Positions 1-64,000 of a stretch of DNA of 64,000 nt are shown here, in pieces; positions within the stretch are counted from its first letter, which is position 1, and every line of letters starts with the position of its first letter. The stretch is from Candidatus Hydrogenedentota bacterium (GTDB lineage Bacteria > Hydrogenedentota > Hydrogenedentia > Hydrogenedentales > SLHB01). A program made the position numbers and the translations under genes. The notes under the pieces were generated by a model. It ran no database searches and was not told the DNA's origin. It saw only the letters and a list, made by a program, of their open reading frames with translations. The stretch is from NCBI GenBank assembly GCA_045863295.1, contig BTWA01000007.1, positions 151,709 to 215,708 on the forward strand, in the 5' to 3' direction.

Positions 1-2624
1 CCGGCGCCTACTTCCCGGAGTCGCCGTTGGATCCTTTTGCAGCGACGACGACAAAGCGCGCGGGATACGACTGGTGGTCACTTCAGCCGCTTCGGCCCGT
101 GGAGCCTCCGGATGTTTCTACGCTTGCGCCGGGATCTCCATTTGCGGCGACATGGAATGCCCATCCAATCGATCAGTTTGTTTTTGCCAAGCTTCGAGAT
201 GCGGGTCTGGAGCCGTCCGGGCCAGCGTCTCCGCGCACGTTAATCCGGCGCGCTACGTTCGATTTGATCGGTCTTCCTCCGACACCGGAGGAAGTGTCTG
301 CATTCCTTTCCGCGTGTGAGCAAGAGACGGGGAAGCCTGGAGTCGTGGGAGATGTGGCCTATGCGGAACTCCTTGATCGGTTGCTGGCGTCTCCCCGGTA
401 TGGCGAGCATTGGGGCCGACATTGGCTCGATGTGGTGCGCTTTGGCGAGAGCAACGGCTATGAAGTGAACTACATTATCGAAAATGTGTGGCCTTATCGT
501 GACTACGTCATTCAGTCGTTTAACGAGGACAAGCCTTATGACCGGTTTGTGACCGAACAATTGGCGGGCGATGCTCTAGAGCCCGGCAATCCCGAAATAG
601 AGATTGCGACTGCGTTTCTTGTCTGTGGGCCCTATGACAACGTGGGCAATCAAGATGCCGTGCAGGCTGCGCAAATCCGGGCCAATTCCATTGACGATAT
701 GATACGTGCGACGAGCGAATCGTTTCTTGGGTTGACCGTCGGTTGTGCCCGATGCCACGACCACAAGTTCGATCCGATTTCCCAAACGGACTATTACGGA
801 CTCTATGCGTCGTTTGCGGGGGTTTGGCATGGCGAACGCACAGTCGCCACTGAAGCACAGCTTGCTTCACGCCAGAGTGTTGTTCAGCCGTTGGAAGCCA
901 AGCGCGACGCGATCGCGGCTGAGCAGGCTCAGCTGGTGGAGTCTGTGTTGGCCCGCGCTGAATCCAAGGCTGCGGAGTACGAGGCTCGCTGGACCCGCGA
1001 GAAGGTACTACGGAGCGGAACCGAAGAGACGTTTGCTCCTGTCGAAGCCAGATATGTTCGAATGACAAGCGAAGGCCGTGATGCCGACCCCAATGCGCCC
1101 TGGCCCTTCAAGATGGATGAATTCGACGTGTACACGGCTGGGCCCAATTCCCGCAATGTCGCGTTGGCTGCCCATGGAGGCAAGGTCACCGGAGTTAGCC
1201 GAAAGGCCGATGATTTTGGTGAGGCCTATCTGGTGGATGTGGTAATTGACGGTTCCTTTGGGGTTTCCTGGATTGCCCAAGGGCCGGAGTTGACTGTAGA
1301 ACTCGCCAAGCCGGAGTTGATCGATCGCGTGCTCTTTTCCAGCGATCGCCCCAACGCCCTAGGTGACAATCCGGAAGCGGTTTTTGTCTGCGAATACCGG
1401 ATAGACGTTTCGATGGACGGCCAGACTTGGACCGAGGTGGCTCATTCCCACGATCGTAAACCTGTTCATGACGCACATCGCCGTACACGGCTTTTCAGGC
1501 TCGAAGCGACCGACGAAGAGAAAGCCCGCGTCGGGGAACTGGGCCTTCAGTTGAATGCGGCGAAGGACGCGATCGCCGCGGTGCCTGCTTTGCCACGGTT
1601 TTGGATAGGCGAATTGAAACAGCCGGTAGAGCCGTTTTATGTCTTTGCCGGAGGCGATCCGCAGCGCAAAGGAGAGCGCGTGTTGGCTTCGTCCATGAAA
1701 TCCTTGTCCGCGGGCGAAATTGGCTTTGCCTTGGATGAGGCGGCGCCCGAACGAGATCGGCGCCTAGCCCTTGCGAGTTGGATCGTAGCCAAGCAAAACC
1801 CGATTACGCCCCGTGTTATTGTCAACCGCCTTTGGCACTATCATTTTGGGACCGGCATTGTGTCCACGCCCAGTGATTTTGGCTTCATGGGGAGTTCTCC
1901 AACGCATCCCGAGTTGCTGGACTGGCTGGCCAATGAATTGGTTGATCCGGGGTATGGCCCATTGACGGGGAAAGAGGCATGGCGGCTGAAACGGTTACAT
2001 CGGATCATCATGCGCTCACAGACTTATCGTCAGGGATCTCAGTATCGCGAGGACGCTTCCCGAATAGACGGAGACAGCCGGTTCTTATGGCGGTTTCCGC
2101 CACGGCGGCTCTCAAGCGACTCGATTCGCGACAGCATCCTGTCTATTGCGGGGAAGTTGGATACGGAGGCCATGGGCGGCCCCGGTTTCCGGTTGTATGC
2201 GTATTGGCGCGACAACGTATCGACTTATGTTCCGCTAGACAAGCACGGACCGGAGACCTACCGGCGCGCGGTATATCATCAACATGCGCGCGCGGAACGT
2301 ATCGATTTGTTGACTGATTTTGATTCGCCCGACTGCGCCATGCCGGCTCCAGCCCGCGCTTCAACGACTTCGCCGTTACAGGCGCTCACGTTGATGAACC
2401 ACAGCTTTACCCTCGATATGGCGTCTTATCTTCAGGAACGTCTGGAGCGAGAGTCGGGTATGTCGAATCGCGTTGCACAGGTACAAAGGGCGTTTCAATT
2501 GGCGTTTGCGCGTCCGCCCAGCGAATTGGAATTGACTGCATCCATCGTGACCATTGAAGCTCACGGAATGCAGGCGTTTTGCCGTGCTCTTCTAAATGCG
2601 AACGAGTTGATGTTTGTGGATTAA
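1..2624 (+). CDS. DUF1549/DUF1553 (PSD1, planctomycete-type) protein with internal discoidin/F5-8-like domain; 5' truncated by window edge
   Basis: Motifs HPIDQF, LIRRATFDLIGLPPT, YGEHWGRHWLDVVRF, CARCHDHKFDP, RVIVNRLWHYHFG, HPELLDWLA, PLQAL. The frame is open to the window start. Confidence 0.9.
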   Translation, partial: GAYFPESPLDPFAATTTKRAGYDWWSLQPLRPVEPPDVSTLAPGSPFAATWNAHPIDQFVFAKLRDAGLEPSGPASPRTLIRRATFDLIGLPPTPEEVSAFLSACEQETGKPGVVGDVAYAELLDRLLASPRYGEHWGRHWLDVVRFGESNGYEVNYIIENVWPYRDYVIQSFNEDKPYDRFVTEQLAGDALEPGNPEIEIATAFLVCGPYDNVGNQDAVQAAQIRANSIDDMIRATSESFLGLTVGCARCHDHKFDPISQTDYYGLYASFAGVWHGERTVATEAQLASRQSVVQPLEAKRDAIAAEQAQLVESVLARAESKAAEYEARWTREKVLRSGTEETFAPVEARYVRMTSEGRDADPNAPWPFKMDEFDVYTAGPNSRNVALAAHGGKVTGVSRKADDFGEAYLVDVVIDGSFGVSWIAQGPELTVELAKPELIDRVLFSSDRPNALGDNPEAVFVCEYRIDVSMDGQTWTEVAHSHDRKPVHDAHRRTRLFRLEATDEEKARVGELGLQLNAAKDAIAAVPALPRFWIGELKQPVEPFYVFAGGDPQRKGERVLASSMKSLSAGEIGFALDEAAPERDRRLALASWIVAKQNPITPRVIVNRLWHYHFGTGIVSTPSDFGFMGSSPTHPELLDWLANELVDPGYGPLTGKEAWRLKRLHRIIMRSQTYRQGSQYREDASRIDGDSRFLWRFPPRRLSSDSIRDSILSIAGKLDTEAMGGPGFRLYAYWRDNVSTYVPLDKHGPETYRRAVYHQHARAERIDLLTDFDSPDCAMPAPARASTTSPLQALTLMNHSFTLDMASYLQERLERESGMSNRVAQVQRAFQLAFARPPSELELTASIVTIEAHGMQAFCRALLNANELMFVD

Positions 2625-2639
2625 CGGAGTTTTTCACGC

Positions 2640-4100
2640 ATGAGTCGACACGCTAATCTGCACTCGGCCATTCAGCGTGAAGTGCTTTCGCGCAGAGGAT
2701 TCCTGGCGGATTCCTTCAAGGGGCTTGCGGGAGTGGGTCTGACCAGTTTGTTGATGTCGGACCTGTTTCGAGCCGGAACCGCTTCGGCCACTGCGAATCT
2801 TGCTCCACACTTTGCGCCAAAGGCGAAGCGCGTATTGCAGATATTCTGCCCCGGTGCAGCTTCCCACATGGATTTGTGGGAACACAAACCGTCGCTCGAG
2901 AAGTATCACGACACACCGTTACCCGGCGAAGAGAATATGGTCAGCTTTCAGGGGAAGAACGGCAATCTGATGCGGAGTCCCTGGCCGTTTGCTCCATGCG
3001 GCGAGAGCGGAAAGACGATCAGTACTTTGCTGCCGCATATGGCGCGACACGTGGACGATATTGCGTTTATCCATTCCATGACATCGAAAACCAATACCCA
3101 CGGGCCGGGCTGCGTGTTTATGAATACCGGCCATGCAACCGAGGGGTTTCCCAGCAACGGTGCGTGGATAAGCTATGCGCTCGGCAGTGAGAACGAAAAC
3201 CTGCCTGCTTATGTGTGCATGCCCGATGTTCGCGGTGAGCCGCCCAACGGCAAAGCGAATTGGAGTAACGGCTTTCTTCCCGCGGAACACCAAGCCATTG
3301 TGTTGGCGGCGCAACAGCCCATTCGCAATTTGAGTACACCGGACATGATTTCGGCCAGCGAGGAAAATGGCACCCGCGCGTTTTTGAACTTTTTGAATGA
3401 TCAACACGCAGTGACCCATCCCGGAAACTCGGAGTTGCGGGCGCGCATGGCGGCGTATGAATTGGCGGCGCGCATGCAGCTTTCAGCGCCTGAAGTCTCC
3501 GATCTGGCTGCGGAGTCTCCATCCATGCATGCCCTTTATGGCACGGATGATCCCAATGCGTTGAAAGCAGGCTACGCACGCAACTGTCTGCTTGCGCGCC
3601 GTTTGTTGGAACGGGGCGTACGGTATGTGAATGTGTATTGCGCTTCGCGAGCTTCCGGTGTGGACGGTCTCCTGAACTGGGATGCGCACAAGACCCTCAA
3701 GACCGATTATGAGAGGCATTGTCCGATATTCGATCAACCCACGGCGGCGCTCCTGACCGACCTGAAGCAGCGCGGGATGCTCGACGATACGCTGGTGCTT
3801 TGGACGACCGAGTTCGGCCGTATGCCCACGCACCAACAGGGGACGACGGGTCGCGACCACAATCCAGATGGGTTTACCTGTTGGATGATGGGGGCTGGTG
3901 TGAAGGGCGGGGTGAGTTTTGGCGCCACCGACGAGTTTGGCCGCCGGGCCGAAATAAATCCGGTGACGGTTTGGGATTTTTACGCGACGGTACTTCAGAT
4001 TCTGGGTTTCGATCACGAGAAGCTCACATATTACTACAATGGTCTGGACCGCAGGTTGACGGACGTACATGGATACGTGATCAAGGATATTCTGGCCTGA
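2640..4100 (+). CDS. DUF1501 family protein (Tat-exported, sulfatase-like fold)
   Basis: SRRGFL Tat signal; PKAKRVLQIF, SHMDLW, EFGRMP, GRDHNP, GATDEFG, RRLTDVHG. It is the usual partner of DUF1549/1553 genes. Confidence 0.9.
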   Translation: MSRHANLHSAIQREVLSRRGFLADSFKGLAGVGLTSLLMSDLFRAGTASATANLAPHFAPKAKRVLQIFCPGAASHMDLWEHKPSLEKYHDTPLPGEENMVSFQGKNGNLMRSPWPFAPCGESGKTISTLLPHMARHVDDIAFIHSMTSKTNTHGPGCVFMNTGHATEGFPSNGAWISYALGSENENLPAYVCMPDVRGEPPNGKANWSNGFLPAEHQAIVLAAQQPIRNLSTPDMISASEENGTRAFLNFLNDQHAVTHPGNSELRARMAAYELAARMQLSAPEVSDLAAESPSMHALYGTDDPNALKAGYARNCLLARRLLERGVRYVNVYCASRASGVDGLLNWDAHKTLKTDYERHCPIFDQPTAALLTDLKQRGMLDDTLVLWTTEFGRMPTHQQGTTGRDHNPDGFTCWMMGAGVKGGVSFGATDEFGRRAEINPVTVWDFYATVLQILGFDHEKLTYYYNGLDRRLTDVHGYVIKDILA

Positions 4101-4181
4101 TACGCTTGCCGCAGCTGTCTGATTAGCATCTGTGTCCATTCCAGTTCAAATCGTCTCCAGACTTACAGGAAGTGGCTCTTT

Positions 4182-6083
4182 ATGAGTTTCAGTCATCGGT
4201 TTGCACTTGTGTTGCTTTTGTGCCTGATTCCGGTTGTTCCAGCGCTGTCAGACGTATTTCAAACAATTGGCATTCCCGTTCGTAAGGCTGGACTGATGGG
4301 GGTCCTGGTGGGGCCGGGTCCTGTGGACGGGTCCGAGCGCATCTATTTTAATTTTCGTCAAGATGGCGGAAAGTTGTTCCTTGTTTCGGTGGATCCAGTT
4401 ACTGGATCGTCCGAGCAATACAAATCTCCGGTGGGTACGGGTGCCTGGGGATTTATCGTTGGTCCCGATGGACGTATATACCTGGGTACCCATGAAGGGC
4501 CGGATGAAGGTGACAGTGGACAAATCCTGGTATTCGATCCGAAGCAACCGGAGAAGCAGATACAGATCGTGGGCCGGCCTTCGTCGACGGAGACCTACCT
4601 TTGGCAATTCTGCATTGGGGATGACGGTAAAATCTATGCAGGCACGTATCCTGGAGCAAAAGTGGTCTCATTCGATCCCGCCACGGGTACCATGGCGGAT
4701 CACGGAGTCATGGACGAATCACAGAAGTACACGCGCAATTTGAGCGCTGGCCGGGATGGACGGATCTATCTTGGTATTGGATACGGAAAGGCCAATGTAG
4801 TGGCCTTTGATCCAGCGTCTGGCACACATGAATCGATATTGCCGGAGCTGTATCGTACAGACCCTGCACAAACGACTGCGTCGGTATGGAAAGGTGTTGA
4901 TGGCAATGTATATGTGTCTGCACATCGCATGGAAGGAGACGGCGAACAGCGAAAACCCGTGGGTGTGACGCTGAAGGTAGAGGGCGATTCGGTCGTGGAA
5001 GTTACGGATGCGCCCGCAACGGTGAACAACAGGACTCTGTCGAACGGTACGATCGTAAGCAACGCCACATTGGATGGCACCTATGAGTTGATATCTGCTG
5101 GTGGTCAGGTCGAAAAGCGATCATTCAAATACGCTGGGGATGGGGCCGGTCTGTTTATCGTAGAGAACGGGCCCCTGGGCCGAATCTATGGCGGCACGTT
5201 TATGCCGAATGAGATGTTCTGGTACGACCCGGCGACCGGCGAACTGCAGAACCCGGGCAATCCAAGCGAAGTATCCGGGGAGATATATTCCATCCTTGAA
5301 CACAACGGCTTGGTGTACACGTGTTCCTATCCGGGTTCGTTTTTGTCCAAATGGAATCCACTTGGGCCATGGAATTACGGAAGAGAAGCAGATTCCAATC
5401 CGAAAGGATTTGGTCCATTGGGGAGAGGGCATCTGCGGCCGCGTGCGATGATTCATGGCCCTGGCGGCTCTATCTACATCGGCAGTTACCCGGAGTATGG
5501 CATGCACGGCGGCTCTATGGCCGTCTGGGATCCGGTAACCGATACACTGCTTCAGAATCACCACCACCTGATTAAGAATCAGTCCATCATCAGTCTGATA
5601 TTCGATGAGAAGTCCGGTCTTGTGTTTGGGGGCACGAGCACCCAAGGTGGAGGAGGGACCGAGCCGATTGAGCCGGAGGCGAAGTTTTTTGCATTTAGTC
5701 CGGATATGCAGTCGTTGGCCATGGAGCAGGTGCCCGTTAAGGGAGCAGAGTACATTCGATCCATGTGTTTGCTAGGACGAAGAATATACGGAATTGCCAA
5801 TGCGGACACCTTATTCATTTACAATATCGACGAGAAGACGATTGTGGAGACGGGGAGTATCGGAGTCGGAAGTGTACTTGATTGTTCCCTGCGTGTTTGG
5901 AAAGACGGCGGGATTTATGGTGTTGCGAAGAATTCCGTGTTTCAGCTTGATACGGAATCAAATAAGGCCAGGGTCTTGGCGGAGTACCCAGAGTCCATTC
6001 GCTGCGGAATGGCCGTGGACGACTACGGCATCTACTTTGGCGTTCGAGCTGAACTGATTCGATACAATTGGCCAGATTCGTGA
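4182..6083 (+). CDS. Secreted beta-propeller repeat protein
   Basis: Signal peptide; repeated GPDGRIYLGT / DGKIYAGTYP / FDPATG blade motifs. Confidence 0.75.
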   Translation: MSFSHRFALVLLLCLIPVVPALSDVFQTIGIPVRKAGLMGVLVGPGPVDGSERIYFNFRQDGGKLFLVSVDPVTGSSEQYKSPVGTGAWGFIVGPDGRIYLGTHEGPDEGDSGQILVFDPKQPEKQIQIVGRPSSTETYLWQFCIGDDGKIYAGTYPGAKVVSFDPATGTMADHGVMDESQKYTRNLSAGRDGRIYLGIGYGKANVVAFDPASGTHESILPELYRTDPAQTTASVWKGVDGNVYVSAHRMEGDGEQRKPVGVTLKVEGDSVVEVTDAPATVNNRTLSNGTIVSNATLDGTYELISAGGQVEKRSFKYAGDGAGLFIVENGPLGRIYGGTFMPNEMFWYDPATGELQNPGNPSEVSGEIYSILEHNGLVYTCSYPGSFLSKWNPLGPWNYGREADSNPKGFGPLGRGHLRPRAMIHGPGGSIYIGSYPEYGMHGGSMAVWDPVTDTLLQNHHHLIKNQSIISLIFDEKSGLVFGGTSTQGGGGTEPIEPEAKFFAFSPDMQSLAMEQVPVKGAEYIRSMCLLGRRIYGIANADTLFIYNIDEKTIVETGSIGVGSVLDCSLRVWKDGGIYGVAKNSVFQLDTESNKARVLAEYPESIRCGMAVDDYGIYFGVRAELIRYNWPDS

Positions 6084-6137
6084 TGCAAAGTGCATTCCGA
6101 AGGTATGGAAGCGTAGCCAGAAATGCGGGGGAATACC

Positions 6138-8747
6138 ATGCTGCATGCACGGGGCATCGTGAAGACATTGTGGACGGTGGCTGTGGCGCTATGGGGGTCT
6201 ACTTGTCTGTGTGAAGAGTTTCGCCATATCCACATCCAATTGGGGCAGGATTCGGGTGCAATTGAAGAGCGGACTGCCGCATTGCTCAAAGAGAGGTTGA
6301 CTGAATCTGGCGGTGGTAAAGTTACCATTGGGCATGATGCGATTGCAGATACAGGCGAACGGGCGTTGCTGGTTCTTTTTGGCGTTGCCGGAAACCACGC
6401 TGAAATCGGGAAACGATTTGAGAGTGCTCGGATCGCCTCTGTAACTGATCGGGACCCTGGCCCCGAGGGATTCCATATCAAGTGTATGGACTCACACGTG
6501 TTGGTAGCGGCTGCTGCTGACAACCGAGGCTCGCTATATGCGGTGGGCGAATTGCTCCGTCGCATACGCATTCTTCCCAACTCATTTGAAGTACCGTTGA
6601 CGCTTGATGTGCGTACGGCGCCTGCATTCGAGATTCGAGGCACACAATTCGGGCAAAGTGGAGTGGCCAAAAACCTCGCCAAGGTGCGCGATTGGACGGA
6701 GGCCGAAACACAACGAGCCATTTTGGACGATGCCCTAGCCGGAGCCAATACCTTTGACGTGAATCGGGGGCCATTATTCGACTTCCTTAAATCATTTGAC
6801 CTGCTTACCCAAGACAGTTACGGGCCCAATATTGGCAGCGGTCCGGATGAATGGCTGGCGGAGGAGTCGATTGGCCGAACGGGATATCTTTGCCCATCAG
6901 TTCCGGAAGCCCGTCAGGCCTTGTTGGATAAGGCGGAGGCCTACTTCAGCGGAGGCGCACCTTTTGACCTAATCAAATTTGTTGGGGGCGACGGCGGCGG
7001 ATGCGAGTGCGACAAGTGCGATCCCTACGGACTCACCTTCATTCTGTTGTGTGAGGACATGGCGAAGACCGTGCACAAGTACGGACCCAACACCCGCATC
7101 TGGTTTACGAATCAGAAATTTGATGATGCCGACGATCAGGCCATTTTTAAGTACTTGCAGGAAGAGCCGCGCGAGTGGTTGTGGGCATGGGGCTACGGAC
7201 CGGGATCAGACGCCATGAGTTGGCAACCCGGTCACCGACAAACGCATCGGATGGACTTGTTTCGATATCCTGGGTTCGGCCCGTTTGATCGATATAACCA
7301 GGAAATCATACACCAACTGCCTCCACAGCAGACGCTTCTCCATTACAATGAACTGACGCATTGGCGCTATTCGCAACACGGATATGTGCAAATGTATCCG
7401 CGCCCGGACAAGAACGGGGATCTGCCACCGTGGCAAAATCATTTTATTTACGAGAGGCGTCCAGACCAGGCGCTTACCATGGTGTATGATCGGCTGACAT
7501 TTTACGCGTGGCCTCGTTTCTATCATTGGTTATTCGGTGAAATAAACCGGTATGGCGTCGGCGATGTCACGCACTCCAGTGGTCACCACGATCATTTTAA
7601 CCAGTGGATGTGGCAGCGCCTGTTATGGGCGCCGCAGACATCCGTGGATGATGTGGTGAAAGAGTATTGCGAGGCCTGGTTTGGCGAGGCGGCCGCGCCA
7701 AGCATGGCGCAGGCACTCTTCCAATTGGAGGAAAACCTGGAAGAGAATCCAAACACACCGATCACGGAGAAGTCCGGGATTGATCGATACTACGATCTGG
7801 TCGCTGAGGCTGGAAAGACCATGCCTCCCCACCTGATGAAGAACAACTGGATTTGGCGCGAGTACATGCAAAAGGGTGCGCTCGACAAGTACGTTAAACT
7901 CAAAGTCGCTCAACAGACAGCATTGCAGGCGGAAATCGAAGAGGACATGTCGAATGCTGTCAAATCCGCCGATCCTGACCTGGCCGTTCGAGAAGCCTTG
8001 CAGAAGTTTGGTGAGATGAAAGAGACACCGGCGATGGTACGCCTTCGGGAAGAGGCGGGTGTACTCGGTGAGGAAAGCAATACGTTATTCGGCGTAAGGA
8101 ATGAAGGGTACTTTAATCTTGAGCATGATTTCATAGGGTTGGGCTGGCTGAAGCGGCAGTTGGAGCGATCTCTTGATGCCAAAGATCGGAAGACGAAGGC
8201 CGAGTTGCTGGGCATGATTGTGGACTACGAGAATCCTGGAGAAGGCGGATTTTACGACAATTTGGGAACATACAACCCTTGCCCGAACGTTATTAACGGA
8301 TCTCCTTACGATCATGGCCAGCCTTTTGTCGCGGGCATGCTTGACGAAGGCAACAGGCCCAGCCAGAAGTCCATGCATAGCACACAGGAACAAGCGCAAG
8401 GCGTGACGCTGCGTTACCGCAATCTAGATCCCAAAGCCGCATACCGCATACGTCTCACCCTGGTACGCCCTTGGTTTCAGGAGCGGTATGCCATGCGTAT
8501 GAACCAGAAGTCGCAAACCATTTATGCGGACGATACCGTTCTGGCGAAGGATGTTGAACTGCCGCTGCAAATGAGCGATTTTTTCACGTATGATATTCCG
8601 ATGGCGGCCACTAAGGATGGCGAACTCGTGATTCGAATGGAGAAAGCGCCGGACATGGCGAACGGCGATCGTGTCTCGGTGGAGCAATGGCGCAATTCCG
8701 GGGGATGGGGTACGCTGTTGTCCGAGGCTTGGCTTATCAAGAAGTGA
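6138..8747 (+). CDS. Secreted hypothetical protein, putative glycoside hydrolase-like (GH20/GH67-type N-terminal domain)
   Basis: Signal peptide; PGPEGFHI...RGSLYAVGELLR...PAFEIRG N-terminal module. Alternative start at 6123. Confidence 0.6.
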   Translation: MLHARGIVKTLWTVAVALWGSTCLCEEFRHIHIQLGQDSGAIEERTAALLKERLTESGGGKVTIGHDAIADTGERALLVLFGVAGNHAEIGKRFESARIASVTDRDPGPEGFHIKCMDSHVLVAAAADNRGSLYAVGELLRRIRILPNSFEVPLTLDVRTAPAFEIRGTQFGQSGVAKNLAKVRDWTEAETQRAILDDALAGANTFDVNRGPLFDFLKSFDLLTQDSYGPNIGSGPDEWLAEESIGRTGYLCPSVPEARQALLDKAEAYFSGGAPFDLIKFVGGDGGGCECDKCDPYGLTFILLCEDMAKTVHKYGPNTRIWFTNQKFDDADDQAIFKYLQEEPREWLWAWGYGPGSDAMSWQPGHRQTHRMDLFRYPGFGPFDRYNQEIIHQLPPQQTLLHYNELTHWRYSQHGYVQMYPRPDKNGDLPPWQNHFIYERRPDQALTMVYDRLTFYAWPRFYHWLFGEINRYGVGDVTHSSGHHDHFNQWMWQRLLWAPQTSVDDVVKEYCEAWFGEAAAPSMAQALFQLEENLEENPNTPITEKSGIDRYYDLVAEAGKTMPPHLMKNNWIWREYMQKGALDKYVKLKVAQQTALQAEIEEDMSNAVKSADPDLAVREALQKFGEMKETPAMVRLREEAGVLGEESNTLFGVRNEGYFNLEHDFIGLGWLKRQLERSLDAKDRKTKAELLGMIVDYENPGEGGFYDNLGTYNPCPNVINGSPYDHGQPFVAGMLDEGNRPSQKSMHSTQEQAQGVTLRYRNLDPKAAYRIRLTLVRPWFQERYAMRMNQKSQTIYADDTVLAKDVELPLQMSDFFTYDIPMAATKDGELVIRMEKAPDMANGDRVSVEQWRNSGGWGTLLSEAWLIKK

Positions 8748-8754
8748 ACCGAGT

Positions 8755-10281
8755 TCAGCCCTTCCAGCCGCCTGTCAGTAGGGGAAACTCTGTCACGGCT
8801 TTGTATGGTTCGCTGTAATCGCCACCTTGGTGGCTGTGCCGGCACGATGCGAGAAATTGCCGCAGGTACTCTCTTTGTTCAGACACGTAGTCCGGTTTTG
8901 ACGCTGCGAGATTGTTTGCTTCCTGCTCGTCTTCAAGTACATCGTACAATTGATCTTCCGTTCCGGAATTCGACAAGTTGGTCAAAAACTTGTATCGATC
9001 TCCAATGGTTCCCAATGTAGGTGAGCCGGCCATTCCGCGTTCGGAATCCAGGAAGAACAAAGGAATAATTTTGTCTCTTTCGACGACCTTGCCACTCAAG
9101 GCAGGCATCAGGCTGATTCCGTCAATCGGGCGGACGTCTGGCATGACGTAGCCCAAGAGATCGCACAGCGTGGGGAGGTAATCCAAGGTGCTGCATGGGG
9201 TCGCAACCGTAGACCCGGCTTCGATCCTGCCAGGCCACTTCGCGAAGGCCGGAACCGTAATCCCGCCTGAGTACAAACTGCGCTTGCGGCCGCGCAAGTG
9301 AGCCGTTGAGCCATGGAACCGGCTTACCGGGTCGTCATCGCCGGACCCTTCGGGCCCATTGTCAGAGGCAAACAAAACAAAAGTATTTTGATCGACGCCA
9401 AGCTCGGTTAGCAGTTTGTTGATGCGTCCAACCTGTTCGTCCATGGCTGTGATACTGCCAAAATAATGCTGTGCGCCTTCGGGGTGGTCTGCATACATTG
9501 CTCTGTAGTCAGGTCCGGCAACGACGGGTGCATGCGGTGTGTGAAACCAGATTGTTGCCATAAACGGAACGCCTTGGGACAGCGTAGTGCGAAAGAACGG
9601 TTCCACGCGGTCAATAATTACTCGGGCATCGTCGCCGTCCAAGTTTTCCGTTACGCGCTTGCCTTGTTCATTCCAATAGGCGGAGCGCCAGCGGGTGCCG
9701 GGCGTGCCCCATAGATTATTGCCTTCCGCCGGCGTGAGGCCTGGATTCCACGTCGGGACGAGTGCCTCCGTGCAAAAGCACGTGTCGTATCCGTGGTCCC
9801 ATGGAGGCGAATAGAATTCAGGGTGATCCGGTCCCCCTCGATTGCCATCTTTTTCCGTGGTTGACATCGTACCCAGATGCCATTTGCCGAAATGCCCAGT
9901 CCGGTATCCGGCATACCTGCAGATTTCAGCAATGGTAATTTCTTGCCGAGGCAGGCAGCCTTCATTAGCATGCATGACTCCCAGACGCGCGTGGTGACGT
10001 CCCGTGAGACACGTAGCGCGCGTGGGGGAACAAACAGGGCTACCAGAATAGAATCGGGTAAACCTGGCGCCTTCCGCGCAGAGGCGGTCCAGATTGGGTG
10101 TACGAATTTCGGAATTACCATTGAATCCGGTATCACCAAACCCCAAATCGTCGCACATAATCAGTAGGAGATTCGGCGTTTTGTTTGCACCAGAAGTCCC
10201 TTGGGCACCAAGCGTACCGAAGCTCAACGCCGTTGCCTGAAACATGGCTTGGAGAAACGATCGGCGCGACGTGCGACTCAT
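8755..10281 (-). CDS. Sulfatase (Cys-type, Tat-exported)
   Basis: SRRSFL Tat signal; PNLLLIMCDDLG, CSPTRATCLTGR, GKWHLG, SDNGP. Confidence 0.92.
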   Translation of the reverse strand: MSRTSRRSFLQAMFQATALSFGTLGAQGTSGANKTPNLLLIMCDDLGFGDTGFNGNSEIRTPNLDRLCAEGARFTRFYSGSPVCSPTRATCLTGRHHARLGVMHANEGCLPRQEITIAEICRYAGYRTGHFGKWHLGTMSTTEKDGNRGGPDHPEFYSPPWDHGYDTCFCTEALVPTWNPGLTPAEGNNLWGTPGTRWRSAYWNEQGKRVTENLDGDDARVIIDRVEPFFRTTLSQGVPFMATIWFHTPHAPVVAGPDYRAMYADHPEGAQHYFGSITAMDEQVGRINKLLTELGVDQNTFVLFASDNGPEGSGDDDPVSRFHGSTAHLRGRKRSLYSGGITVPAFAKWPGRIEAGSTVATPCSTLDYLPTLCDLLGYVMPDVRPIDGISLMPALSGKVVERDKIIPLFFLDSERGMAGSPTLGTIGDRYKFLTNLSNSGTEDQLYDVLEDEQEANNLAASKPDYVSEQREYLRQFLASCRHSHQGGDYSEPYKAVTEFPLLTGGWKG

Positions 10282-10371
10282 GAAAGACTCCACCGTTGTT
10301 ATAGGGTCTAAATAGTTGTTGCTTTCGCGTACTTGATTGTACACGTCACGGCGGTCGGCAGTGAAGGGTCG

Positions 10372-12753
10372 TCAAACCCTGTCCAGCAACTCGCGCACTT
10401 TGCTGGCCAGTACTTGAGGTGAGAAGGGTTTCTGAATAAAATCGGCTTCTGCGGTGGAAATACCTCGCAACAATACAGCGTCATTGGTGTAGCCCGACAT
10501 ATACAACACCTTGGTGTCTGGCCGCGATTCCATGAGGATTTCCACCATTTCGCGCCCATTCAGCTCGGGCATAATCACATCCGTCAATACAAGATGAATG
10601 TGGCCTTGAAAATCCGCGGCTACTTTGACTGCCTCAGTTCCGTTACGTGCTTTTAGAACCGTGTAGCCGCAGGTTTCCAGAATGCGTTGAGTCAGCGCGA
10701 GCACGGTGCTTTCGTCCTCAACGAGAAGCACTGTTTCAGTACCGACTGCCATACGAGTGCGTTTAGGCGTCCTTATTGCCGATTCTGCCGCCGTACCTGC
10801 CGCTGGCAGATAGATGGTAAATACCGTTCCAATTCCCACTTCACTTTGAGTTTGTATATGCCCGTTACACTGTTTAACAATTCCATACACTGTAGATAGA
10901 CCTAGGCCCGTACCTTCTCCTGGGCTTTTTGTCGAATAGTAAGGCTCGAATACGTGTTCCATTACTTCCTGTGTCATGCCGCACCCTGTATCCCTGACCT
11001 CCAAAATCACATACGAACCTGGTTTCAAGTCCATCATGGGTACTATTGCAGACCCAATGTTCACATTAGCCGTCTCCAAAACGATAGTCCCGCCTTTGGG
11101 CATGGCATCTCGTGCGTTTACCACTAGATTCATCACGATCTGCTCCAATTGTCCCGCGTCCGCGAGTATCTTGTCCAGAGCCGGCTCCAGCTTGGTCACC
11201 AGTGTGATATGTTCGCCCACTAGGCGGCGTAACAGGTCGTCCAGATCCTGAATCAAGGTATTCAAGTTGAGGATCTTATATTCCACAACCTGTTTTCGGC
11301 TGAACGCGAGCAACTGTTTGGTGAGCGAGGCGGCGCGCGTGCCGGACTTGGAGATGGTTGCTATTAGCTCAATCTGGTCGGGGCTCAGGCCTTCCGAGCC
11401 GAGTAGTACATCGCAACATCCCGTAATGATCATAATGAGGTTATTAAAATCATGAGCTACTCCCCCTGCCAGTTTGCCAATTGCTTCGATCTTTTGGCTT
11501 CTGCGCAATTCCTCTTCCAGGCGCTTTCGCTCCATGCCCACGGCAATCGTGTGGGCTATTGACACGAGTCCATCGAACAGGCTGTCTGCGATTTCACGCT
11601 GGGTAAAGATGGCGAGCATCCCGAGCAGCCGGCCCTCCACGACAAGGGGAATTCCCGCGAAATCGTTGAAGTTCCCACCAACCAGCCCATAGATGGCGTG
11701 AAACTCAGAATCGAGCATGGGGTGATGAATGTGATCTGCCCGCCTCCGTTCGGCGATGCGCCCTATGGGGGTCTCGCCGACGGCAATCAAAGAATCGGAG
11801 GTCTGGCACGATTCCCACAAGCCCGAACTGCAGACGTGTTGCAGAGTATTGCATGACGCCTTGACAGTCCATAAGCGTACTAGCTCTGCATTTAGATTTC
11901 GGGCGATGGACTCGAGACAAAGCTTTACCATCCCATCGGCTGTAATAGCCTGAGTGACAGCAAGCGAAACGTCCTCGTTCATGGAGGCAATGGCGCCGAG
12001 CCGGCTGCCGGATTGATCCCGAAAAACCGACACAATACCGTTGGGCCGAGCCCGCTCGTCCCGAATGCAACTTGAAGTTGTATCGATGGGGACCGCCACA
12101 TTGTCACGATTGATGAGTACCGTACTTTCCGCAAGATGCACGATCGGCCCTTCGCTTACGTCATCAATGGCGATCGGTGTTCCATTGGAGCGGTGAGACA
12201 GCCGAAGTACCTCATGTAGCCGGCGTCCCACTGCCTGCTGGCGGTTCCACGCGGTTATGGATTCCGCTCCGCGATTCATGAGCGTAATGCGTCCATCGTT
12301 GTCGGTGGCAATCACAGCGTCGGCCGGCTCTGCGATACTGTCCGCAAACCACTGTTCGACCCTCCGCAGACGTGTCTCCATCCGGTGCCGGTATAGCGCA
12401 ATTTCGATATTGGCTCGCAGTTCACGTTCGGAAAACGGCTTCACAATATAGGCGAAAGGCTCGGTAACCTTGGCCCGTTCGAGCGTCTTGTCGTCGGTAT
12501 ACGCGGTTACATAGATTACGGGGACTTGGCGCCGGATTTTTATTTCCGAGGCCGCTTCAATTCCATCCAAGTCGCCTTTCAACACGATGTCCATCAATAC
12601 CAAATCGGGATTCAGCATGTCCGCAAGTTGGATAGCTTCCACGCCCGAACCAGCGACGGCACATACTTCATAGCCCATGCCTCGCAGACGCGTCTCCAGT
12701 TCTCGCGCGATGATAATCTCATCGTCGACTATCAGGATGCGTGAGGTGGACAT
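10372..12753 (-). CDS. Hybrid sensor kinase (REC-PAS-GAF-HisKA-HATPase-REC)
   Basis: N-terminal ILIVDDE receiver; AHDFNN H-box; NLVVNARDAM; GTGLGLS; C-terminal VLLVEDE receiver. Confidence 0.92.
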   Translation of the reverse strand: MSTSRILIVDDEIIIARELETRLRGMGYEVCAVAGSGVEAIQLADMLNPDLVLMDIVLKGDLDGIEAASEIKIRRQVPVIYVTAYTDDKTLERAKVTEPFAYIVKPFSERELRANIEIALYRHRMETRLRRVEQWFADSIAEPADAVIATDNDGRITLMNRGAESITAWNRQQAVGRRLHEVLRLSHRSNGTPIAIDDVSEGPIVHLAESTVLINRDNVAVPIDTTSSCIRDERARPNGIVSVFRDQSGSRLGAIASMNEDVSLAVTQAITADGMVKLCLESIARNLNAELVRLWTVKASCNTLQHVCSSGLWESCQTSDSLIAVGETPIGRIAERRRADHIHHPMLDSEFHAIYGLVGGNFNDFAGIPLVVEGRLLGMLAIFTQREIADSLFDGLVSIAHTIAVGMERKRLEEELRRSQKIEAIGKLAGGVAHDFNNLIMIITGCCDVLLGSEGLSPDQIELIATISKSGTRAASLTKQLLAFSRKQVVEYKILNLNTLIQDLDDLLRRLVGEHITLVTKLEPALDKILADAGQLEQIVMNLVVNARDAMPKGGTIVLETANVNIGSAIVPMMDLKPGSYVILEVRDTGCGMTQEVMEHVFEPYYSTKSPGEGTGLGLSTVYGIVKQCNGHIQTQSEVGIGTVFTIYLPAAGTAAESAIRTPKRTRMAVGTETVLLVEDESTVLALTQRILETCGYTVLKARNGTEAVKVAADFQGHIHLVLTDVIMPELNGREMVEILMESRPDTKVLYMSGYTNDAVLLRGISTAEADFIQKPFSPQVLASKVRELLDRV

Positions 12754-12757
12754 GGTG

Positions 12758-13834
12758 TCAACTTCGCTCCTTGTAATGGGGTTCGCGAAAGCCTATTCGA
12801 AATGTAGTGCCCTCTTGAACGACCACGTCCATAGTGCCTTCCAGTTGCTGTGTCAGGTCGGCCACCAGCTTTAATCCAAGCGAATTGCTATCGCGCCAAT
12901 TTAATTCTGGCGGCAAGCCCCGGCCGTTGTCACGGACGGTCAGTTCATACTGCTGATCGCCTTTGCGCTCCAGTGATATCCACATGCGGCCCGAGGTGCC
13001 TTCCGGGAATGCATGCTTAATTACATTTGCCACCAATTCATTAATGACCAGACCACAGGGAATCGCGGTGTCAATATCGAGCGAAGCATCGACTATGGTC
13101 AACTCCACGGACAGCTTGCCTTGCTGGATCGCATAGGTCCGCAACAAATCGGCCACCAGGTCCCGAACATACTCCGAGAAATCGATCCGCGTAAATTCGG
13201 GCGAGCGGTAGAATTTCTCATGGATTAACGCAATCGACTTTACACGGTTCTGGCTTTCCTGGAGTAGTTCGGCCACGTCAGGGTCTGTCAAGTACGTGGA
13301 TTGCAGGAACAACAGAGACGATATCACCTGCAGATTGTTCTTCACTCGATGATGAACTTCTTTAAGATACATTTCACGGGCTTGAAGGGCTTGGGCTTCC
13401 ACACGTTTGCGCTCGGTCGCATCACGTATTACGCCCAGTACGAGACCGCCGGTGGTGAGGTTTAGTGGGCTAAGCATAATGTCGACAGGGAATTCAGTGC
13501 CGTCTTTGCGGCGGCCAAACAATTCCAGCCCCGCACCCATCGGGCGCGTCTTGGGCGCTGAGATATACCCGGAGCGTACGCCCACATGCTTGCTGGCAAG
13601 GCGAGTGGGGACGAGCACTTCCACCAATTGGCCGACCAACTCATCATTGCCATAGCCAAACATTTTTCCGGATTGCGCATTGGACAAGACGATTCTTCCG
13701 GAGTGGTCCACAAGCAGGATCGCATCCGGTGCAGATTCGAAGATGCTGAGCAGGATTTCCGGGTTTTGCACCAAGGTCCCAGGTGATTCGATGTCCATTT
13801 CAGAGCGAATATTGCGTGTGTGGTCAAGAGTCAC
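12758..13834 (-). CDS. PAS-domain HisKA_2-type histidine kinase
   Basis: PAS domain (RRKDGTEFPVDIMLSP); EVHHRVKNNLQVISSLL H-box; GTG start with SD. Confidence 0.9.
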   Translation of the reverse strand: MTLDHTRNIRSEMDIESPGTLVQNPEILLSIFESAPDAILLVDHSGRIVLSNAQSGKMFGYGNDELVGQLVEVLVPTRLASKHVGVRSGYISAPKTRPMGAGLELFGRRKDGTEFPVDIMLSPLNLTTGGLVLGVIRDATERKRVEAQALQAREMYLKEVHHRVKNNLQVISSLLFLQSTYLTDPDVAELLQESQNRVKSIALIHEKFYRSPEFTRIDFSEYVRDLVADLLRTYAIQQGKLSVELTIVDASLDIDTAIPCGLVINELVANVIKHAFPEGTSGRMWISLERKGDQQYELTVRDNGRGLPPELNWRDSNSLGLKLVADLTQQLEGTMDVVVQEGTTFRIGFREPHYKERS

Positions 13835-14119
13835 ATTTACCGCTCCCTCGCCGAAATGTGAAATCTTTGAGTCCAGCCTTGCTCATCCATTATAGCGTGA
13901 AACCGTACACGATTGTTCGGGTTTCTTCGATGGGCCGGGGTGTGTGGAAGTAATTGACAGGCAGGCAATTAACGCTAGTATATAGATGTAATGACCGCTA
14001 TATGCTGGCCTGGGCGCCTTTCGCAGTACGCCAGAAATGCCCCGGTTTACTTGCAGCTACATTGCTCATGGAATCGAAATGGGGCGACCCGAAAATTCGG
14101 AAGAGCTCAGGGTTCTAAC

Positions 14120-16888
14120 TTAGAGCGAAAGCTCAACGATTCCAAAAAAACCCAATGGTGCGTATGCGGCAGAGCCGCCGAATCGAATTCGATACGGTGA
14201 GCCCATGACTTCGATCAGTTCCTTAAGGGCCGGCTTACCTGCACAATCGTACCGGGCGACCGCACCTCCACCAATATTCACATAGGCACTGTTTCCGTTG
14301 GCATCGATCAGATTCCCCCATTCCGGGGTGATCAACGTGCCTTCGCCCAGTTGAATGCTTCCGTTTGCCGCCACATTTGCCGCGTGGATTCGCACTCCAT
14401 TCATATACGATTCGATAAAGACTTTCGATCCTCGCCCGACCACGCGAGCTGTTCCGGTTGGAAGGAACACGCTGGCAATTTCCGTCACACCGGTACCGCC
14501 CGTCCATGCGACTGTTCGAAGCAGGCTGCGATATGACTCATCGTTCTGCCATTCATCGTCTCGAAGCGTGAGCAGACCATTGGGTGCATCGTAGCGGACG
14601 AATGTCCCAGGAACGTTTACCGTAGGTCCAGCTTGACCCGTTGACGGGTCAAATTCCGTCACAAAGTAGGCGCACAATGGCGGCGCATAGATCAGGGGAG
14701 ACGACGGAAGCACGTACTCCTTTGAAGAAATGTACAACTTGTTGGCGTTCTGATCGATGGAAACCACAGCAGGCACTCCCAAACCGACAGTACCTGTCCA
14801 AACGAGTGTATCGAGGTTAACAAGAGCAAGTCCCTCTGCCGGAGGTGCGTTGCCAATCACGCTGTTGTATTGTCCCGCTGAGCACCGTAACACCAGCGAA
14901 TTCCCAGTTACAAATGTGGAGGGCTGCATATGGCTAGGCCACCAAGGTCCGTAAATGGCGTCGGAAGCGATGCTACTGCTTACGTCAGCGCCGGATCCCT
15001 GGGCAGCAGCCGCCATGTCATATGGCAAAATCCACCAATACCCGTAGTGCGGCCAAACATTTACATTCACTGGCCCGGAAACAACCGGATGCGAGGGGTC
15101 GGTAAAGTTTACCTTTGCGACTTTGTAACCCGCATCGTCATTCCAGGAAGTGCCTACAAGGACGACGTTGTCGCCATAGACGTGGCTGCCGAACAGTTCG
15201 CCGATTGCGATCTGTACGGATCCGACTGCTGCTTTTAATGGAAGGCCGGTAGCCCGTGCTATCGTCTTGCCGGTGTCGAATTGGGTAATCAACTCAACAC
15301 CCAGCGAGTTGGATAGCTCCAGAAAGTCCGTCACATTCTCCGCGAGCACAAGGGAATTCGCAACCGTTGGATTGTCCAAGTCGGTGCCATCCACTGTAGC
15401 GAGTTGCTCGGTGGTCAGACCGAAGAGCTCGCTATTCCATTCAAAGGATCGCAATACGCTGCCCTGTAGGTCGATAGTACCGCGCAAAGCCAAGTCGGTG
15501 GGGGCCCATGAGATAAATTGAAGGCGATCAAACCCGCCGCCGATCTCCTCCCATCCTGAAAACGGCACAATAAGGAGATCATCCAGGACGGTGAAGGCTT
15601 TTACATCGTCGTATGCGCTCGACCACGACCAGTTTTGACCAAAGCTGACTTTATCCGCCAGAGTAGGATTGCTCGGGTCCGAAATATCAAATAAGCTCAC
15701 ACTTACGCGCCGTCCATTGGTATCGTCTACGCCTAGAGCAATCAATTTATCTCCGCGCGGCTCGATGTGCGTGGACCATCCCGGAACTTCCAGTTCACCT
15801 GCGACAGCGGGATTCGAGGGATCAGAAAGATCGACTACAAAGAGAGGATCGACCACAAAGTAGGTGACAACATAGGCGAGCGGCCCATCAAACCGTGTTG
15901 CGAACAGGGAATCTCCGCGCGCCCGTTCGAACTCAAGTTCCGCCAGCACCGTTAAATTGTCGGGATCAGCCAAATCGACCGTGGTCACATAGACGCGCCG
16001 CTGTTCGCTCCAAGCATTTGAAACCACCCGCAGCACACCCATGTATTCGTCCATCTTGAACTTATCGGCAACGTATCCGGCAACAGTAACTGCCCCGCGC
16101 ACCGTCATGGCCCCATTGGGTTTGGATATGTCCACATAGGCTATCGAGGTCGTATCCGATTGCCAGTTGTGCTGCGCGACGTATATAGCGGTAGGTGAGG
16201 CCTGAACGACATCGCCGATTCCTGCCAGTCCAACTTCATCGGCTTCGAATATATTGCTCTCGTTCGCTACATTGATGCTAGTAACGCGCGAAGCCGAAGT
16301 TTTGGTTTTTACGGCCTGCCCTTCAGCCCAATACCATTCGTAATCCGCTGTGACGGCATAGATCACGCTTCCAACCATGCGGCTGTCCGACAGGTCTCCT
16401 TCAAAATCAAAGGAGGAGACGATTGACATGTTTTCCGGATCCGCAATATTGACAACATACAGGCGCGAAGCAATGTCGTATTCGACCGTATCACCATTTA
16501 CGGTATACTTCGACGCATAAGAAACGAGAACGAAAGCCCGATTGCCATTGATATACAGGTCGCGTGGGTATCCGAATGTGGGCGTCTGGTCCAGAATGCG
16601 TTTGTCCGTCAAATCAACGGTTGTTAATCCCCTGTGCTGGTTCAAAACATAGAGGATGTCATCCTCTTGACGGATGACATCTGGCTCCACAACTTCACGG
16701 ATACTCTCTGGAGGCCCCCCCGCGTCGTTGGTCGCTTCCGCACCGCCGCCCGCAAGATAATCCAATGCATCAAAGAACCCGCGTGAACCGCCCTGCAATT
16801 CCGCGCTCGTGAAGCGGTAGCTGCCCTCACAACCCCAAAACAAGCTGCTCATGAGCAGTACGCTCAGGAGCGCAATACGCGTTTGCAT
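14120..16888 (-). CDS. Beta-propeller domain lipoprotein (Beta_propel family)
   Basis: Lipobox-like LFWGC; VVEPDVIR, FKMDEY-GVLRVVS, ATRFDGPLAYVVTY-VVDPLFVVDLSDP, GELEVPGWS. Confidence 0.8.
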   Translation of the reverse strand: MQTRIALLSVLLMSSLFWGCEGSYRFTSAELQGGSRGFFDALDYLAGGGAEATNDAGGPPESIREVVEPDVIRQEDDILYVLNQHRGLTTVDLTDKRILDQTPTFGYPRDLYINGNRAFVLVSYASKYTVNGDTVEYDIASRLYVVNIADPENMSIVSSFDFEGDLSDSRMVGSVIYAVTADYEWYWAEGQAVKTKTSASRVTSINVANESNIFEADEVGLAGIGDVVQASPTAIYVAQHNWQSDTTSIAYVDISKPNGAMTVRGAVTVAGYVADKFKMDEYMGVLRVVSNAWSEQRRVYVTTVDLADPDNLTVLAELEFERARGDSLFATRFDGPLAYVVTYFVVDPLFVVDLSDPSNPAVAGELEVPGWSTHIEPRGDKLIALGVDDTNGRRVSVSLFDISDPSNPTLADKVSFGQNWSWSSAYDDVKAFTVLDDLLIVPFSGWEEIGGGFDRLQFISWAPTDLALRGTIDLQGSVLRSFEWNSELFGLTTEQLATVDGTDLDNPTVANSLVLAENVTDFLELSNSLGVELITQFDTGKTIARATGLPLKAAVGSVQIAIGELFGSHVYGDNVVLVGTSWNDDAGYKVAKVNFTDPSHPVVSGPVNVNVWPHYGYWWILPYDMAAAAQGSGADVSSSIASDAIYGPWWPSHMQPSTFVTGNSLVLRCSAGQYNSVIGNAPPAEGLALVNLDTLVWTGTVGLGVPAVVSIDQNANKLYISSKEYVLPSSPLIYAPPLCAYFVTEFDPSTGQAGPTVNVPGTFVRYDAPNGLLTLRDDEWQNDESYRSLLRTVAWTGGTGVTEIASVFLPTGTARVVGRGSKVFIESYMNGVRIHAANVAANGSIQLGEGTLITPEWGNLIDANGNSAYVNIGGGAVARYDCAGKPALKELIEVMGSPYRIRFGGSAAYAPLGFFGIVELSL

Positions 16889-17006
16889 GACTACTTTATC
16901 CCGGTTGGTTGGCCGTGTCGCGGGCATGTAACAGGACATGGATTCGCGTCGCCAACGATTCCCCTTTATTATACACCGTCGGTCCCAAAGCTGTTACACC
17001 GGTGGA

Positions 17007-17693
17007 TTACTCTTGAAACCGATATCCGACGCCGTGCACGGTCCGGATGATGAGCGGGTTGTGCGGGTCCAATTCGATGCGTTTGCGCAATTGGGATATG
17101 TGCTGGTCCAGGGTTCGGCTGTTGGGCATATGGTCCAGTCCCCAGCACGCGTCAAAGAAGGTATTTCGATCCACCACTTCACCCCGCCTTTGATACAGCA
17201 ATTCCAGTATACGCACGTCGCGCAGGCTAAGTTCGATCACTTGGGCACCCCGCCTTGCACGCAGTTCGGCTGGAAACACATCTATGTCTGCCATTCGGAT
17301 GGCTTTTGGTTTTGTCCCCTGCTGTTTCTGCATCAGACAGCGGCGCGTTACAGCCCGGATACGCGCGACAACTTCCCGTACCCCAAACGGCTTGACGATA
17401 AAGTCGTCCGCGCCCAATTCCAACCCAACCACCTTGTCCATTTCTTCGGATTTTGCACTTATAAACACAATCGGAGTGGACTCATTGCGCTTGCGGATCT
17501 CCCTGCATGCCGAATACCCATCCTTATCCGGCATCATAATGTCCAGACAGACAAAATCCGGATTCTCCTGCTCGAAGAGGAGCACAGCTTCGTTGCCATC
17601 GGCCGCGCAAATGGGTACGTACCCTTCATGGGCAAGCACCTCGGCAAGACCTTCACGCGTATGCTTGTCATCTTCTGCGATGAGTACTTTCAT
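17007..17693 (-). CDS. OmpR/PhoB-family response regulator
   Basis: Receiver domain plus winged helix (SRTLDQHISQLRKRIE, TVHGVGYRF). Confidence 0.95.
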   Translation of the reverse strand: MKVLIAEDDKHTREGLAEVLAHEGYVPICAADGNEAVLLFEQENPDFVCLDIMMPDKDGYSACREIRKRNESTPIVFISAKSEEMDKVVGLELGADDFIVKPFGVREVVARIRAVTRRCLMQKQQGTKPKAIRMADIDVFPAELRARRGAQVIELSLRDVRILELLYQRRGEVVDRNTFFDACWGLDHMPNSRTLDQHISQLRKRIELDPHNPLIIRTVHGVGYRFQE

Positions 17694-19273
17694 GACTCGC
17701 CTTCCGTACGCAATGCGATTTTGAACGTCGCACCCGTGTCCGCAGGTTCCAGAGTGAGGTCGCCTCCGTGCAGCCGGGCCAATTGGCGCGATATGGTCAA
17801 TCCAAGTCCGACTCCCGAAACACCTTCCTTGATCTGGTCAGTCACGCGATGAAATGCGTCGAAGATATGTTGATGGTGTTGACTTGGTATACCCGGACCG
17901 TCGTCGTAAACGAAAACCGAAGTCATGCCGGCGTATTGCTCTGAGCGAATGTGGACGTGGGCTCCTCTGCCGGCGTATTTCTCCACGTTGCTCAACAAGT
18001 TACCCAATATCTGTTCGAAGATGTCGCGGTCAAACGCGACAATGGCAGGGGCGCCTGGGTCAAACGACGCTTTGATTTCTTTTGCGCGGAAGGTCTCTTC
18101 AAACTGAGCTAGTACGCCTTGGACAGCGGAATCAATATCACCGTGGGATTTGTGAATCGTCGGTCCACCTTGTTTGTCTCGGCTGAACGTCAGCACATTC
18201 GCGATCATGCGGCTCAATCGCTGACTCTCCGACACAATGACGTCAAGCCGCCTGCGCGTATCGGGCCTCAAGTCCTCTAATTCGGACTCCAGTAGTTCGG
18301 CGTACAAGCGTATGTTCGTGAGAGGTGTTTTCAACTCATGCGATACTTGATTGACGAAACTTACCCGTTGCAGGGCATCACGGACTGCTCGCGTATGCTC
18401 GCGATAAAAATAGAACGCAGCACAAAAAAGGGCGATTCCAAGGACCGAAATGCTGATGGCCACGGTAAATCCCAGAGTATGGCCGCTCGTTACAGCGCTT
18501 ACAGGTACGAAGTACCGCAGGTGCCAGAATTGGAGCGGCGGCCGTAGTGCTGTTTCGGCCAATGGGGATTGCATGGCATCCGCCGGATATCCACCCCATT
18601 GATAGAGAACCGCACCTTGTTCGTCCATCAACTCAATCCTGCCGTTGGCGAGGGGGGATTCGCCGGTTGGCATCCCTGGCCATGCCAATGGGAGTGAAGC
18701 AACAATGTCCGAAGTCAACCGAACTTCATTGATTTCGGCGCCAACGATGCGCCCCGAAGCTTCGCGCCACCAGTAGAGCAGCCGTATTCCCTGTTCCCAA
18801 TACCCGGCATGCCAGCCTGACGACGTGAATCCGCCGCCCTTTCCAGCTACAGAGGATTGGCTGCTTTCCACTTGTCCACCGGGTATTTCACCGTTCTCCC
18901 AAATTGACTGAGTGCGGCGAAGAAAAGACAATTCGCTTTCCGTAAGCGATTCCGATGGCTTTGGGTAGAGCAATGTGCCTTGAGCGTCGAGGACGAAATA
19001 CTGACGCACGAGGCTTGATTGGAAGCACAGTGCCCGAAACCTGTCCGGCGATAGACTGGAGTGCGCACCTTCGGCGACTATTTCGCGCTGCCATTTTTCG
19101 ATTACTTGCGCAATCCCCACCGCAGTCTCATTAAGCACGCTGCCCAGGACATCGCGAAACCGCACCCCGATCATTTCCTGTTCCCGCTGCACGAGGGCGG
19201 CCCCCAGCCACGTCATGGCGGCCAGGGGCACCAATACGATCAACAGGAAGACTAACAGCAGCCTGGGCTTCAC
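17690..19273 (-). CDS. Membrane sensor histidine kinase
   Basis: Two TM segments; VSHELKTPL H-box; DDGPGI, GVGLGL. Overlaps the regulator start by 4 nt. Confidence 0.93.
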   Translation of the reverse strand: MKPRLLLVFLLIVLVPLAAMTWLGAALVQREQEMIGVRFRDVLGSVLNETAVGIAQVIEKWQREIVAEGAHSSLSPDRFRALCFQSSLVRQYFVLDAQGTLLYPKPSESLTESELSFLRRTQSIWENGEIPGGQVESSQSSVAGKGGGFTSSGWHAGYWEQGIRLLYWWREASGRIVGAEINEVRLTSDIVASLPLAWPGMPTGESPLANGRIELMDEQGAVLYQWGGYPADAMQSPLAETALRPPLQFWHLRYFVPVSAVTSGHTLGFTVAISISVLGIALFCAAFYFYREHTRAVRDALQRVSFVNQVSHELKTPLTNIRLYAELLESELEDLRPDTRRRLDVIVSESQRLSRMIANVLTFSRDKQGGPTIHKSHGDIDSAVQGVLAQFEETFRAKEIKASFDPGAPAIVAFDRDIFEQILGNLLSNVEKYAGRGAHVHIRSEQYAGMTSVFVYDDGPGIPSQHHQHIFDAFHRVTDQIKEGVSGVGLGLTISRQLARLHGGDLTLEPADTGATFKIALRTEGES

Positions 19274-19306
19274 TCCGACATTGAACCTCCACGTTGTCTG
19301 TCCAGT

Positions 19307-20026
19307 CTATTCCAGTTGAAACGTTGCATGTACTGTAACCTGGATTTCGATCGAGCCCGGTGCGAATGTTCCGCTAACCGAATCGGAATCGCTGCCGCCT
19401 GCCGGACTAACATAGACTACATTGCTTTGCGAAAGGGCGGAGATAGGCATCATTGCCGGCTGTGATTCGATTATGGTTAACACTTTGCCGGCCTTCGCCC
19501 CGACCGTTTCCGCCATGACCCGGGCCTTGTCGTGCGCGATTCGCAATGCGTCGAGGCGGGTTTGCCACCGAATCTCCTCGCGCTTGGAGGAGTCAAACAG
19601 AAAGCTCGCTTCCATATCGGTACTCGCTGCCAGCTTGGAGAGGTATTCATCAAATCGCGACAAGTCGCGCTGTTTGATCGTCACGCCCCGTCGTACGGAA
19701 AACCCTCTAAAAGTGCGGCCCCGGGTGCTCTTGTTTTCCTCATACATGCGGGAAATGTCCAGAAATCCGGTTTGGATGTCTTCGCCGGAGATCTTGAGTT
19801 CCTTCAAGAGCGCCATGATTGATGACAATTTGCGATCGCTGGCCGACTTCGCGGTGGCTAGTTCCTGATTCTCGTCCGTGGTCTGGATAGACCAGACAAT
19901 AATGTCGGGCACCACCCTCGTGGTGGCCGTACCGCTAACCGAAATCGAGCGCGATTGTGTCGCGACGTCCTGTGCGTACACGCCTGAAGCCATTGCAATC
20001 AAGCACATGCAAGTTCGAGCCAGCAT
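19307..20026 (-). CDS. SIMPL/DUF541 domain periplasmic protein
   Basis: Signal peptide; ISVSGTA...VPD; AHDKARVMAE; PGSIEIQVTVHATF. Confidence 0.85.
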   Translation of the reverse strand: MLARTCMCLIAMASGVYAQDVATQSRSISVSGTATTRVVPDIIVWSIQTTDENQELATAKSASDRKLSSIMALLKELKISGEDIQTGFLDISRMYEENKSTRGRTFRGFSVRRGVTIKQRDLSRFDEYLSKLAASTDMEASFLFDSSKREEIRWQTRLDALRIAHDKARVMAETVGAKAGKVLTIIESQPAMMPISALSQSNVVYVSPAGGSDSDSVSGTFAPGSIEIQVTVHATFQLE

Positions 20027-20038
20027 GACACCTCTCCT

Positions 20039-21376
20039 TTACCGTTTCTGTTGCGTGATAAGGCCCTGTTGGCTCTCGATGAGCACTTTACGTTGCCGCT
20101 TGTAATTCGTCTCGTCCAAATTCTCACTCGCGATGCTGTTGGTGCGGGAGTACTCTTCAAGGTCTTTGCTGTCGTATTTGGCCGCGTTTTGAATCAGGTA
20201 GTTGCTGTTGGAGATGAACATCTGGCGTGATTCTTCAATCTTGCCTTCATCGCGTAAACGAGTCGCCAATTTATTTTGCTCGACGCCGATTTGAAGTACG
20301 GCGGCCGCCATCACATCTTCGTTTGTTTGTTCCTTTACATCCGTAGGGTCATCGGTAAAGGCAATCGTTACCTTGCGGTTCAGCGTTGTGGCGTTTCCTG
20401 TCGCCAAATTGGAATAGTCTACCTGCACGAACGCCAAGTCCCTCTCTGAGCCGCTCGCACCGGCAGGCACCTCTACCTCAAGGATAAGGTACTTGGTCTG
20501 GTCGCTGTACAACTGATTCAGGGTGAGCATCACATTCTGGCCCGAAACGACTGCCTCGCGGCCGAGAACACGTACCGGACGAATCCCTGCCGCACAGCGA
20601 ATCGATATGTTTACTTGTTGTGCGACCACCGCCAGTACATCGCCAAATTCGCGCGCAAATGCGTCGTCGAGGTCGGATGGACGTTCGGCAAACATGTGAT
20701 TGCCGTCGCTTGCCATCGCCAGACGGGTCATCAGGTCTTCGTTGTAGTCGAGACCCAGCCCAATGGTGCTTACTGCAATGCCGTCGCGGCCCAGTGACCT
20801 TCCCAAATCGCCCAACTCGCCAGGCGAACTGGGACCCACGTTGGCCAATCCATCAGACAACAGAATGATGCGGTTGACCTGTTGCTTCTCAAGAAATTTC
20901 CGTAGTTCAGCGGCCCCTCGGCTTACTCCCGCAAACAGTGCGGTTGAGTGATCCGCGCTCAGCTTCTCCACGGCCTCGTAAATTGAAGCACGATCGGTCA
21001 GCCTTGTTGCCGGTACCAAAACGAGTACATTTGTGTCGTACGCCACGATTGAGACAATGTCGCGATCGTTCAGGCGGCCAATTGCCATGCGGACCGCCTG
21101 TTTCGCATTCTCGATTTTTTCCCCCTGCATGGATCCGGATTTGTCCAACACAAAGGCTATGTTGACTGGAGCCCGGTCGGACTCACGTTCCGGTTTGAAA
21201 CCAGTCATGGCTACACGCAAGTATGCCGTTTGTTGTTGTGACGCGAGGACAACGGGGGTACCCAGAGCCGCATCGATTTCGATTTCCTTGGCCTGGATGG
21301 CGATGGGAGCGAGGAAACACGCGAAGACAGCCCATACTGCATACTGCGGCTTAAATCGGTTTTTTAAGGCGCTCAT
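20039..21376 (-). CDS. von Willebrand factor A domain protein (YfbK-like)
   Basis: MIDAS motif VLDKSGSM; ILLSDGLANVG; STIGLGLDYNEDLM. SD AAGGAGG upstream. Confidence 0.88.
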   Translation of the reverse strand: MSALKNRFKPQYAVWAVFACFLAPIAIQAKEIEIDAALGTPVVLASQQQTAYLRVAMTGFKPERESDRAPVNIAFVLDKSGSMQGEKIENAKQAVRMAIGRLNDRDIVSIVAYDTNVLVLVPATRLTDRASIYEAVEKLSADHSTALFAGVSRGAAELRKFLEKQQVNRIILLSDGLANVGPSSPGELGDLGRSLGRDGIAVSTIGLGLDYNEDLMTRLAMASDGNHMFAERPSDLDDAFAREFGDVLAVVAQQVNISIRCAAGIRPVRVLGREAVVSGQNVMLTLNQLYSDQTKYLILEVEVPAGASGSERDLAFVQVDYSNLATGNATTLNRKVTIAFTDDPTDVKEQTNEDVMAAAVLQIGVEQNKLATRLRDEGKIEESRQMFISNSNYLIQNAAKYDSKDLEEYSRTNSIASENLDETNYKRQRKVLIESQQGLITQQKR

Positions 21377-21470
21377 ACGAACCTCCTTACCCTTTCTGGG
21401 TTGTGCCGCGGTTGCGGCGTTTGTCACGCCCTTAGGGTAAGAATTTTGACTGTCAGTGTGGTCAGATGTT

Positions 21471-21499
21471 GTTCAAAATGGTGTAAAAAAAGTGTAAAA
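21471..21499 (-). promoter_or_regulatory. Tandem direct repeat (TTTTACAC-N3-TTTTACAC-N2-TTTTGAAC), putative OmpR-family binding site
   Basis: GTGTAAAA at 21481 and 21492 (11-bp period) plus GTTCAAAA at 21471, upstream of an operon encoding an OmpR regulator. Confidence 0.5.
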
Positions 21500-21505
21500 C
21501 GCGGC

Positions 21506-22816
21506 TCAAACGAAATACACCCGGTTTTGGACTAACTCCGTATTCGTGCCGCCACGCACGCCTTCCGTGAACATAAAATGAGGCGCAGACTCTGTACGAT
21601 TATGTCCCGTGGGTCGTTCCAGATTCGGAAGCCATCGCGGAACCGCCGCATCCACTTCCGTAATTACGCTCCCAACGAAACTGCGGCCGTTGTCCTGGGA
21701 GACAAAATGCGCAATCTCGCTGCTTGGATGTCCCCACAATGAGTCCTCGGGACCCGCGGGTTTTCCTACCAAGGTAAGCACAGCATGCAATTCGCCATTG
21801 CCCGAAAAGGCGATGCCGCCGGGTGTGACCAATCCCCAGCCTTCCGGTTCGGGCAGGGGGGGAGTGAATGCTGTGTTGGCCCATCCTCCATGGCCGTCGG
21901 GATACGATAGCCAAGCCGTTCGCGTGCCATAGTGACTGCAGAGTACGAGCGGCAATCCATGGCTGTCGGTGATAATCGATCCACCCCTTAAATCGCCGTT
22001 GGCGACGGTTGGCTCTTTACTGACGACATCAATTGTATGCGCTGTGACAGGTAGGGCTAACGCGTTACCATCGAGGCGGGTCCATGTTTCTCCGTAGTCC
22101 GCGCTTCGCATATATCCGATAGTGTGTCCATGTCCCGGCGAACCGTCATACAACCTGCATGACAGATGCAACGTCTTGCCTTCATGCCCCCAAGCCAGCG
22201 CTTCCATAAAGTGTGCATAGCCGCCGGTCAACGCTTGCATAATGGGGTGTGGACCCTCCCACACCTTACCAGGCCGCTTGATGTAGCGATTGCACAACCA
22301 CGGCGCACTCTTGCTGCTTTCACGGCAGGTGACGATGAGTGTATCGTCCGGGGCGCACACGAGTGTGGGGTACGTAGTAGTCGATCCAAACGTTTCTTCC
22401 TCGCCCCACTCGGAGGCATCGTTTGGGCGGACCGACTTGCGGTACCGCATCGGGTGGTGATGTGGAAAATACACGATATGCAGATACCCCTGACTGTCCA
22501 CCGTCAGCGCGGGTCCGCCGTGATTGTCATGGGCCTCGCCCACGGTCACCGTAGGTTCCCAGATTCCGGACGCATGGTCCAGCGTGCGTATCCGAACTCG
22601 AAATCCTTCGCGAGGCGAGTCCAGCCATGCTACATGCGTCTTCCCATTCAGCGTGACGATTTTGTTGGTCTCTTCGTACCCCGTGGCCCTGCTGCAACCA
22701 ACGTCTGAAAGCAAGAAAGCGGCAGGTATCGATGCACCGGCTGGTGCATCGCGTAGTCCATCGAAAGTAAGGCCGGTAGTGGCAGCTGCATACGAGATAA
22801 ATGTGCGGCGATTCAT
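21506..22816 (-). CDS. BNR-4 repeat (Asp-box) protein, Tat-exported
   Basis: NRRTF Tat signal; HDNHGGPALTVD-GYLHIVY-HH; SADYGETW and SQDNGRSF Asp boxes. Confidence 0.8.
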   Translation of the reverse strand: MNRRTFISYAAATTGLTFDGLRDAPAGASIPAAFLLSDVGCSRATGYEETNKIVTLNGKTHVAWLDSPREGFRVRIRTLDHASGIWEPTVTVGEAHDNHGGPALTVDSQGYLHIVYFPHHHPMRYRKSVRPNDASEWGEEETFGSTTTYPTLVCAPDDTLIVTCRESSKSAPWLCNRYIKRPGKVWEGPHPIMQALTGGYAHFMEALAWGHEGKTLHLSCRLYDGSPGHGHTIGYMRSADYGETWTRLDGNALALPVTAHTIDVVSKEPTVANGDLRGGSIITDSHGLPLVLCSHYGTRTAWLSYPDGHGGWANTAFTPPLPEPEGWGLVTPGGIAFSGNGELHAVLTLVGKPAGPEDSLWGHPSSEIAHFVSQDNGRSFVGSVITEVDAAVPRWLPNLERPTGHNRTESAPHFMFTEGVRGGTNTELVQNRVYFV

Positions 22817-24294
22817 GTGTTTTGCTCTACCCCAGCAGACTCGGCGTAGTCCGCGCCATTGAGACTGCGCACGACGGAGGCTTGCCACAGGCCAAGTGCA
22901 TGGGTCATCTCCGCAGCGATCCTCTCTTCGTCCTCCATCCGGTTCAGCGACTCTTGTGGATCGTCCTTCAGGTTATACAATTCGTATGCAGGCGTTCCCG
23001 ACTGTTCTTTTTCATCAATGCGATGCAACTTCCATGGCCACGCCAACCAGGCAGCGTGTCCTGGGTACTCGTTTTCAGGATAGGTCTTGTCGATTTGTCC
23101 GCTCTGGGCCTCCAACAATTCTGGGTGTGCGGTGTCGACACCATTCCTTTGTGACTCCAACAACTCGGCCATCAGCGTGTCGCTGGGCGTCACGATACCT
23201 TTCGCCGGATATCGCCAGAACCCCATCGGCGCCGGTCGTTCCGTCATATTATCTTCGAAGGATTTCCGTAGGCTGATGCCGTCCAATACCGGTTGGTTTT
23301 TGACCTTTACACCGGCAATGTCTATCAAAGTGGGATAAATGTCCACCGTTCCGCACGGCATGCTGGCTACGCGCGGTGATTGAATGACCCTAGGCCACTC
23401 TACAAACGCGGGCACACGCAAACCGCCTTCATATATATCGGCCTTGTGTCCACGCCCCCCGGTGGACCCCACTTCCGGTAGTCCGCCATTGTCGCTGTTG
23501 TACCAGAGAATGGTGTTCTCATGGATGCCCATCTCACGCAACGACGAGCGCAGTTTTCCAAATGCCCGGTCCATACCTGTAATCTCGCCGTAGAAATTCC
23601 CGTGCTTTTCGTCTTCTGCGGGATACAATGAACGCAATTCTTCGGTGGCGGTATGGGGCTTATGCGGCGATCCGAACCAAACCACCGCCAAGAATGGACT
23701 CTTGCTCTGCGATTGCCTTTGCATAAAAGCGATTGCGGCATCCACTGCCACCATGGAGCTTTCGCCCTTAAATACTTCCGCCCTGCCGTTCCGGCTGAGA
23801 ATAGGATCATTGTCGTAGAAATTCGGGGCCGACAGCCACTCGTCGAATCCACTCGCGCCTGGATTGGTCTCGCTCCCATTTTCTACCGGTCCCAGGTGCC
23901 ACTTCCCAAAATGTCCGGTGACATATCCCGCTGTTTTCAGCGCTTTTGGAAGTGTGATCTCTTGAGGGCGAAGCGGATAGCCCCACGTAAAACACCCAAA
24001 TCGGTTTGGATGACGGCCTGTCATTACGCTCCCCCGGGTGGGCGAGCAAACCGGAGCTGCCGCGTAAAACCGGTCAAACCGTAAACATGCGGCGGCGGCG
24101 GCGTCGAAATGCGGGGTTTGAACAATTGGGTGTCCATTGTAGGCCATGTCCCCCCATCCCTGGTCATCGGCCATGCAAAGTACAATGTTGGGCGGGAGAT
24201 TGTCTTGGGAAGGCTGCGCGTGTGTGCGTAAGGTTGCGGCTGCGATAGCAGCGCCTCCTGCCATCCCCAGGAATTCGCGCCTCCGCATCGTCAT
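22813..24294 (-). CDS. Sulfatase (Cys-type, Tat-exported)
   Basis: RRREFL Tat signal; PNIVLCMADDQG, CSPTRGSVMTGR, GKWHLG, YEGGLRVP. Confidence 0.92.
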   Translation of the reverse strand: MTMRRREFLGMAGGAAIAAATLRTHAQPSQDNLPPNIVLCMADDQGWGDMAYNGHPIVQTPHFDAAAAACLRFDRFYAAAPVCSPTRGSVMTGRHPNRFGCFTWGYPLRPQEITLPKALKTAGYVTGHFGKWHLGPVENGSETNPGASGFDEWLSAPNFYDNDPILSRNGRAEVFKGESSMVAVDAAIAFMQRQSQSKSPFLAVVWFGSPHKPHTATEELRSLYPAEDEKHGNFYGEITGMDRAFGKLRSSLREMGIHENTILWYNSDNGGLPEVGSTGGRGHKADIYEGGLRVPAFVEWPRVIQSPRVASMPCGTVDIYPTLIDIAGVKVKNQPVLDGISLRKSFEDNMTERPAPMGFWRYPAKGIVTPSDTLMAELLESQRNGVDTAHPELLEAQSGQIDKTYPENEYPGHAAWLAWPWKLHRIDEKEQSGTPAYELYNLKDDPQESLNRMEDEERIAAEMTHALGLWQASVVRSLNGADYAESAGVEQNT

Positions 24295-24323
24295 GCCGCA
24301 TCTCCTTGTTACGCCGCCATGAT

Positions 24324-25592
24324 CTACCGTAAGGCGACCACCACTGCATTGTCAGGGTGTTGCATCGTACCATTCACTCCTGTGAACAGTGTGCCGTCGG
24401 CTGAGAGAGCCATTCCTTCGCTAAAGCCTCCGTCAGACTTGCCGACGGCTTTACTCCAGCGCGTTTTGCCAGTGGCTTTTTCAACGGCGTACGCGGTACC
24501 TGTTCCGTTCAACCCGAAAAAAAGCAAGTCTTTCCCGGCAACGAGGCCACTTACGTCAATTCCGCGGTCGAAAACTTTTCGCCAACGCTCTTTTCCGTCG
24601 AGATCGAGCGCATACAACACTGGAGCCGGAGCCATGTAACTGCTGTAGACTCCGGACGCATCCATGGCGCGCAATCGTAGCGCACCTTTTCCCTCGACCC
24701 GATAAATCCACTTGCGCGCATGGGTTCGTCCGGCTTCCCCTATCGCGTACAAAAGTCCGAATTCCTCGCACTGTATATAGATCGTGCCATTCACGTCTAC
24801 GGCCGGTATGCTCCACGCAAACGAATGTCCCTCGGATTGCTCAGGACTCCACGCCCACTTGTCCGAGCCATCTGCCGTGTTCACCGCGTACAGGTAAGCA
24901 ACCTTGTTCGCGGTTCGTCCGATATACATTGTCTCTTGATCGGTGGAAAGAGCAGGGGAGGAAGCATTGCCTGTTGCCCCGTCGGGAAAACGATGAATCC
25001 AAAGCGGCTCTCCGTCTCGGGGATTAAGTTTTTGAACTGTGTCCGTGTCACGGGGATAAACGTAGATAGATCCCTCTTCATCCACCAGAAGGGCCGACGT
25101 TATTGGATCGAGGTCGTGTGTAAGGTGACGTTCCCAGCGCAACGCGCCCGAATTTCGCTCAAAGCAGCGAATCCAGCCGAATCGAAATCCCATAACAATG
25201 CCGCCATCCCTCGTCAGAGCGGGTACGCTCAATTGGGACACGCTGGCTGGATACCCGGCCGTTGCTGGGTCCCATTGCCATGTGTATCGCCAACGCTCCT
25301 TGCCCTTGGGCGAAATGGAAACCAGAATACCGCGCCCTTCATAGTTCCGTGGTTTACCTTCGCCGCCCGCGGGAGCCGCAGTGGCATACACATTGCCTGC
25401 CTCGTCCACAACGGGCTGGGTTAGCGATTCTCCCACTATGTCCGTTGTAAACTCCCACAGGATGGTAGGCTCTGACAATGGTCCATCCACGGCGACTTCG
25501 CCCGTTCGCTGTGCATTTCCTCCCGCCATAGGAAATTGACACCAGGCCGATGTCATACATACAAGGAGAAGCGGAACAATACGAAGATACAA
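24324..25592 (-). CDS. PQQ-like beta-propeller repeat protein
   Basis: GGNAQRTG start motif; repeated LYAxxxxG-xxxW blades. Confidence 0.8.
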   Translation of the reverse strand: MYLRIVPLLLVCMTSAWCQFPMAGGNAQRTGEVAVDGPLSEPTILWEFTTDIVGESLTQPVVDEAGNVYATAAPAGGEGKPRNYEGRGILVSISPKGKERWRYTWQWDPATAGYPASVSQLSVPALTRDGGIVMGFRFGWIRCFERNSGALRWERHLTHDLDPITSALLVDEEGSIYVYPRDTDTVQKLNPRDGEPLWIHRFPDGATGNASSPALSTDQETMYIGRTANKVAYLYAVNTADGSDKWAWSPEQSEGHSFAWSIPAVDVNGTIYIQCEEFGLLYAIGEAGRTHARKWIYRVEGKGALRLRAMDASGVYSSYMAPAPVLYALDLDGKERWRKVFDRGIDVSGLVAGKDLLFFGLNGTGTAYAVEKATGKTRWSKAVGKSDGGFSEGMALSADGTLFTGVNGTMQHPDNAVVVALR

Positions 25593-25594
25593 CT

Positions 25595-27391
25595 TCAGTT
25601 CTCCTTCTCGATAACAAACGAATCCTTCACGGAGCCATCCACGCCAATCGCCTGCATGGTCAGTTTGTTGCCGTCAATTTCATAACGGTCGCACATGAGT
25701 CCGCCTCCTACCCAGGCTTCCACCAAGGCTGGTTTAGGACGGTCCGAATCGAACTCGCGCCCGGGTATCGAAATAGCGGTCACGTATACTGTTCCGTCTG
25801 CTGGGGAATCGACCACGGAACCACCTTTCACGGGATAGGTGCGTGTGTGCGTGTGAATGTGTCCCGTCAGCACCACATCCACATGGTATTCATCAAAGGC
25901 TGTCGCCCAATACTTCTGCAGTGCCGACGGTTGGTCTTCGCGTGTATACATTGGAAAATGGAACAGGGCGATTTTCCAGGTTGCCGTGCTTTGCGCCAGT
26001 TTCTCCCGCAACCATTCGCCTTGGAGTCCTGTCGGGCTCATCACGTCAAGCACAAAAAACTCGGCGTTGCCGTAACGAAACGTATAGGCCCGCTCGGGTC
26101 GAATTCCCTCAGGCCCGTTTTCTGGCAATCCAAAGACTTCCAAGTATATATCCGGCGGAAAACCCAGTTGTGCATCATGATTGCCTATGGCCGGCATGAC
26201 CGGTCGTGTGCGATACATTGCCTCGCCGTAGGCCAGTGTTTCGTCATAGTCCTGGCGCTCCATTCCCGTTCGCACAAGATCCCCGGAGATAAGACAGAAA
26301 CTGGTGTCCGGATATGCCTTAAACGTATCGCGCAGCAGTTTGCCCCAGTGTTCGTTGCTGTGTGTGTCACTGCAATGAAAAAAGCTGAATTTCGCGGGAT
26401 TGGCGGGCGCCGTGGTAAAGGCCGCGGGGGTGCTCCACAAGTCCTTTTCCCTCACCCCTGCTTGATACTCGTACGTCGTACCGGGCTCGAGTCCCGCAAT
26501 CAATCCGGTATACCAGTGGCAATACCGGTCATTGGCCAGCATCCGGTCTTCCATTCTTACCGGTGCAACATCGATTTCATGCTTCGTGCTGTCACCTTGC
26601 TTCCAGTAGCGAATCACGCCGTCGCTTACCGTGTCCTTGGTTCGCCAATTTACGGTTTGCGTTGTTTTTGGGTCGTCGCTCCACGTCAAATAGACTGGGC
26701 TCGGACGTTCCGTCGCGGGAAATTTTGTCTGGCGGAATCCACCAACCAGATGCGATTCCCTTCCGCGGCCGCGGATCGTCGTTAAAAGTTGTTGCCCCAC
26801 TAAAGCAACTGGCACCTCGGTTAACACCAATTCTGTCCAATCGTTGTAGCACAGCGCGCCGACCTTGGTCTCCACGATAGGAAATCGATCCGGGGAAAGA
26901 TTCGAAATGGTCACCTTTTTAGAGGAGTCTTTGGCGCCAACGGAAACCAGATAATGCGGCCGGTGATATTCGAAGCCGTTGATTCCCAATTCAACTTTTC
27001 CGGCAGGGAATTCCTTTTGCCATACTTCGTATTGCCAATCTTCCATGTTCCTGGCGGTCAGATCCGTTTTCTTGAATCCGGCCGGCTCAAGCCAGAAAGG
27101 AATTACTTCTTGTTTCACGTCACGTAGTATCGACACCACTACCGGCATGTCTGCTGTAAATGACAGGTGTTTCGTCGCCAGCACAGCTAACTCGTCCGGT
27201 GTCAGCAACGTCATAACCTTCGCATTGTCCAGCGCGTACAACTCCTCCATGGGCATAGACGCGTAGAACCGCGTGATTACGTTGTCCATTACCGTATCCA
27301 CCGTATCGGCGGCCCGGGCAGTCAGAACGACCAGCAACGAGAGTACGCCTGCAATCAGGACTTTTTTGACACTGTAGAAACCACACAACAT
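25595..27391 (-). CDS. Purple acid phosphatase-like FN3 + metallophosphoesterase
   Basis: GLEPGTTYEY (FN3); SDTH, GDLV, GNHD, GHIHT metal-binding motifs. SD AGGAG upstream of 27391. Confidence 0.88.
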   Translation of the reverse strand: MLCGFYSVKKVLIAGVLSLLVVLTARAADTVDTVMDNVITRFYASMPMEELYALDNAKVMTLLTPDELAVLATKHLSFTADMPVVVSILRDVKQEVIPFWLEPAGFKKTDLTARNMEDWQYEVWQKEFPAGKVELGINGFEYHRPHYLVSVGAKDSSKKVTISNLSPDRFPIVETKVGALCYNDWTELVLTEVPVALVGQQLLTTIRGRGRESHLVGGFRQTKFPATERPSPVYLTWSDDPKTTQTVNWRTKDTVSDGVIRYWKQGDSTKHEIDVAPVRMEDRMLANDRYCHWYTGLIAGLEPGTTYEYQAGVREKDLWSTPAAFTTAPANPAKFSFFHCSDTHSNEHWGKLLRDTFKAYPDTSFCLISGDLVRTGMERQDYDETLAYGEAMYRTRPVMPAIGNHDAQLGFPPDIYLEVFGLPENGPEGIRPERAYTFRYGNAEFFVLDVMSPTGLQGEWLREKLAQSTATWKIALFHFPMYTREDQPSALQKYWATAFDEYHVDVVLTGHIHTHTRTYPVKGGSVVDSPADGTVYVTAISIPGREFDSDRPKPALVEAWVGGGLMCDRYEIDGNKLTMQAIGVDGSVKDSFVIEKEN

Positions 27392-27504
27392 GTCATAACT
27401 CCTTGAGCGCGATGTTAGGGGTGCAATATGGGTTTCGCCCATGATCGATATCTTGCGGACACCATAAACGACGAAGCGCGTGCGGTTCTACCGAATTGAT
27501 GGAA

Positions 27505-28317
27505 TCACCTGTCCGGGCTTTCGTGCAATCTCAGGAGCTCCGGTGCCCGATCAGTCTGAAGCCAGTCCACGCCGCATTCGAGCATACGAGTCCACACCGC
27601 CGGTATGTCTGCTTCATCCAATACTTTTGCCTGTACTTTTATCCCTAAAGCATGAAATCGGGCGCAGACATCCGGAGTGACTTCATTGTGATTGATTTCG
27701 ACCGCCGAGGGCTTCCATTTCGCGACCCAATCTTCGATGCCGTAATCCGTATGCCATTTGGGCATAATTGGGATCTGCCCTTTGGAGAGTAACCGTACCT
27801 TTTCGAGTACTTCGACGCTGTCAAATACGACGACTTGGTTCGCCATGTCTGCATCAAGTATCTCATGGACAATTAACTCCGGATCGATTGATTTGCAGTC
27901 CAGATAGAGATTTAGCCGGTTTCGCGCGATGGTCAGACATTCTTTCAGGGTCAGAATACGCTCGCCCTTGAACTGATCAGAAAAATGCGACCCGGCATCA
28001 AGCAACTTAATCTCGGCCAGAGTCAAATCGGAGACCGCCCCCGTGCCGTCAGTCTTGCCGTCTACCGTGCTGTCGTGAAACACGATGTGTTGGCCATCCT
28101 TCGTCAACCGGACATCCACTTCGGCCCATTCAATCCTTAGGTCAACGCAGCGGTCCAGCGCGGGCCGCGTATTCTCCGGCGCGTCCGACATGGCACCGCG
28201 ATGGGCCATGACCTGAAAGCGCCTCGGTGGAGAAATGGGTTCAAAGAACTCGGCTGCTTTGGAAACGCTTGAAATGATAATCAAAAGGGCCAGCGAGGTG
28301 AACAAGTAGATACGCAT
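27505..28317 (-). CDS. Glycerophosphodiester phosphodiesterase family protein
   Basis: AHRGA, PENT, EVDVRLTKDG-IVFHD, LQTD. Confidence 0.9.
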   Translation of the reverse strand: MRIYLFTSLALLIIISSVSKAAEFFEPISPPRRFQVMAHRGAMSDAPENTRPALDRCVDLRIEWAEVDVRLTKDGQHIVFHDSTVDGKTDGTGAVSDLTLAEIKLLDAGSHFSDQFKGERILTLKECLTIARNRLNLYLDCKSIDPELIVHEILDADMANQVVVFDSVEVLEKVRLLSKGQIPIMPKWHTDYGIEDWVAKWKPSAVEINHNEVTPDVCARFHALGIKVQAKVLDEADIPAVWTRMLECGVDWLQTDRAPELLRLHESPDR

Positions 28318-28446
28318 GAGAACTCTTCCTTATGGATCCTGCACAAAAGGCATTCTTGCCATTCGCGGGGATTCACTTGTCGCTGACGGTCGAGTGACGC
28401 AATCGTCTATTCTGGAGTTGCACCCTGATTGTGGCAGAATGAAGGC

Positions 28447-29376
28447 ATGTCTGCCAATGCGCTCGACCAGTTTCTCCATCACCTTACGACCGAACGTGGC
28501 TATTCGCCTCATACCGTCCGCGCTTACATGCAGGATATCGAACAATTCTGCGTGTACCTAGAGGAAGGTCCGGCTGGTCTCGACAAACCTGCGGAGGAAC
28601 GGCCGCAACCCTCACTTTCTGTACTGCGCCGGGCGCAGCGGGTCGACGTGCGCGCTTATTTGGCCCATGTTCAAACGCACGGCGGCACGCCCAAAACCGC
28701 AGCGCGAAAACTCGCTTCGTTACGAGCGGCCTACCGATTCTTTATGCGCGTTGGCGAACTCGACATGAACCCCGCACAAAGTGTCAAATCGCCCAAGCTG
28801 CGGCGCGATCTGCCGGATGTACTCAGTATCCCGGAAGTTACCGCGTTACTGGAGGCACCGGACGCAGGCGAACCGCTTGGCGTCCGCGATCGCGCACTGT
28901 TGGAGACCCTCTACTCCAGCGGCATCCGCGCCGCGGAACTCGCCGGGCTCTCGTTGCGCGACGTCGACATAGTCGGCGGCACGATCAAAGTACTGGGCAA
29001 AAGGCGAAAAGAGCGAATAGCCTACCTGGGCCGACCCGCCGGAGAAGCACTCACGGAATACCTGCGAATCCGCGTTCAATTGGGCAATCCACGCCACGAA
29101 CGGCTCTTCGTCAACTTCCGCGGCGGTCCACTGACGACTCGAAGTGTGCAACGGGTTGTCGAGAAATACGTTCTGCAAGTGCTGCCCATGCGAAAGGAAG
29201 TCTCGCCCCACACCCTTCGTCATACCTTTGCTACGCATATGCTTAACGCGGGGGCCGACTTACGTGTTGTCCAGGAACTCCTGGGGCACGAAAGCCTTTC
29301 CAGCACGCAAATCTACACCCATGTCAGCATCGACCGCCTGAAGGAAATCTATCGCGACACCCATCCACATGCGTGA
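28447..29376 (+). CDS. xerC: Tyrosine recombinase XerC
   Basis: ERGYSPHTVRAY, RDRALLETLYSSGIR, GKRRKER, PHTLRHTFATHML, QELLGH, STQIYTHV, terminal HPHA. Confidence 0.88.
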   Translation: MSANALDQFLHHLTTERGYSPHTVRAYMQDIEQFCVYLEEGPAGLDKPAEERPQPSLSVLRRAQRVDVRAYLAHVQTHGGTPKTAARKLASLRAAYRFFMRVGELDMNPAQSVKSPKLRRDLPDVLSIPEVTALLEAPDAGEPLGVRDRALLETLYSSGIRAAELAGLSLRDVDIVGGTIKVLGKRRKERIAYLGRPAGEALTEYLRIRVQLGNPRHERLFVNFRGGPLTTRSVQRVVEKYVLQVLPMRKEVSPHTLRHTFATHMLNAGADLRVVQELLGHESLSSTQIYTHVSIDRLKEIYRDTHPHA

Positions 29377-29406
29377 TGGGACTAGGGTACAGTTGTTAAC
29401 TTACTG

Positions 29407-29436
29407 TTGACACGCCACCTTGACTTGTGCGATACT
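29407..29436 (+). promoter_or_regulatory. sigma70 promoter for the retron operon (TTGACA-N18-GATACT, extended TG)
   Basis: Perfect -35 at 29407-29412; TGcGATACT at 29428-29436. Confidence 0.6.
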
Positions 29437-29455
29437 ACGCAAGTACCCCAAGGTG
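29416..29455. repeat. Nested inverted repeat over the promoter (CACCTTG ACTTGTG ... CGCAAGT accc CAAGGTG), putative operator
   Basis: CACCTTG/CAAGGTG pair perfectly; ACTTGTG/CGCAAGT has one mismatch; both flank the -10 box. Confidence 0.5.
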
Positions 29456-29508
29456 TAGACAATTCACAGGAGGGCAAACTTCAGTTTAGGGTCGACGCGA
29501 TGTAGTAA

Positions 29509-29797
29509 TCTCTGGGTCTGAACGTGGCCATGCTAAATGGTCGCCTCCTCCCACCAGGAGGTAGGTCCCCCGCCCGCGTGTCAGGATGTATGCCTGTTAG
29601 TCTCGTGGTATCTCCGGTGTGCTTGCGTGGCAAGTGACTCTGGTATTGACGTGCCACAGAACTCGTAGCAAGTGTTGACAGGATACGCTGCGTGGACCTC
29701 ATATAGCGCAAACAAATGTTTCGCTATCAGTTCATGAAGGACCGGTGAGTCACATTGTAGTGGCGAGCCGGGCGGCCTGAAGAACAATACCCAGAGA
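29509..29797 (+). ncRNA. Putative retron ncRNA (msr-msd)
   Basis: Terminal inverted repeat TCTCTGGGT (29509-17) / ACCCAGAGA (29789-97); two short 5' hairpins; a long imperfect stem at 29563-29699; two further hairpins. Lies upstream of a retron-type RT. Confidence 0.7.
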
Positions 29798-29813
29798 AGG
29801 GAGGTGAATCCAT

Positions 29814-30278
29814 ATGGATACGCAATCTGAAGTTCGCGTCGCCCCTGGCCAGCAAGCTGCAGTCGATAAGTTGGATGCCATGATCAAGTTGCTACGATCA
29901 TCCGTCCACAAGGTGGAGCAGCGTGATGGCCAAGGCTGCGCAGAGCTGCGACTGGTTTTGGCTGAGGCCGAAGAGATCTTGGCAATACTGAAATCCGATC
30001 GGGCAGCCAATGCGATCGATTGGAAAAAGATTGGTCAAGTGCTCCGGTTTCTTTTGGACCTGTTGAAAGTGGTCTGTTCCTTTTATAACTGTGTATTCCC
30101 CAGATGGAGAGGTAATGGACACTGGGTTGATCATAAAGAAGATACGCGTAAGCGAGTCTCTGACACAGGACGAGCTTGCCACCGAACTGGATGTTACGCG
30201 AGCATATCTTTCCCAAGTGGAAAATGGTCGAAAACACTGCAGCTTAGACTTATTGCGCAAAGTCGCGCAGAGATTTGA
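29814..30278 (+). CDS. Small alpha-helical protein, putative retron effector (3' end uncertain)
   Basis: Strong SD GGGAGGTG; amphipathic helical first ~90 aa. The remainder overlaps the HTH gene. Confidence 0.6.
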   Translation: MDTQSEVRVAPGQQAAVDKLDAMIKLLRSSVHKVEQRDGQGCAELRLVLAEAEEILAILKSDRAANAIDWKKIGQVLRFLLDLLKVVCSFYNCVFPRWRGNGHWVDHKEDTRKRVSDTGRACHRTGCYASISFPSGKWSKTLQLRLIAQSRAEI

Positions 30279-30417
30279 TATTCCCATTGCTCTATTGCTG
30301 GCGTGGGAAGATGATGCAAGTGTCGATGCGGAGTTAAACGGGAGGTTACAACGGTTATTCATGGAGATTCTTTCCGCAAGAATTGCTAAGACCCAGTCTC
30401 CCAGGCCCACTGGCTGA
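30115..30417 (+). CDS. XRE/Cro-C1 helix-turn-helix protein (retron-associated)
   Basis: IKKIRVSESLTQDELATELDVTRAYLSQVENGRK; SD GGAGAGG before ATG at 30115. Confidence 0.9.
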   Translation: MDTGLIIKKIRVSESLTQDELATELDVTRAYLSQVENGRKHCSLDLLRKVAQRFDIPIALLLAWEDDASVDAELNGRLQRLFMEILSARIAKTQSPRPTG

Positions 30418-30428
30418 ATTAGGCCGTC

Positions 30429-31364
30429 ATGAAGGGGGCTAAATCTGACGCACTTGAAATCCGATCCATGGCGCACCTTGCACTTTGCTTAGGCATAAGC
30501 CCGGCAGCGCTGCATGATCTGCTCGCTAATCCTGACAGCTTGTATAGAACATGGTCACAGACGAAGAAAGGTAAGAAACGGGACTATTGTGAGCCGTTGG
30601 AGCCCTTGAAAACTGCACTGAGGAGTCTCAATGCGAGACTTCAAAAAGTAAAGCTCCCGCCATATTTCTATGGTGGAATTCGTGGCCGGTCGAATATTGA
30701 CAATGCTAAGGCGCATGGCCCGAATCGCACACTTCTTAAGGCTGATATAAAGGATTTCTTTCCGAGTATAGATCGCCAAAGGGTACAAGTGATGTTCGAG
30801 AAAAAGTTGCGCTGTTCAGGTGAAGTTGCAAGAGCGATTTCTATTCTCTGTACCCATGAAGACCGGCTTCCCCAAGGGGCGCCAACGAGTACGATGATTG
30901 CGAATTTGGTAGTCGAGCACCTTGCTTTTAGACTGCATCGTCTTGCTCAATTCCATGGGGCCACCTTTACACAATTTGTTGACGATATCTCCATTTCGGG
31001 ACCAAGCCATCTTATTCAACTTGAAGACCTCGTCGCTCGTATAATCGAAGAGGAGGGATTCACTTGCCATCCTCAGAAGCTCTGTACTTTAGGGAAATCC
31101 TCTGAGCAAGTGATCACGGGGGTAAGAGTGGATCATGGTTTAGATGTACCTCTGGAAAAACTATCAGATGTAAGGTCAGAAATAGAAGAGCTAGCACATC
31201 TCAATTCTTCGGACGATGAACTGTACAGAAAGTCGATTCGGTCCATTGTGGGCAGAATCGCATACATTGGAAGTCTGAATAAGGGTTTGGGAAAACAACT
31301 TTCGTGTCGATTAAACGAAGTACTTGGAGACGCTGGTTTATCTGGACAAGTCAATCGAGCTTAG
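30429..31364 (+). CDS. Retron-type reverse transcriptase
   Basis: NAKAH (region X NAxxH), ADIKDFFPSI, LPQGAPTS, FVDDISISG, QVITGVRV (region Y VTG-like). 311 aa with no maturase or endonuclease domain. Confidence 0.92.
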   Translation: MKGAKSDALEIRSMAHLALCLGISPAALHDLLANPDSLYRTWSQTKKGKKRDYCEPLEPLKTALRSLNARLQKVKLPPYFYGGIRGRSNIDNAKAHGPNRTLLKADIKDFFPSIDRQRVQVMFEKKLRCSGEVARAISILCTHEDRLPQGAPTSTMIANLVVEHLAFRLHRLAQFHGATFTQFVDDISISGPSHLIQLEDLVARIIEEEGFTCHPQKLCTLGKSSEQVITGVRVDHGLDVPLEKLSDVRSEIEELAHLNSSDDELYRKSIRSIVGRIAYIGSLNKGLGKQLSCRLNEVLGDAGLSGQVNRA

Positions 31365-31633
31365 CAATTACAAATCAAAATCGAATTGTCATGGCTGCCT
31401 TCTACATTCCATTGGTGTAACGATAGCCGCACTCCACGAGAGCACTTTCGAGATTTAAAGTCCTTTACGGTAGATACAATTGTTCTAGTTGCTTCAACCA
31501 ATGCGGGCAATACTTGCATAGGCGATATATCCACGATCAGTCTACCAGTCGAAAAGTGTACAATCTCGTTCCCAAATAACATACCATAGTGCCCGAAGCA
31601 TTCGGCATTCTGTGCAACCTTGGACTAATGTAG

Positions 31634-32836
31634 ATGCAAGTAGAAATAATAATGATAGGAACCGAGCTTCTTCTCGGCCAGATCGTAGATACCAACGCTT
31701 CTATGATGGGTCGGCATCTTGCTGATAACGGCATTCCTATCTATCTGAAGACTACGGTTGGAGACAACAAAAACCGCATCGTAAAAGTACTGGAATCGGC
31801 GTTAAGCCGCGCCGACGTGGTGCTCACGTCCGGCGGCCTTGGCCCTACGGAAGACGACCTCACACGAGAAGCCGTGGCGGAGGTCTTTGGGGTACCGCTC
31901 GAATACCACGAGCATCTTTACGACGAATTAGTCCGGCGCTTTTCAAAGCTGTCCCGCAACATCACTCCCAACAATAAGAAGCAGGCATATGCGCCGCAGG
32001 GTGCCACAATCTTGCCCAATCCGAACGGAACCGCGCCGGGGTTTCGGTGCGGCGATTCCCGCGGTGAAATCGTCTGTATGCCCGGGGTGCCCTTCGAATT
32101 GGAACCGATGCTGTGCGACCAGGTAATTCCGCACATCTGCAATACTTTTGGCGTAAAAGGGCTGATGCACTCGAGGGTACTGAAAGTGTGCGGCGTCGGC
32201 GAATCCAGAGTGGATGCGGCCATGGGCGACCTCATGGCCACACTGGAGAACCCCACAATTGGGGTTCTGGCCAGCCCGGAATGGGTTCGTATCCGCATCA
32301 CGGCGCGGGCCGAAACAGTCGAGGAGGCGGAAGCCCGGATTGCTCCCGTGGAAGCGGCTGTAAGGGAACGTCTACCCGGGCTCATTATGGGGACCGGAGA
32401 TGATACTTTGGAGGCCGTAGTAGAATCGCTCCTTGTTGAAAAAGGCTGGACCATAGCCACGGCAGAAACCATGACGTCCGGCATGATCGCCCAGCGATTG
32501 ACCGCAGCCGGCTCCAGGCAATTCCTGGGAGGTGAGAACCTTCCCATGGCGGCGTTCAAGGGCCGCGCAACCTCTGAGCAAGCCTTGCAGTGGGCGTGTC
32601 AGACGCGTGACCGCTTTGGCGCGGCCTGTGCGCTCGCCGTACTGGCCAACCCTGAAGATCGGCGTTTGCTTGTCGCATGGGTGTGTCCAGAGGGGCAAAC
32701 CCTTATGGAGGCAGGGTTTGGGCGCATTACGCCAGTATTTCAGCTGCGTGCATGCACCCATGCGCTGGAACATGTTCGTAGGTCCATTCTGGGAGTAGTG
32801 GATCCGTTTGCGGAGCCTACCTCCAAGAACATTTAA
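31634..32836 (+). CDS. cinA: CinA-family competence/damage-inducible protein (MoCF-binding domain + degenerate PncC domain)
   Basis: IGTELLLGQIVDTNA, VGDN, GGLGPTEDDLT, GTAPG, MPGVPFE, GVGES. Confidence 0.9.
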   Translation: MQVEIIMIGTELLLGQIVDTNASMMGRHLADNGIPIYLKTTVGDNKNRIVKVLESALSRADVVLTSGGLGPTEDDLTREAVAEVFGVPLEYHEHLYDELVRRFSKLSRNITPNNKKQAYAPQGATILPNPNGTAPGFRCGDSRGEIVCMPGVPFELEPMLCDQVIPHICNTFGVKGLMHSRVLKVCGVGESRVDAAMGDLMATLENPTIGVLASPEWVRIRITARAETVEEAEARIAPVEAAVRERLPGLIMGTGDDTLEAVVESLLVEKGWTIATAETMTSGMIAQRLTAAGSRQFLGGENLPMAAFKGRATSEQALQWACQTRDRFGAACALAVLANPEDRRLLVAWVCPEGQTLMEAGFGRITPVFQLRACTHALEHVRRSILGVVDPFAEPTSKNI

Positions 32837-32862
32837 CCGGCCTGCGGGTCCCAAGGAAACAT

Positions 32863-32891
32863 TTGACAGGTTTAGGACCGTGTGCTAGACT
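32863..32891 (+). promoter_or_regulatory. sigma70 promoter (TTGACA-N17-TAGACT, extended TG)
   Basis: Near-consensus hexamers about 50 nt upstream of the 32944 start. Confidence 0.65.
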
Positions 32892-32943
32892 GCTTTCGTT
32901 CCCGCAACATCTGTGGTGGTAAGCGGTTAGCCCCAGGGAGGAT

Positions 32944-33327
32944 ATGCCAGTGTTGAAAAAGTGCAAGGCTCTCGTGGCCATCCTGTTGATCGCGGTGGTC
33001 GCATTGGCATCAATGCCGCTGGGCGCCCAGTCCACTTACGATCCCGACGACATGATTACCCCGCCCACGGGCTTCGAGAAATCGCTGACCAAACTCGGTC
33101 GCGGCTTCTCGAACATCCTCCTTGGCTGGGCGGAGATTCCCGTAACCTTCGACAAAAAGCTCAAGGAAGGTAAGCCTCTCGGTTATTTGGTTGGCGTTGT
33201 GCCCGTGTTGGGCACGGCCCGCGCGGTGATGCGCACGGCCACTGGCGTCTTTGAAGTCACCACCTTCGTATGGTCGGATAAAGAAGTCAATTACGACGCC
33301 ATCCTTGAGCCGGAATACATTTTCTAA
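32944..33327 (+). CDS. Exosortase system-associated protein-like (TIGR04073-like) small exported/membrane protein
   Basis: KLGRGFSNILLGWAEIP...GVFEVTTF...ILEPEYIF pattern; signal peptide. Confidence 0.7.
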   Translation: MPVLKKCKALVAILLIAVVALASMPLGAQSTYDPDDMITPPTGFEKSLTKLGRGFSNILLGWAEIPVTFDKKLKEGKPLGYLVGVVPVLGTARAVMRTATGVFEVTTFVWSDKEVNYDAILEPEYIF

Positions 33328-33341
33328 TTGCCTTGGAGACC

Positions 33342-33605
33342 ATGGTCTGGAAACGGCAGGGCGCGGCGGTCACGACTGCTGTGATTTTGAAGAACGGCGC
33401 CAAGGGCCGTGTCGTGCTGGTTGCCGGCAAAGAGAATCCCAAGGGCGCCGTAATGCTCATGTCTGGCGGGGAACAGGGGGCGGTAGTCACGACAACCCTG
33501 ACCAGTCACTATCGAGACTTGACCCAAGAACAACTGGTCGCGATTCTCTGCATGCAAGAAAGGGTGTTCGGCCAATCCGGCCTGACGGCACCTGAACTTC
33601 CGTGA
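33342..33605 (+). CDS. Hypothetical protein
   Basis: SD GGAG; fills the operon gap and overlaps the next start (GTGA). Confidence 0.55.
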   Translation: MVWKRQGAAVTTAVILKNGAKGRVVLVAGKENPKGAVMLMSGGEQGAVVTTTLTSHYRDLTQEQLVAILCMQERVFGQSGLTAPELP

Positions 33606-34453
33606 CCCACCGCTACACCATTGACAGTCTCCTCGAAGAGATCGTAACGCTTCCGAGCTTGCCCGACTCGGTCTTTCGCATTACGGAAATGGTCAACAGC
33701 CCCGATCCCAATATGCACGATATAGGGAAAGCCATTTCCGCTGACCCGGCGCTTGCGCTCAAGACTTTACGACTGGTCAATTCGGCCTATTACGGACTCG
33801 CCAACAAAGTCACCTCCGTCGAGCATGCTGTAACCCTGCTGGGGCTGCGCGTACTCAAGAACCTGGTGTTTACAGCCACGGTATTTGAGACGTTTAAAAC
33901 CAGCACTGCAGACTTGCTGCGCCACAGCGTGGCCTGTGCCGTCGCCATGCGTACCATTGCTGAGGCCCGCATCAACACCATGGAATTTGATCCCGAAGAA
34001 GCATTCATCTTTGGACTGTTGCACGATATCGGCAAGATCATCTTTCAACAATTTCTTCCCGAGGACTTTGAGAGCGCGGTGCATGCCAGTCACGTCCGAG
34101 GAATTCCCCTGTTTATTGCGGAACAGGACGTGATAGGCGTCGACCATGCCGAACTGGGTGCCTGCCTCGCCGAAAAGTGGGGCTTGCCGCCCGCCCTGGT
34201 TCAAGCCGTGGCGTCACACCACGACCTGTCCAATTGTTCCGATGTTGCCTTGAGACCCTTAGCTGCGACTTTGGCCGTGGCGGACTACTTCTGCATTGCG
34301 GCGGGCATACCCGCCGACAAGCGCTCCGTACTGCATTGTGCGGACGGTGCGTTTGGTGCCGCCAAGATTTCCAACGATCAGATCCCCGATTTGTTAAATC
34401 GATTCTTTAGAGCGCACGGATCCATCGACGAATATATACAAGTGGCGGCGTGA
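33602..34453 (+). CDS. HDOD domain protein
   Basis: LPSLP, DPALALKTLRLVNSAYYG, GLLHDIGK, GVDHAELG...WGLP. Confidence 0.9.
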   Translation: MTHRYTIDSLLEEIVTLPSLPDSVFRITEMVNSPDPNMHDIGKAISADPALALKTLRLVNSAYYGLANKVTSVEHAVTLLGLRVLKNLVFTATVFETFKTSTADLLRHSVACAVAMRTIAEARINTMEFDPEEAFIFGLLHDIGKIIFQQFLPEDFESAVHASHVRGIPLFIAEQDVIGVDHAELGACLAEKWGLPPALVQAVASHHDLSNCSDVALRPLAATLAVADYFCIAAGIPADKRSVLHCADGAFGAAKISNDQIPDLLNRFFRAHGSIDEYIQVAA

Positions 34454-34562
34454 TCCGCATTGGCATGACCGCGAAAAGGTGTGGCATGTGGTGTCGGCGC
34501 CGGTCTAATGTCGGCCATTCACGTGTTCTCATGCGGTTTATTCGGCCAAGGAACACTGCTCG

Positions 34563-35648
34563 ATGCGATTGATGGAATTGACATGTACCGGATTTCGCTG
34601 CCTGCGCCACTTGAGTTGGTCGCCGTTGCCCGGCTTGAATGTGATACGTGGTCTCAACGCGCAAGGTAAGACCACTATCCTTGAAGCGCTTCTCTTCGCA
34701 GCCACTTCGAAGAGCCACCGCACCAATACCGAAAGCGACTTGCTTCGGGAAGGTGATGATCGCTTTTACATCAAGGCCGCCGTCGAAAGATTGGACCGAT
34801 CCGTCACCCTGGAAGCCATGTGGCTCGGGGGCGCTAAACGCTTTCGAGTAAACGGAGTGCCACAGGCGCGCATCAGTGATATCTTGGGCAAGATACACCT
34901 CGTGTTTTTTTCGCCGGAAGACGTCGCTTTGGTCCGAGGGGCAGCTGCGGTGCGGCGCACCTTTATGGACATGGAACTCTCGCAATTGTCTCCGGCCTAT
35001 CTTCGCGCATTGCAACAATATCGCCTGGTGATGCGGCATCGAAATCAATTGCTGCGCGCCGATCGCTGGGATGAAAACCAGCTGGACGTTTGGGACGCAC
35101 AATTGGCCGAACATGGAGAACGCCTGATGCGCGACCGGTCCCAGTTTGTCCAGGAACTCAGCGTGTTTGCCTCCCGGTCATACCAGTTGCTGTCCGGAGC
35201 GGAAGACATGTCGATGATTTACAAACCATGCGTTAGACAGCCCGGCAGCCTTGCCTCGGTACTCGCCGGGTGCCGCGCCAATGACATCAAACAAAAAGTG
35301 ACTACTCAGGGACCCCATCGAGACGATATCGATCTGTTTATCGCCGGCAGGAACGCGAGGCACTTTGCGTCGCAAGGACAACAGCGTACGGCGGCGCTCG
35401 CTATTAAGCTGGCGGAAGTCGATTTGGTGCACCAGCGTATTGGCGAATTTCCCATTCTCATGCTTGACGACGTGCTGGGCGAGCTTGACGTGAACCGCTC
35501 TAACCGGTTGGTGCAAGCCCTTGACCGTGGTATTCAATGCTTGCTCACCACAACCAACCTCACAGACTCCGCTCGCATATTTGGCAGCCGTTGCGGCGAA
35601 TTTGAAGTCTCCGCTGGCGAGTTTGTCCGGCATGGCGGTGAGAAATAG
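34563..35648 (+). CDS. recF: DNA replication/repair protein RecF
   Basis: GLNAQGKTTILEA, KSHR, FSPED, GPHRDD, ASQGQQR, LMLDDVLGELD. Confidence 0.95.
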   Translation: MRLMELTCTGFRCLRHLSWSPLPGLNVIRGLNAQGKTTILEALLFAATSKSHRTNTESDLLREGDDRFYIKAAVERLDRSVTLEAMWLGGAKRFRVNGVPQARISDILGKIHLVFFSPEDVALVRGAAAVRRTFMDMELSQLSPAYLRALQQYRLVMRHRNQLLRADRWDENQLDVWDAQLAEHGERLMRDRSQFVQELSVFASRSYQLLSGAEDMSMIYKPCVRQPGSLASVLAGCRANDIKQKVTTQGPHRDDIDLFIAGRNARHFASQGQQRTAALAIKLAEVDLVHQRIGEFPILMLDDVLGELDVNRSNRLVQALDRGIQCLLTTTNLTDSARIFGSRCGEFEVSAGEFVRHGGEK

Positions 35649-35677
35649 GTCAATCTGCCAATTGTTGGCAGAAAGCC

Positions 35678-37348
35678 CTACTTGCTGGTGGGCTTACCTC
35701 GATACGGCGGGGGCTTCAGCGGAACGAGACCTCGTTCAGTGATTACACTCAGATTCTCCAGAATATAGCTTCGTTCTTCATTGATTCGAAACAGCGTAAT
35801 CGGTTTACGTCCATCGAATACCTGCACATCAAATGGGATGTTTCTACCCGCAAGTTCCACCTTCAATCGTTCGGGATCCAACGGCGGCTGTTGAATGACC
35901 GGAACCCACACCGTTACCCCCAGTGAGGCCATAACCATCGCTTGTTCGGCAAATCCTATACCGACTCCTTCTATCGGCAAATTCGGATGGTAGTGTTGTG
36001 AAGCCAGTGTAAATTCACCGCCGTACCATTCGGGTATGCGAACCAGATCGCCCTGAACGTATTTCGACTGAATGAAATCGGTTACGCTTTTCCAGTCGGG
36101 ACGTATAGGACGCCGAAGGTCAGACAAGACATATGCCGATGAAATCAGAATGGCGATTATTGCGCCCAGTCGTGGCAAACTGCGGTCAAACGACACAATG
36201 GATACTGCTCCGAGAAGAAATAGGGCATAGGAACTGTGCAGCACGTACCGTTCTACATAGCAAGGACGAACAGCATGCGAGAGCGCATACAAAACCAGCG
36301 TTGGCAGTACGAACCAAAGTACAAGAAAGCCCACGGCGGGTACGGTAATCCCTTGGTCCGGGTTCGAGCCCGCGGACGGCACGCCCTTTCCACGAATGGT
36401 GGACCATGGCTTGCACTTGGGCCGCATCGCATACATGAGCATGAGGTGCAGCAAGAGCAGTGCAAATACCGATCCGACTATCATTCCGCCATTGTATTTC
36501 AGATGGGGGGTCTCTTCGTTGCCAAACAGCAGTGCGCCGGAGTGTACATAGAGATACGATTCCAACAAGACCTGCCAAGTCGGCAAGGGTATCCAACTAA
36601 GCATGATATCCATCTTTGAAGTCGAGAAGCCCTTTACCCACCAGGCAAAAGGGAGGAGCACAGGGAGATGCCCCAAAGCCAGCAAGTACAACAACCGGTG
36701 ACGGATTCCAAGGCGGCTCAACAAGACTATTCCTTGTACCAGCATGAGCGTGCAGCCAAAGAAATGTGTGGCTAACATGGCGGCATTGGCGGCTATCCAG
36801 ACTGGCCACAGCCAGGTCTTGTTCCGGTACAGCGCGAGAAAGAAAACATAGGAGGACATTATCGCCAGGAAATAGTACAACGAGTACATCCGGATGTCCT
36901 GGCTATGCCATATGTGGTGCTTTGAGAAGGACAACATGATCAAGGCTGTCAGTCCGCAGAAGTGGCCGCCCAATGACCGGCCGAACGCGTACAGCACTCC
37001 CATGGAACCCGCCGCCGTTAGGACTGAAAACCAACGCAGCAGTAAGATCGAATCTCCGCCCCATTTGGCAATGAAATACTCGAATAACAGGTATAGTGGC
37101 ATCATCGCCGGATCGTATGTTCGTTCCGCCGCGAAGAACTCGGAGAGTGTTGCGCTGTCCAAGGCTGAAACACTTACGGCCTCGTCAAACCAAAGCGATT
37201 CTTTGTCGAGGTTGTATGCGCGCAACCCGAATCCGGCCGCAAAGACGATGATAAAAGAAAGTATTTGGACAGCCTGCCCGCGAGCCCACTTTCCATTTGT
37301 CGCGCAGCCGCGATCCGCGGCTGTCCCCTGTTCAGACACCGACCCCAT
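35678..37348 (-). CDS. GT39/ArnT-like membrane glycosyltransferase
   Basis: LRAYNL--ESLWFDE, PLY, LLRWFS, SQDIRMYS, ERY; multiple TM helices. Confidence 0.8.
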   Translation of the reverse strand: MGSVSEQGTAADRGCATNGKWARGQAVQILSFIIVFAAGFGLRAYNLDKESLWFDEAVSVSALDSATLSEFFAAERTYDPAMMPLYLLFEYFIAKWGGDSILLLRWFSVLTAAGSMGVLYAFGRSLGGHFCGLTALIMLSFSKHHIWHSQDIRMYSLYYFLAIMSSYVFFLALYRNKTWLWPVWIAANAAMLATHFFGCTLMLVQGIVLLSRLGIRHRLLYLLALGHLPVLLPFAWWVKGFSTSKMDIMLSWIPLPTWQVLLESYLYVHSGALLFGNEETPHLKYNGGMIVGSVFALLLLHLMLMYAMRPKCKPWSTIRGKGVPSAGSNPDQGITVPAVGFLVLWFVLPTLVLYALSHAVRPCYVERYVLHSSYALFLLGAVSIVSFDRSLPRLGAIIAILISSAYVLSDLRRPIRPDWKSVTDFIQSKYVQGDLVRIPEWYGGEFTLASQHYHPNLPIEGVGIGFAEQAMVMASLGVTVWVPVIQQPPLDPERLKVELAGRNIPFDVQVFDGRKPITLFRINEERSYILENLSVITERGLVPLKPPPYRGKPTSK

Positions 37349-37568
37349 GTGTGAATTCCCCCAACAACTCACACGACGCAAACCCGATAAAGTACTAATC
37401 CCTGCACAAACTGCAGGCACCACAATCACTTGGTAACACCGCTATCTACAGTCTCCGATACGGGCAAGCATTTCCAATCGGAAATCGAGTATGTCTAACT
37501 CCAGCGCCACACACCACAGGCATGCGCTGAAACCAACATACCGTGCCAGGCCAGAAACAAATGTCGAG

Positions 37569-38621
37569 TCAGACAACCGGCATCTTTTGAATTGACTCAT
37601 GCATGTAGGCCTTGGCAGAGAAGTCGGCCAGCAACATGCGGTCGCTTTCCGTATACGTCGTGTCGCCGGTAATGATCGCAATGTTGCGATCCATGTCCCC
37701 GGGATATGAAATTCCAATGTTTAGGACACTGACGCGCTCATCGCGCAACACCCAGCGAATCGCCGCTCCGGGAAGCTGTTCCATCGCAGCTACCTCGTAG
37801 TCCGCAACCATATTCTTCGCATTGTGGTTGAAAACCCAGGCGCCCAGGACCTTCATGGCAATGATGCCCATGTTCAATTCATGCGCCTTCGCCAGGCAGT
37901 TTTCACGCCATTCCACCTGCGTCTCCGAGTGGCGGGTGTTATACCCCTTCTTGAAATACCCATACTCAATTAAAACAGAGTCAAAATTCTTTGAATCAAT
38001 GAGTTTGTACATTTGGTCAAACGCATTGTGACCGGTAATTCCGATAAGACGCACGAGGCCCTCCTCGCGCAATTGCGCCATCTCCTCGTACATTGGCATG
38101 CACCCGTCGTATCCCAAACGTTCGATGACCGGTCCATGAATTTGTATCAGGTCAATGCTGCTCATCTGGAGGTCTTGTAGCGAGGCTTCCACGCTTTCAC
38201 GTACCTTACCCGGTTCGAATACCATCGCTTTGGACGCAAGGAATATCTTGTCCTGCACATCCTTAAGCGCCTCGCCCATGAGCTTTTCGCTCTCCTGATA
38301 AATGCGCGCTGTATCGAAATACCGGATGCCCTTCTCGTACGCATCCCGAATCATTTTTACTCGATCGCCATACGAGGGAACGTCTTTCAATCCGTAATAC
38401 CCATACTCCTTCTCCATCAACGCCGAACCGCCATGCCCAAGCACGGGAAACGAATAGCCGGTTTTGCCAAATGGCCTTACCGGAATGGGGCCTTCATATG
38501 AAATCACCTTTCCAGCGGTTGGAGCGGCCGATAGACCTGCCGGCGACAATGCCACGGCACCCGCCGCCACGCCCGCTGTCAGGAATGTCCGCCGTTCCAT
38601 AGTCTGTTTCCCGGTCTTCAT
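37569..38621 (-). CDS. Aldo/keto reductase with Tat signal
   Basis: RRTFL; GIRYFDTARIY, LASK, IDLIQIH, IGITGH, GIIAMKVLG. Confidence 0.88.
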   Translation of the reverse strand: MKTGKQTMERRTFLTAGVAAGAVALSPAGLSAAPTAGKVISYEGPIPVRPFGKTGYSFPVLGHGGSALMEKEYGYYGLKDVPSYGDRVKMIRDAYEKGIRYFDTARIYQESEKLMGEALKDVQDKIFLASKAMVFEPGKVRESVEASLQDLQMSSIDLIQIHGPVIERLGYDGCMPMYEEMAQLREEGLVRLIGITGHNAFDQMYKLIDSKNFDSVLIEYGYFKKGYNTRHSETQVEWRENCLAKAHELNMGIIAMKVLGAWVFNHNAKNMVADYEVAAMEQLPGAAIRWVLRDERVSVLNIGISYPGDMDRNIAIITGDTTYTESDRMLLADFSAKAYMHESIQKMPVV

Positions 38622-38755
38622 GGTTTGCCTCCAGATTGGGGATTTCATGCGCCAACGCAGGTCCTAGAATCGCAAGTTCAGGCCGACGGTTCAACCTTGA
38701 AGGTAAGGCTGGCAAAACACATACAAGGAAATCTCGGCGACAATGGATAACGTCG

Positions 38756-40315
38756 TCAAAACGAAATCGAAGTCAGAAACGTCACTGATACAGCGTCATC
38801 GCTTCCAGTCCCTCCAATGAATCGTGTGCCGTTTTCATCGAAGAACACTCCATCCTCAAATGCATCGCCCACAAAGTAGTAAACGAGTTGCATGGAAAAA
38901 GTCAGATCTTCAGAATACCGGTATTCCGGCGCAAACATGATTTCAACACCGAGTTCATCCGATCCCTCTTCGGTCAAGAAGGGCAATGCTGGCGCGACGG
39001 GTATCCGAAAGTCGCCAACCTGCGCATACGCCGGTGCGTCAAACGGCTCCACGACTTCGTGGTAGAGTACATCCAGGCTTGCGCTTAATCGGTCGGTCAG
39101 CGCCAATTCAATACCTGCCCTAATCAACCAATAGTTGCTCAATGCGGAATAGTCCAGGAAGTGCGTCGCCCGATACGAAGAGAAAAGCCGGTTGAATGCG
39201 ACACTCGCGTCTGAACGGTCAAACGGATTCAACCAATCGTCCGCGCCCAAGTCACGGTAGTCTTTCGCGCCAAAATAATGGCCCCCAAAGTAAACACGCG
39301 GCGAATACCGATTTTCAAACTGATATCCCAGTTCAAACACGCCGCCCCATGTATCGAATTCTGCTTCGTTATCGCCATAGACGCCGAAAGGCCTGAACGT
39401 GGCCCCTAGGGCGTCGGCCTCGCCCCATTGGTAAGCCGCTTCGAACCGATAGTCGATACTCCGCCACGCTCCTGCCACCCGAACACCCGCCGTATGCAGC
39501 GCCGAAGGATCATAGTCATCCAGTCCCAACACATCTTCGAGTTGTTCCAACGGCGCCGTGAACTGGGTGTCGTTCACCCGGGCTGCATCTCTCAAAAACA
39601 GATAGTAGAGGTCCAGCGTTAGCGCGGGCGAAATATCGAAAGACGAATAGGCGCCGAAAAACGACGCATCGCCGTCCTGTTCTCTTCCGCCACTCTCCGA
39701 AAGTTGCGACGCCCATACATCCACCGTCGCGATGCCCCATTCATAGGTCAGGCGTATTGCGTCAAACGACGTTTCGGTGAATGGGTCCGGATCGGGATTG
39801 CTCCCTACCAGCCATTCGTCTCCGAAGGCAAGCACCTGACGGCCTATTCGCAACGTCAAGGGATGACCCAACACTTCGCGGGCCTCAATGTAGGATTGAA
39901 ATATCTCCGGGTTGCCCTCATTGAACAAAGCCCTTGTATCGGCTCCCGTACGCCAGTCAGAACGGAAATCCTCGCCCCACGTCCAGACGCTGTCCAATTC
40001 CACGAATGCCGAAATATCACGGGTAAAATCGGCGCGCACATAAAGCTTGGTGCGTTGCTCGATGAACGTCGTCGCGTTCGCGTCTCCGTCATTGTCGACG
40101 TATGTGCTCGTGCCATTGTTGCCAATGGGCCGCCAGTCCAAAAGGAAGTTGGGCCATACCACGTAATCCTGATCGGAAAAGAAACCGGAATAGTAGGCCC
40201 CATAGATTTCAATGGCCCCGCCGGTCTCGATGTTTCGCAGTTCGCCCTTGGCATTGGTCGTCAGCAACCCCGCGCATACCACGAGGAGGAGTCGTAACTG
40301 TACTGACTTTCGCAT
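38756..40315 (-). CDS. Alginate export family outer-membrane beta-barrel protein
   Basis: EQRTKLYVRADFT, QSYIE, LRIGRQVLAFGDEWLVG, SFDAIRL; C-terminal Phe. Confidence 0.8.
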   Translation of the reverse strand: MRKSVQLRLLLVVCAGLLTTNAKGELRNIETGGAIEIYGAYYSGFFSDQDYVVWPNFLLDWRPIGNNGTSTYVDNDGDANATTFIEQRTKLYVRADFTRDISAFVELDSVWTWGEDFRSDWRTGADTRALFNEGNPEIFQSYIEAREVLGHPLTLRIGRQVLAFGDEWLVGSNPDPDPFTETSFDAIRLTYEWGIATVDVWASQLSESGGREQDGDASFFGAYSSFDISPALTLDLYYLFLRDAARVNDTQFTAPLEQLEDVLGLDDYDPSALHTAGVRVAGAWRSIDYRFEAAYQWGEADALGATFRPFGVYGDNEAEFDTWGGVFELGYQFENRYSPRVYFGGHYFGAKDYRDLGADDWLNPFDRSDASVAFNRLFSSYRATHFLDYSALSNYWLIRAGIELALTDRLSASLDVLYHEVVEPFDAPAYAQVGDFRIPVAPALPFLTEEGSDELGVEIMFAPEYRYSEDLTFSMQLVYYFVGDAFEDGVFFDENGTRFIGGTGSDDAVSVTFLTSISF

Positions 40316-40498
40316 GGAAATCCCTTGAGTTTCTCGTCCCGCCCAAACCCTGCGTGACAAATAATATCAGGCAATACACAAATTAGCAACTGTTAACTAT
40401 ATGCGTGCCAGTTTTCCACTTCATGGCCCTTTTGCCGGCCGGTCGCACCTGCCATACTGGATCAATCAAACCAGCGGCAAATGCCAAGGACTGCCTGA

Positions 40499-41800
40499 AT
40501 GAGTATGTACGCAACCGGACTTACGGACCCCAGGGCCATATTTGAGAGCGCACAAGCCGCGTTTTCCGAAAATCTCATGCCGTTCTGGGCCAACAATGCG
40601 TGGGACGAACAGTACGGAGGATTTCTTACCCGCCTTGATCGACAAGGCCATCGCCTGGAAGATCACGAAAAAATTCTTATCATGCAGGCCCGAATGATCG
40701 CCAGCCTGTCGTTTGCACACGGTCACGGCATTCAACACCGTGGCTATCTCGAACTCGCCGGCCGCGGCTTCGACTTTCTGGTTCAAAATTTTTGGGATCG
40801 GGAAACCGGTGGATTCCATTTCTCGGTCGATAGGCAAGGTATTCCGCTGTGCACACGCAAGAACACCGATTTTCACGCCTATACCTTGATCGGTCTGGCA
40901 GAGTACTACCGTGTTTCTCAGCGGCCCGAAGCACTTGATTGGTGTCATCGTGTCTTCGACGTCCTGACGCATAAGGCGGCCGACGGGGAGTGGGGGTATG
41001 TCGAGGACTTCGATGGGGCGGAATGGGATCCCCTGAATGCCGATCAGATGAATCTGGAAGGTCAACGCTTCGTAAAGACGATCGACATGCACACCAACAT
41101 CATGGAGGCACTCACCTATCTTGCCCGCATTACCCGTGATCCCGATCATCTGACGGCTCTTCGCCGAGTCGTGGAATTAGTTGTTGCGAAAGGATTGGAC
41201 CCCGACTACGGGGGGAGCATAACCGTATTTGATCGCGAATGGCACCCCTTGAAGGACGCACTGGGAAATGCGACGACCTCGTACGGGATCAACGTGGAGA
41301 TTGCGTGGCTGCTGGGCGAGGCAGCCTCGGTTCTCGGTGAGCCGTGGGACATTTACCGGCGTCCCATAGTCACGCTGATTGACCACGCCCTGATTTACGG
41401 ATTCGACCATGAACGCGGAGGACTAGCCAATTATGGCCCTATGCAAGGCCATGTGCTTGCCGCTACCCATTTGCCGGCCAATCGACTGATCAAACCTTGG
41501 TGGACTCAGGCCGAAATGATGAACGCACTTATGGATGCCTATATCGTGACCCGCAATCCAAAGTACTGGCAAGCCTTTACCAAACTGGTTGGATGGATCT
41601 GGAACCACCAGATTGATCACCAGTACGGAGACTGGTACATGGAGACCGATTGGCACACCGGCCAGCCCACCTCTACAGACAAAGGTGGCGAATGGAAGAC
41701 CGCGTTTCACGCAGGCCGTGCGCTTGTTCGAACCACGCAGACCTTGGCGCGCCTATTGCGGGAATCACGCGCCGATTCGCTACAATCGCCTCCACTATGA
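40499..41800 (+). CDS. AGE-family epimerase (cellobiose 2-epimerase-like)
   Basis: PFW...D-QYGGF, QARM, MHTNIMEA, SYGINVE-AWL, WWTQAE, WKTAFHAGR. Confidence 0.85.
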   Translation: MSMYATGLTDPRAIFESAQAAFSENLMPFWANNAWDEQYGGFLTRLDRQGHRLEDHEKILIMQARMIASLSFAHGHGIQHRGYLELAGRGFDFLVQNFWDRETGGFHFSVDRQGIPLCTRKNTDFHAYTLIGLAEYYRVSQRPEALDWCHRVFDVLTHKAADGEWGYVEDFDGAEWDPLNADQMNLEGQRFVKTIDMHTNIMEALTYLARITRDPDHLTALRRVVELVVAKGLDPDYGGSITVFDREWHPLKDALGNATTSYGINVEIAWLLGEAASVLGEPWDIYRRPIVTLIDHALIYGFDHERGGLANYGPMQGHVLAATHLPANRLIKPWWTQAEMMNALMDAYIVTRNPKYWQAFTKLVGWIWNHQIDHQYGDWYMETDWHTGQPTSTDKGGEWKTAFHAGRALVRTTQTLARLLRESRADSLQSPPL

Positions 41801-42129
41801 GCAAAAAAGCCCCCAAGCACGTCGGCGATATCCTCGATAAGCTCAAGAAATCCACTGCTTTGGGTGAAAATCTTGAGCAGGCGCGCATCTGGGAGCGCTG
41901 GCCCGAACTTGCCGGCGCGCGGCTGGCCCCCCATGGACAGCCTCGAAGTGTCCGCGACAAAACACTTTACGTCGATGCCGAAAGTCCCGTTTGGGCGAAT
42001 AGGTTTGCGTATGCCAAGTGGGACATCATTCGTCGTGTCAACCGTTTGGCCGGACGAGAATTGATCAACGAAGTATTCGTCGCGCTTATTGCGGAAGAAG
42101 ACACCCCGCCAGCACAACATGACGTATAG
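41797..42129 (+). CDS. DUF721 / DciA family protein
   Basis: WERWPELAG...LYVDAESPVWA; classic position just upstream of gyrB. Confidence 0.8.
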   Translation: MSKKAPKHVGDILDKLKKSTALGENLEQARIWERWPELAGARLAPHGQPRSVRDKTLYVDAESPVWANRFAYAKWDIIRRVNRLAGRELINEVFVALIAEEDTPPAQHDV

Positions 42130-42166
42130 CCACCCGTCATAAAGCTCAAAATATTGCGCACTTACG

Positions 42167-42195
42167 TTGTTTTTTTATGCCCAATTTGCTACAAT
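42167..42195 (+). promoter_or_regulatory. gyrB promoter (TTGTTT-N17-TACAAT, extended TG)
   Basis: TGcTACAAT at 42187-42195 in an AT-rich spacer. Confidence 0.55.
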
Positions 42196-42197
42196 GA

Positions 42198-44717
<2,520 letters not shown>

Positions 44718-44783
44718 TTTATTGCGGAACCCGCGAGCCCGGCTTGATTCCGAAGGCCGCCTGCGAAACCGGTAACGAGGACC

Positions 44784-47300
44784 ATGGAAACTAAAGACGA
44801 ACGCATACTGCCCATAGCCATCGAACAGGAAATGAAGACTTCATTCCTGGACTATTCCATGAGCGTGATAGTCAGCCGTGCACTACCCGATGTGCGGGAT
44901 GGATTAAAACCGGTTCACCGCCGCATCCTAACCGTGATGAACGATCTGGGTCTGCGCAGCAACCGGGCATACCGCAAATGCGCGGCCATCGTCGGCGACA
45001 CGCTGGGCGGTTACCATCCCCATGGCGATCAATCCGTGTACGATGCCCTCGTACGGCTGGCGCAACCCTGGAATCTGCGCTATCCCCTGGTCGATGGCCA
45101 GGGTAACTTCGGCTCCATCGACGGCGACAGCGCGGCGGCCTATCGGTATACCGAAGCCCGCATGACCTCCGCCGCGGAAGAAATGTTGGCGGATCTGGAG
45201 CGGGGCACCGTCAACACTCAGCCAACCTATGACGATCGTAAACAGGAACCCACGGTGCTTCCGTCGGGCATTCCCAATCTGCTGGTCAATGGATCAACGG
45301 GCATTGCCGTGGGTATGGCCACCAACTGCCCTCCGCACAATCTGCGCGAAGTCTGCGATGCCGTGGTGCATCTTATCGATAATCCAGAAGCCCACGTACG
45401 GGATCTGATGCGGTTTGTAAAAGGTCCCGATTTTCCCACCGGCGGCATCATATACGGTACGGAAGGGCTGCTGGCCGCATACAGCACCGGCCGTGGCAAA
45501 GTGCGCGTGCGTGCCCGCGTAGCGTTCGAACATGACAAGAGCAACGGCAAGGACAGCATCATCGTTACCGAGATTCCATATCAGGTGAACAAAGGCCGTC
45601 TCATTGAAAACATCGCTGCTCTTGTACGTGCAAAGGAAATTGAAGGCATTACGGATCTGCGCGACGAATCCGACCGCGACGGTATGCGTATCGTAATTGA
45701 AATCCGTAAGGGCGACGAGCCGCAGGTGATTCTGAACCAACTTTTCAAGCAGACGCAGCTTCAAGATACATTTAGCATTATCATGCTTGCGCTCGTGAAC
45801 AACATACCGCGCGTGCTGTCCCTGAAAGAGATGGTCGGCTTTTTCATCGAACACCGCATCGAAATCGTGCGGCGCCGGACCGAGTTTCTTTTGGCTGAAG
45901 CAGAGGCAAGGGCGCACATCGTCGAAGGTCTGCTCAAGGCAATTGATCATATCGATGAAGTCATTGCGATCATTCGCAGTTCCGCGGATACAGACACGGC
46001 CAAGGTAAATCTTATGAAAACGTTCGGGTTTTCGGATTTACAGGCCGACGCCATTCTGGCCATGCGACTGCGCCGTTTGACGGGGCTCGAGCGGGAAGAG
46101 CTCGAAAACGAATACGCCGAGCTTCTGAAGAAGATCGAAATGTATAAGCGTATCTTGTCTGGCCGGGGCACACTGCTCGCTGAAGTGCGTAAAGAAATTC
46201 TCGACGTAAAGGAAAAATACGGCGATGATCGCCGCACGCACCTGCTGAATGACGATGGCGAATTCACCATTGAAGATTTAATCGCCGACGAAGAAATGGT
46301 CGTCACCGTCACCAACGGGGGGTATATCAAGCGTACGCCCGTGGCCGCCTATCGCAAACAACGGCGCGGCGGCAAGGGTGTTAGCGGAATGAATACCAAG
46401 GAAGAGGATTTCGTAAAGGATCTCTTCATTGCCTCGGCCCACCAATATCTCCTCTTCTTCAGCAGCAAGGGACGGGTCTATTGGCGCAAAGTGCACGAAT
46501 TGCCGAAGCAAAGCCGCGCAGCGCGCGGACGTGCCATCGTAAATGTGTTGAGTCTCGACGGCGCAGAGTTTATCACTGCCTGCCTTCCGGTCTACGACCT
46601 CAAGGAAGAGGGCAAGATGGTGTTTATGGTCACCTCGCAAGGGGTGGTAAAAAAGACACCGCTGATGGCCTTCAGTAACCCGCGAACGGCCGGTATCATT
46701 GCGCTAGAGCTTGATGGCGGCGATGAACTCATCGACGTACAGATTACCTCGGGAGAAGATAACATCCTGATCGCGACGTATTCGGGCATGTCCATTCGAT
46801 TCCCTGAAAAAGATGTACGACCAATGGGCCGCACAGCGCGGGGCGTCATTGGCATCCGGCTGGAAAAGAACGATCGTGTAGTCGGCATGTCCATAGCCGC
46901 TGATGAGTCAACCGTACTTTGTGTGACCGAAAATGGATTCGGAAAACGTACTCAGGTCAGTGAATACCGGTTGCAGCATCGAGGCGGTTCCGGGATCATC
47001 AATATTAAGACCACGGAGCGCAATGGGAACGTGGTGGGAATGTTGACCGTCGATAATGATGATGACATTGTCTTGGTAGCTACCGATGGGCAGACTATTC
47101 GCGCCGGGGTCAAAGACATTCGTGTCATTGGCCGAAATACCCAAGGCGTCAAGCTCATGACTCTTCCCGAGGGTGCAAAAGTCAGTGCCGTTGGCAAGGC
47201 AGTCGCCGAATCCAAGGAAGACGCAGTGACAGGACCCATCGGAGCAGTGGACGACATCGGTGACGATGATGGCGATGAGGAAGACGCGAGCGCGGAGTGA
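44784..47300 (+). CDS. gyrA: DNA gyrase subunit A
   Basis: RALPDVRDGLKPVHRR, YHPHGD, AAYRYTE; GyrA-box QRRGGKG; acidic tail. Confidence 0.98.
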   Translation: METKDERILPIAIEQEMKTSFLDYSMSVIVSRALPDVRDGLKPVHRRILTVMNDLGLRSNRAYRKCAAIVGDTLGGYHPHGDQSVYDALVRLAQPWNLRYPLVDGQGNFGSIDGDSAAAYRYTEARMTSAAEEMLADLERGTVNTQPTYDDRKQEPTVLPSGIPNLLVNGSTGIAVGMATNCPPHNLREVCDAVVHLIDNPEAHVRDLMRFVKGPDFPTGGIIYGTEGLLAAYSTGRGKVRVRARVAFEHDKSNGKDSIIVTEIPYQVNKGRLIENIAALVRAKEIEGITDLRDESDRDGMRIVIEIRKGDEPQVILNQLFKQTQLQDTFSIIMLALVNNIPRVLSLKEMVGFFIEHRIEIVRRRTEFLLAEAEARAHIVEGLLKAIDHIDEVIAIIRSSADTDTAKVNLMKTFGFSDLQADAILAMRLRRLTGLEREELENEYAELLKKIEMYKRILSGRGTLLAEVRKEILDVKEKYGDDRRTHLLNDDGEFTIEDLIADEEMVVTVTNGGYIKRTPVAAYRKQRRGGKGVSGMNTKEEDFVKDLFIASAHQYLLFFSSKGRVYWRKVHELPKQSRAARGRAIVNVLSLDGAEFITACLPVYDLKEEGKMVFMVTSQGVVKKTPLMAFSNPRTAGIIALELDGGDELIDVQITSGEDNILIATYSGMSIRFPEKDVRPMGRTARGVIGIRLEKNDRVVGMSIAADESTVLCVTENGFGKRTQVSEYRLQHRGGSGIINIKTTERNGNVVGMLTVDNDDDIVLVATDGQTIRAGVKDIRVIGRNTQGVKLMTLPEGAKVSAVGKAVAESKEDAVTGPIGAVDDIGDDDGDEEDASAE

Positions 47301-47538
47301 AAGGTGTAACACTTCAGACTCCGTGACCACGCTACGAACAATGCGTTGGATTCGTTATGCCCCGTTGCAGGACTGGGCGTCGAAGTCAGAGGTCGCGGAA
47401 GTAACGGAAAGAAGCAATGGTCAGGTCATCGCAAGTCGGTTGAGAAATTGCGTAGACCATGGATGGGAAGCAATGCAGAAATAGGCCAAGCTTGTTTCAC
47501 TCGGATGACTAAATCCCTGTCATGAGAGAGCCAATGAG

Positions 47539-48435
47539 TTAAATGGGCTTTTCCTCGTCGTATACAATTGGGAAGTTCTCGCCCTCAATAACCTCACCTT
47601 CCGGAATTGGCTTTGTGTGCACGAGTAAGGGCCGAGTCCCGTCTGCGCTGCGAGTCTCCGGATGCATATAATTCAAAACGACACCCCGCCGGGGCCGGTC
47701 AGAACCGTTGCCATACGATCCATGCAACGTCATGGAATGGTGAATTGAACACTCGCCCGCTTTCAGTTCCATCGGTACCTCGCTGAACTGCGCGCGTTGT
47801 TCGTCGGTCAGAATGTCCTTAATCGCCTCCATATTCTCCAACAACTGAAGCTTTGGCAAAAGCGGCCACCGGTGGCTTCCCGGCACGAAATGGATGCACC
47901 CATTCTCGACCGTCGTGTCGTCCAGGGCAATCCATACGGTAAGGTGCCGCTGCGGCACGGCACGAGTCCAATACGAGTAGTCCTGATGCCAAGCCACCAC
48001 ACCGGGATGACGGGCTGGCTTGTAGAAGACCTGGTCATGCCAAAATCGAACGCGTGGCGAGCCCAGCAATTGGCTTACCGGAATGGTGATCCGAGGGTGA
48101 AAAAGTACATCGTGAAACGCCTCGTCTATCAACCAGGCTCCCAGGAAGTGAAACACATTCTGATCCGGCGCCTTTTTCCACGCGTCGTCGACCTCGTACA
48201 ATTCTTCCAGCCGCTCGTTTTCGCCACTTCGAATCCGCTCCAGTCCTGTTCGCAATGCGGCAATTTGCTCGTCGTTCAACACCCTGGGGCATTTTACGAA
48301 GCCTTGGGCATGATACTGCGCGACTGACTCGTCGGTCAGGCGGAAGTCCGTCCGTTGAGCGTCCGTCCGCAGCGACTCAAACAGCCGGCCGGCAAAGCCA
48401 TGAATGGTTTTGTAAGGGATTGTGCTGGCCGACAT
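47539..48435 (-). CDS. Phytanoyl-CoA dioxygenase (PhyH) family protein
   Basis: WHQDYSYW, WIALDD--ENGC, PGSHRW, HGSYGN, RR. Confidence 0.88.
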   Translation of the reverse strand: MSASTIPYKTIHGFAGRLFESLRTDAQRTDFRLTDESVAQYHAQGFVKCPRVLNDEQIAALRTGLERIRSGENERLEELYEVDDAWKKAPDQNVFHFLGAWLIDEAFHDVLFHPRITIPVSQLLGSPRVRFWHDQVFYKPARHPGVVAWHQDYSYWTRAVPQRHLTVWIALDDTTVENGCIHFVPGSHRWPLLPKLQLLENMEAIKDILTDEQRAQFSEVPMELKAGECSIHHSMTLHGSYGNGSDRPRRGVVLNYMHPETRSADGTRPLLVHTKPIPEGEVIEGENFPIVYDEEKPI

Positions 48436-48535
48436 ATTCACGGTCTCCTGTTTTGTGTCTGAATTCGATGCCCGCCCGCCTGAAACGTCACATGCTGCCC
48501 CAAATCAAGCAAAGTATCAACGCGGACCATACGGA

Positions 48536-49924
48536 TCAACCTGTTTTGACATCTGCCACCAGACTCGAAAAGCTGCCCCGCTCAAATACGATGGCAGTCA
48601 GTATGAACCGGCTCGTGTGGCTCACCAGAATGGACAACCAGATAGTGCTCGTCGACAAGACGCCCATCCACTGGAATATCCAACAGAGGCCGAGCAGGAT
48701 GCCTATCTGCGTTACCATGGCGATTACCATGGGCTTAAACGTGTCCCCCGCACCAATCAAGCCCCCGGTTAATGCCAGCGATGCAACCAGAAAGACTCCC
48801 GAAATGCCCAAGTACCGCAACAAATCGCTGCCAAATACCATTACCTGATCGCTCGCATCAAACACGCTCAACAACAGTCCCGGCGCGAGCCAAAACACGC
48901 CGCCGCATAGTATCGCCCAAATGGCTCCCATCGCTGTGGCAATGTGAACTGACCGTCTCCCGCGCTCTATTTGTCCCGCGCCAATATTCTGGCCTATGAG
49001 CGTGGAGGCCGCACCTCGAAGGCCAAGTCCCGCCCACGTAACCATTGAAAACAATTGCGCGTAACAGATGGTGTAGGCAGCCTGCGCGGATTCGCCGCTC
49101 TCAAGTGATCCAATGAACCAGTAAAGCAAGATGCCGCCAATATTGAGCGCAACCGCGTGTCCGGCGGTGTAGATTCCGATTCGAGTTGTTTTCCTTAGTA
49201 TCTCCATATCAGGCAAAAACGCCCACTCGGCAGGGGGGCCCAATACCGCCTTGCGCGTCAGGATCAAGTAGAAGCCGAGGATCAGGCTGGGAATAGGGGC
49301 AAGACACGTGCCCAGCGCGGCGCCAGTCGTACCCATGGGCTCAAAAGGACCCGCCCCGGAAATGAGTATCGTGCTTATCAGAACGTTTAACAGCGTGGTC
49401 ATGGTTACCAAATACAGTGGCGTTCGAGAGTCGCCCGAGGACTGAAAAGCCATGCCAAGCATAAAATTGAATGACAACGTCAAGCCGCTAGTGAATAAGA
49501 TTCGAAGATAAGGCGTGGCGTGCATCTTGGTTTCCGCTGTCGCATTCATAATATCCATGATATGCGGAGCCAGTAGATAGCCGACGGGCGCGATAACCAG
49601 CAAGACCAGATACGTTGCTCCAAGAAAAGTATGGAAGAGAACACGATTCATGTTCTCGCGGTCCTGGGTGCCCGCATACTGCGCGATGTAAACCGCCATG
49701 CCGTGAAACAGCGACCCCAGCGTCACGAACACCACGAGAAACACCGTCCACGACATACCGATTGCCGCGTTTGCCGCGTCTCCCGGCACGTAATGCCCGA
49801 CCAGTATCTGGTCGATTATGCCATGCACCCCGTTAATGAGATTCATGAGCACGACCGGCCACGAGAATTTCCAGACCGAGGCCACGATATTGCCCGACAG
49901 CAAGTTCTGTTCAAAGGATTTCAT
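48536..49924 (-). CDS. MATE family efflux transporter
   Basis: About 12 TM helices; GDSRTPL, GAALGT, GQNIGAG, GAGDT. Confidence 0.9.
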   Translation of the reverse strand: MKSFEQNLLSGNIVASVWKFSWPVVLMNLINGVHGIIDQILVGHYVPGDAANAAIGMSWTVFLVVFVTLGSLFHGMAVYIAQYAGTQDRENMNRVLFHTFLGATYLVLLVIAPVGYLLAPHIMDIMNATAETKMHATPYLRILFTSGLTLSFNFMLGMAFQSSGDSRTPLYLVTMTTLLNVLISTILISGAGPFEPMGTTGAALGTCLAPIPSLILGFYLILTRKAVLGPPAEWAFLPDMEILRKTTRIGIYTAGHAVALNIGGILLYWFIGSLESGESAQAAYTICYAQLFSMVTWAGLGLRGAASTLIGQNIGAGQIERGRRSVHIATAMGAIWAILCGGVFWLAPGLLLSVFDASDQVMVFGSDLLRYLGISGVFLVASLALTGGLIGAGDTFKPMVIAMVTQIGILLGLCWIFQWMGVLSTSTIWLSILVSHTSRFILTAIVFERGSFSSLVADVKTG

Positions 49925-50104
49925 ATAGGACCTGACGTGGCTGTGACTCCGGGATCAACAAGGGGTTTGCCGCGCATGCACGCATCCCCATACTATATCA
50001 CAGGCGCGGATCGGATTCGAAAGGCAACGGCATCGCGTGATCAGTAACGGCGGAGATAGATTTTTCACCACACCAGATACACGGTATGCTACCATGCATC
50101 TCCA

Positions 50105-51721
50105 ATGGAGGCGCGCAATACCGTGAGAAGGCCAGCCGATCACGCGTTCAAGACCTTGCTGGTTGAGGATGACGAAATCTCCCGGATGCTTTTGCTGCGT
50201 GTGCTGCAATCCCGCGGCCATCAGGTGCACGCCTGTGGGGACGCCGAAAGCGCGATTGAATTGTGGAATTCAAACGCGTTCGAATGCATTCTACTGGATT
50301 GGGTCCTGCCGAAAATGAGCGGCGTCGAATTCTGCAGGTCCATCCGCAGGCACGCCAGCGGCGAGTTCCCAGTCATCCTGGTTATTACGGCGAGAGATAC
50401 TCCCAAAGACTTGCTTGAAGCGCTTGATGCCGGAGCCGACGACTATCTCGTAAAACCCACCGAACGCGACCTGTTGAACGTACGCCTTACCATCGCGGAA
50501 CGCAAAGCGCTTGAACGCATGGAATCCCGCCAGATGGAAGAAGCGAAGGCCCGGTTGGAAGATCAGGTCCGATATGCGCAAAAGCTCGAAAGCATGGGCA
50601 TACTGGCCGGCGGCATCGCACACGATTTCAACAATTTGTTGATGACCATTCTCGGCAATGCCAACCTTGCACAACTTGACCTCGAGGGAAACGACACCAT
50701 CCGGCGCTATTTAGAGACTATCGAAGAGACCGCGTTGCGGGCATCCACCCTTACTAATCAGTTGTTGGCCTATTCCGGCCGCGGCAAATTCACCGTTGTG
50801 CCCATCAATCTCAGCGACTCAATCCGAGATATGCAGCAGGTGCTTTCGACCGTCGTCAACAAGAAAGCCGTCGTGCACTACGAGCTTCACGGAAACTTGC
50901 CGCCCATTAGCGCAGATCTTTCCCAGATCAGACAAGTGCTCGTTAACCTCGCTGTAAACGCATCGGAAGCGATTGGCGATAGAAGTGGATACATCCGTAT
51001 TGAAACCGGCGTTATGGAAGCGGACCGCGAATACCTGACAGAACCGTACATGCTCGACACGGCCCACGAGGGCATGTACGTTTTTCTCGAAGTTACGGAT
51101 ACAGGAATTGGGATGGATGAAGACACTATGGACAGGATTTTCGACCCATTCTTTACGACTAAGTTCGTCGGTCGAGGTCTGGGGCTCGCCGCAGTGCTGG
51201 GAATTGTCCGCGGCCACAAAGGTGCCATTAAAGTCTCCAGTGATGCAGGTGTTGGATCGACGTTCCGGGTCCTGTTTCCCGTCATGCCGGATACCGAGGC
51301 GCAGCGACTCAAAAGCCGCGCCACACCCAAACCATCCAATTGGTCGGATAAAACGGTCCTCGTCGCAGACGACGAAGAGTCCGTACGCAGCATTACAAAG
51401 CTGATGCTTCAAAAGATGGGCTTTACCGTCCTGACTGCAAAGGACGGCATGGAAGCCTTGGATATTTTTAAACGGGAGTCGCAAAATCTCGACTTGGTCG
51501 TACTTGATGTCACCATGCCGCAACTTGACGGAGGAGAAGTACTGGCGGAAATCCGTCGGGCCAATGCCGACCTAAAGGTCATCTTGACCAGCGGCTACTC
51601 CGAATCCGAAGCCAAAGACCGATATGCCCATCTGCGTTTCTCCGGCTTTCTGCACAAGCCATACGGTAACAAGGACCTCGAGACTATGTTGATAACCGTA
51701 CTGGGGGCACGCTATACGTGA
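50105..51721 (+). CDS. Hybrid histidine kinase (REC-HisKA-HATPase-REC)
   Basis: LLVEDD receiver; AHDFNNLL; GRGLGLA; VLVADDE receiver. Confidence 0.92.
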   Translation: MEARNTVRRPADHAFKTLLVEDDEISRMLLLRVLQSRGHQVHACGDAESAIELWNSNAFECILLDWVLPKMSGVEFCRSIRRHASGEFPVILVITARDTPKDLLEALDAGADDYLVKPTERDLLNVRLTIAERKALERMESRQMEEAKARLEDQVRYAQKLESMGILAGGIAHDFNNLLMTILGNANLAQLDLEGNDTIRRYLETIEETALRASTLTNQLLAYSGRGKFTVVPINLSDSIRDMQQVLSTVVNKKAVVHYELHGNLPPISADLSQIRQVLVNLAVNASEAIGDRSGYIRIETGVMEADREYLTEPYMLDTAHEGMYVFLEVTDTGIGMDEDTMDRIFDPFFTTKFVGRGLGLAAVLGIVRGHKGAIKVSSDAGVGSTFRVLFPVMPDTEAQRLKSRATPKPSNWSDKTVLVADDEESVRSITKLMLQKMGFTVLTAKDGMEALDIFKRESQNLDLVVLDVTMPQLDGGEVLAEIRRANADLKVILTSGYSESEAKDRYAHLRFSGFLHKPYGNKDLETMLITVLGARYT

Positions 51722-52029
51722 GTCGCGACGACGTACATGCGTTGTTTGCATATGGCACATTGCTGGACCCTCCGGTCCAACGCGAACTCTTCGGGCGAAT
51801 AGTAGATGGGACTCCGGACACCTTGACTGGATTTAGCCGTACAACCGTCGAAGTGCAAGGAAGCGTCTACCCAGACTTGCGACCCAAACCCGGAGGACGA
51901 GTGGAAGGACGGGTGTTGCTTCTTACGACGGACGATCTGCACCGTGCGGATGCGTATGAGACCGACGCATACATACGGGAACAACTAATCCTGGAGAGCG
52001 GACGGGCCGCATGGGTCTATCATACGTGA
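51718..52029 (+). CDS. Gamma-glutamylcyclotransferase family protein
   Basis: LFAYGTL, VEG-VL, ADAYE, AWVY. Confidence 0.85.
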   Translation: MSRDDVHALFAYGTLLDPPVQRELFGRIVDGTPDTLTGFSRTTVEVQGSVYPDLRPKPGGRVEGRVLLLTTDDLHRADAYETDAYIREQLILESGRAAWVYHT

Positions 52030-52044
52030 ATCGGTGAGAAGTGT

Positions 52045-53529
52045 TCATTTGCCCTTTCGCTTGCTGAACATGAGCGCATCCAACCCGTAAAAAACGCCCC
52101 CAGAGTCGGGGTTCCGTCCGGTATTGTGTGCGGTCAGCGTATGCTTGCCTGCTGAAAGCTCCAACTGATTGAACACGACCTCGCGATTCGAAATCGCCTC
52201 TCCATATTGGTCGACCGGCTTGCCCACGGGTTTCCCGTCAATTTCATATTGAAAGACTCCGTAGTCATGAGAAAAAGTCACGGTTAATGACAAATCGTAA
52301 ACGCCGTCTTCCGCCACTGTGAATGTAACGTCCAACTGTTTGCCCGGCTCGGATGGCGTCCAGAACAATTGGGCGCCGCCGCTCCAACCACCGTCTTGTC
52401 GCTCCACCGCACCGGTATCCGCGCGTACTCCTTCGAGCAAGGACTCCGCTTCAACAACGTTTCGGGGATCGAACAAGAGCCGATCATATGCGGCAGGTAG
52501 GGGAGGGAAAGGGGTATGCGGTTCAATTTGATACCAATAGGCCACGGTTGCCACGTCATCCGGTCGCTCCCCGTATCCCGAGGTCATCGTGCCAGCATCG
52601 TCAAATACTGGACCCACATGTTCGATTTCCATTCGCAATGACTTCTCAAACGAAATGGGATCCATAATGTGCCACCGGTACACGGTGCCTCGATGTCCAA
52701 CGTCGTAGCCTTCCCAAAGTGGCGCGCCGTAGTAGGGTCCATCATGTTCGCGAAATCCCCACGCATCGCAGAAGTAGTCTTCCGTGCCTGTGCCGCGCAG
52801 GCTCGGTAGTTCTTCACCATCGATGTAAAAGAAATCATCGCCTTCGCCGAACCAGCTTGGCATGTTGTTGCGCACGCTCAGCACCGTACCCACGTAATGT
52901 CCTCGGCCCTTCACATCCGCGATAATTGTGCGCTGACCTGCCGTGGCGGGAAAGGCCTGCCGGTACGATGCATGGAAATATGCCGCATCCTCCGGAAGTT
53001 CAGGCAGTCTTCGCCAATCCACGTACCAGTAGCATGCATGTACCGGTTTGCTGCCTTCGTTCGAGACGGTAATGCGTGCTGATTTGCCAAACGGCATCGG
53101 CCAATAGCAATTGCGCGCGCGGCCCTCCGCCGTCACGCGCACCGGCAGTGATTCCACAGGCTTATCCAATCCATGGCCCATGGCAAAGAAGTCGCCGAGA
53201 GGCGCTTCCACGGAGGGGTGCACCTCGCCGTCCCAGTACATACGCAGCACAAGCAAACGTGAGTACCCTTTCTCTTCCGCATTGATTGTGTTCCATATAT
53301 GTGAAATGACACCCGGGCCTTCCAGTTCGGCGATGGTCAGTGTCTCACCGGGTGGAATAGGGTGCGCATCGCCGTTGCCGGCCTCCCAATTGGGGTCACT
53401 GGAAGACGATCGCATGGAGCGGCCCGGCTTAAGGTTGGAGAGATCGTCCAAGCCACCCACGAACTGAGCCCCGGAAGATACAGCGGAGACCAAGGTTACA
53501 ATGCTAAAGCAAAAACGGAAGGCGTGCAT
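52045..53529 (-). CDS. DUF2961 / GH172-family glycoside hydrolase with extra C-terminal beta-sandwich
   Basis: GPGVISHIW, PSVEAPLGDFF, NCYWPMPF, WFGEGD, GTGTEDYF, YRWH. Confidence 0.85.
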   Translation of the reverse strand: MHAFRFCFSIVTLVSAVSSGAQFVGGLDDLSNLKPGRSMRSSSSDPNWEAGNGDAHPIPPGETLTIAELEGPGVISHIWNTINAEEKGYSRLLVLRMYWDGEVHPSVEAPLGDFFAMGHGLDKPVESLPVRVTAEGRARNCYWPMPFGKSARITVSNEGSKPVHACYWYVDWRRLPELPEDAAYFHASYRQAFPATAGQRTIIADVKGRGHYVGTVLSVRNNMPSWFGEGDDFFYIDGEELPSLRGTGTEDYFCDAWGFREHDGPYYGAPLWEGYDVGHRGTVYRWHIMDPISFEKSLRMEIEHVGPVFDDAGTMTSGYGERPDDVATVAYWYQIEPHTPFPPLPAAYDRLLFDPRNVVEAESLLEGVRADTGAVERQDGGWSGGAQLFWTPSEPGKQLDVTFTVAEDGVYDLSLTVTFSHDYGVFQYEIDGKPVGKPVDQYGEAISNREVVFNQLELSAGKHTLTAHNTGRNPDSGGVFYGLDALMFSKRKGK

Positions 53530-53901
53530 GATCCAATCCCTCGTGATGTAAATCAGAGTTGCATGCGATCAGCATGGGACAAGCCTGTGCGACTGTCAAG
53601 TTGGTCCCGCGCCGAGATTAGTGGGGCGTGTCCGGTCGAGAAGCGCGTGGAATAGCTAGGCTACACCGCAGGAATTGCTGTTCAAGATGACGCACATTCA
53701 AATTGCCGCCCGCCTGCACTTGCGATTTTGGGCCATTTACTTGCGTCGTCGAAGTCCAGAATCGCGTCAGGCAAGATTTTTACCGGATGTGCATTTGGCG
53801 CAATGTCGATACGACAGCGCAACGGCATGTGGAACGGGCGGGCGGTCTTCTGCTACCATATGCCGCTTCCCAAATACTTCTGTTCTTAGGCGATTCCATG
53901 C

Positions 53902-53992
<91 letters not shown>

Positions 53993-54110
53993 CTCTCGAT
54001 ATACTCCCGCCTGGCTCGAGGGACCATATCCTTACCGAATCCTGTCCTCTTCAATCCATCCCGCCCCGAATCGATAGCCGTTTGTACATCCAGCCTGATG
54101 ACCAAAAGGA

Positions 54111-54260
54111 TTAAAGCGCGTACAAAAACGGCGCTACGATGGCATTCTGTCCAGCAAATACAATAAGCAGTCCCAGCAGTATGAGTGCGATGATGATGGG
54201 GGCAAGCCAGAACTTCTTGCGCACTTTCAGAAACACGATGATTTCGCGGACAGGTTCCAT
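54111..54260 (-). CDS. DUF5989 (SxtK-like) small membrane protein, 49 aa; absent from the ORF track
   Basis: MEPVREIIVFLKVRKKFWLAPIIIALILLGLLIVFAGQNAIVAPFLYAL; SD GAAGGA. Confidence 0.85.
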   Translation of the reverse strand: MEPVREIIVFLKVRKKFWLAPIIIALILLGLLIVFAGQNAIVAPFLYAL

Positions 54261-54364
54261 GGAGTCCTTCCCGAGTCCAATTATTTGAAAAGTATAGTAT
54301 TCGCAGCGGCGGGGATCAAAATACGAGTAAGGAACGCCGTTTGACCAAGGCGTCAGAAGCAGAT

Positions 54365-54778
54365 TCAGAATTGGTTTCTATAGGCGTCCCGTTCGTTGGG
54401 CTGGGCGTCAGGCTCTTCCCAGTAGGTTGGCGCGGCTCTGTCCCACGCGCGTTTTAGTGGGTCTCCCGAGATCATACGGTAAATAAGCGCTGTCGGCGTA
54501 ATCATGAGATAAAACGTGATGGAAAGGGTTACCCGGGTCATGACCCAATTTAACCCTTCGGCCAGCTTTAGCCAGGCCACAAACACGGGGCGAAGCAGGC
54601 CGGGCGCGACCGTACCGAGAACTGCAAGTGCCGCGGCAAGCCCGAGCAGGAGCCATGGCAGGTCGCCGCGCCACAGCCACCGGATTGCCCCGAGTGCGGC
54701 CAAAGCGCCACCCATGACCCAACCAAACTTGCGTTGTTCAGACCGCTTCGAGGTGATTTCTTGTATGGGCAAGTGCAT
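54365..54778 (-). CDS. SxtJ family membrane protein
   Basis: RKFG...W-KLAEGL-WV, ITP, DPL, YW...NQF. Confidence 0.85.
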   Translation of the reverse strand: MHLPIQEITSKRSEQRKFGWVMGGALAALGAIRWLWRGDLPWLLLGLAAALAVLGTVAPGLLRPVFVAWLKLAEGLNWVMTRVTLSITFYLMITPTALIYRMISGDPLKRAWDRAAPTYWEEPDAQPNERDAYRNQF

Positions 54779-54781
54779 GGT

Positions 54782-56593
54782 TCAGTCCAACTCGAACTCT
54801 TTTTGCCAATCCTTGTTCTCTTCCCACAACGGTTGTTGCCGCTTGTCCAGCAAGTAGGATCCAAGTACAAGGTAGTCCATGTGTGTACGCATAAAACAGG
54901 TGTAGGCTTCGCGCGGCGTACAGACAATCGGCTCACCGCGCACATTGAACGATGTATTGATAATTACGGGGCAGCCGGTGCGGGCCTCAAAGCGGCTGAT
55001 TAGCTCGTGATAGAGCGGATTGTCCTCGGCGTTCACCGTCTGAATGCGTGCTGAGTTGTCCACATGCGTAATCGCGGGCACTACGGATCGCGCCACTTTC
55101 CGCTTCTCAAAGCCCTGGCGTGCCATGTCCTCGGCCGTCAGCTCGATGCACTTGTCCTTGCGTACGTTTGCCACAATCAACATGTAAGGACTCTCGGAAC
55201 TAAGGTCAAAGTAATCACGGACTTTTTCCGAAAGCACCGAAGGCGCAAAGGGTCGGAATGATTCGCGAAACTTGATTTTCAGGTTCAGCGTCGCTTGCAT
55301 GTGCCGCGATCGGGCATCGCCCAGAATACTACGCGCCCCCAGCGCGCGCGGACCGAACTCCATGCGGCCTTGGAACCAGCCGACCACAAATTCATCCGCC
55401 AGCAAACCGGCGACGGTATCACACAACACTTCGCGAGAAAGACGTTCAAACGGCGCTTTCGTCTCAGTTAAAAATGACTCAATGGCCTCATCACTGAATG
55501 CCGGGCCAAGATAGGTGGCTTTTTGACGAGATCGTTCCGGAGTTCGCGAGTGACCGAGAATCTGGTGCCACGCAAACATGGCGCAACCCAGTGCATTGCC
55601 GGCATCACCCGCCGACGGCTGCACCCAGACCTCCTTGAACGGTCCTTCCCGGAGGAGACGTCCGTTTGCCACGCAATTGAGTGCCACGCCGCCCGCAAGG
55701 GCCAACCGATCGAGCCCAGTCTCTTTATATACCGTTTGTGCCATTTTCAAGATAACTTCTTCAGTTACTTCCTGGATAGAACGGGCCATATCCATTTCAC
55801 GCTTGGTCACTCGGGTTTCAGGTTCACGGCGGGGGCCGCCAAATAGAGCCGCGAACCGGTCATTGGTCATACGAAGACCGCCACAATAATCGAAATAGTC
55901 GAGATTGATGCGGTAAGATCCGTCGTCTTTGATGTCAATCAATTCTCTGCGAATCAAATCAACATACGTTGGATCGCCATACGGAGCCAAACCCATCAGC
56001 TTGTATTCGCCGCTGTTCACCTTGAATCCAGTGAAATAGGTGAAAGCCGAGTAGAGGAGCCCAATGGAGTGTGGAAAATTGATCTGCTTATGGATGCGAA
56101 TCTGATTTCCCCGGCCTTCTCCGTACGTCGTCGTTGCCCATTCGCCGACGCCATCAAGGGTTATGATGGCGGCTTCCTCGAACGGGCTGGGAAAAAAAGC
56201 AGCGGCGGCATGCGACTGATGGTGCGTTGTAAACAGCACCTCGCCTTTGTACCCGGTTTCGCGGCGGATGGTTCCGCGTGTAAACAGTTTTTCTTTCAGC
56301 CAGAACGGCATCTGATCGATGAATGAGCGAATGCCTTTGGGAGCAGTCCCTATGTAGGTCATCAGAAGGCGCTCAAACTTGACGAATGGTTTATCGTAGA
56401 AGACAACCAGATCCAAGCCGTCTATGTCGAGGTTGCCCTCTGTAAGGCAGTAGTCGATTGCATGCCGCGGAAATCGTGGATCATGCTTCACTCGCGAGAA
56501 ACGCTCTTCCTGCGCGGCGGCAACGATTTCACCGTCCTTCATCAAACAGGCGGCGCTGTCGTGGTAGAAGGCGGAAATGCCGAGTATGTTCAT
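54782..56593 (-). CDS. Carbamoyltransferase (NodU/CmcH family)
   Basis: ILGISAFYHDSAA, QEERFSR-KHD, HHQSHAA, GEYKLMGLAPYG, GPRALG-RSIL, FRESFRPFAP, NTSFN. Confidence 0.95.
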   Translation of the reverse strand: MNILGISAFYHDSAACLMKDGEIVAAAQEERFSRVKHDPRFPRHAIDYCLTEGNLDIDGLDLVVFYDKPFVKFERLLMTYIGTAPKGIRSFIDQMPFWLKEKLFTRGTIRRETGYKGEVLFTTHHQSHAAAAFFPSPFEEAAIITLDGVGEWATTTYGEGRGNQIRIHKQINFPHSIGLLYSAFTYFTGFKVNSGEYKLMGLAPYGDPTYVDLIRRELIDIKDDGSYRINLDYFDYCGGLRMTNDRFAALFGGPRREPETRVTKREMDMARSIQEVTEEVILKMAQTVYKETGLDRLALAGGVALNCVANGRLLREGPFKEVWVQPSAGDAGNALGCAMFAWHQILGHSRTPERSRQKATYLGPAFSDEAIESFLTETKAPFERLSREVLCDTVAGLLADEFVVGWFQGRMEFGPRALGARSILGDARSRHMQATLNLKIKFRESFRPFAPSVLSEKVRDYFDLSSESPYMLIVANVRKDKCIELTAEDMARQGFEKRKVARSVVPAITHVDNSARIQTVNAEDNPLYHELISRFEARTGCPVIINTSFNVRGEPIVCTPREAYTCFMRTHMDYLVLGSYLLDKRQQPLWEENKDWQKEFELD

Positions 56594-57003
56594 ATCATGC
56601 TTGCAACTGAGTTGAAAGTAGTATTGGGATACGGCTATAAGTATAGCATCCGGAAAATCGACGGTCGAGGATACGGTTTTCCCAAGTCTGCTCGGGAGTT
56701 TCAAGTCCAACGGCGACCGAGTTCAGCCCGGATACCGTATAAAGGCAAAGTCATCAAACAGACTTGCGGTCGATGCTCCCTTTGCATTGAGGTGCCCAGC
56801 ACAAGCCGGATGATATCAGCCTCACTGCATAGGTTCAATGTTGTCAGACGCGTTGTGGAGTTGGTCAGGGGACAAGGCAACACTCCGTCCAGGCTAATCG
56901 CCTGGAAGAACGCGGCGAATACCACATGGAAACGGTACACACCGGACATCAAGGGCGGGCAGTAACAAGACTAGAAATTTCTCGCCCTGGCGCGCGATTC
57001 CAG

Positions 57004-58680
57004 ATGACGCGCCTAATCGTCTTGACATGCGCACTTTGCTGGCCGCCGGTGACGTATTGGACTGCCACCGGCGAACCGGCGTACGCACTACTTTTTGTTC
57101 CGGTACTTCTCGTCATTTCATCGACCATATTGTTTGCGATCTTGTTGTTTTCTCTGCTGTTCACAATAGCAGTGGCCAGTTCCCCTTCTGTCTTCTGGGC
57201 CGACGGCTTCTTGGCCGTTGTTGCCATTTTGGTCGTTGTCCATGCAGTACGATGCGTATTCGGGAACGCTGGGACATCGTCATTGCCGTGGAATCGGTGG
57301 ACAACTACCCGTGGGCACAGTTTTCGCCTCTACTTCATTGCTGTAATTGGCGCACTGCTCTTCCTCATAATGTTTCGATCGTTTTCGATTCTCCGTCTTT
57401 CACTGTGGACTTTAGTACACGTCGCTTTGGCTGCGGCGTGCTCCATGGACAAGCGGAATCCTTCGCGAATGGGTGCGGCCACTTGGGCATTGACGGCCGC
57501 ATCCATTCTCATATCTTTGACCCTGTTAGAACTGGGTGCACGTCTATTCATTCCCGCGCCGGGCAAGCCGGCCCAGATCTATATGCCGCACGAGAAGTAT
57601 TTTCATACATTGCGCCCAGGGAGTCACGGGGCGATAGGCTATTACAAGGACTTTGGTGTGCTGCGATTTATGCCAGTAAGAGTAACCCGTCAGGGCATCG
57701 TGGACGACCGGATACACGGTCCCAAAATACCTGGAGAGTTTCGAATTGTCGTGCTGGGCGACTCCTATACAATGGGCCATGGCCTTCGGTTGGAGGAGAC
57801 ATACGGACGGGTACTGGAGCACGAGCTTAACGCGGCGGTGCTACCCAAACGGGTAACAGTCATCAACTGTGGCGTAGGTGGATATGCTCCCTGGCAGGAA
57901 CACGGTTTCATGGTCGAACGCGGCTTCGGGTTCGAACCTGATCTTGTCGTGTGGCAACTGTTCCCTCCAAATGACGTGCTGGGAACCTATTCGAAATTGA
58001 ATAAGCTGCTGCCCGTGTTTGATGCCGCCTGGGAACGAAAAGTGTTGCTCTTTCGAAAACAATCCGAGTTACCGGTTCGAATTGATCGCAAAGCCCAGGA
58101 GATATCTCATTTCTACGCGTCCGTTGCCGCCCTGAACAACAACGAAGGACCCCTCTTCTGTTGGATCAGTGATTGGCGCTTCGCCCCCGAATACGACTAC
58201 CCACGGCTGACCGCCAAGTATAACCGGCCGTGGCCGCGCGAGGTGTGTCTAGCGCATTGGTACCCGGAGTTGGAAGAGGCGTTTGAAATCATGTGCGGCG
58301 ATATCGCCTCTTTCCAAACCGAGTGCGATTCCCGCGGCGTTGACCTGATTGCGTTTTGCCACTCCGATCCCATTTCGCTTTTTCCCAAGGCATGGGACAA
58401 ACTAAATACCAATTACCCCGATACTAAGTACGAAATGAACAAGGATCTACGCGTGACGCAAGAATGTTTCGAGAAGCACGGTATCATGTATTTGGACGTA
58501 ACATCGCACCTGCTTAATTTGGATGAGCCTGATCGCGCCACCGTGTTCTATGCCGCCGATGGACATTTTGCACCAGCCGGAGCGCGGCGGGTTGGGGAAC
58601 TCCTCGCCACCACACTCCTCGACGAATACTTCCCAGCCAAGTTTGGGTTCAAGCACCCCAATGTAGTGAACTTGCACTGA
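57004..58680 (+). CDS. Membrane-anchored SGNH/GDSL hydrolase-like protein
   Basis: N-terminal TM helices; VLGDSYTMG, INCGVGGY, PND, DGH. Confidence 0.8.
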   Translation: MTRLIVLTCALCWPPVTYWTATGEPAYALLFVPVLLVISSTILFAILLFSLLFTIAVASSPSVFWADGFLAVVAILVVVHAVRCVFGNAGTSSLPWNRWTTTRGHSFRLYFIAVIGALLFLIMFRSFSILRLSLWTLVHVALAAACSMDKRNPSRMGAATWALTAASILISLTLLELGARLFIPAPGKPAQIYMPHEKYFHTLRPGSHGAIGYYKDFGVLRFMPVRVTRQGIVDDRIHGPKIPGEFRIVVLGDSYTMGHGLRLEETYGRVLEHELNAAVLPKRVTVINCGVGGYAPWQEHGFMVERGFGFEPDLVVWQLFPPNDVLGTYSKLNKLLPVFDAAWERKVLLFRKQSELPVRIDRKAQEISHFYASVAALNNNEGPLFCWISDWRFAPEYDYPRLTAKYNRPWPREVCLAHWYPELEEAFEIMCGDIASFQTECDSRGVDLIAFCHSDPISLFPKAWDKLNTNYPDTKYEMNKDLRVTQECFEKHGIMYLDVTSHLLNLDEPDRATVFYAADGHFAPAGARRVGELLATTLLDEYFPAKFGFKHPNVVNLH

Positions 58681-58686
58681 ATCAAA

Positions 58687-59172
58687 TCACAGGTCCATAT
58701 AGGGCATCGGTGGTTCTTTGCCGAGCAAACGCGTATACACGGACAACGCTCCCCGATGGTGCGCCGTATGCTCGACCATGGCACCGACTACCGCGGCCCT
58801 CGGCATGCCGCCCATGACCATGCCTTCAGGGAGAAAACTGCAGAGTGTTTCCTCACTCATGGCGCCAATTGCGGTAGTGACTTTCTCATGCGCACGGGTG
58901 TGCCATTCTCGCGCCTTGGCCAGCGACGTGTAGTTCTTGACTGCCGCCATGTGCGCGTCGAAATCCAGGTCGAATCCCTTTGGATTCGTCGCACCGTCCA
59001 AAAACCACTCCAAAGTCTGCGCCACATGAGCCACCTGCTGCGCCGCCGACATCATGCCTTCTTCCGGCGAGAACTCAGAATCCTCTTCGATAAGGGCGCG
59101 AGTCGCGCGATCAAAGAACTCCTTACTTGCTTTCAGTTCCTGCACGTAAACGTGGGCTGTATGCATGGGCAT
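58687..59172 (-). CDS. DinB family protein
   Basis: QVAHVA, EHTAHHRGALSVY-RLLG-EPP. Confidence 0.85.
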   Translation of the reverse strand: MPMHTAHVYVQELKASKEFFDRATRALIEEDSEFSPEEGMMSAAQQVAHVAQTLEWFLDGATNPKGFDLDFDAHMAAVKNYTSLAKAREWHTRAHEKVTTAIGAMSEETLCSFLPEGMVMGGMPRAAVVGAMVEHTAHHRGALSVYTRLLGKEPPMPYMDL

Positions 59173-59192
59173 GGCAAACTCCTCCGGGTTGG

Positions 59193-59990
59193 TTATTCAA
59201 AAAGCGTTTGGGGCGGTTGAGGCACAACGGGCGATATGCACTCAGGAAAGTCGTTCTGAGCAAAATTGACGTGATTCGCAATCGGGTGCCCTGTCATCGC
59301 GGTAGCAGGAGTGGTGACAAGGCAAGACAGTACATCGTTGAGTGCCGAGTCGGGATTCAACCACGTGGCTAATGCGTCAGGTGGAAGTATGGCCGGCATA
59401 CGATGATGCGGCAAGGCCGAGAGCAGTTCATTGGGCTCAACGGTGATGATGTTCGCGGAATAGAAATCGCCGCCTTCATCGTCCTTCGCGCGTTCCCACA
59501 GCCCCGCGAAAAAGTACATGCGATGATCGGTAAACCGGAAATAATTGGGGCGCTTCTCCGCTCCCTTAGGCAGGAGTTCTTCCGCAGGCCACTCCATAAA
59601 GCCGTCTGCGGGTATAATGCACCGCTTCGTTTTCAATAACTGGTGCCAATAGCGGCGCTTCGGGTCGGCGATAGTGTCCAGCCGGGAATTAAAGTGAGAT
59701 TTGCGAGGGCCTTTCCAGCGGAAAGTCTTGTGGCCGGTCGGTCCTCTTCGAAACTCGACGTCCTTCGTAGCGTACGGAGGTAGAATCCACCAATGCACGG
59801 TCCGCATATGAAGCGACCCGTCTTCAATATGTACGATAGAAATGGGATTGGTCGGCACTACATTGTATCGCGGCCCGGGCGGACCAGAATCATGCACCAT
59901 CAACGGCACGGGTTCCGCGTTTGCCAACGCCAAATCGATAAAGAATTTGAGCTGATCGGGTTTCACGGTTACGCTGAATCGCCCGCACAA
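59193..59990 (-). CDS. SOS response-associated peptidase (SRAP/YedK/HMCES), TTG start
   Basis: TTG start giving M-CGRF, with SD AAGGAG; PRYNV-PT, RCIIPADGF-EW, FAGLW, HHRMPAIL. Confidence 0.9.
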   Translation of the reverse strand: MCGRFSVTVKPDQLKFFIDLALANAEPVPLMVHDSGPPGPRYNVVPTNPISIVHIEDGSLHMRTVHWWILPPYATKDVEFRRGPTGHKTFRWKGPRKSHFNSRLDTIADPKRRYWHQLLKTKRCIIPADGFMEWPAEELLPKGAEKRPNYFRFTDHRMYFFAGLWERAKDDEGGDFYSANIITVEPNELLSALPHHRMPAILPPDALATWLNPDSALNDVLSCLVTTPATAMTGHPIANHVNFAQNDFPECISPVVPQPPQTLFE

Positions 59991-60044
59991 AGTTTTGGCT
60001 CCTTGCACCAGCCTTGAGCATACACGATTCCCCGCGAAAATTCT

Positions 60045-60866
60045 TTACTTGCGGTGAATTAACGATGCAACTACAGTTCCGAAATCCACCGGATCTGCGG
60101 AATCTACTACAGTCACGACAGCATCGACTTGCGCTATGGGGCCCGCCGCCTGCCGGCCCAACTCCGGTATTTCGATATGGATACGGTAATCGCCGGCAGG
60201 AACGTCCACTGCGTAGAATCGGCCGTCCTCGTCGATGTCAAGCACGTAGCTCGTATAGGCCCGTCGATATTGCCGCCCTTCGACGGTGTTAATCCATTCT
60301 TTGTACCAACCCGCGCGCTGCGCACGGTCCAAATCAGCGGGATAAGGTACCGGCGGAACTACTCGTCTCAACAAGCGCACGGTCGCCCCTTCATACGCAA
60401 GGCGGAGGTTTTCAGAAAGATTCGCCGAGATCGTACCGGTGACCCGATTACCCGTGCCCCCGATTTGTATCGTGTACGTTTCACCGGATTCGACCCGCGC
60501 TGCAACACGATGGCTTGGAGTTGCCCCCAGTTCGTGGAAGTCTCCATTGACCACATCAAACACGTGAAAATAACCCACGCGAATTTCCCCAGGAGGCACG
60601 TCCGAAAAAACAAACCGGCCGTCGTCATCAGTTACGGCGTAGCGAATGTCGGCTGCGGGCGATTCCGGATCACGCAGATCGTTTCTCTCCAACACGACAC
60701 GTTCACCCGCCGCCGAAGCGCCTCCAAGCATCAGCACGCCTTCGATGCGGCACGGTTTGACGTCCGCCGTCTCAGGTGGGGATTCCTCTTGGGCAAGGGC
60801 TGCGCTACCGGCGGTCAGCATTACGACGATGCATATGCGCCAGTGGAGTAGGGTCAATTTCATCAT
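60045..60866 (-). CDS. Secreted protein with carboxypeptidase regulatory-like domains
   Basis: Signal peptide; TDDDGRFVFSDVPPG and DEDGRFYAVDVPAGDY repeats. Confidence 0.7.
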   Translation of the reverse strand: MMKLTLLHWRICIVVMLTAGSAALAQEESPPETADVKPCRIEGVLMLGGASAAGERVVLERNDLRDPESPAADIRYAVTDDDGRFVFSDVPPGEIRVGYFHVFDVVNGDFHELGATPSHRVAARVESGETYTIQIGGTGNRVTGTISANLSENLRLAYEGATVRLLRRVVPPVPYPADLDRAQRAGWYKEWINTVEGRQYRRAYTSYVLDIDEDGRFYAVDVPAGDYRIHIEIPELGRQAAGPIAQVDAVVTVVDSADPVDFGTVVASLIHRK

Positions 60867-60887
60867 CGATGTCCTTCCAAGAGAGAG

Positions 60888-62144
60888 TTATCGAGCAAGC
60901 AACATGCCCACTGAGTTGGCCTGCCATAGGGCCACTCCAATATCCAATTTGCCGTCCTGATTGAAATCCGCCGTGCAGATGGCGCGGGGCCGGGCATCTT
61001 TGTACGAATAGTTCTCGCGAGCATATTCAATTGGCATGCTGCGGGACGGAGTGACGTTCAGCATGACGGAAACTCGGCTGCTGGCGAAACACGCGAGGAC
61101 AATGTCCTGCCGACCATCATTGTTCAAATCCGACACAATCAAATCGCGTACTTCCTCTTCGACAACCCGGCGGTCGGCTCCCAACAAGATTTCCTGCGAA
61201 ACTGCGAACCGAAATGAACCATCTCCGTAGCCGATATGAACTGAATCAGACGCATGGCAGTGCGACACAACCACATCCTTGGTGCCATCGCCATCCATAT
61301 CGGCTATCCGCACCTTATGCGGCAACTCACCACGGCTGCGAAAGCGCTCCACTTCGGAAAGGCCTCCGTTGCCGTCACCCTTCCAGACCGCAATCTCGTT
61401 ATTGCTGTATTGGGTTGTAACGGCATCCAATTTGCCATCATCGTTCAAATCCGCCAGCTGAATGTCGCGTGGCCCGCCTTGGGCCGGTATTGTGGCAATA
61501 GACTCAAAATACTTCTCCGGATGACCCATAAACACGATAAGGACATCCGCACTCCAGCCCGTGGCAACCGCATCGCGGTATCCATCCCCATTCAAATCTC
61601 CCACGGCAACGGCGGTAATGCCCGGTACCGTGAATATTGGTTTGCCGTCACCATCGAGACCGCGCTTGTATGTGAGTGAGTCCATGGGAACTGTAAAGGA
61701 TAGCTCCTCAAACTGATTATTGCGAAGGTTTCGAAACATCACAAGGTGTCGGGCAGGCGCTGCCACCGCGGAAACCGCGTGAAAGTTGCCTACCAGCAAG
61801 TCAAGCGCTGGGATCGCGTCAATATTGGCCGCCGCAATGCAGTAGGGTCCGAAGCCGCTGCGTAGCGGTGGGTGCGAGGTGTACGACAGGGACTCGCTCG
61901 CCACCAACAGCGAAAGCTCGTCGTTCGCCGGCTTCTCTTCGTGCGGCGGTCTCAATTGACCGCGATCGGCTGTTACAATTTCGGGAAGAGTGTCGCCGTT
62001 CAAGTCGACTGCGACTATGGCACAGGGATTCGGCCCCACGGGATAAGTCTTGGAATGCTTGACAAACATCTGACCAAGAGATTGTGGAATCAATGCCAAT
62101 GCCAAGAACAGGCAGAAACAAGAGTTGAATCGATGCCGTATCAT
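60888..62144 (-). CDS. FG-GAP/VCBS repeat protein
   Basis: Repeated DLNGDG/DLNDDG/DMDGDG/DFNQDG motifs; start overlaps the pdxA stop (ATGA). Confidence 0.85.
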   Translation of the reverse strand: MIRHRFNSCFCLFLALALIPQSLGQMFVKHSKTYPVGPNPCAIVAVDLNGDTLPEIVTADRGQLRPPHEEKPANDELSLLVASESLSYTSHPPLRSGFGPYCIAAANIDAIPALDLLVGNFHAVSAVAAPARHLVMFRNLRNNQFEELSFTVPMDSLTYKRGLDGDGKPIFTVPGITAVAVGDLNGDGYRDAVATGWSADVLIVFMGHPEKYFESIATIPAQGGPRDIQLADLNDDGKLDAVTTQYSNNEIAVWKGDGNGGLSEVERFRSRGELPHKVRIADMDGDGTKDVVVSHCHASDSVHIGYGDGSFRFAVSQEILLGADRRVVEEEVRDLIVSDLNNDGRQDIVLACFASSRVSVMLNVTPSRSMPIEYARENYSYKDARPRAICTADFNQDGKLDIGVALWQANSVGMLLAR

Positions 62145-63160
62145 CCACAATTCCTCGCGTGACTGCATAATTGGGCGGCCAACGTCATGGCCGAAATCAG
62201 ACTGTGCTCCCGGGCTATTCCACGGCCCGCAATGTCGTAGGCCGTCCCATGGTCCACGGAAGTGCGTACAATAGGCAGTCCTAGGGTCACATTAACGCCT
62301 TCGTCCATCGCTACCAACTTCAAGGGGATATGCCCCTGATCGTGATACATGGACACTACGATATCGTACCGCCCTTCCTGCATGTGACGGAACACCGCGT
62401 CGGGAACCAGCGGGCCATCGCAACAAATTCCAGCCTGTTGGCACTCCCAAACGGCCGGCGCGACTATTTCTCGATCTTCCGAACCCAGTATGCCATTTTC
62501 TCCCGCATGAGGGTTGATGCCAGCAACTGCGATTCTCGGCTTCTGAATTCCAATCTTCAGCAACGCCGCTTGCGCCATCCGAATCGTATTCGCGATCCGA
62601 TCGACTGTGATGGACGCGACCGCCTCGCGAAGAGGCAAATGCGCCGTTACAAAAACGCTGCGCATGGCCCCCGCGAACAGGCTCATTCGAAAGTCAGAGG
62701 TCCCTGTCCAAACCGCGGCCATCTCCGTATGGCCGGGAAAGTCCTTGTATCCCGCGAGGTGTATGCCTTCCTTGTTCAGTGGACACGTAACCACTGCGTC
62801 CACTGCGCTCTGCATGGCATGCGACACAGCTGCGCGAAACCATTCCACCGCGCAGCGCCCAGCTTCAGCGCGTAATTCGCCAGGACGCCATGGGCCAGGG
62901 AAGTAACCAAAATCGATCACAGGAATGACATCGGTCACAGAAACGGCTTCTTCAATGCGCTCCACATGCCGCATCGGAAGATCAATACCGCAGCAGCCCT
63001 TTGCGTCCTCCAAAACAGAAAGGCTGCCAAAAACTACAGGGAATACCTCAGCCCTGGCGATCAAACGGTCCAGTGCTTTGAGAATAATCTCTGGACTGAC
63101 TCCATTCGAATCGCCCATGGTAATGGCGAGTATGGGTTTGCGATTATTGTCCTTTGACAT
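62141..63160 (-). CDS. pdxA: 4-hydroxythreonine-4-phosphate dehydrogenase PdxA
   Basis: AITMGD-NGVSPEI, FPGHTE, NPHAGE, MYHDQG, RTSVDHGTAYDIAG. Confidence 0.93.
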   Translation of the reverse strand: MSKDNNRKPILAITMGDSNGVSPEIILKALDRLIARAEVFPVVFGSLSVLEDAKGCCGIDLPMRHVERIEEAVSVTDVIPVIDFGYFPGPWRPGELRAEAGRCAVEWFRAAVSHAMQSAVDAVVTCPLNKEGIHLAGYKDFPGHTEMAAVWTGTSDFRMSLFAGAMRSVFVTAHLPLREAVASITVDRIANTIRMAQAALLKIGIQKPRIAVAGINPHAGENGILGSEDREIVAPAVWECQQAGICCDGPLVPDAVFRHMQEGRYDIVVSMYHDQGHIPLKLVAMDEGVNVTLGLPIVRTSVDHGTAYDIAGRGIAREHSLISAMTLAAQLCSHARNCG

Positions 63161-63450
63161 CGTGCTATAAATACCTTGGCAATGCCGTGTCTCGACATTC
63201 CGGCCTGAGTCACGGGCGATTCCAGCGAAATGCAGGTCCGAGATTAAACACGCCAGTTTACACCTATTCAACGCATAAAATCGAAGCCGGCACAACACTC
63301 GAATTGAATGCAACCCAGAATGGCAACGGGAGAGTTGACACTCGCTGCAAATGCCGAAGACACATTAAGTCATCCCGTTGCGAATTGGAGATCCTACAAA
63401 CGCAACAGACTCATGCGGTTAACGCGGCATGTCTTTCATGCGAATTTCTC

Positions 63451-63479
63451 TTGCGGATTATGCCCTTGAATGCTATATT
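63451..63479 (+). promoter_or_regulatory. sigma70 promoter (TTGCGG-N17-TATATT, extended TG)
   Basis: Hexamers at 63451-56 and 63474-79, pointing toward the DnaA boxes and window end. Confidence 0.45.
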
Positions 63480-63836
63480 AAGGTTTCGTTAGAAGCGAAC
63501 GCGGTTGAGATGCTTGTGGGGGTCGCTGCCGCTCAGCTTACCTGACGAAACAAGTTTCTTTTCTCAATGCTAACTTCGACGCAGGTACAACTATGCCCGC
63601 TTATAAACGGTACATCCATGCCTGTCCGCCGACGCGGTTCGATTCAACCAATCGCGAATTGCATATATATGTTGAACGTGGACGCATCGCTGGACACGCT
63701 CTCAAAGACGGATCTCCGACGAATAAACCCGCAAGGCGCGATAGCGCATCAACGCGCGGATCAGGTCTTGACAATATCGGCGGACATCGTGCAAACTCCA
63801 CGCCCTTGCGATCCAAATTCGCCTTTGTTTACGGGG

Positions 63837-63867
63837 TGTGGAACACTTGTGGATAAGTTGTGGATAA
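63837..63867 (-). promoter_or_regulatory. Three phased DnaA boxes (candidate oriC / dnaA regulatory region)
   Basis: TGTGGATAA (= TTATCCACA) perfect at 63848-56 and 63859-67; TGTGGAACA (2 mismatches) at 63837-45; 11-bp spacing. Confidence 0.75.
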
Positions 63868-64000
63868 CACAGATCCGGCCAATCTTGCGGAGGGATTGAA
63901 CGGATCAAGGAGGTGGCCCGACCCATGAATAAAGCACTCATCATCCGAATCAGGTTCCAGTCGAATTCATACGGTGAAAGTTGAAAGAGGCATTCATATC

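Follow-up and report, generated by a model that had tools for sequence, protein, structure and literature searches.

Three co-oriented genes, together with a promoter and a structured leader of ca. 370 nt, occupy positions 29407–31364 of the window (the whole 64,000-nucleotide stretch of DNA that was analysed), according to the ORF list and the sequence. The genes encode, in order, a small helical protein (SP), an XRE/Cro-type helix-turn-helix (HTH) protein and a retron reverse transcriptase (RT). The promoter, structured region, inverted repeat, three genes and RT motifs described in the initial annotation were all found where it had placed them. Coordinates are given in Table 1.

Table 1. 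Features of the retron locus, in window coordinates
Feature	Position	Strand	Basis or remarks
Sigma-70-type promoter	29407–29436	+	TTGACA, 18 nt, TG-n-GATACT; 10/12 matches
H1 5' arm (outer long-range helix)	29487–29500	+	Pairs with 29834–29847; MFE fold
H2 5' arm (closing stem), TCTCTGGGT	29509–29517	+	Perfect 9-nt inverted repeat
Hairpins SLa (GGCCAU/AUGGUC) and SLb (GCCUCCU/AGGAGGU)	29526–29562	+	MFE fold
Long, poorly conserved stem-loop, candidate msd	29563–29699	+	137 nt; MFE fold
Two more stem-loops with conserved TCAGTT motif and GGCGGCCTGAAGAAC block	29703–29785	+	MFE fold, DNA alignment
H2 3' arm, ACCCAGAGA	29789–29797	+	Directly 5' of SP ribosome-binding site
SP ribosome-binding site, GGGAGGTGA	29799–29807	+	Sequence; AGGAGG conserved in alignment of relatives
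SP (small helical protein, candidate toxin)	29814–30278	+	ORF, 154 aa
H1 3' arm	29834–29847	+	Inside SP codons 7–12
XRE/Cro-type HTH protein	30115–30417	+	100 aa; PF01381, PADLOC HTH_VI
Retron RT, Type VI	30429–31364	+	311 aa; PF00078, PADLOC RT_VI
AT-rich spacer, RT stop codon to cinA	31365–31633	.	GC 0.428

The genes had been described as tightly packed, and they are, with the correction that the SP and HTH genes actually overlap, by 164 nt in different frames. The HTH ORF spans 30091–30417, and its likely start is the ATG at 30115, with GGAGAGG just upstream; 11 nt separate the end of this gene from the start of the RT. In annotation, a gene placed after the retron RNA and before the HTH gene is easily overlooked when, as here, it overlaps the latter. 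A simple scan of the spacer gave no terminator-like site. Three related loci (L003, L005 and L011) carry the same −35 and extended −10 elements at the aligned position, and the predicted transcription start in the window is near 29443. The promoter scan overall was not above chance, with 2 sites found and 2.8 expected.

The host is probably a member of the Hydrogenedentota, in keeping with the non-proteobacterial lineage first proposed. The DNA comes from a sludge bacterium, and the phylum is little studied. The locus had also been called a low-GC insert. The low GC stands: it is 0.482 for 29377–31633 and 0.543 for the window, and of 618 sliding stretches of equal length this one ranks with the 4 lowest; the 7 whose GC equals its value or comes within 0.005 of it all overlap it. 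The drop lies mostly in the HTH gene, the RT gene and the spacer, while the ncRNA region has a GC of 0.526. A strong match to the RT subclade was present in 3 of 135 genomes of the phylum, and this patchy distribution, together with base composition, suggests horizontal insertion. No empty site in support of the insert part of the claim was found in relatives. Orthologues of cinA and xerC are present in 46 and 49, respectively, of the 53 genomes of the family. In none of the 19 loci from relatives was xerC in the flank upstream of cinA (ca. 1.5 kb, in loci long enough). ORFs from the cinA and xerC flanks of relatives had no match in the 64-kb window (tblastn, E ≤ 1e-8; the positive control worked), and two tblastx runs for an empty site had none either. 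Local gene order is not conserved between genera, so that comparison of empty sites can neither prove nor refute an insertion. Among viral contigs the best RT match was 33% identical and none belonged to this subclade, giving no sign of carriage by phage.

Reverse transcriptase and type assignment

By profile score, the RT and the HTH protein are of Type VI. RT_VI was the top PADLOC profile for the RT (8.1e-71, 236.5 bits, profile positions 4–274 of 279), 62 bits ahead of the second-ranked RT profile, RT_II-A, at 174.1 bits. The HTH protein matched PF01381 (HTH_3) at 3.8e-13, and its best HTH profile in PADLOC was HTH_VI (2.7e-19). Models from outside the retrons scored weakly on the RT – 23.8 bits for the group II intron RT, 29.1 for Drt3a and 22.1 for Drt2 – which speaks against the grouping with a non-retron clade that the initial annotation had named as a refuting result. 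The complete Type VI module that it proposed was upheld on these profile rankings.

Retron RTs are recognized by the signature motifs NAxxH and VTG, plus a catalytic xxDD. The translation of the RT contains NAKAH, LPQGAPTS, FVDD and VITG, and residues N92, A93, H96, D185, D186 and G231 are invariant among 18 aligned relatives. The closest RT found is 57% identical, and the best full-length match 53%. A single-sequence scan of genome contigs with the RT gave no match; an alignment-based scan gave 7 loci. Relatives of the RT carry the labels Hydrogenedentes, Nitrospirales, Acidobacteriota, Zixibacteria, Verrucomicrobiota and Planctomycetota. All 10 related RTs scored highest on RT_VI and all 6 of their HTH proteins on HTH_VI. 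The order SP, HTH, RT was found in 10 of the 17 related loci examined, from unrelated phyla, and the upstream arrangement of small ORF, HTH gene and RNA is kept in the neighbourhoods of the RT homologues. In four related loci (L004, L013, L014 and L018) the RT is immediately preceded by a small ORF and there is no HTH gene, so the HTH protein is dispensable in the wider clade. The genome has a second retron-type RT, on contig C53, which belongs to a different system: its top scores are on RT_XIII (265.8 bits) and RT_X (240.0 bits) rather than RT_VI.

Very likely, the locus is an intact retron of Type VI, which would act against phage by growth arrest of the infected cell; its layout is that of Retron-Vpa2 and Retron-Sen3. 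It is a further example of a described system, and does not change knowledge of retrons in kind.

The small helical protein and its partner

The SP gene has an ATG start preceded at the right spacing by a strong Shine-Dalgarno sequence, and on sequence comparison it is a real, conserved gene. BLASTP matched SP to proteins of L003 (2e-22) and L005 (4e-19), both encoded upstream of related RTs, with similarity over ca. 105 residues at 34–39% identity. A profile search found 111 unnamed cluster representatives of similar length at E ≤ 0.001, 57 of them at E ≤ 1e-10, and among 210 loci the profile matched only ORFs adjoining this RT subclade. SP belongs to no family in Pfam, PADLOC or NCBIfam, and a word-indexed protein search gave no relative at near lengths – a limit of sensitivity, given the 111 found by full profile search. 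This makes a larger SP family, with more than 100 unnamed clusters missed by existing annotation. AlphaFold2 predicts three helices (residues 11–38, 43–61 and 70–90). Mean pLDDT over 10-residue blocks is 64–89 in the core (ca. residues 11–90) and below 50 in the tail (93–153).

The 154-codon frame might instead be untranslated, with 29814–30114 forming the 3' part of the ncRNA and the HTH protein as the sole accessory protein. The blank word-indexed search and the lack of a named family would fit this, as would the last 60 codons, with their predicted disorder and their out-of-frame overlap with the HTH gene; the RNA constraint that H1 places on the start of the frame could alone explain some of the conservation there. 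The similarity to the L003 and L005 proteins extends over ca. 105 residues, however, and the 111 representatives of similar length, the strong Shine-Dalgarno sequence, the confident three-helix prediction and a predicted interface with the HTH protein that is well above controls all point to a translated gene. The homologous position is also that of a proven toxin in Retron-Vpa2 and Retron-Sen3, as the two preprints describe them. An untranslated frame is therefore very improbable, and SP is treated below as a protein.

The same gene had been called an orphan effector, a name that does not suit it: Mestre et al. 2020 (PMC7736814) had already noted small proteins of three helices beside the HTH genes of Type VI, the counterparts in Retron-Vpa2 and Retron-Sen3 are described as proven toxins, and at least 111 cluster representatives are related to SP. 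By analogy with those two preprints, SP itself would be toxic.

SP and the HTH protein, the latter aligned with 12 homologues, are predicted to form a complex. Its score was 0.75, against 0.02 for the best of 3 controls; the mark used for this score was attained, in calibration, for 116 of the 157 solved complexes and for 2 of the 215 mismatched pairs, counts that hold only roughly here because custom alignments were used. Prediction runs agreed in at least 90% of contacts, with a partner pLDDT of at least 70. The HTH protein is a candidate partner that neutralises SP and a candidate repressor of reverse transcription; the modelled interface is open to direct experimental testing.

A pair of this kind could be a free-standing toxin-antitoxin system, with the RT and RNA as chance neighbours. 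The predicted complex needs no RT, and in Retron-Sen3 the HTH-SP module is reported to act independently of RT and ncRNA (10.64898/2026.04.27.721009). A chance neighbourhood is hard to reconcile with an SP-HTH-RT order shared by 10 of 17 related loci in unrelated phyla, with SP profile matches that, among 210 loci, are confined to ORFs adjoining the RT subclade, or with an HTH protein that fits the retron-specific HTH_VI better than other HTH profiles. The RNA helices described below also physically join the template region to the start of SP. We consider a free-standing pair extremely unlikely, and a single retron module by far the better description.

Structured RNA and long-range helices

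The predicted fold of 29440–29815 is more stable than expected (z = −2.34; 1 of 100 shuffles as stable), and that of 29440–30130 more so (z = −3.40; 0 of 20 shuffles). The H2 inverted repeat spans 289 nt. A search of 28000–33000 with Rfam gave no family at E ≤ 1.

Six loci – the window, L003, L005, L011, L004 and L006 – were folded independently, and this computation shows a common predicted architecture. The shared order of elements is H1, H2, SLa, SLb and a long variable arm; the SP ribosome-binding site and AUG follow, flanked by the 3' arm of H2 on one side and that of H1 on the other. SLa forms a hairpin in 5 of the 6 MFE folds, and so does SLb, with sequences that differ between loci; SLa of L003 and SLb of L005 were read by eye from the alignment only. 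The arm equivalent to 29563–29699 is ca. 60–180 nt long in the five relatives, and its sequence is not conserved. The sequence of the H2 arm also varies by locus (TCTCTGGGT, TCTCTTAAGT, CTCCTATTT or CTCTTTCTGC), while its position is constant.

H1 was recovered by RNAalifold across 5 loci, with both-sided changes in 7 of 11 pairs, and its 3' arm falls within SP +12 to +33 in all six. In a duplex test of the window, 0 of 443 background windows were as stable as H1. When 17-nt windows were paired with a 60-nt leader, those at SP +12 to +24 beat all 377–443 others in 5 loci; in L006, 2 of 412 windows were more stable against the leader than the one from the SP start region. By length of contiguous helix H1 does not stand out: the longest in the window is 8 bp, matched by 416 of 1000 shuffles. 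The case for H1 in the window is therefore its energy rank and a position conserved across loci, not contiguous helix length. H2 was equalled in stability by 10 of 443 background windows in the window, and ranked moderately in two other loci (55 of 427 and 54 of 412). Pairing of the leader with the 3' end of SP or with the start of the HTH gene gave no more than background-level energies in the six loci, and the long-range pairing downstream of SP described for Retron-Vpa2 and Retron-Sen3 was thus not reproduced between leader and SP 3' end. An alternative leader-pairing site recurs at SP +100 to +131 in 4 of the 6 loci.

The stem-loop at 29563–29699 is most likely the msd, the best candidate by analogy with SL3 of Retron-Sen3 and the msd stem of Retron-Vpa2. 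A conserved G 2–3 nt after the 5' arm of H2, read by eye, is our guess for the branching G; in the short alignment of the 5' domain the register differs between rows. No direct repeat between template and SP start region is conserved at the same place in the five relatives. A single 8-nt repeat, GGATACGC, occurs in the window, at 29681 and 29816, where ca. 0.2 would be expected by chance.

Relation to known Type VI retrons and proposed working

Type VI is the least understood retron type. Two members have been studied, both from Gammaproteobacteria and apparently with different workings. In Retron-Vpa2 of Vibrio parahaemolyticus, Zhang et al. describe the layout ncRNA-SP-HTH-RT with SP as toxin, a sequestered ribosome-binding site and AUG of SP, repression of reverse transcription by the HTH protein, and a complex of RT, HTH protein and RNA; a 7-nt direct repeat is proposed there as the link between msDNA and riboregulator (10.1101/2025.10.22.683967). 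In Retron-Sen3 of Salmonella enterica, Garcia-Rodriguez et al. describe neutralisation of SP by the HTH protein, with loss of RecBCD activity as trigger (10.64898/2026.04.27.721009). The retron in the window was initially called uncharacterised, which is true of this copy alone: the architecture and two mechanisms are set out in these preprints of 2025–2026.

Retron-Vpa2 was compared with the present locus by its published description, not by sequence. Both have the gene order structured RNA, SP, HTH, RT; a small helical SP with a hydrophobic C-terminal helix; and an upstream long stem-loop as likely template, so that template and toxin gene share one transcript. As described, the SP of Retron-Vpa2 has 55 aa, whereas the ORF here has 154 aa with a core of ca. 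90 and shares its last 164 nt with the HTH gene. The RNA of Retron-Vpa2 closes after the SP coding sequence, while the long-range helix here ends in SP codons 7–12. The conserved 7-nt direct repeat was not found here, the catalytic motif is FVDD in place of YADD, and the host is not proteobacterial.

With Retron-Sen3, going by the text of that preprint, the locus shares the SP-HTH-RT order. In both, the ncRNA lies in the ca. 280–330 nt before the SP start; its terminal repeats pair, the basal stem that they form borders on or includes the SP ribosome-binding site, and a long stem-loop inside it varies in its centre. The locus also shares the proposed neutralisation of SP by contact with the HTH protein, backed here by the predicted complex. 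Retron-Sen3 differs in having an intergenic region between SP and HTH, where the genes overlap here, and a second inverted repeat after the SP stop, where the outer helix here ends in the first SP codons. The SP clusters named in that source are cl2075, cl2760, cl3272 and cl3897, of lineages that are mainly proteobacterial, Bacteroidetes or Pseudomonas (10.64898/2026.04.27.721009). The cl2075 lineage, that of Retron-Sen3, is mainly from Beta- and Gammaproteobacteria, whereas relatives of the RT here come from other phyla, and the present copy probably falls in the heterogeneous "Large" lineage.

For Type VI, Mestre et al. 2020 give a Cro/C1-type HTH protein (cluster 2_1, 91–110 aa) upstream of or overlapping the RT, and auxiliary proteins of 75–79 aa in three named clusters with a predicted three-helix fold; no ncRNA is reported there for this type (PMC7736814). 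The locus agrees in its RT, best on RT_VI, in the 100-aa Cro/C1-type HTH protein directly upstream, and in a small three-helix auxiliary protein of no known domain upstream of that. Its SP is longer than the range given, and a conserved ncRNA is evident.

A horizontally acquired retron may survive as a silent or decaying relic, which looks intact and no longer makes DNA or defends the cell. The strong RT-subclade match in so few genomes of the phylum is compatible with such a history, and at 57% identity to the closest RT (53% full-length) recent selection in the host cannot be judged. Six of six tested Type VI retrons gave no detectable ssDNA in E. coli in a census cited in the Toro preprint (10.64898/2026.04.27.721009), yet absence of basal ssDNA is the normal state reported for Retron-Vpa2 (10.1101/2025.10.22.683967). 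Against decay, all three ORFs are open, FVDD and the retron motifs are intact, and neither the promoter, the two ribosome-binding sites nor the two long-range helices have been lost. Contigs from RNA libraries (three runs, two studies) are identical to 29754–30052, 30226–30423, 30307–30558 and 30965–31118 and leave 29000–29753, 30053–30225, 30559–30964 and everything beyond 31118 uncovered; these weigh slightly against a relic, as a mark of presence only that says nothing on transcription, absence, ends, strand or level. A relic seems quite improbable, and an intact retron remains the preferred reading.

From the two preprints, such a retron may work as follows. One promoter would drive a long structured "hybrid" RNA, with the template first and the SP coding sequence after it. 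At rest, the SP ribosome-binding site and start codon would lie in an internal loop clamped between the nested H1 and H2, so that poor initiation of SP is expected. The HTH protein would hold any SP made by way of its predicted contact helix, residues 69–93, which comes after the DNA-binding domain, and RT and HTH protein would sit on the hybrid RNA. During infection, phage recombination or anti-RecBCD functions might let ssDNA made by the RT from the ncRNA accumulate, or remove the HTH protein; SP would then be released and growth would stop. The production of ssDNA, the trigger of SP and phage defence are all taken from Retron-Vpa2 and Retron-Sen3 by analogy.

The copy described here and its five relatives come from phyla almost without experimental genetics (Hydrogenedentota, Acidobacteriota, Zixibacteria and others), and their independently conserved RNA architecture makes the translational-clamp idea testable by compensatory mutation. 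A bolder proposal, which we hold to be speculative and more probably wrong than right, is that in this subclade the 3' arm of H1 in toxin codons 7–12 lets the RNA switch directly between RT and ribosome, which would give Type VI a third mode of regulation beside those of Retron-Vpa2 and Retron-Sen3. If so, the first ribosome on the toxin mRNA and the helix that frames the template would exclude each other; once H1 and H2 opened, the ribosome-binding site and AUG would be exposed immediately; and ribosomes crossing the 164-nt overlap would open the HTH start, coupling synthesis of antitoxin to that of toxin. Against a 250-nt leader, the segment that pairs most stably is at SP +9 to +29 in 7 of 12 Type VI loci, and with this pairing of leader and first codons such a switch may be general.

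Locus layout and retron type

The retron is a compact unit of three co-oriented genes, encoding a small helical protein (SP, the candidate toxin), an XRE/Cro-type protein (HTH) and a reverse transcriptase (RT), and it sits between the tyrosine recombinase gene xerC and cinA. The SP and HTH genes overlap by 164 nt in different reading frames. The promoter scan as a whole was no better than shuffled sequence (2 sites found, 2.8 expected); the promoter boxes of the window recur at the aligned place in three related loci. Downstream of cinA, an exosortase-system-associated protein (32944–33327, TIGR04073 family, 2e-14) and an HDIG-domain protein (33602–34453) look like ordinary neighbors, not defense genes.

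Features of the retron locus and its RNA (window positions; SP + numbers count from the SP start)
Feature	Position	Remarks
xerC, housekeeping tyrosine recombinase	28429–29376	XerC profile 321.9 bits; tyrosine-recombinase subfamily cut-off passed
Promoter, sigma-70-type	29407–29436	TTGACA, 18 nt, TG-n-GATACT
RNA element 1: H1, outer long-range helix	29487–29500 / 29834–29847	
RNA element 2: H2, closing stem	29509–29517 / 29789–29797	a few nt after H1
RNA element 3: short hairpins SLa and SLb		each folds as a hairpin in 5 of 6 loci; SLa of L003 and SLb of L005 read from alignment only
RNA element 4: long unconserved arm	29563–29699	ca. 60–180 nt
RNA element 5: one or two more hairpins		conserved TCAGTT
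RNA element 6: H2 3' arm, then RBS and AUG, then H1 3' arm		H1 3' arm at SP +12 to +33
SP frame, 154 codons	29814–30278	ORF; GGGAGGTGA just ahead of frame
HTH gene	30115–30417	likely start ATG 30115, preceded by GGAGAGG; ORF opens at GTG 30091
RT, 311 aa	30429–31364	ORF
cinA	31634–32836	

The best PADLOC profile for the RT was RT_VI (8.1e-71, 236.5 bits; runner-up RT_II-A, 174.1 bits), and the HTH matched HTH_VI at 2.7e-19. Retron models of NCBIfam matched the RT below threshold (St85 family, 142.6 bits), and group II intron and DRT models gave only 22–29 bits; judged by profile scores, the RT does not group with non-retron enzymes. All ten related RTs tested scored best on RT_VI, as did six of six of their HTHs on HTH_VI. 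The motifs listed in the initial annotation – NAKAH, LPQGAPTS, FVDD and VITG – were all found, with key residues invariant in 18 aligned relatives.

The profile scores and the SP-HTH-RT layout confirm the complete Type VI retron proposed in the initial annotation, which was right as to kind. The module is not new in kind, and the proposal of an uncharacterized system with an orphan effector was mistaken, because published descriptions already show this arrangement as the canonical one. Type VI was defined by a Cro/C1-type HTH, and small auxiliary proteins of 75–79 aa with a predicted three-helix fold were noted at the same time (Mestre et al. 2020, PMC7736814). According to its preprint, Retron-Vpa2 has SP as the toxin and a 'hybrid RNA' that carries both msr-msd and SP, with stem-loops burying the RBS and initiation codon of SP; the HTH represses reverse transcription, and upon infection msDNA accumulates and SP translation is derepressed (Zhang et al. 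2025, bioRxiv 10.1101/2025.10.22.683967). Retron-Sen3 is described as producing ssDNA and SP constitutively, with the HTH as antitoxin and loss of RecBCD activity as the trigger, in a preprint that also describes SP clusters and five RT sublineages (Garcia-Rodriguez et al. 2026, bioRxiv 10.64898/2026.04.27.721009).

The small protein and its predicted contact with the HTH

One addition made by this locus is a family of longer SPs whose frames extend into the HTH gene and which current annotation does not pick up. A word-indexed protein search with SP returned no relative, and homologous frames are present in the DNA upstream of related RTs; by BLASTP, SP matched the proteins of related loci L003 (2e-22 over 107 residues) and L005 (4e-19). 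Seven aligned SPs have in common G-x-x-G-C-A-E-L, a Trp that never varies (W70), and a hydrophobic segment that closes with C-S-x-x-N-C. Past this point the tails are of unequal length, and they are alike only where the same DNA encodes the conserved HTH N-terminus in another frame; among the six HTH-bearing loci, the SP/HTH overlap ranges from ca. 32 to 164 nt. AlphaFold2, given the seven-row alignment, predicted helices at 11–38, 43–61 and 70–90 (block-mean pLDDT 64–89) and a tail at 93–153 below pLDDT 50, for an overall mean of 59.2. Conservation and the predicted fold together indicate that SP is a real gene.

A profile of the seven sequences matched 111 of 1.84 billion cluster representatives at E ≤ 0.001, 57 at E ≤ 1e-10 and 4 at E ≤ 1e-30, nearly all of them 73–209 aa. 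Two long proteins matched in multiple stretches (1042 and 649 aa) seem to be repeats rather than relatives. None of the ten top clusters looked up had a functional name – four were 'hypothetical protein' and six nameless – and one was labelled candidate division Zixibacteria. Among the ORFs of 210 loci, the family HMM matched only its seven training sequences (some under two locus ids), which ties the family to this RT subclade within the sample.

The predicted complex of the HTH with SP residues 1–110 scored 0.75, with the best of three controls at 0.02. Of 157 solved complexes, 116 attained that mark, against 2 of 215 mismatched pairs; these counts hold only roughly for the alignments made here (12 rows for the HTH, seven for SP). 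At least 90% of contacts agreed between runs, and partner pLDDT was at least 70. The interface joins HTH residues 55–93, past the DNA-binding domain and chiefly the conserved C-terminal helix, with SP helices 2 and 3 (residues 42–91). The model supports, rather than demonstrates, SP-HTH binding, and the predicted contact fits the neutralization of SP by the HTH described for Retron-Sen3.

The retron RNA

A second addition is a well-supported RNA clamp with its outer arm inside the first codons of the toxin gene. The leader was more stable than shuffled sequence (z = −2.34 for 29440–29815, −3.40 for 29440–30130), and the same order of elements appeared in six separately folded loci (window, L003, L005, L011, L004 and L006) despite differing sequences. 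The inverted repeat reported to close the non-coding region is H2, present in all six; its 5' arms are TCTCTGGGT, TCTCTTAAGT, CTCCTATTT, CTCTTTCTGC, CCTGGG and AGTTTTTGA, each with its complement on the 3' side. RNAalifold, run on a plain MAFFT alignment of five loci, returned H1, in which 7 of 11 pairs had changed on both sides.

The position of H1 was ranked by sliding a 17-nt window along each locus and scoring how stably it pairs with the 60 nt preceding SLa, composition being kept. In five loci the segment at SP +12 to +24 was more stable than all 377–443 background windows, and in L006 than all but 2 of 412; these figures are ranks, not probabilities, because background windows overlap. 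Its partner in the leader was the same part in every locus. The test was less sharp for H2, with 2 to 55 background windows equally stable. By a cruder measure, the longest contiguous helix, H1 was significant against 1000 shuffles only in L003 (11 as good) and L005 (4); in the window 416 were as good. When a 250-nt leader was used, 7 of 12 Type VI loci had their most stable window at SP +9 to +29, among them the more distant L009, L019, L023 and L013.

The long variable arm matches SL3 of Retron-Sen3 in position and variability. Taking it (29563–29699) as the msd, and as the branching residue a G two to three nt past the H2 5' arm that is conserved in the alignment as read by eye, are both guesses. 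The wrap-around of Retron-Vpa2 and IR2 of Retron-Sen3 involve, by the text of the preprints, the SP end or the start of the HTH gene, whereas a search here found no conserved pairing of the leader with either. Nor was a conserved direct repeat found linking the template arm and the start region; in the window alone, GGATACGC is repeated at 29681 and 29816 (ca. 0.2 such repeats expected by chance).

H1's leader segment has a second pairing site inside SP in four of the six loci (window 29922–29938, SP +108; SP +112 in L003, +100 in L006, +131 in L011), located at the conserved G-x-x-G-C-A-E-L codons with duplexes of −16 to −23 kcal/mol – a possible alternative conformer. Two potential pairings in the window are mutually exclusive, 29474–29487 / 29824–29837 and 29488–29500 / 29834–29846, using adjacent leader segments and overlapping SP codons 4–11; only the latter is the conserved H1. 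In SLb of the window (29543–29562) one arm, GCCUCCU, resembles an anti-SD and the other, AGGAGGU, repeats the SP SD, a feature not common to the SLb of relatives; the resemblance may be chance.

Relatives, genomic setting and transcription

The locus also adds a host phylum without studied retrons. Among 5.8 billion proteins, the closest full-length RTs were 46–53% identical, with shorter partial matches up to 57%. Genome records of related loci are labelled Nitrospirales, Hydrogenedentes, Acidobacteriota, Verrucomicrobiota, Sedimentisphaerales and Planctomycetaceae. Of 17 inspected loci, 10 have small ORF, HTH and RT in this order and one is cut within the small ORF; in four the small ORF is immediately followed by the RT and an HTH gene is missing (L004:2536–3882, L013:2711–3870, L014:70–1180, L018:2559–3744), and two have neither.

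Only three of the 135 species genomes of the phylum had a strong subclade match (361–446 bits): the window's own genome, G000, and those of L003 and L004 (G031 and G035). Seventeen others had RT matches of 144–199 bits, presumably other retron types. The public titles of G031 and G035 read Nitrospirales and Candidatus Hydrogenedentes; since both belong to the same order as G000, in a phylum of only 135 species, we infer that Hydrogenedentota is the likelier name of that phylum.

The low GC noted in the initial annotation stands: 0.482 for the module vs 0.543 for the window, among the four lowest of 618 sliding stretches of 2.26 kb. Sister genera do not keep the arrangement of genes around xerC and cinA, so no empty site could be found in them. 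The single-copy xerC is 74–76% identical in the closest sister genera, where it and cinA lie on different contigs or tens of kb apart; as the two are adjacent only in G000, the retron lies where gene order is broken. The module showed no tRNA, flanking repeat or integrase of its own. Its distribution in the lineage is patchy, and on composition and occurrence it was probably acquired horizontally.

Sludge and bioreactor metagenomes from several studies contain DNA contigs identical to the module. RNA-library contigs (three runs, two studies) with 0–1 differences cover 29754–30052, which takes in the leader end, the RBS and the greater part of the SP core, 30226–30423, 30307–30558 and 30965–31118; RNA libraries can contain DNA, and contigs give neither ends nor levels, so the matches hint at transcription of the locus and no more.

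G000 encodes a second retron-type RT of 286 aa on another contig (C53:17077–17802, locus L002:1456–2316). It scored best on RT_XIII (265.8 bits), then RT_X (240.0 bits), vs 182.3 bits on RT_VI. Upstream there is no obvious small ORF or HTH gene, and the gene after it, of 454 aa, is convergent.

Follow-up and report, generated by a model that had tools for sequence, protein, structure and literature searches.

Type VI retrons carry a Cro/C1-type HTH protein of cluster 2_1 (91–110 aa) beside the reverse transcriptase (RT), and small proteins (SPs) that are three-helix bundles and belong to clusters 2075_1, 2760_1, 3272_1 and 3897; NAXXH and VTG-type motifs are hallmarks of retrons in general (Mestre 2020, PMC7736814). 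According to the available text of a later preprint (bioRxiv 10.64898/2026.04.27.721009), no structured ncRNA was identified for Type VI in Mestre 2020, and Type VI was then the only large class of retrons without a predictable template RNA. The RNA of this class has been described only in two preprints of 2025–2026, both on proteobacterial lineages. The first reports for Retron-Vpa2 msDNAs of 63 and 86 nt made from a single long stem-loop (Zhang et al., Shipman lab, bioRxiv 10.1101/2025.10.22.683967). The second treats the Sen3/cl2075 lineage (Garcia-Rodriguez, Martinez-Abarca, Molina, Toro, bioRxiv 10.64898/2026.04.27.721009); there Sen3 yields ssDNA of about 112 and 145 nt, and Khan et al. 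are cited for six Type VI retrons that gave no detectable RT-DNA in E. coli.

We analysed a 64,000-nucleotide stretch of DNA, here called the window, in which positions 29509–29797 lie directly upstream of an SP-HTH-RT gene set on the + strand. We read this segment as the msr-msd ncRNA of a Type VI retron, with a probability of roughly 0.85, in an operon consisting of promoter, structured RNA, SP (a small helical toxin), HTH and RT (Table 1); for this operon we infer the limits of transcription, reverse transcription, the template segment, the branch G, toxicity and defence. The system is of a known kind, already in print, found here in a new environmental lineage. The initial annotation had called the segment a long, multi-domain msr-msd RNA. 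That description is borne out by the Type VI gene set downstream, by structure conserved without sequence conservation, and by an architecture that matches both the ncRNA of Retron-Sen3 and the non-coding portion of the hybrid RNA of Retron-Vpa2. Two further suggestions, that the RNA is more branched than classic msr-msd RNAs and that only part of it would be copied, agree by analogy with the Sen3 and Vpa2 preprints. Rfam at gathering thresholds matched only a tRNA (53902–53989) in the whole window, and had no match at E ≤ 10 in 29300–30500; class membership therefore rests on context and published descriptions, not on a shared model.

Table 1. Features of the retron locus in window coordinates; MFE, minimum free energy fold.
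Feature	Position	Strand	Basis or remark
Promoter-like site, TTGACA, 18 nt, GATACT with preceding TG	29407–29436	+	10/12 consensus matches
5′ leader	29443–29508	+	Shine-Dalgarno (SD)-like AGGAGGG at 29468–29474
Closing stem P1, 5′ arm (IR5, a1-like), UCUCUGGGU	29509–29517	+	MFE fold, 11/11 loci
Single-stranded linker CUGAACGU with invariant G29520, branch-G candidate	29518–29525	+	Alignment A5
Hairpin H1, GGCCAU/AUGGUC, msr-like	29526–29542	+	MFE; 92.4% of cells paired
Hairpin H2, pyrimidine 5′ arm CCUCCU (anti-SD-like), purine 3′ arm AGGAGG (SD-like)	29543–29562	+	MFE
Long interrupted stem-loop SL3, 137 nt	29563–29699	+	MFE and comparative folds
Hairpin H4, AUAGCG-AAAC/GUUU-CGCUAU	29703–29727	+	MFE; alignment A8 helices 1–2
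Conserved single-stranded motif CAGUUCAUGAAGGA	29728–29741	+	Motif CAGUUyrUGAAGA recognisable in 11/11 loci
Hairpin H5, CCGGU..GUCAC/GUGGC..GCCGG	29742–29771	+	MFE; alignment A8 helices 4–5
Closing stem P1, 3′ arm (IR3, a2-like), ACCCAGAGA	29789–29797	+	MFE fold, comparative folds
SP ribosome-binding site GGGAGGUGA	29799–29807	+	Begins 2 nt past P1
SP, small helical protein, presumed toxin	29814–30278	+	Conserved in 11 other loci; core ~ residues 1–100
HTH, Cro/C1-type protein of the retron	30115–30417	+	Pfam HTH_3 3.2e-13; PADLOC HTH_VI 2.1e-19
RT, retron reverse transcriptase	30429–31364	+	Pfam RVT_1 8.5e-14; PADLOC RT_VI 8.1e-71

Among PADLOC models the RT scored best against RT_VI (236.5 bits, profile positions 4–274 of 279), followed by RT_II-A (174.1 bits); its placement in the Type VI group (clade 3) is an HMM assignment from PADLOC. 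The RT motifs are NAKAH (residues 92–96), FVDD (183–186) and ITGVRV (229–234). N92, H96, T230, G231 and V232 are invariant in the three RTs compared, and I, not V, precedes TG. The HTH ORF encodes 100 aa and ends 11 nt before the RT start. A synteny test of insertion between xerC and cinA found no xerC within 1.5 kb of the cinA orthologues of nine relatives, so that an empty site was not definable.

Folded as the + strand, 29509–29797 forms the 9-bp closing stem P1 around five stem-loop domains. Comparison with shuffled sequences had been proposed as a check, and the MFE of −116.0 kcal/mol is indeed well below that of dinucleotide shuffles (−97.4 ± 5.0; z = −3.70; 0/200 as stable). The reverse complement reaches −95.5 kcal/mol (z −1.53) and is equalled by 14 of 200 shuffles; the fold signal is therefore strand-specific, as expected of an RNA. 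All the elements that had been picked out by eye are present in the sequence at the positions given, and their outer helices all reappear in the MFE fold: it is closed by the 9-bp inverted repeat TCTCTGGGT (29509–17) with its partner at 29789–97, it uses AGGTCC (29563–68) with GGACCT (29694–99) as the outer helix of the long stem, and it contains the hairpins GGCCAT/ATGGTC (29526–42), ATAGCG-AAAC/GTTT-CGCTAT (29703–27) and CCGG-GTCAC/GTGGC-CCGG (29742–71), while CCTCCT/AGGAGG, placed by eye at 29544–61, is extended to 29543–62. The inner pairings suggested for the long stem (CCTGTTAG/TTGACAGG, GCTTGC with the distal GCAAGT, and GTGGCA/TGCCAC) are possible, but when enforced they give −106.8 kcal/mol, 9 kcal/mol worse than the MFE fold, which joins GCUUGC to the nearer copy of GCAAGU; they were rejected in that form. 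G-U pairs, said to be many, are moderate in number (12 of 99 MFE pairs).

We found ten other distinct loci, with RT identity of 38–55%, that have the same layout and the same RNA architecture in different sequences, with compensatory changes. In all 11 loci the MFE fold from IR5 to the SP start is closed by an IR5/IR3 stem of 8–13 bp and varying sequence (4+5 bp in L019), and in eight of them the domain order is H1, H2, long stem, H4, H5. None of 100 shuffles was as stable in 9/11 loci, and the + strand had the lower MFE in every locus; weak fold z-scores were obtained for L019 (−1.4) and L036 (−2.0). Neither a single-protein scan of genome contigs nor a word-based search with SP returned close relatives.

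Pair-count statistics were compared with shuffled alignments and with slid pairing partners. For H1 and H2, in an alignment made by MAFFT from sequence only, 86.8% of cells are paired against 74.5 ± 2.2 for shuffles (0/500) and 41–61% for slid partners, and both partners have changed in 10 of the 11 pairs. For the 3′ domain a MAFFT alignment misplaced the hairpins, so that no consensus structure could be folded from it, and a covariance model built from the window locus and L039 was used instead. In the alignment fitted to this model, a fit that inflates pairing, 79.3% of cells are paired against 61.7 ± 2.2 (0/500) and 35–46%, respectively, with both-sided changes in 20/28 pairs. Compensatory change in homologues, another check that had been proposed, is thus found in both regions. 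Taken singly, H1 has both-sided changes in 5/6 pairs (MAFFT-only alignment), and H2, with 80% of cells paired, in 5/5, its arm composition being kept in 11/11 loci. The two helices of H4 are 86% and 76% paired (both-sided changes in 8/10 pairs), those of H5 91% and 84% (9/10); the sequence of H5 is different in every locus. GUUC of the single-stranded motif (29730–33) pairs with GAAC (29782–85) to enclose H5, and this helix (A8 helix 3) is only 67% paired.

Such data leave scarcely any room for the notion that GC-rich intergenic DNA folds in this way by chance, or that the region encodes protein on the minus strand (ORFs 29481–29711 and 29581–29787). The overlapping minus-strand ORFs of 76 and 68 aa and the GC content of 0.55 would suit it, but the z-score of −3.7 is confined to the + strand, and hairpins that hold position while changing sequence by compensatory substitutions in ten other loci are the opposite of coding conservation.

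Transcription is expected to start near 29443. The promoter scan returned 2 sites for the region, where shuffles gave 3.3 ± 1.8, a count not significant by itself; TTGACA-type boxes recur at the equivalent position in L034, L036, L039, L040, L042, L043 and L045. AGGAGGT(GA) is found in the leader as well as at the SP ribosome-binding site in 6/11 loci, and the window locus has CAGGAGG in the leader, repeated in the 3′ arm of H2. Leader folds vary between loci. Behind the SD-like repeat there are only mini-frames of 1–5 codons or none, with no conservation; a leader ATG in L034 opens a frame through the entire ncRNA into SP, and was taken as chance.

A G is found 4–6 nt ahead of H1 in 11/11 loci, allowing a 1-nt shift (L039) and an inserted hairpin (four loci). 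The G29520 column holds G in 6/7 group-1 loci, with L039 off by 1 nt, and the four group-2 loci have UUGAAG at equal distance to H1. UGAAC of the linker and GUUCA of the motif were tried as an alternative a1/a2 pair, present in the window but not kept in L039, L040 and L019. At the position of SL3 a long stem of 106–179 nt is present in 8/11 MFE folds, its interior not conserved. SL3, perhaps together with H4, is most likely the template for reverse transcription (msd), by analogy to SL3 of Sen3 (about 166 nt) and to the mapping of Vpa2 msDNA.

The role of P1 may be other than priming. The RNA could belong to a Type VI retron while P1 is a stem for translational control of SP rather than the a1/a2 duplex; priming would then use another helix, for example one that involves the hybrid RNA's 3′ end past the SP core as in Vpa2, and the branch would form at some G other than G29520. 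Four loci (L042, L043, L045 and L047) have an extra hairpin between IR5 and the invariant G, which is therefore separated from P1 in the primary sequence; in 5–6 of 11 loci the SD and the 3′ arm of P1 overlap, as fits a regulatory stem; and with P1 as a2 the template would also include H5, the motif and H4, up to about 225 nt, against reported products of 63–145 nt. However, no conserved alternative long-range helix was found. The best partners of the ncRNA in SP or HTH sequence lie at different positions between loci, the HTH +25 region taking the top rank among 298 windows in L018 and L034 alone (of 8 loci) and ranking 14 in the window locus. No partner of IR5 near the HTH start is consistent between loci, an apparent CCCAGA match there being codons of the conserved SP motif FPR. 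Moreover, terminal inverted repeats like P1 are described for the Sen3 ncRNA in the available text of that preprint. We consider a purely translational P1 doubtful, though well enough grounded to be kept in view, and prefer P1 as the a1/a2-like duplex.

The RNA runs straight into the toxin ORF and therefore probably makes up the non-coding half of a hybrid RNA; no terminator-like site was found between the RNA and SP. RNA-library contigs, which could include DNA, match 29754–30052 and 30226–30423 exactly. One spans 29754–29907, across the ncRNA/SP boundary, with strand, ends and abundance not readable from contigs. Three RNA libraries have no contig over 29509–29753, which with contigs only is uninformative either way. 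P1 abuts the SP ribosome-binding site, where GGAGGTGA is almost invariant across the 11 loci, and covers it in 5–6 of them: the SD is inside P1 in L036, L042, L043, L045 and L047, and mostly paired in L034. In the window the last base of P1 is 29797 and the first of the SD 29799, and the scored pentamer of the SD region has a mean unpaired probability of 0.34 against ≤ 0.13 in six relatives, so that translational repression by the RNA is less evident here.

This arrangement also invites the view that the structure is purely a cis-acting 5′ UTR riboregulator of SP, never reverse-transcribed, with the RT acting on another template or having a non-templating role. It would be in keeping with an RNA that abuts or covers the SP ribosome-binding site, with a leader SD-like repeat that could compete for IR5, with the three loci that have RNA and SP and lack HTH, and with the frequent lack of RT-DNA in uninduced Type VI retrons, as given in the available text of both preprints (bioRxiv 10.1101/2025.10.22.683967; 10.64898/2026.04.27.721009). 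Yet the RNA is always beside this RT clade. All matches of the 3′-domain model, in 10 sources, lie directly upstream of SP, and it has no match in about 40 loci with more distant RTs (54 sources, 293,416 bases), although at E ≤ 1 it also missed L042 and L043. Furthermore, Vpa2 and Sen3 are reported to make RT-dependent ssDNA from this part of the RNA and to need RT catalysis for defence, and a simple SD-masking switch needs no variable stem of 106–179 nt. We judge a riboregulator alone very improbable, and retain the msr-msd reading.

A profile search with SP found 121 cluster representatives at E ≤ 1e-3, with no match in Pfam or PADLOC. AlphaFold2 predicts three helices (residues 11–36, 42–62 and 70–94) and a tail with pLDDT < 50, as in published Type VI SPs but with a longer core (about 95–100 aa vs. 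75–79). The SP frame extends 164 nt into the HTH gene in the window, and has no stop ahead of the HTH start in 8/8 loci measured. An HTH–SP interface is supported by the modelled complex, which scored 0.76 (0.70–0.77 in three runs; best of 3 controls 0.16), with contact agreement of at least 94% and partner pLDDT of at least 73; the score mark was reached by 116/157 solved complexes and 2/215 mismatched pairs.

In the mechanism that we propose, the RNA from about 29443 would probably form a single molecule with the SP coding sequence, that is, a hybrid RNA. P1, the linker with the invariant G, H1 and H2 would be the part for RT recognition and priming, and SL3, perhaps with H4, the template for single-stranded msDNA. 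The 3′ domain and P1 would make a stable multi-helix junction against the SP ribosome-binding site, or on top of it in many relatives, and so hold down translation of the toxin. On the model of Retron-Vpa2 and Retron-Sen3, a phage that interferes with RecBCD or with recombination would cause more msDNA to form or SP to be freed from HTH, and SP would then halt growth of the infected cell.

We add a proposal that is speculative and on balance unlikely: that the toxin in this lineage is under two coupled, previously undescribed cis devices, namely competition for IR5 and SP read-through across the HTH start. In the first, the pyrimidine-rich IR5 would be engaged in a three-way competition, with the leader SD-like copy and the real SP ribosome-binding region as rivals; formation of P1 would be the SP-off state and leader-IR5 pairing the SP-on state. 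In the second, ribosomes translating SP would obligatorily read across the HTH start, and, the SP frame having no stop before that start, toxin translation would in the case of read-through directly alter antitoxin translation. Loci without HTH would be controlled by the RNA switch alone.

The window locus and its ten relatives extend the same RNA plan (a closing repeat around two small hairpins, a long variable stem and 3′ hairpins, followed by the toxin ribosome-binding site) to a distant uncultured environmental lineage, whose small-protein family is different and larger. The set provides independent sequences for covariation-based models of Type VI RNA and separates invariant from variable features. 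The G before H1, the CCUCC/GGAGG hairpin, the CAGUUyrUGAAGA motif and an SD beside the closing stem are invariant; SD masking, presence of HTH and long-range pairing past SP are variable. The picture of how retrons work is unchanged.

With Sen3/cl2075 these loci share the gene order SP-HTH-RT and a helical SP for which HTH is the proposed antitoxin. In both, a structured ncRNA with terminal inverted repeats lies upstream, within about 280–300 nt of where SP starts; it has small hairpins on its 5′ side, a single long stem-loop in the centre whose interior is not conserved, and more hairpins on its 3′ side, and its basal stem adjoins or contains the ribosome-binding site of SP. Set beside the cl2075 ncRNA description, the window has IR5 305 nt ahead of the SP ATG and a closing stem of 9 bp around five domains, one of them the central stem of 137 nt; the ten other loci fit the description as well. 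Sequestration of the ribosome-binding site in the basal stem is not seen in the window, whose SD is 2 nt outside it. The hosts here are uncultured environmental bacteria, while those of Sen3/cl2075 are Proteobacteria. SP is longer than that of Sen3 (core about 95–100 aa vs. 79) and without a detectable family name. Its frame overlaps the HTH start by 35–212 nt and has no stop before it, so that there is no SP-HTH spacer to hold IR2, and no equivalent of IR1-IR2 was found.

The Vpa2 hybrid RNA likewise has a structured msr-msd arm followed on the same strand by a ribosome-binding site and the coding sequence of a small toxic protein, with HTH and RT downstream; in both, msDNA is likely to be copied from the long stem-loop, and the position of the RNA is such as to restrict SP translation. 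In the available text of the preprints, the SP of Vpa2 has 55 aa (bioRxiv 10.64898/2026.04.27.721009), and its a1/a2-like repeat uses the transcript 3′ end past SP. The conserved 7-nt direct repeats that it is reported to have, one in an msd loop and one in the riboregulator loop, were not found here: the best ungapped repeat shared by the ncRNA interior and the region of the SP start (−12 to +40) was at chance level in 10/11 loci (300 shuffles per locus; p about 0.03 in L042, 0.25 in the window locus and 0.17–1.0 in the other nine). Conserved pairing of the ncRNA with sequence past SP, as described for Vpa2 and Sen3, was not reproduced here either, and the SD-like repeat of the 5′ leader goes unmentioned for Vpa2 in the text available. 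Compared with the classical msr-msd as described in Mestre 2020 (PMC7736814), the loci have in common the closing inverted repeats, a G that closely follows the 5′ arm, small msr-like hairpins followed by a long msd-like stem, and an adjacent RT with NAXXH and VTG-type motifs. The RNA here differs in being much longer (289 nt between repeats) and in its probable fusion to the toxin mRNA; moreover, its long stem is set apart from the 3′ repeat by additional hairpins and a conserved single-stranded motif.

The RNA lies in the intergenic interval 29377-29813, between a XerC/D-type recombinase gene and the small-protein ORF (SP, the presumed toxin), and the observation of a folded multi-domain RNA at 29509-29797 was confirmed. 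The minimum free energy (MFE) fold of this segment has -116.0 kcal/mol; its 9-bp repeat forms a stem (P1, with arms IR5 and IR3) that closes a multiloop with five domains. Every repeat and hairpin reported in the initial annotation is present at its coordinates; the inner pairings it proposed for the long stem are feasible, yet 9 kcal/mol worse than the MFE. G-U pairs are 12 of the 99 MFE pairs. The expected stability over dinucleotide-shuffled controls was borne out (shuffles -97.4 +/- 5.0, z = -3.70, 0/200 equally stable), while the reverse complement gave -95.5 (z -1.53, 14/200 shuffles equally stable). No Rfam family was found for the RNA, either in 29300-30500 at E <= 10 or in the whole window at gathering thresholds. 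The sole Rfam or ARAGORN match in the window is a tRNA-Ser (anticodon CGA) at 53902-53992.

Features of the retron locus and its RNA (window coordinates)
Feature	Position	Strand	Evidence or remark
XerC/D-type tyrosine recombinase	28429-29376		Pfam Phage_integrase 1.3e-45
Promoter-like site TTGACA, 18 nt, TG-GATACT	29407-29436		10/12 matches; 73 nt upstream of 5′ repeat
Hairpin H1	29526-29542	+	MFE fold
Hairpin H2	29543-29562	+	MFE fold
Interrupted stem SL3, 137 nt	29563-29699	+	MFE fold
Hairpin H4	29703-29727	+	MFE fold
3′ domain, GUUC/GAAC around hairpin H5 (29742-29771)	29730-29785	+	MFE fold
SP ORF, 154 aa	29814-30278	+	without Pfam or PADLOC match
HTH ORF, 100 aa	30115-30417	+	Pfam HTH_3 3.2e-13; PADLOC HTH_VI 2.1e-19
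RT ORF, 311 aa	30429-31364	+	Pfam RVT_1 8.5e-14; PADLOC RT_VI 8.1e-71 (236.5 bits)
cinA	from 31634		downstream of RT

Judged by sequence, the locus appears to be a Type VI retron with the order SP-HTH-RT, because its reverse transcriptase (RT) motifs, HTH and SP fit the published definition. Mestre et al. 2020 (PMC7736814) name NAXXH and VTG as hallmarks of retron RTs and define Type VI by an RT of this sort together with a Cro/C1 HTH protein of 91-110 aa and a small protein of three helices. The RT has NAKAH (92-96), FVDD (183-186) and ITGVRV (229-234), and its second-best PADLOC model is RT_II-A, at 174.1 bits. Promoter-like sites were no more numerous in the scanned region than in shuffles. 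RNA libraries are 3 of the 23 public runs listed; contigs of run X8 match 29754-29907, 29899-30052 and 30226-30423, and one contig each of X20 and X21 matches 30307-30558 and 30965-31118, all with 0-1 differences. These are compatible with operon transcription including the ncRNA/SP junction, say nothing on ends, strand or level, and could derive from DNA. Another retron-like RT is encoded elsewhere in the window's genome (contig C53:17137-17769, 35% identity to the present RT, E 1e-22).

Relatives were sought in genomes and metagenomes. A single-protein scan of genome contigs found none. RT matches at E <= 1e-20 occurred in 16 of the 135 genomes of the phylum, and close RTs (48-49% identity) among these 135 in G031 and G035 only, both of which share their order with the genome of the window; a profile scan of genome contigs returned the same two. 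Their public labels are uncultured Nitrospirales MAG (locus L018, apparently that of G031) and Candidatus Hydrogenedentes MAG; G031 is placed in the window's own order despite its label, and one label is probably wrong. The metagenome scan gave 26 loci, 15 with RT identity of 38-55%. Left out before comparisons were L033 (99.9% identical to L034), L037 and L038 (no difference from L036 in a comparison of 1100 bases), and L035, L041, L044 and L046, whose contigs end short of the RNA, leaving ten distinct loci (L018, L019, L034, L036, L039, L040, L042, L043, L045 and L047). An SP homologue stands directly upstream of HTH or RT in all ten. HTH was found in 9 of 13 loci searched, the exceptions being L019, L045, L047 and the short contig L041; the first three have RNA, SP and RT, no HTH in 4-6 kb of sequence, and 23-49 nt from SP end to RT gene. 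L033:1476-2291, compared with L034:1476-2291 (99.9% identity over 1100 bases), has a W-to-stop change in the SP frame, a natural variant with the presumed toxin truncated and HTH and RT intact.

In 11/11 loci the MFE fold from 5′ repeat to SP start is closed by P1, a stem of 8-13 bp except in L019, where it has 4+5 bp. Its arm sequences vary between loci: 5′/3′, UCUCUGGGU / ACCCAGAGA in the window, UCUCUUAAGU / ACUUAAGAGA in L018, UUCUCCUCAGGUU / AACUUGAGGAGAG in L039 and CCCCCUUUC / GAAAGGGGG in L042. The order of the enclosed domains is identical in 8/11 loci, and the central stem measures 106-179 nt. None of 100 dinucleotide shuffles was equally stable in 9/11 loci (z -3.1 to -8.2); weak z-scores came from L019 (-1.4) and L036 (-2.0). 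In every one of the 11 the plus strand folds with the lower MFE. H1 and H2 were recovered by RNAalifold on a structure-free MAFFT alignment, on which the covariation score was 0.696 against 0.452 shuffled (0/500). Paired cells of these hairpins were 86.8%, against 74.5 +/- 2.2 for column shuffles (0/500) and 41-61% with slid partners, and both sides had changed in 10/11 pairs.

The MAFFT alignment was dropped for the 3′ domain because it misaligned the 3′ hairpins; a covariance model was built instead from the window and L039 on the window's structure. Searched against 54 sources (293,416 bases; L001-L003, L037, L038 (duplicates) and L059-L068 left out), it gave a single match, with its end at the SP ATG (E 7e-36 to 0.7), in each of the window, L039, L018, L019, L040, L033, L034, L036, L045 and L047. 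There was no match in L042 or L043, in about 40 loci of more distant RTs, or at the second RT locus of the window's genome (L017). Paired cells were 79.3% against 61.7 +/- 2.2 shuffled (0/500) and 35-46% slid, in an alignment that leans towards the structure because it was fitted to the model. On it both sides had changed in 20/28 pairs, H4 and H5 were well supported (76-91% paired), and the GUUC/GAAC helix was weaker (67%). Conserved in sequence are a G 4-6 nt upstream of H1 (G29520 in the window), the pyrimidine/purine arms of H2 (CCUCC.../...GGAGG), a single-stranded CAGUUyrUGAAGA between H4 and H5, GCGGCC/CAGRC 3′ of H5, and the SP ribosome-binding site (RBS), GGAGGUGA. The data show a conserved, strand-specific multi-domain RNA fold directly 5′ of the SP, HTH_VI and RT_VI genes.

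Mean unpaired probability of the Shine-Dalgarno (SD) region, over the pentamer GAAGG and not the core GGAGG, was 0.34 in the window and 0.33-0.43 in L018, L019, L039 and L040; it was <= 0.13 in L034, L036, L042, L043, L045 and L047, where IR5 is mostly paired with the SD. An SD-like AGGAGGU(GA) stands both at the SP RBS and in the 5′ leader, some 45-60 nt upstream of IR5, in 6/11 loci (L034, L036, L039, L040, L045 and L047); the window has CAGGAGG at 29467-29473 and a second copy in the 3′ arm of H2. No conserved ORF was found downstream of the leader copy. It pairs with IR5 in local folds of L036, L042, L043 and L045, and such pairing could, as an idea, be an alternative to P1. At L034:1529-2291 an ATG 7 nt past the leader repeat opens a frame through the entire ncRNA, in frame with SP (271 codons counted from an upstream GTG); absent from the other loci, it is probably due to chance.

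SP is predicted to form three helices (11-36, 42-62 and 70-94; mean pLDDT 68.5), with pLDDT < 50 at residues 97-134. In a 1.84-billion-protein library its family comprises 121 cluster representatives at E <= 1e-3, of which 67 reach <= 1e-10; the ten clusters looked up bore only the name 'hypothetical protein'. The SP frame has no stop upstream of the HTH start and ends 35-212 nt inside HTH in 8/8 loci measured (out of frame, over 164 nt, 30115-30278, in the window; also in L018, L034, L035, L036, L040, L042 and L043), so SP-translating ribosomes must cross the HTH RBS and start codon. The overlapping tail is predicted disordered, and its conservation (HWVxHK) simply mirrors that of the HTH N-terminus, encoded in the other frame. 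A complex modelled from a 9-row HTH alignment and a 12-row alignment of SP residues 1-100 scored 0.76 (runs 0.76, 0.77 and 0.70), against 0.16 for the best of three controls; the score mark is reached by 116/157 solved complexes and 2/215 mismatched pairs, rates only rough with own alignments. Contact agreement was at least 94% and partner pLDDT at least 73. The predicted interface, HTH residues 55-93 with SP residues 44-91, supports binding of SP by HTH.

This class of system is described in two preprints. Retron-Vpa2 makes a hybrid RNA of ~470 nt, msr-msd plus the toxic small-protein coding sequence, with RBS and AUG within stem-loops; HTH represses reverse transcription, and msDNA of 63 and 86 nt from the long stem-loop is required to derepress SP translation (Zhang et al., 10.1101/2025.10.22.683967). 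The cl2075 lineage has a conserved ncRNA within ~280 nt of the SP start, with terminal inverted repeats, stem-loops SL1-SL6 (SL3, ~166 nt, the candidate DNA stem-loop), the SP RBS in the basal stem, an additional stem-loop before the 5′ repeat and long-range IR1-IR2 pairing past SP; Retron-Sen3 makes constitutive ssDNA of ~112 and ~145 nt, and HTH neutralises its SP (Garcia-Rodriguez et al., 10.64898/2026.04.27.721009). By that preprint's account, Mestre 2020 was without an ncRNA for Type VI, and six Type VI retrons in the Khan et al. census gave no ssDNA.

From these two sources we infer that RNA and SP would share one transcript, whose 5′ part (P1, linker G, H1 and H2) RT, with HTH, would bind. 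The segment copied by RT would be the long variable stem, possibly together with H4, and the msDNA would be primed from the 2′-OH of a G; G29520, being invariant, is the best candidate for this G. The P1 junction would keep translation of SP at a low level. When a phage attacks RecBCD or recombination functions, msDNA may rise or SP be freed from HTH, and SP would arrest the cell. The lineage may follow the Vpa2 mode, with translational derepression, the Sen3 mode, with post-translational control, or both. The modelled interface, which fits a Sen3-type toxin-antitoxin relation, is an argument for a Sen3-like part; the six relatives in which P1 masks the SD, and the loci that lack HTH, argue for a part played at the RNA level.

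Compared with these published accounts, so far as accessible, the present loci differ, or were not matched, in the following respects. In the window P1 ends 2 nt upstream of the SP SD, whereas the cl2075 RBS is in the basal stem. Unlike the IR1-IR2 pairing of cl2075, no conserved ncRNA pairing with sequence past the SP core was found in the loci compared. About 27 nt into HTH, L018:2229-2258 and L034:2213-2242 hold a perfect complement, 10-11 bp long, to part of the long stem, the best of 298 operon windows in these two loci and rank 14 in the window, with an ncRNA partner whose position varies by locus. Direct repeats of Vpa2 type, between ncRNA interior and SP start region, were at chance level in 10/11 loci; the window has the 8-nt repeat GGATACGC at 29681-29688 (long stem, 3′ strand) and 29816-29823 (SP codons 1-4), not unusual by shuffles (p ~0.25). 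The leader SD-like repeat and the read-through of SP into HTH seem, from the sequences, to be lineage-specific oddities. The RNA anatomy matches the available description of Sen3 almost point for point, and this agreement supports the earlier reading as a long multi-domain msr-msd RNA: the environmental lineage is new, of a kind already known.
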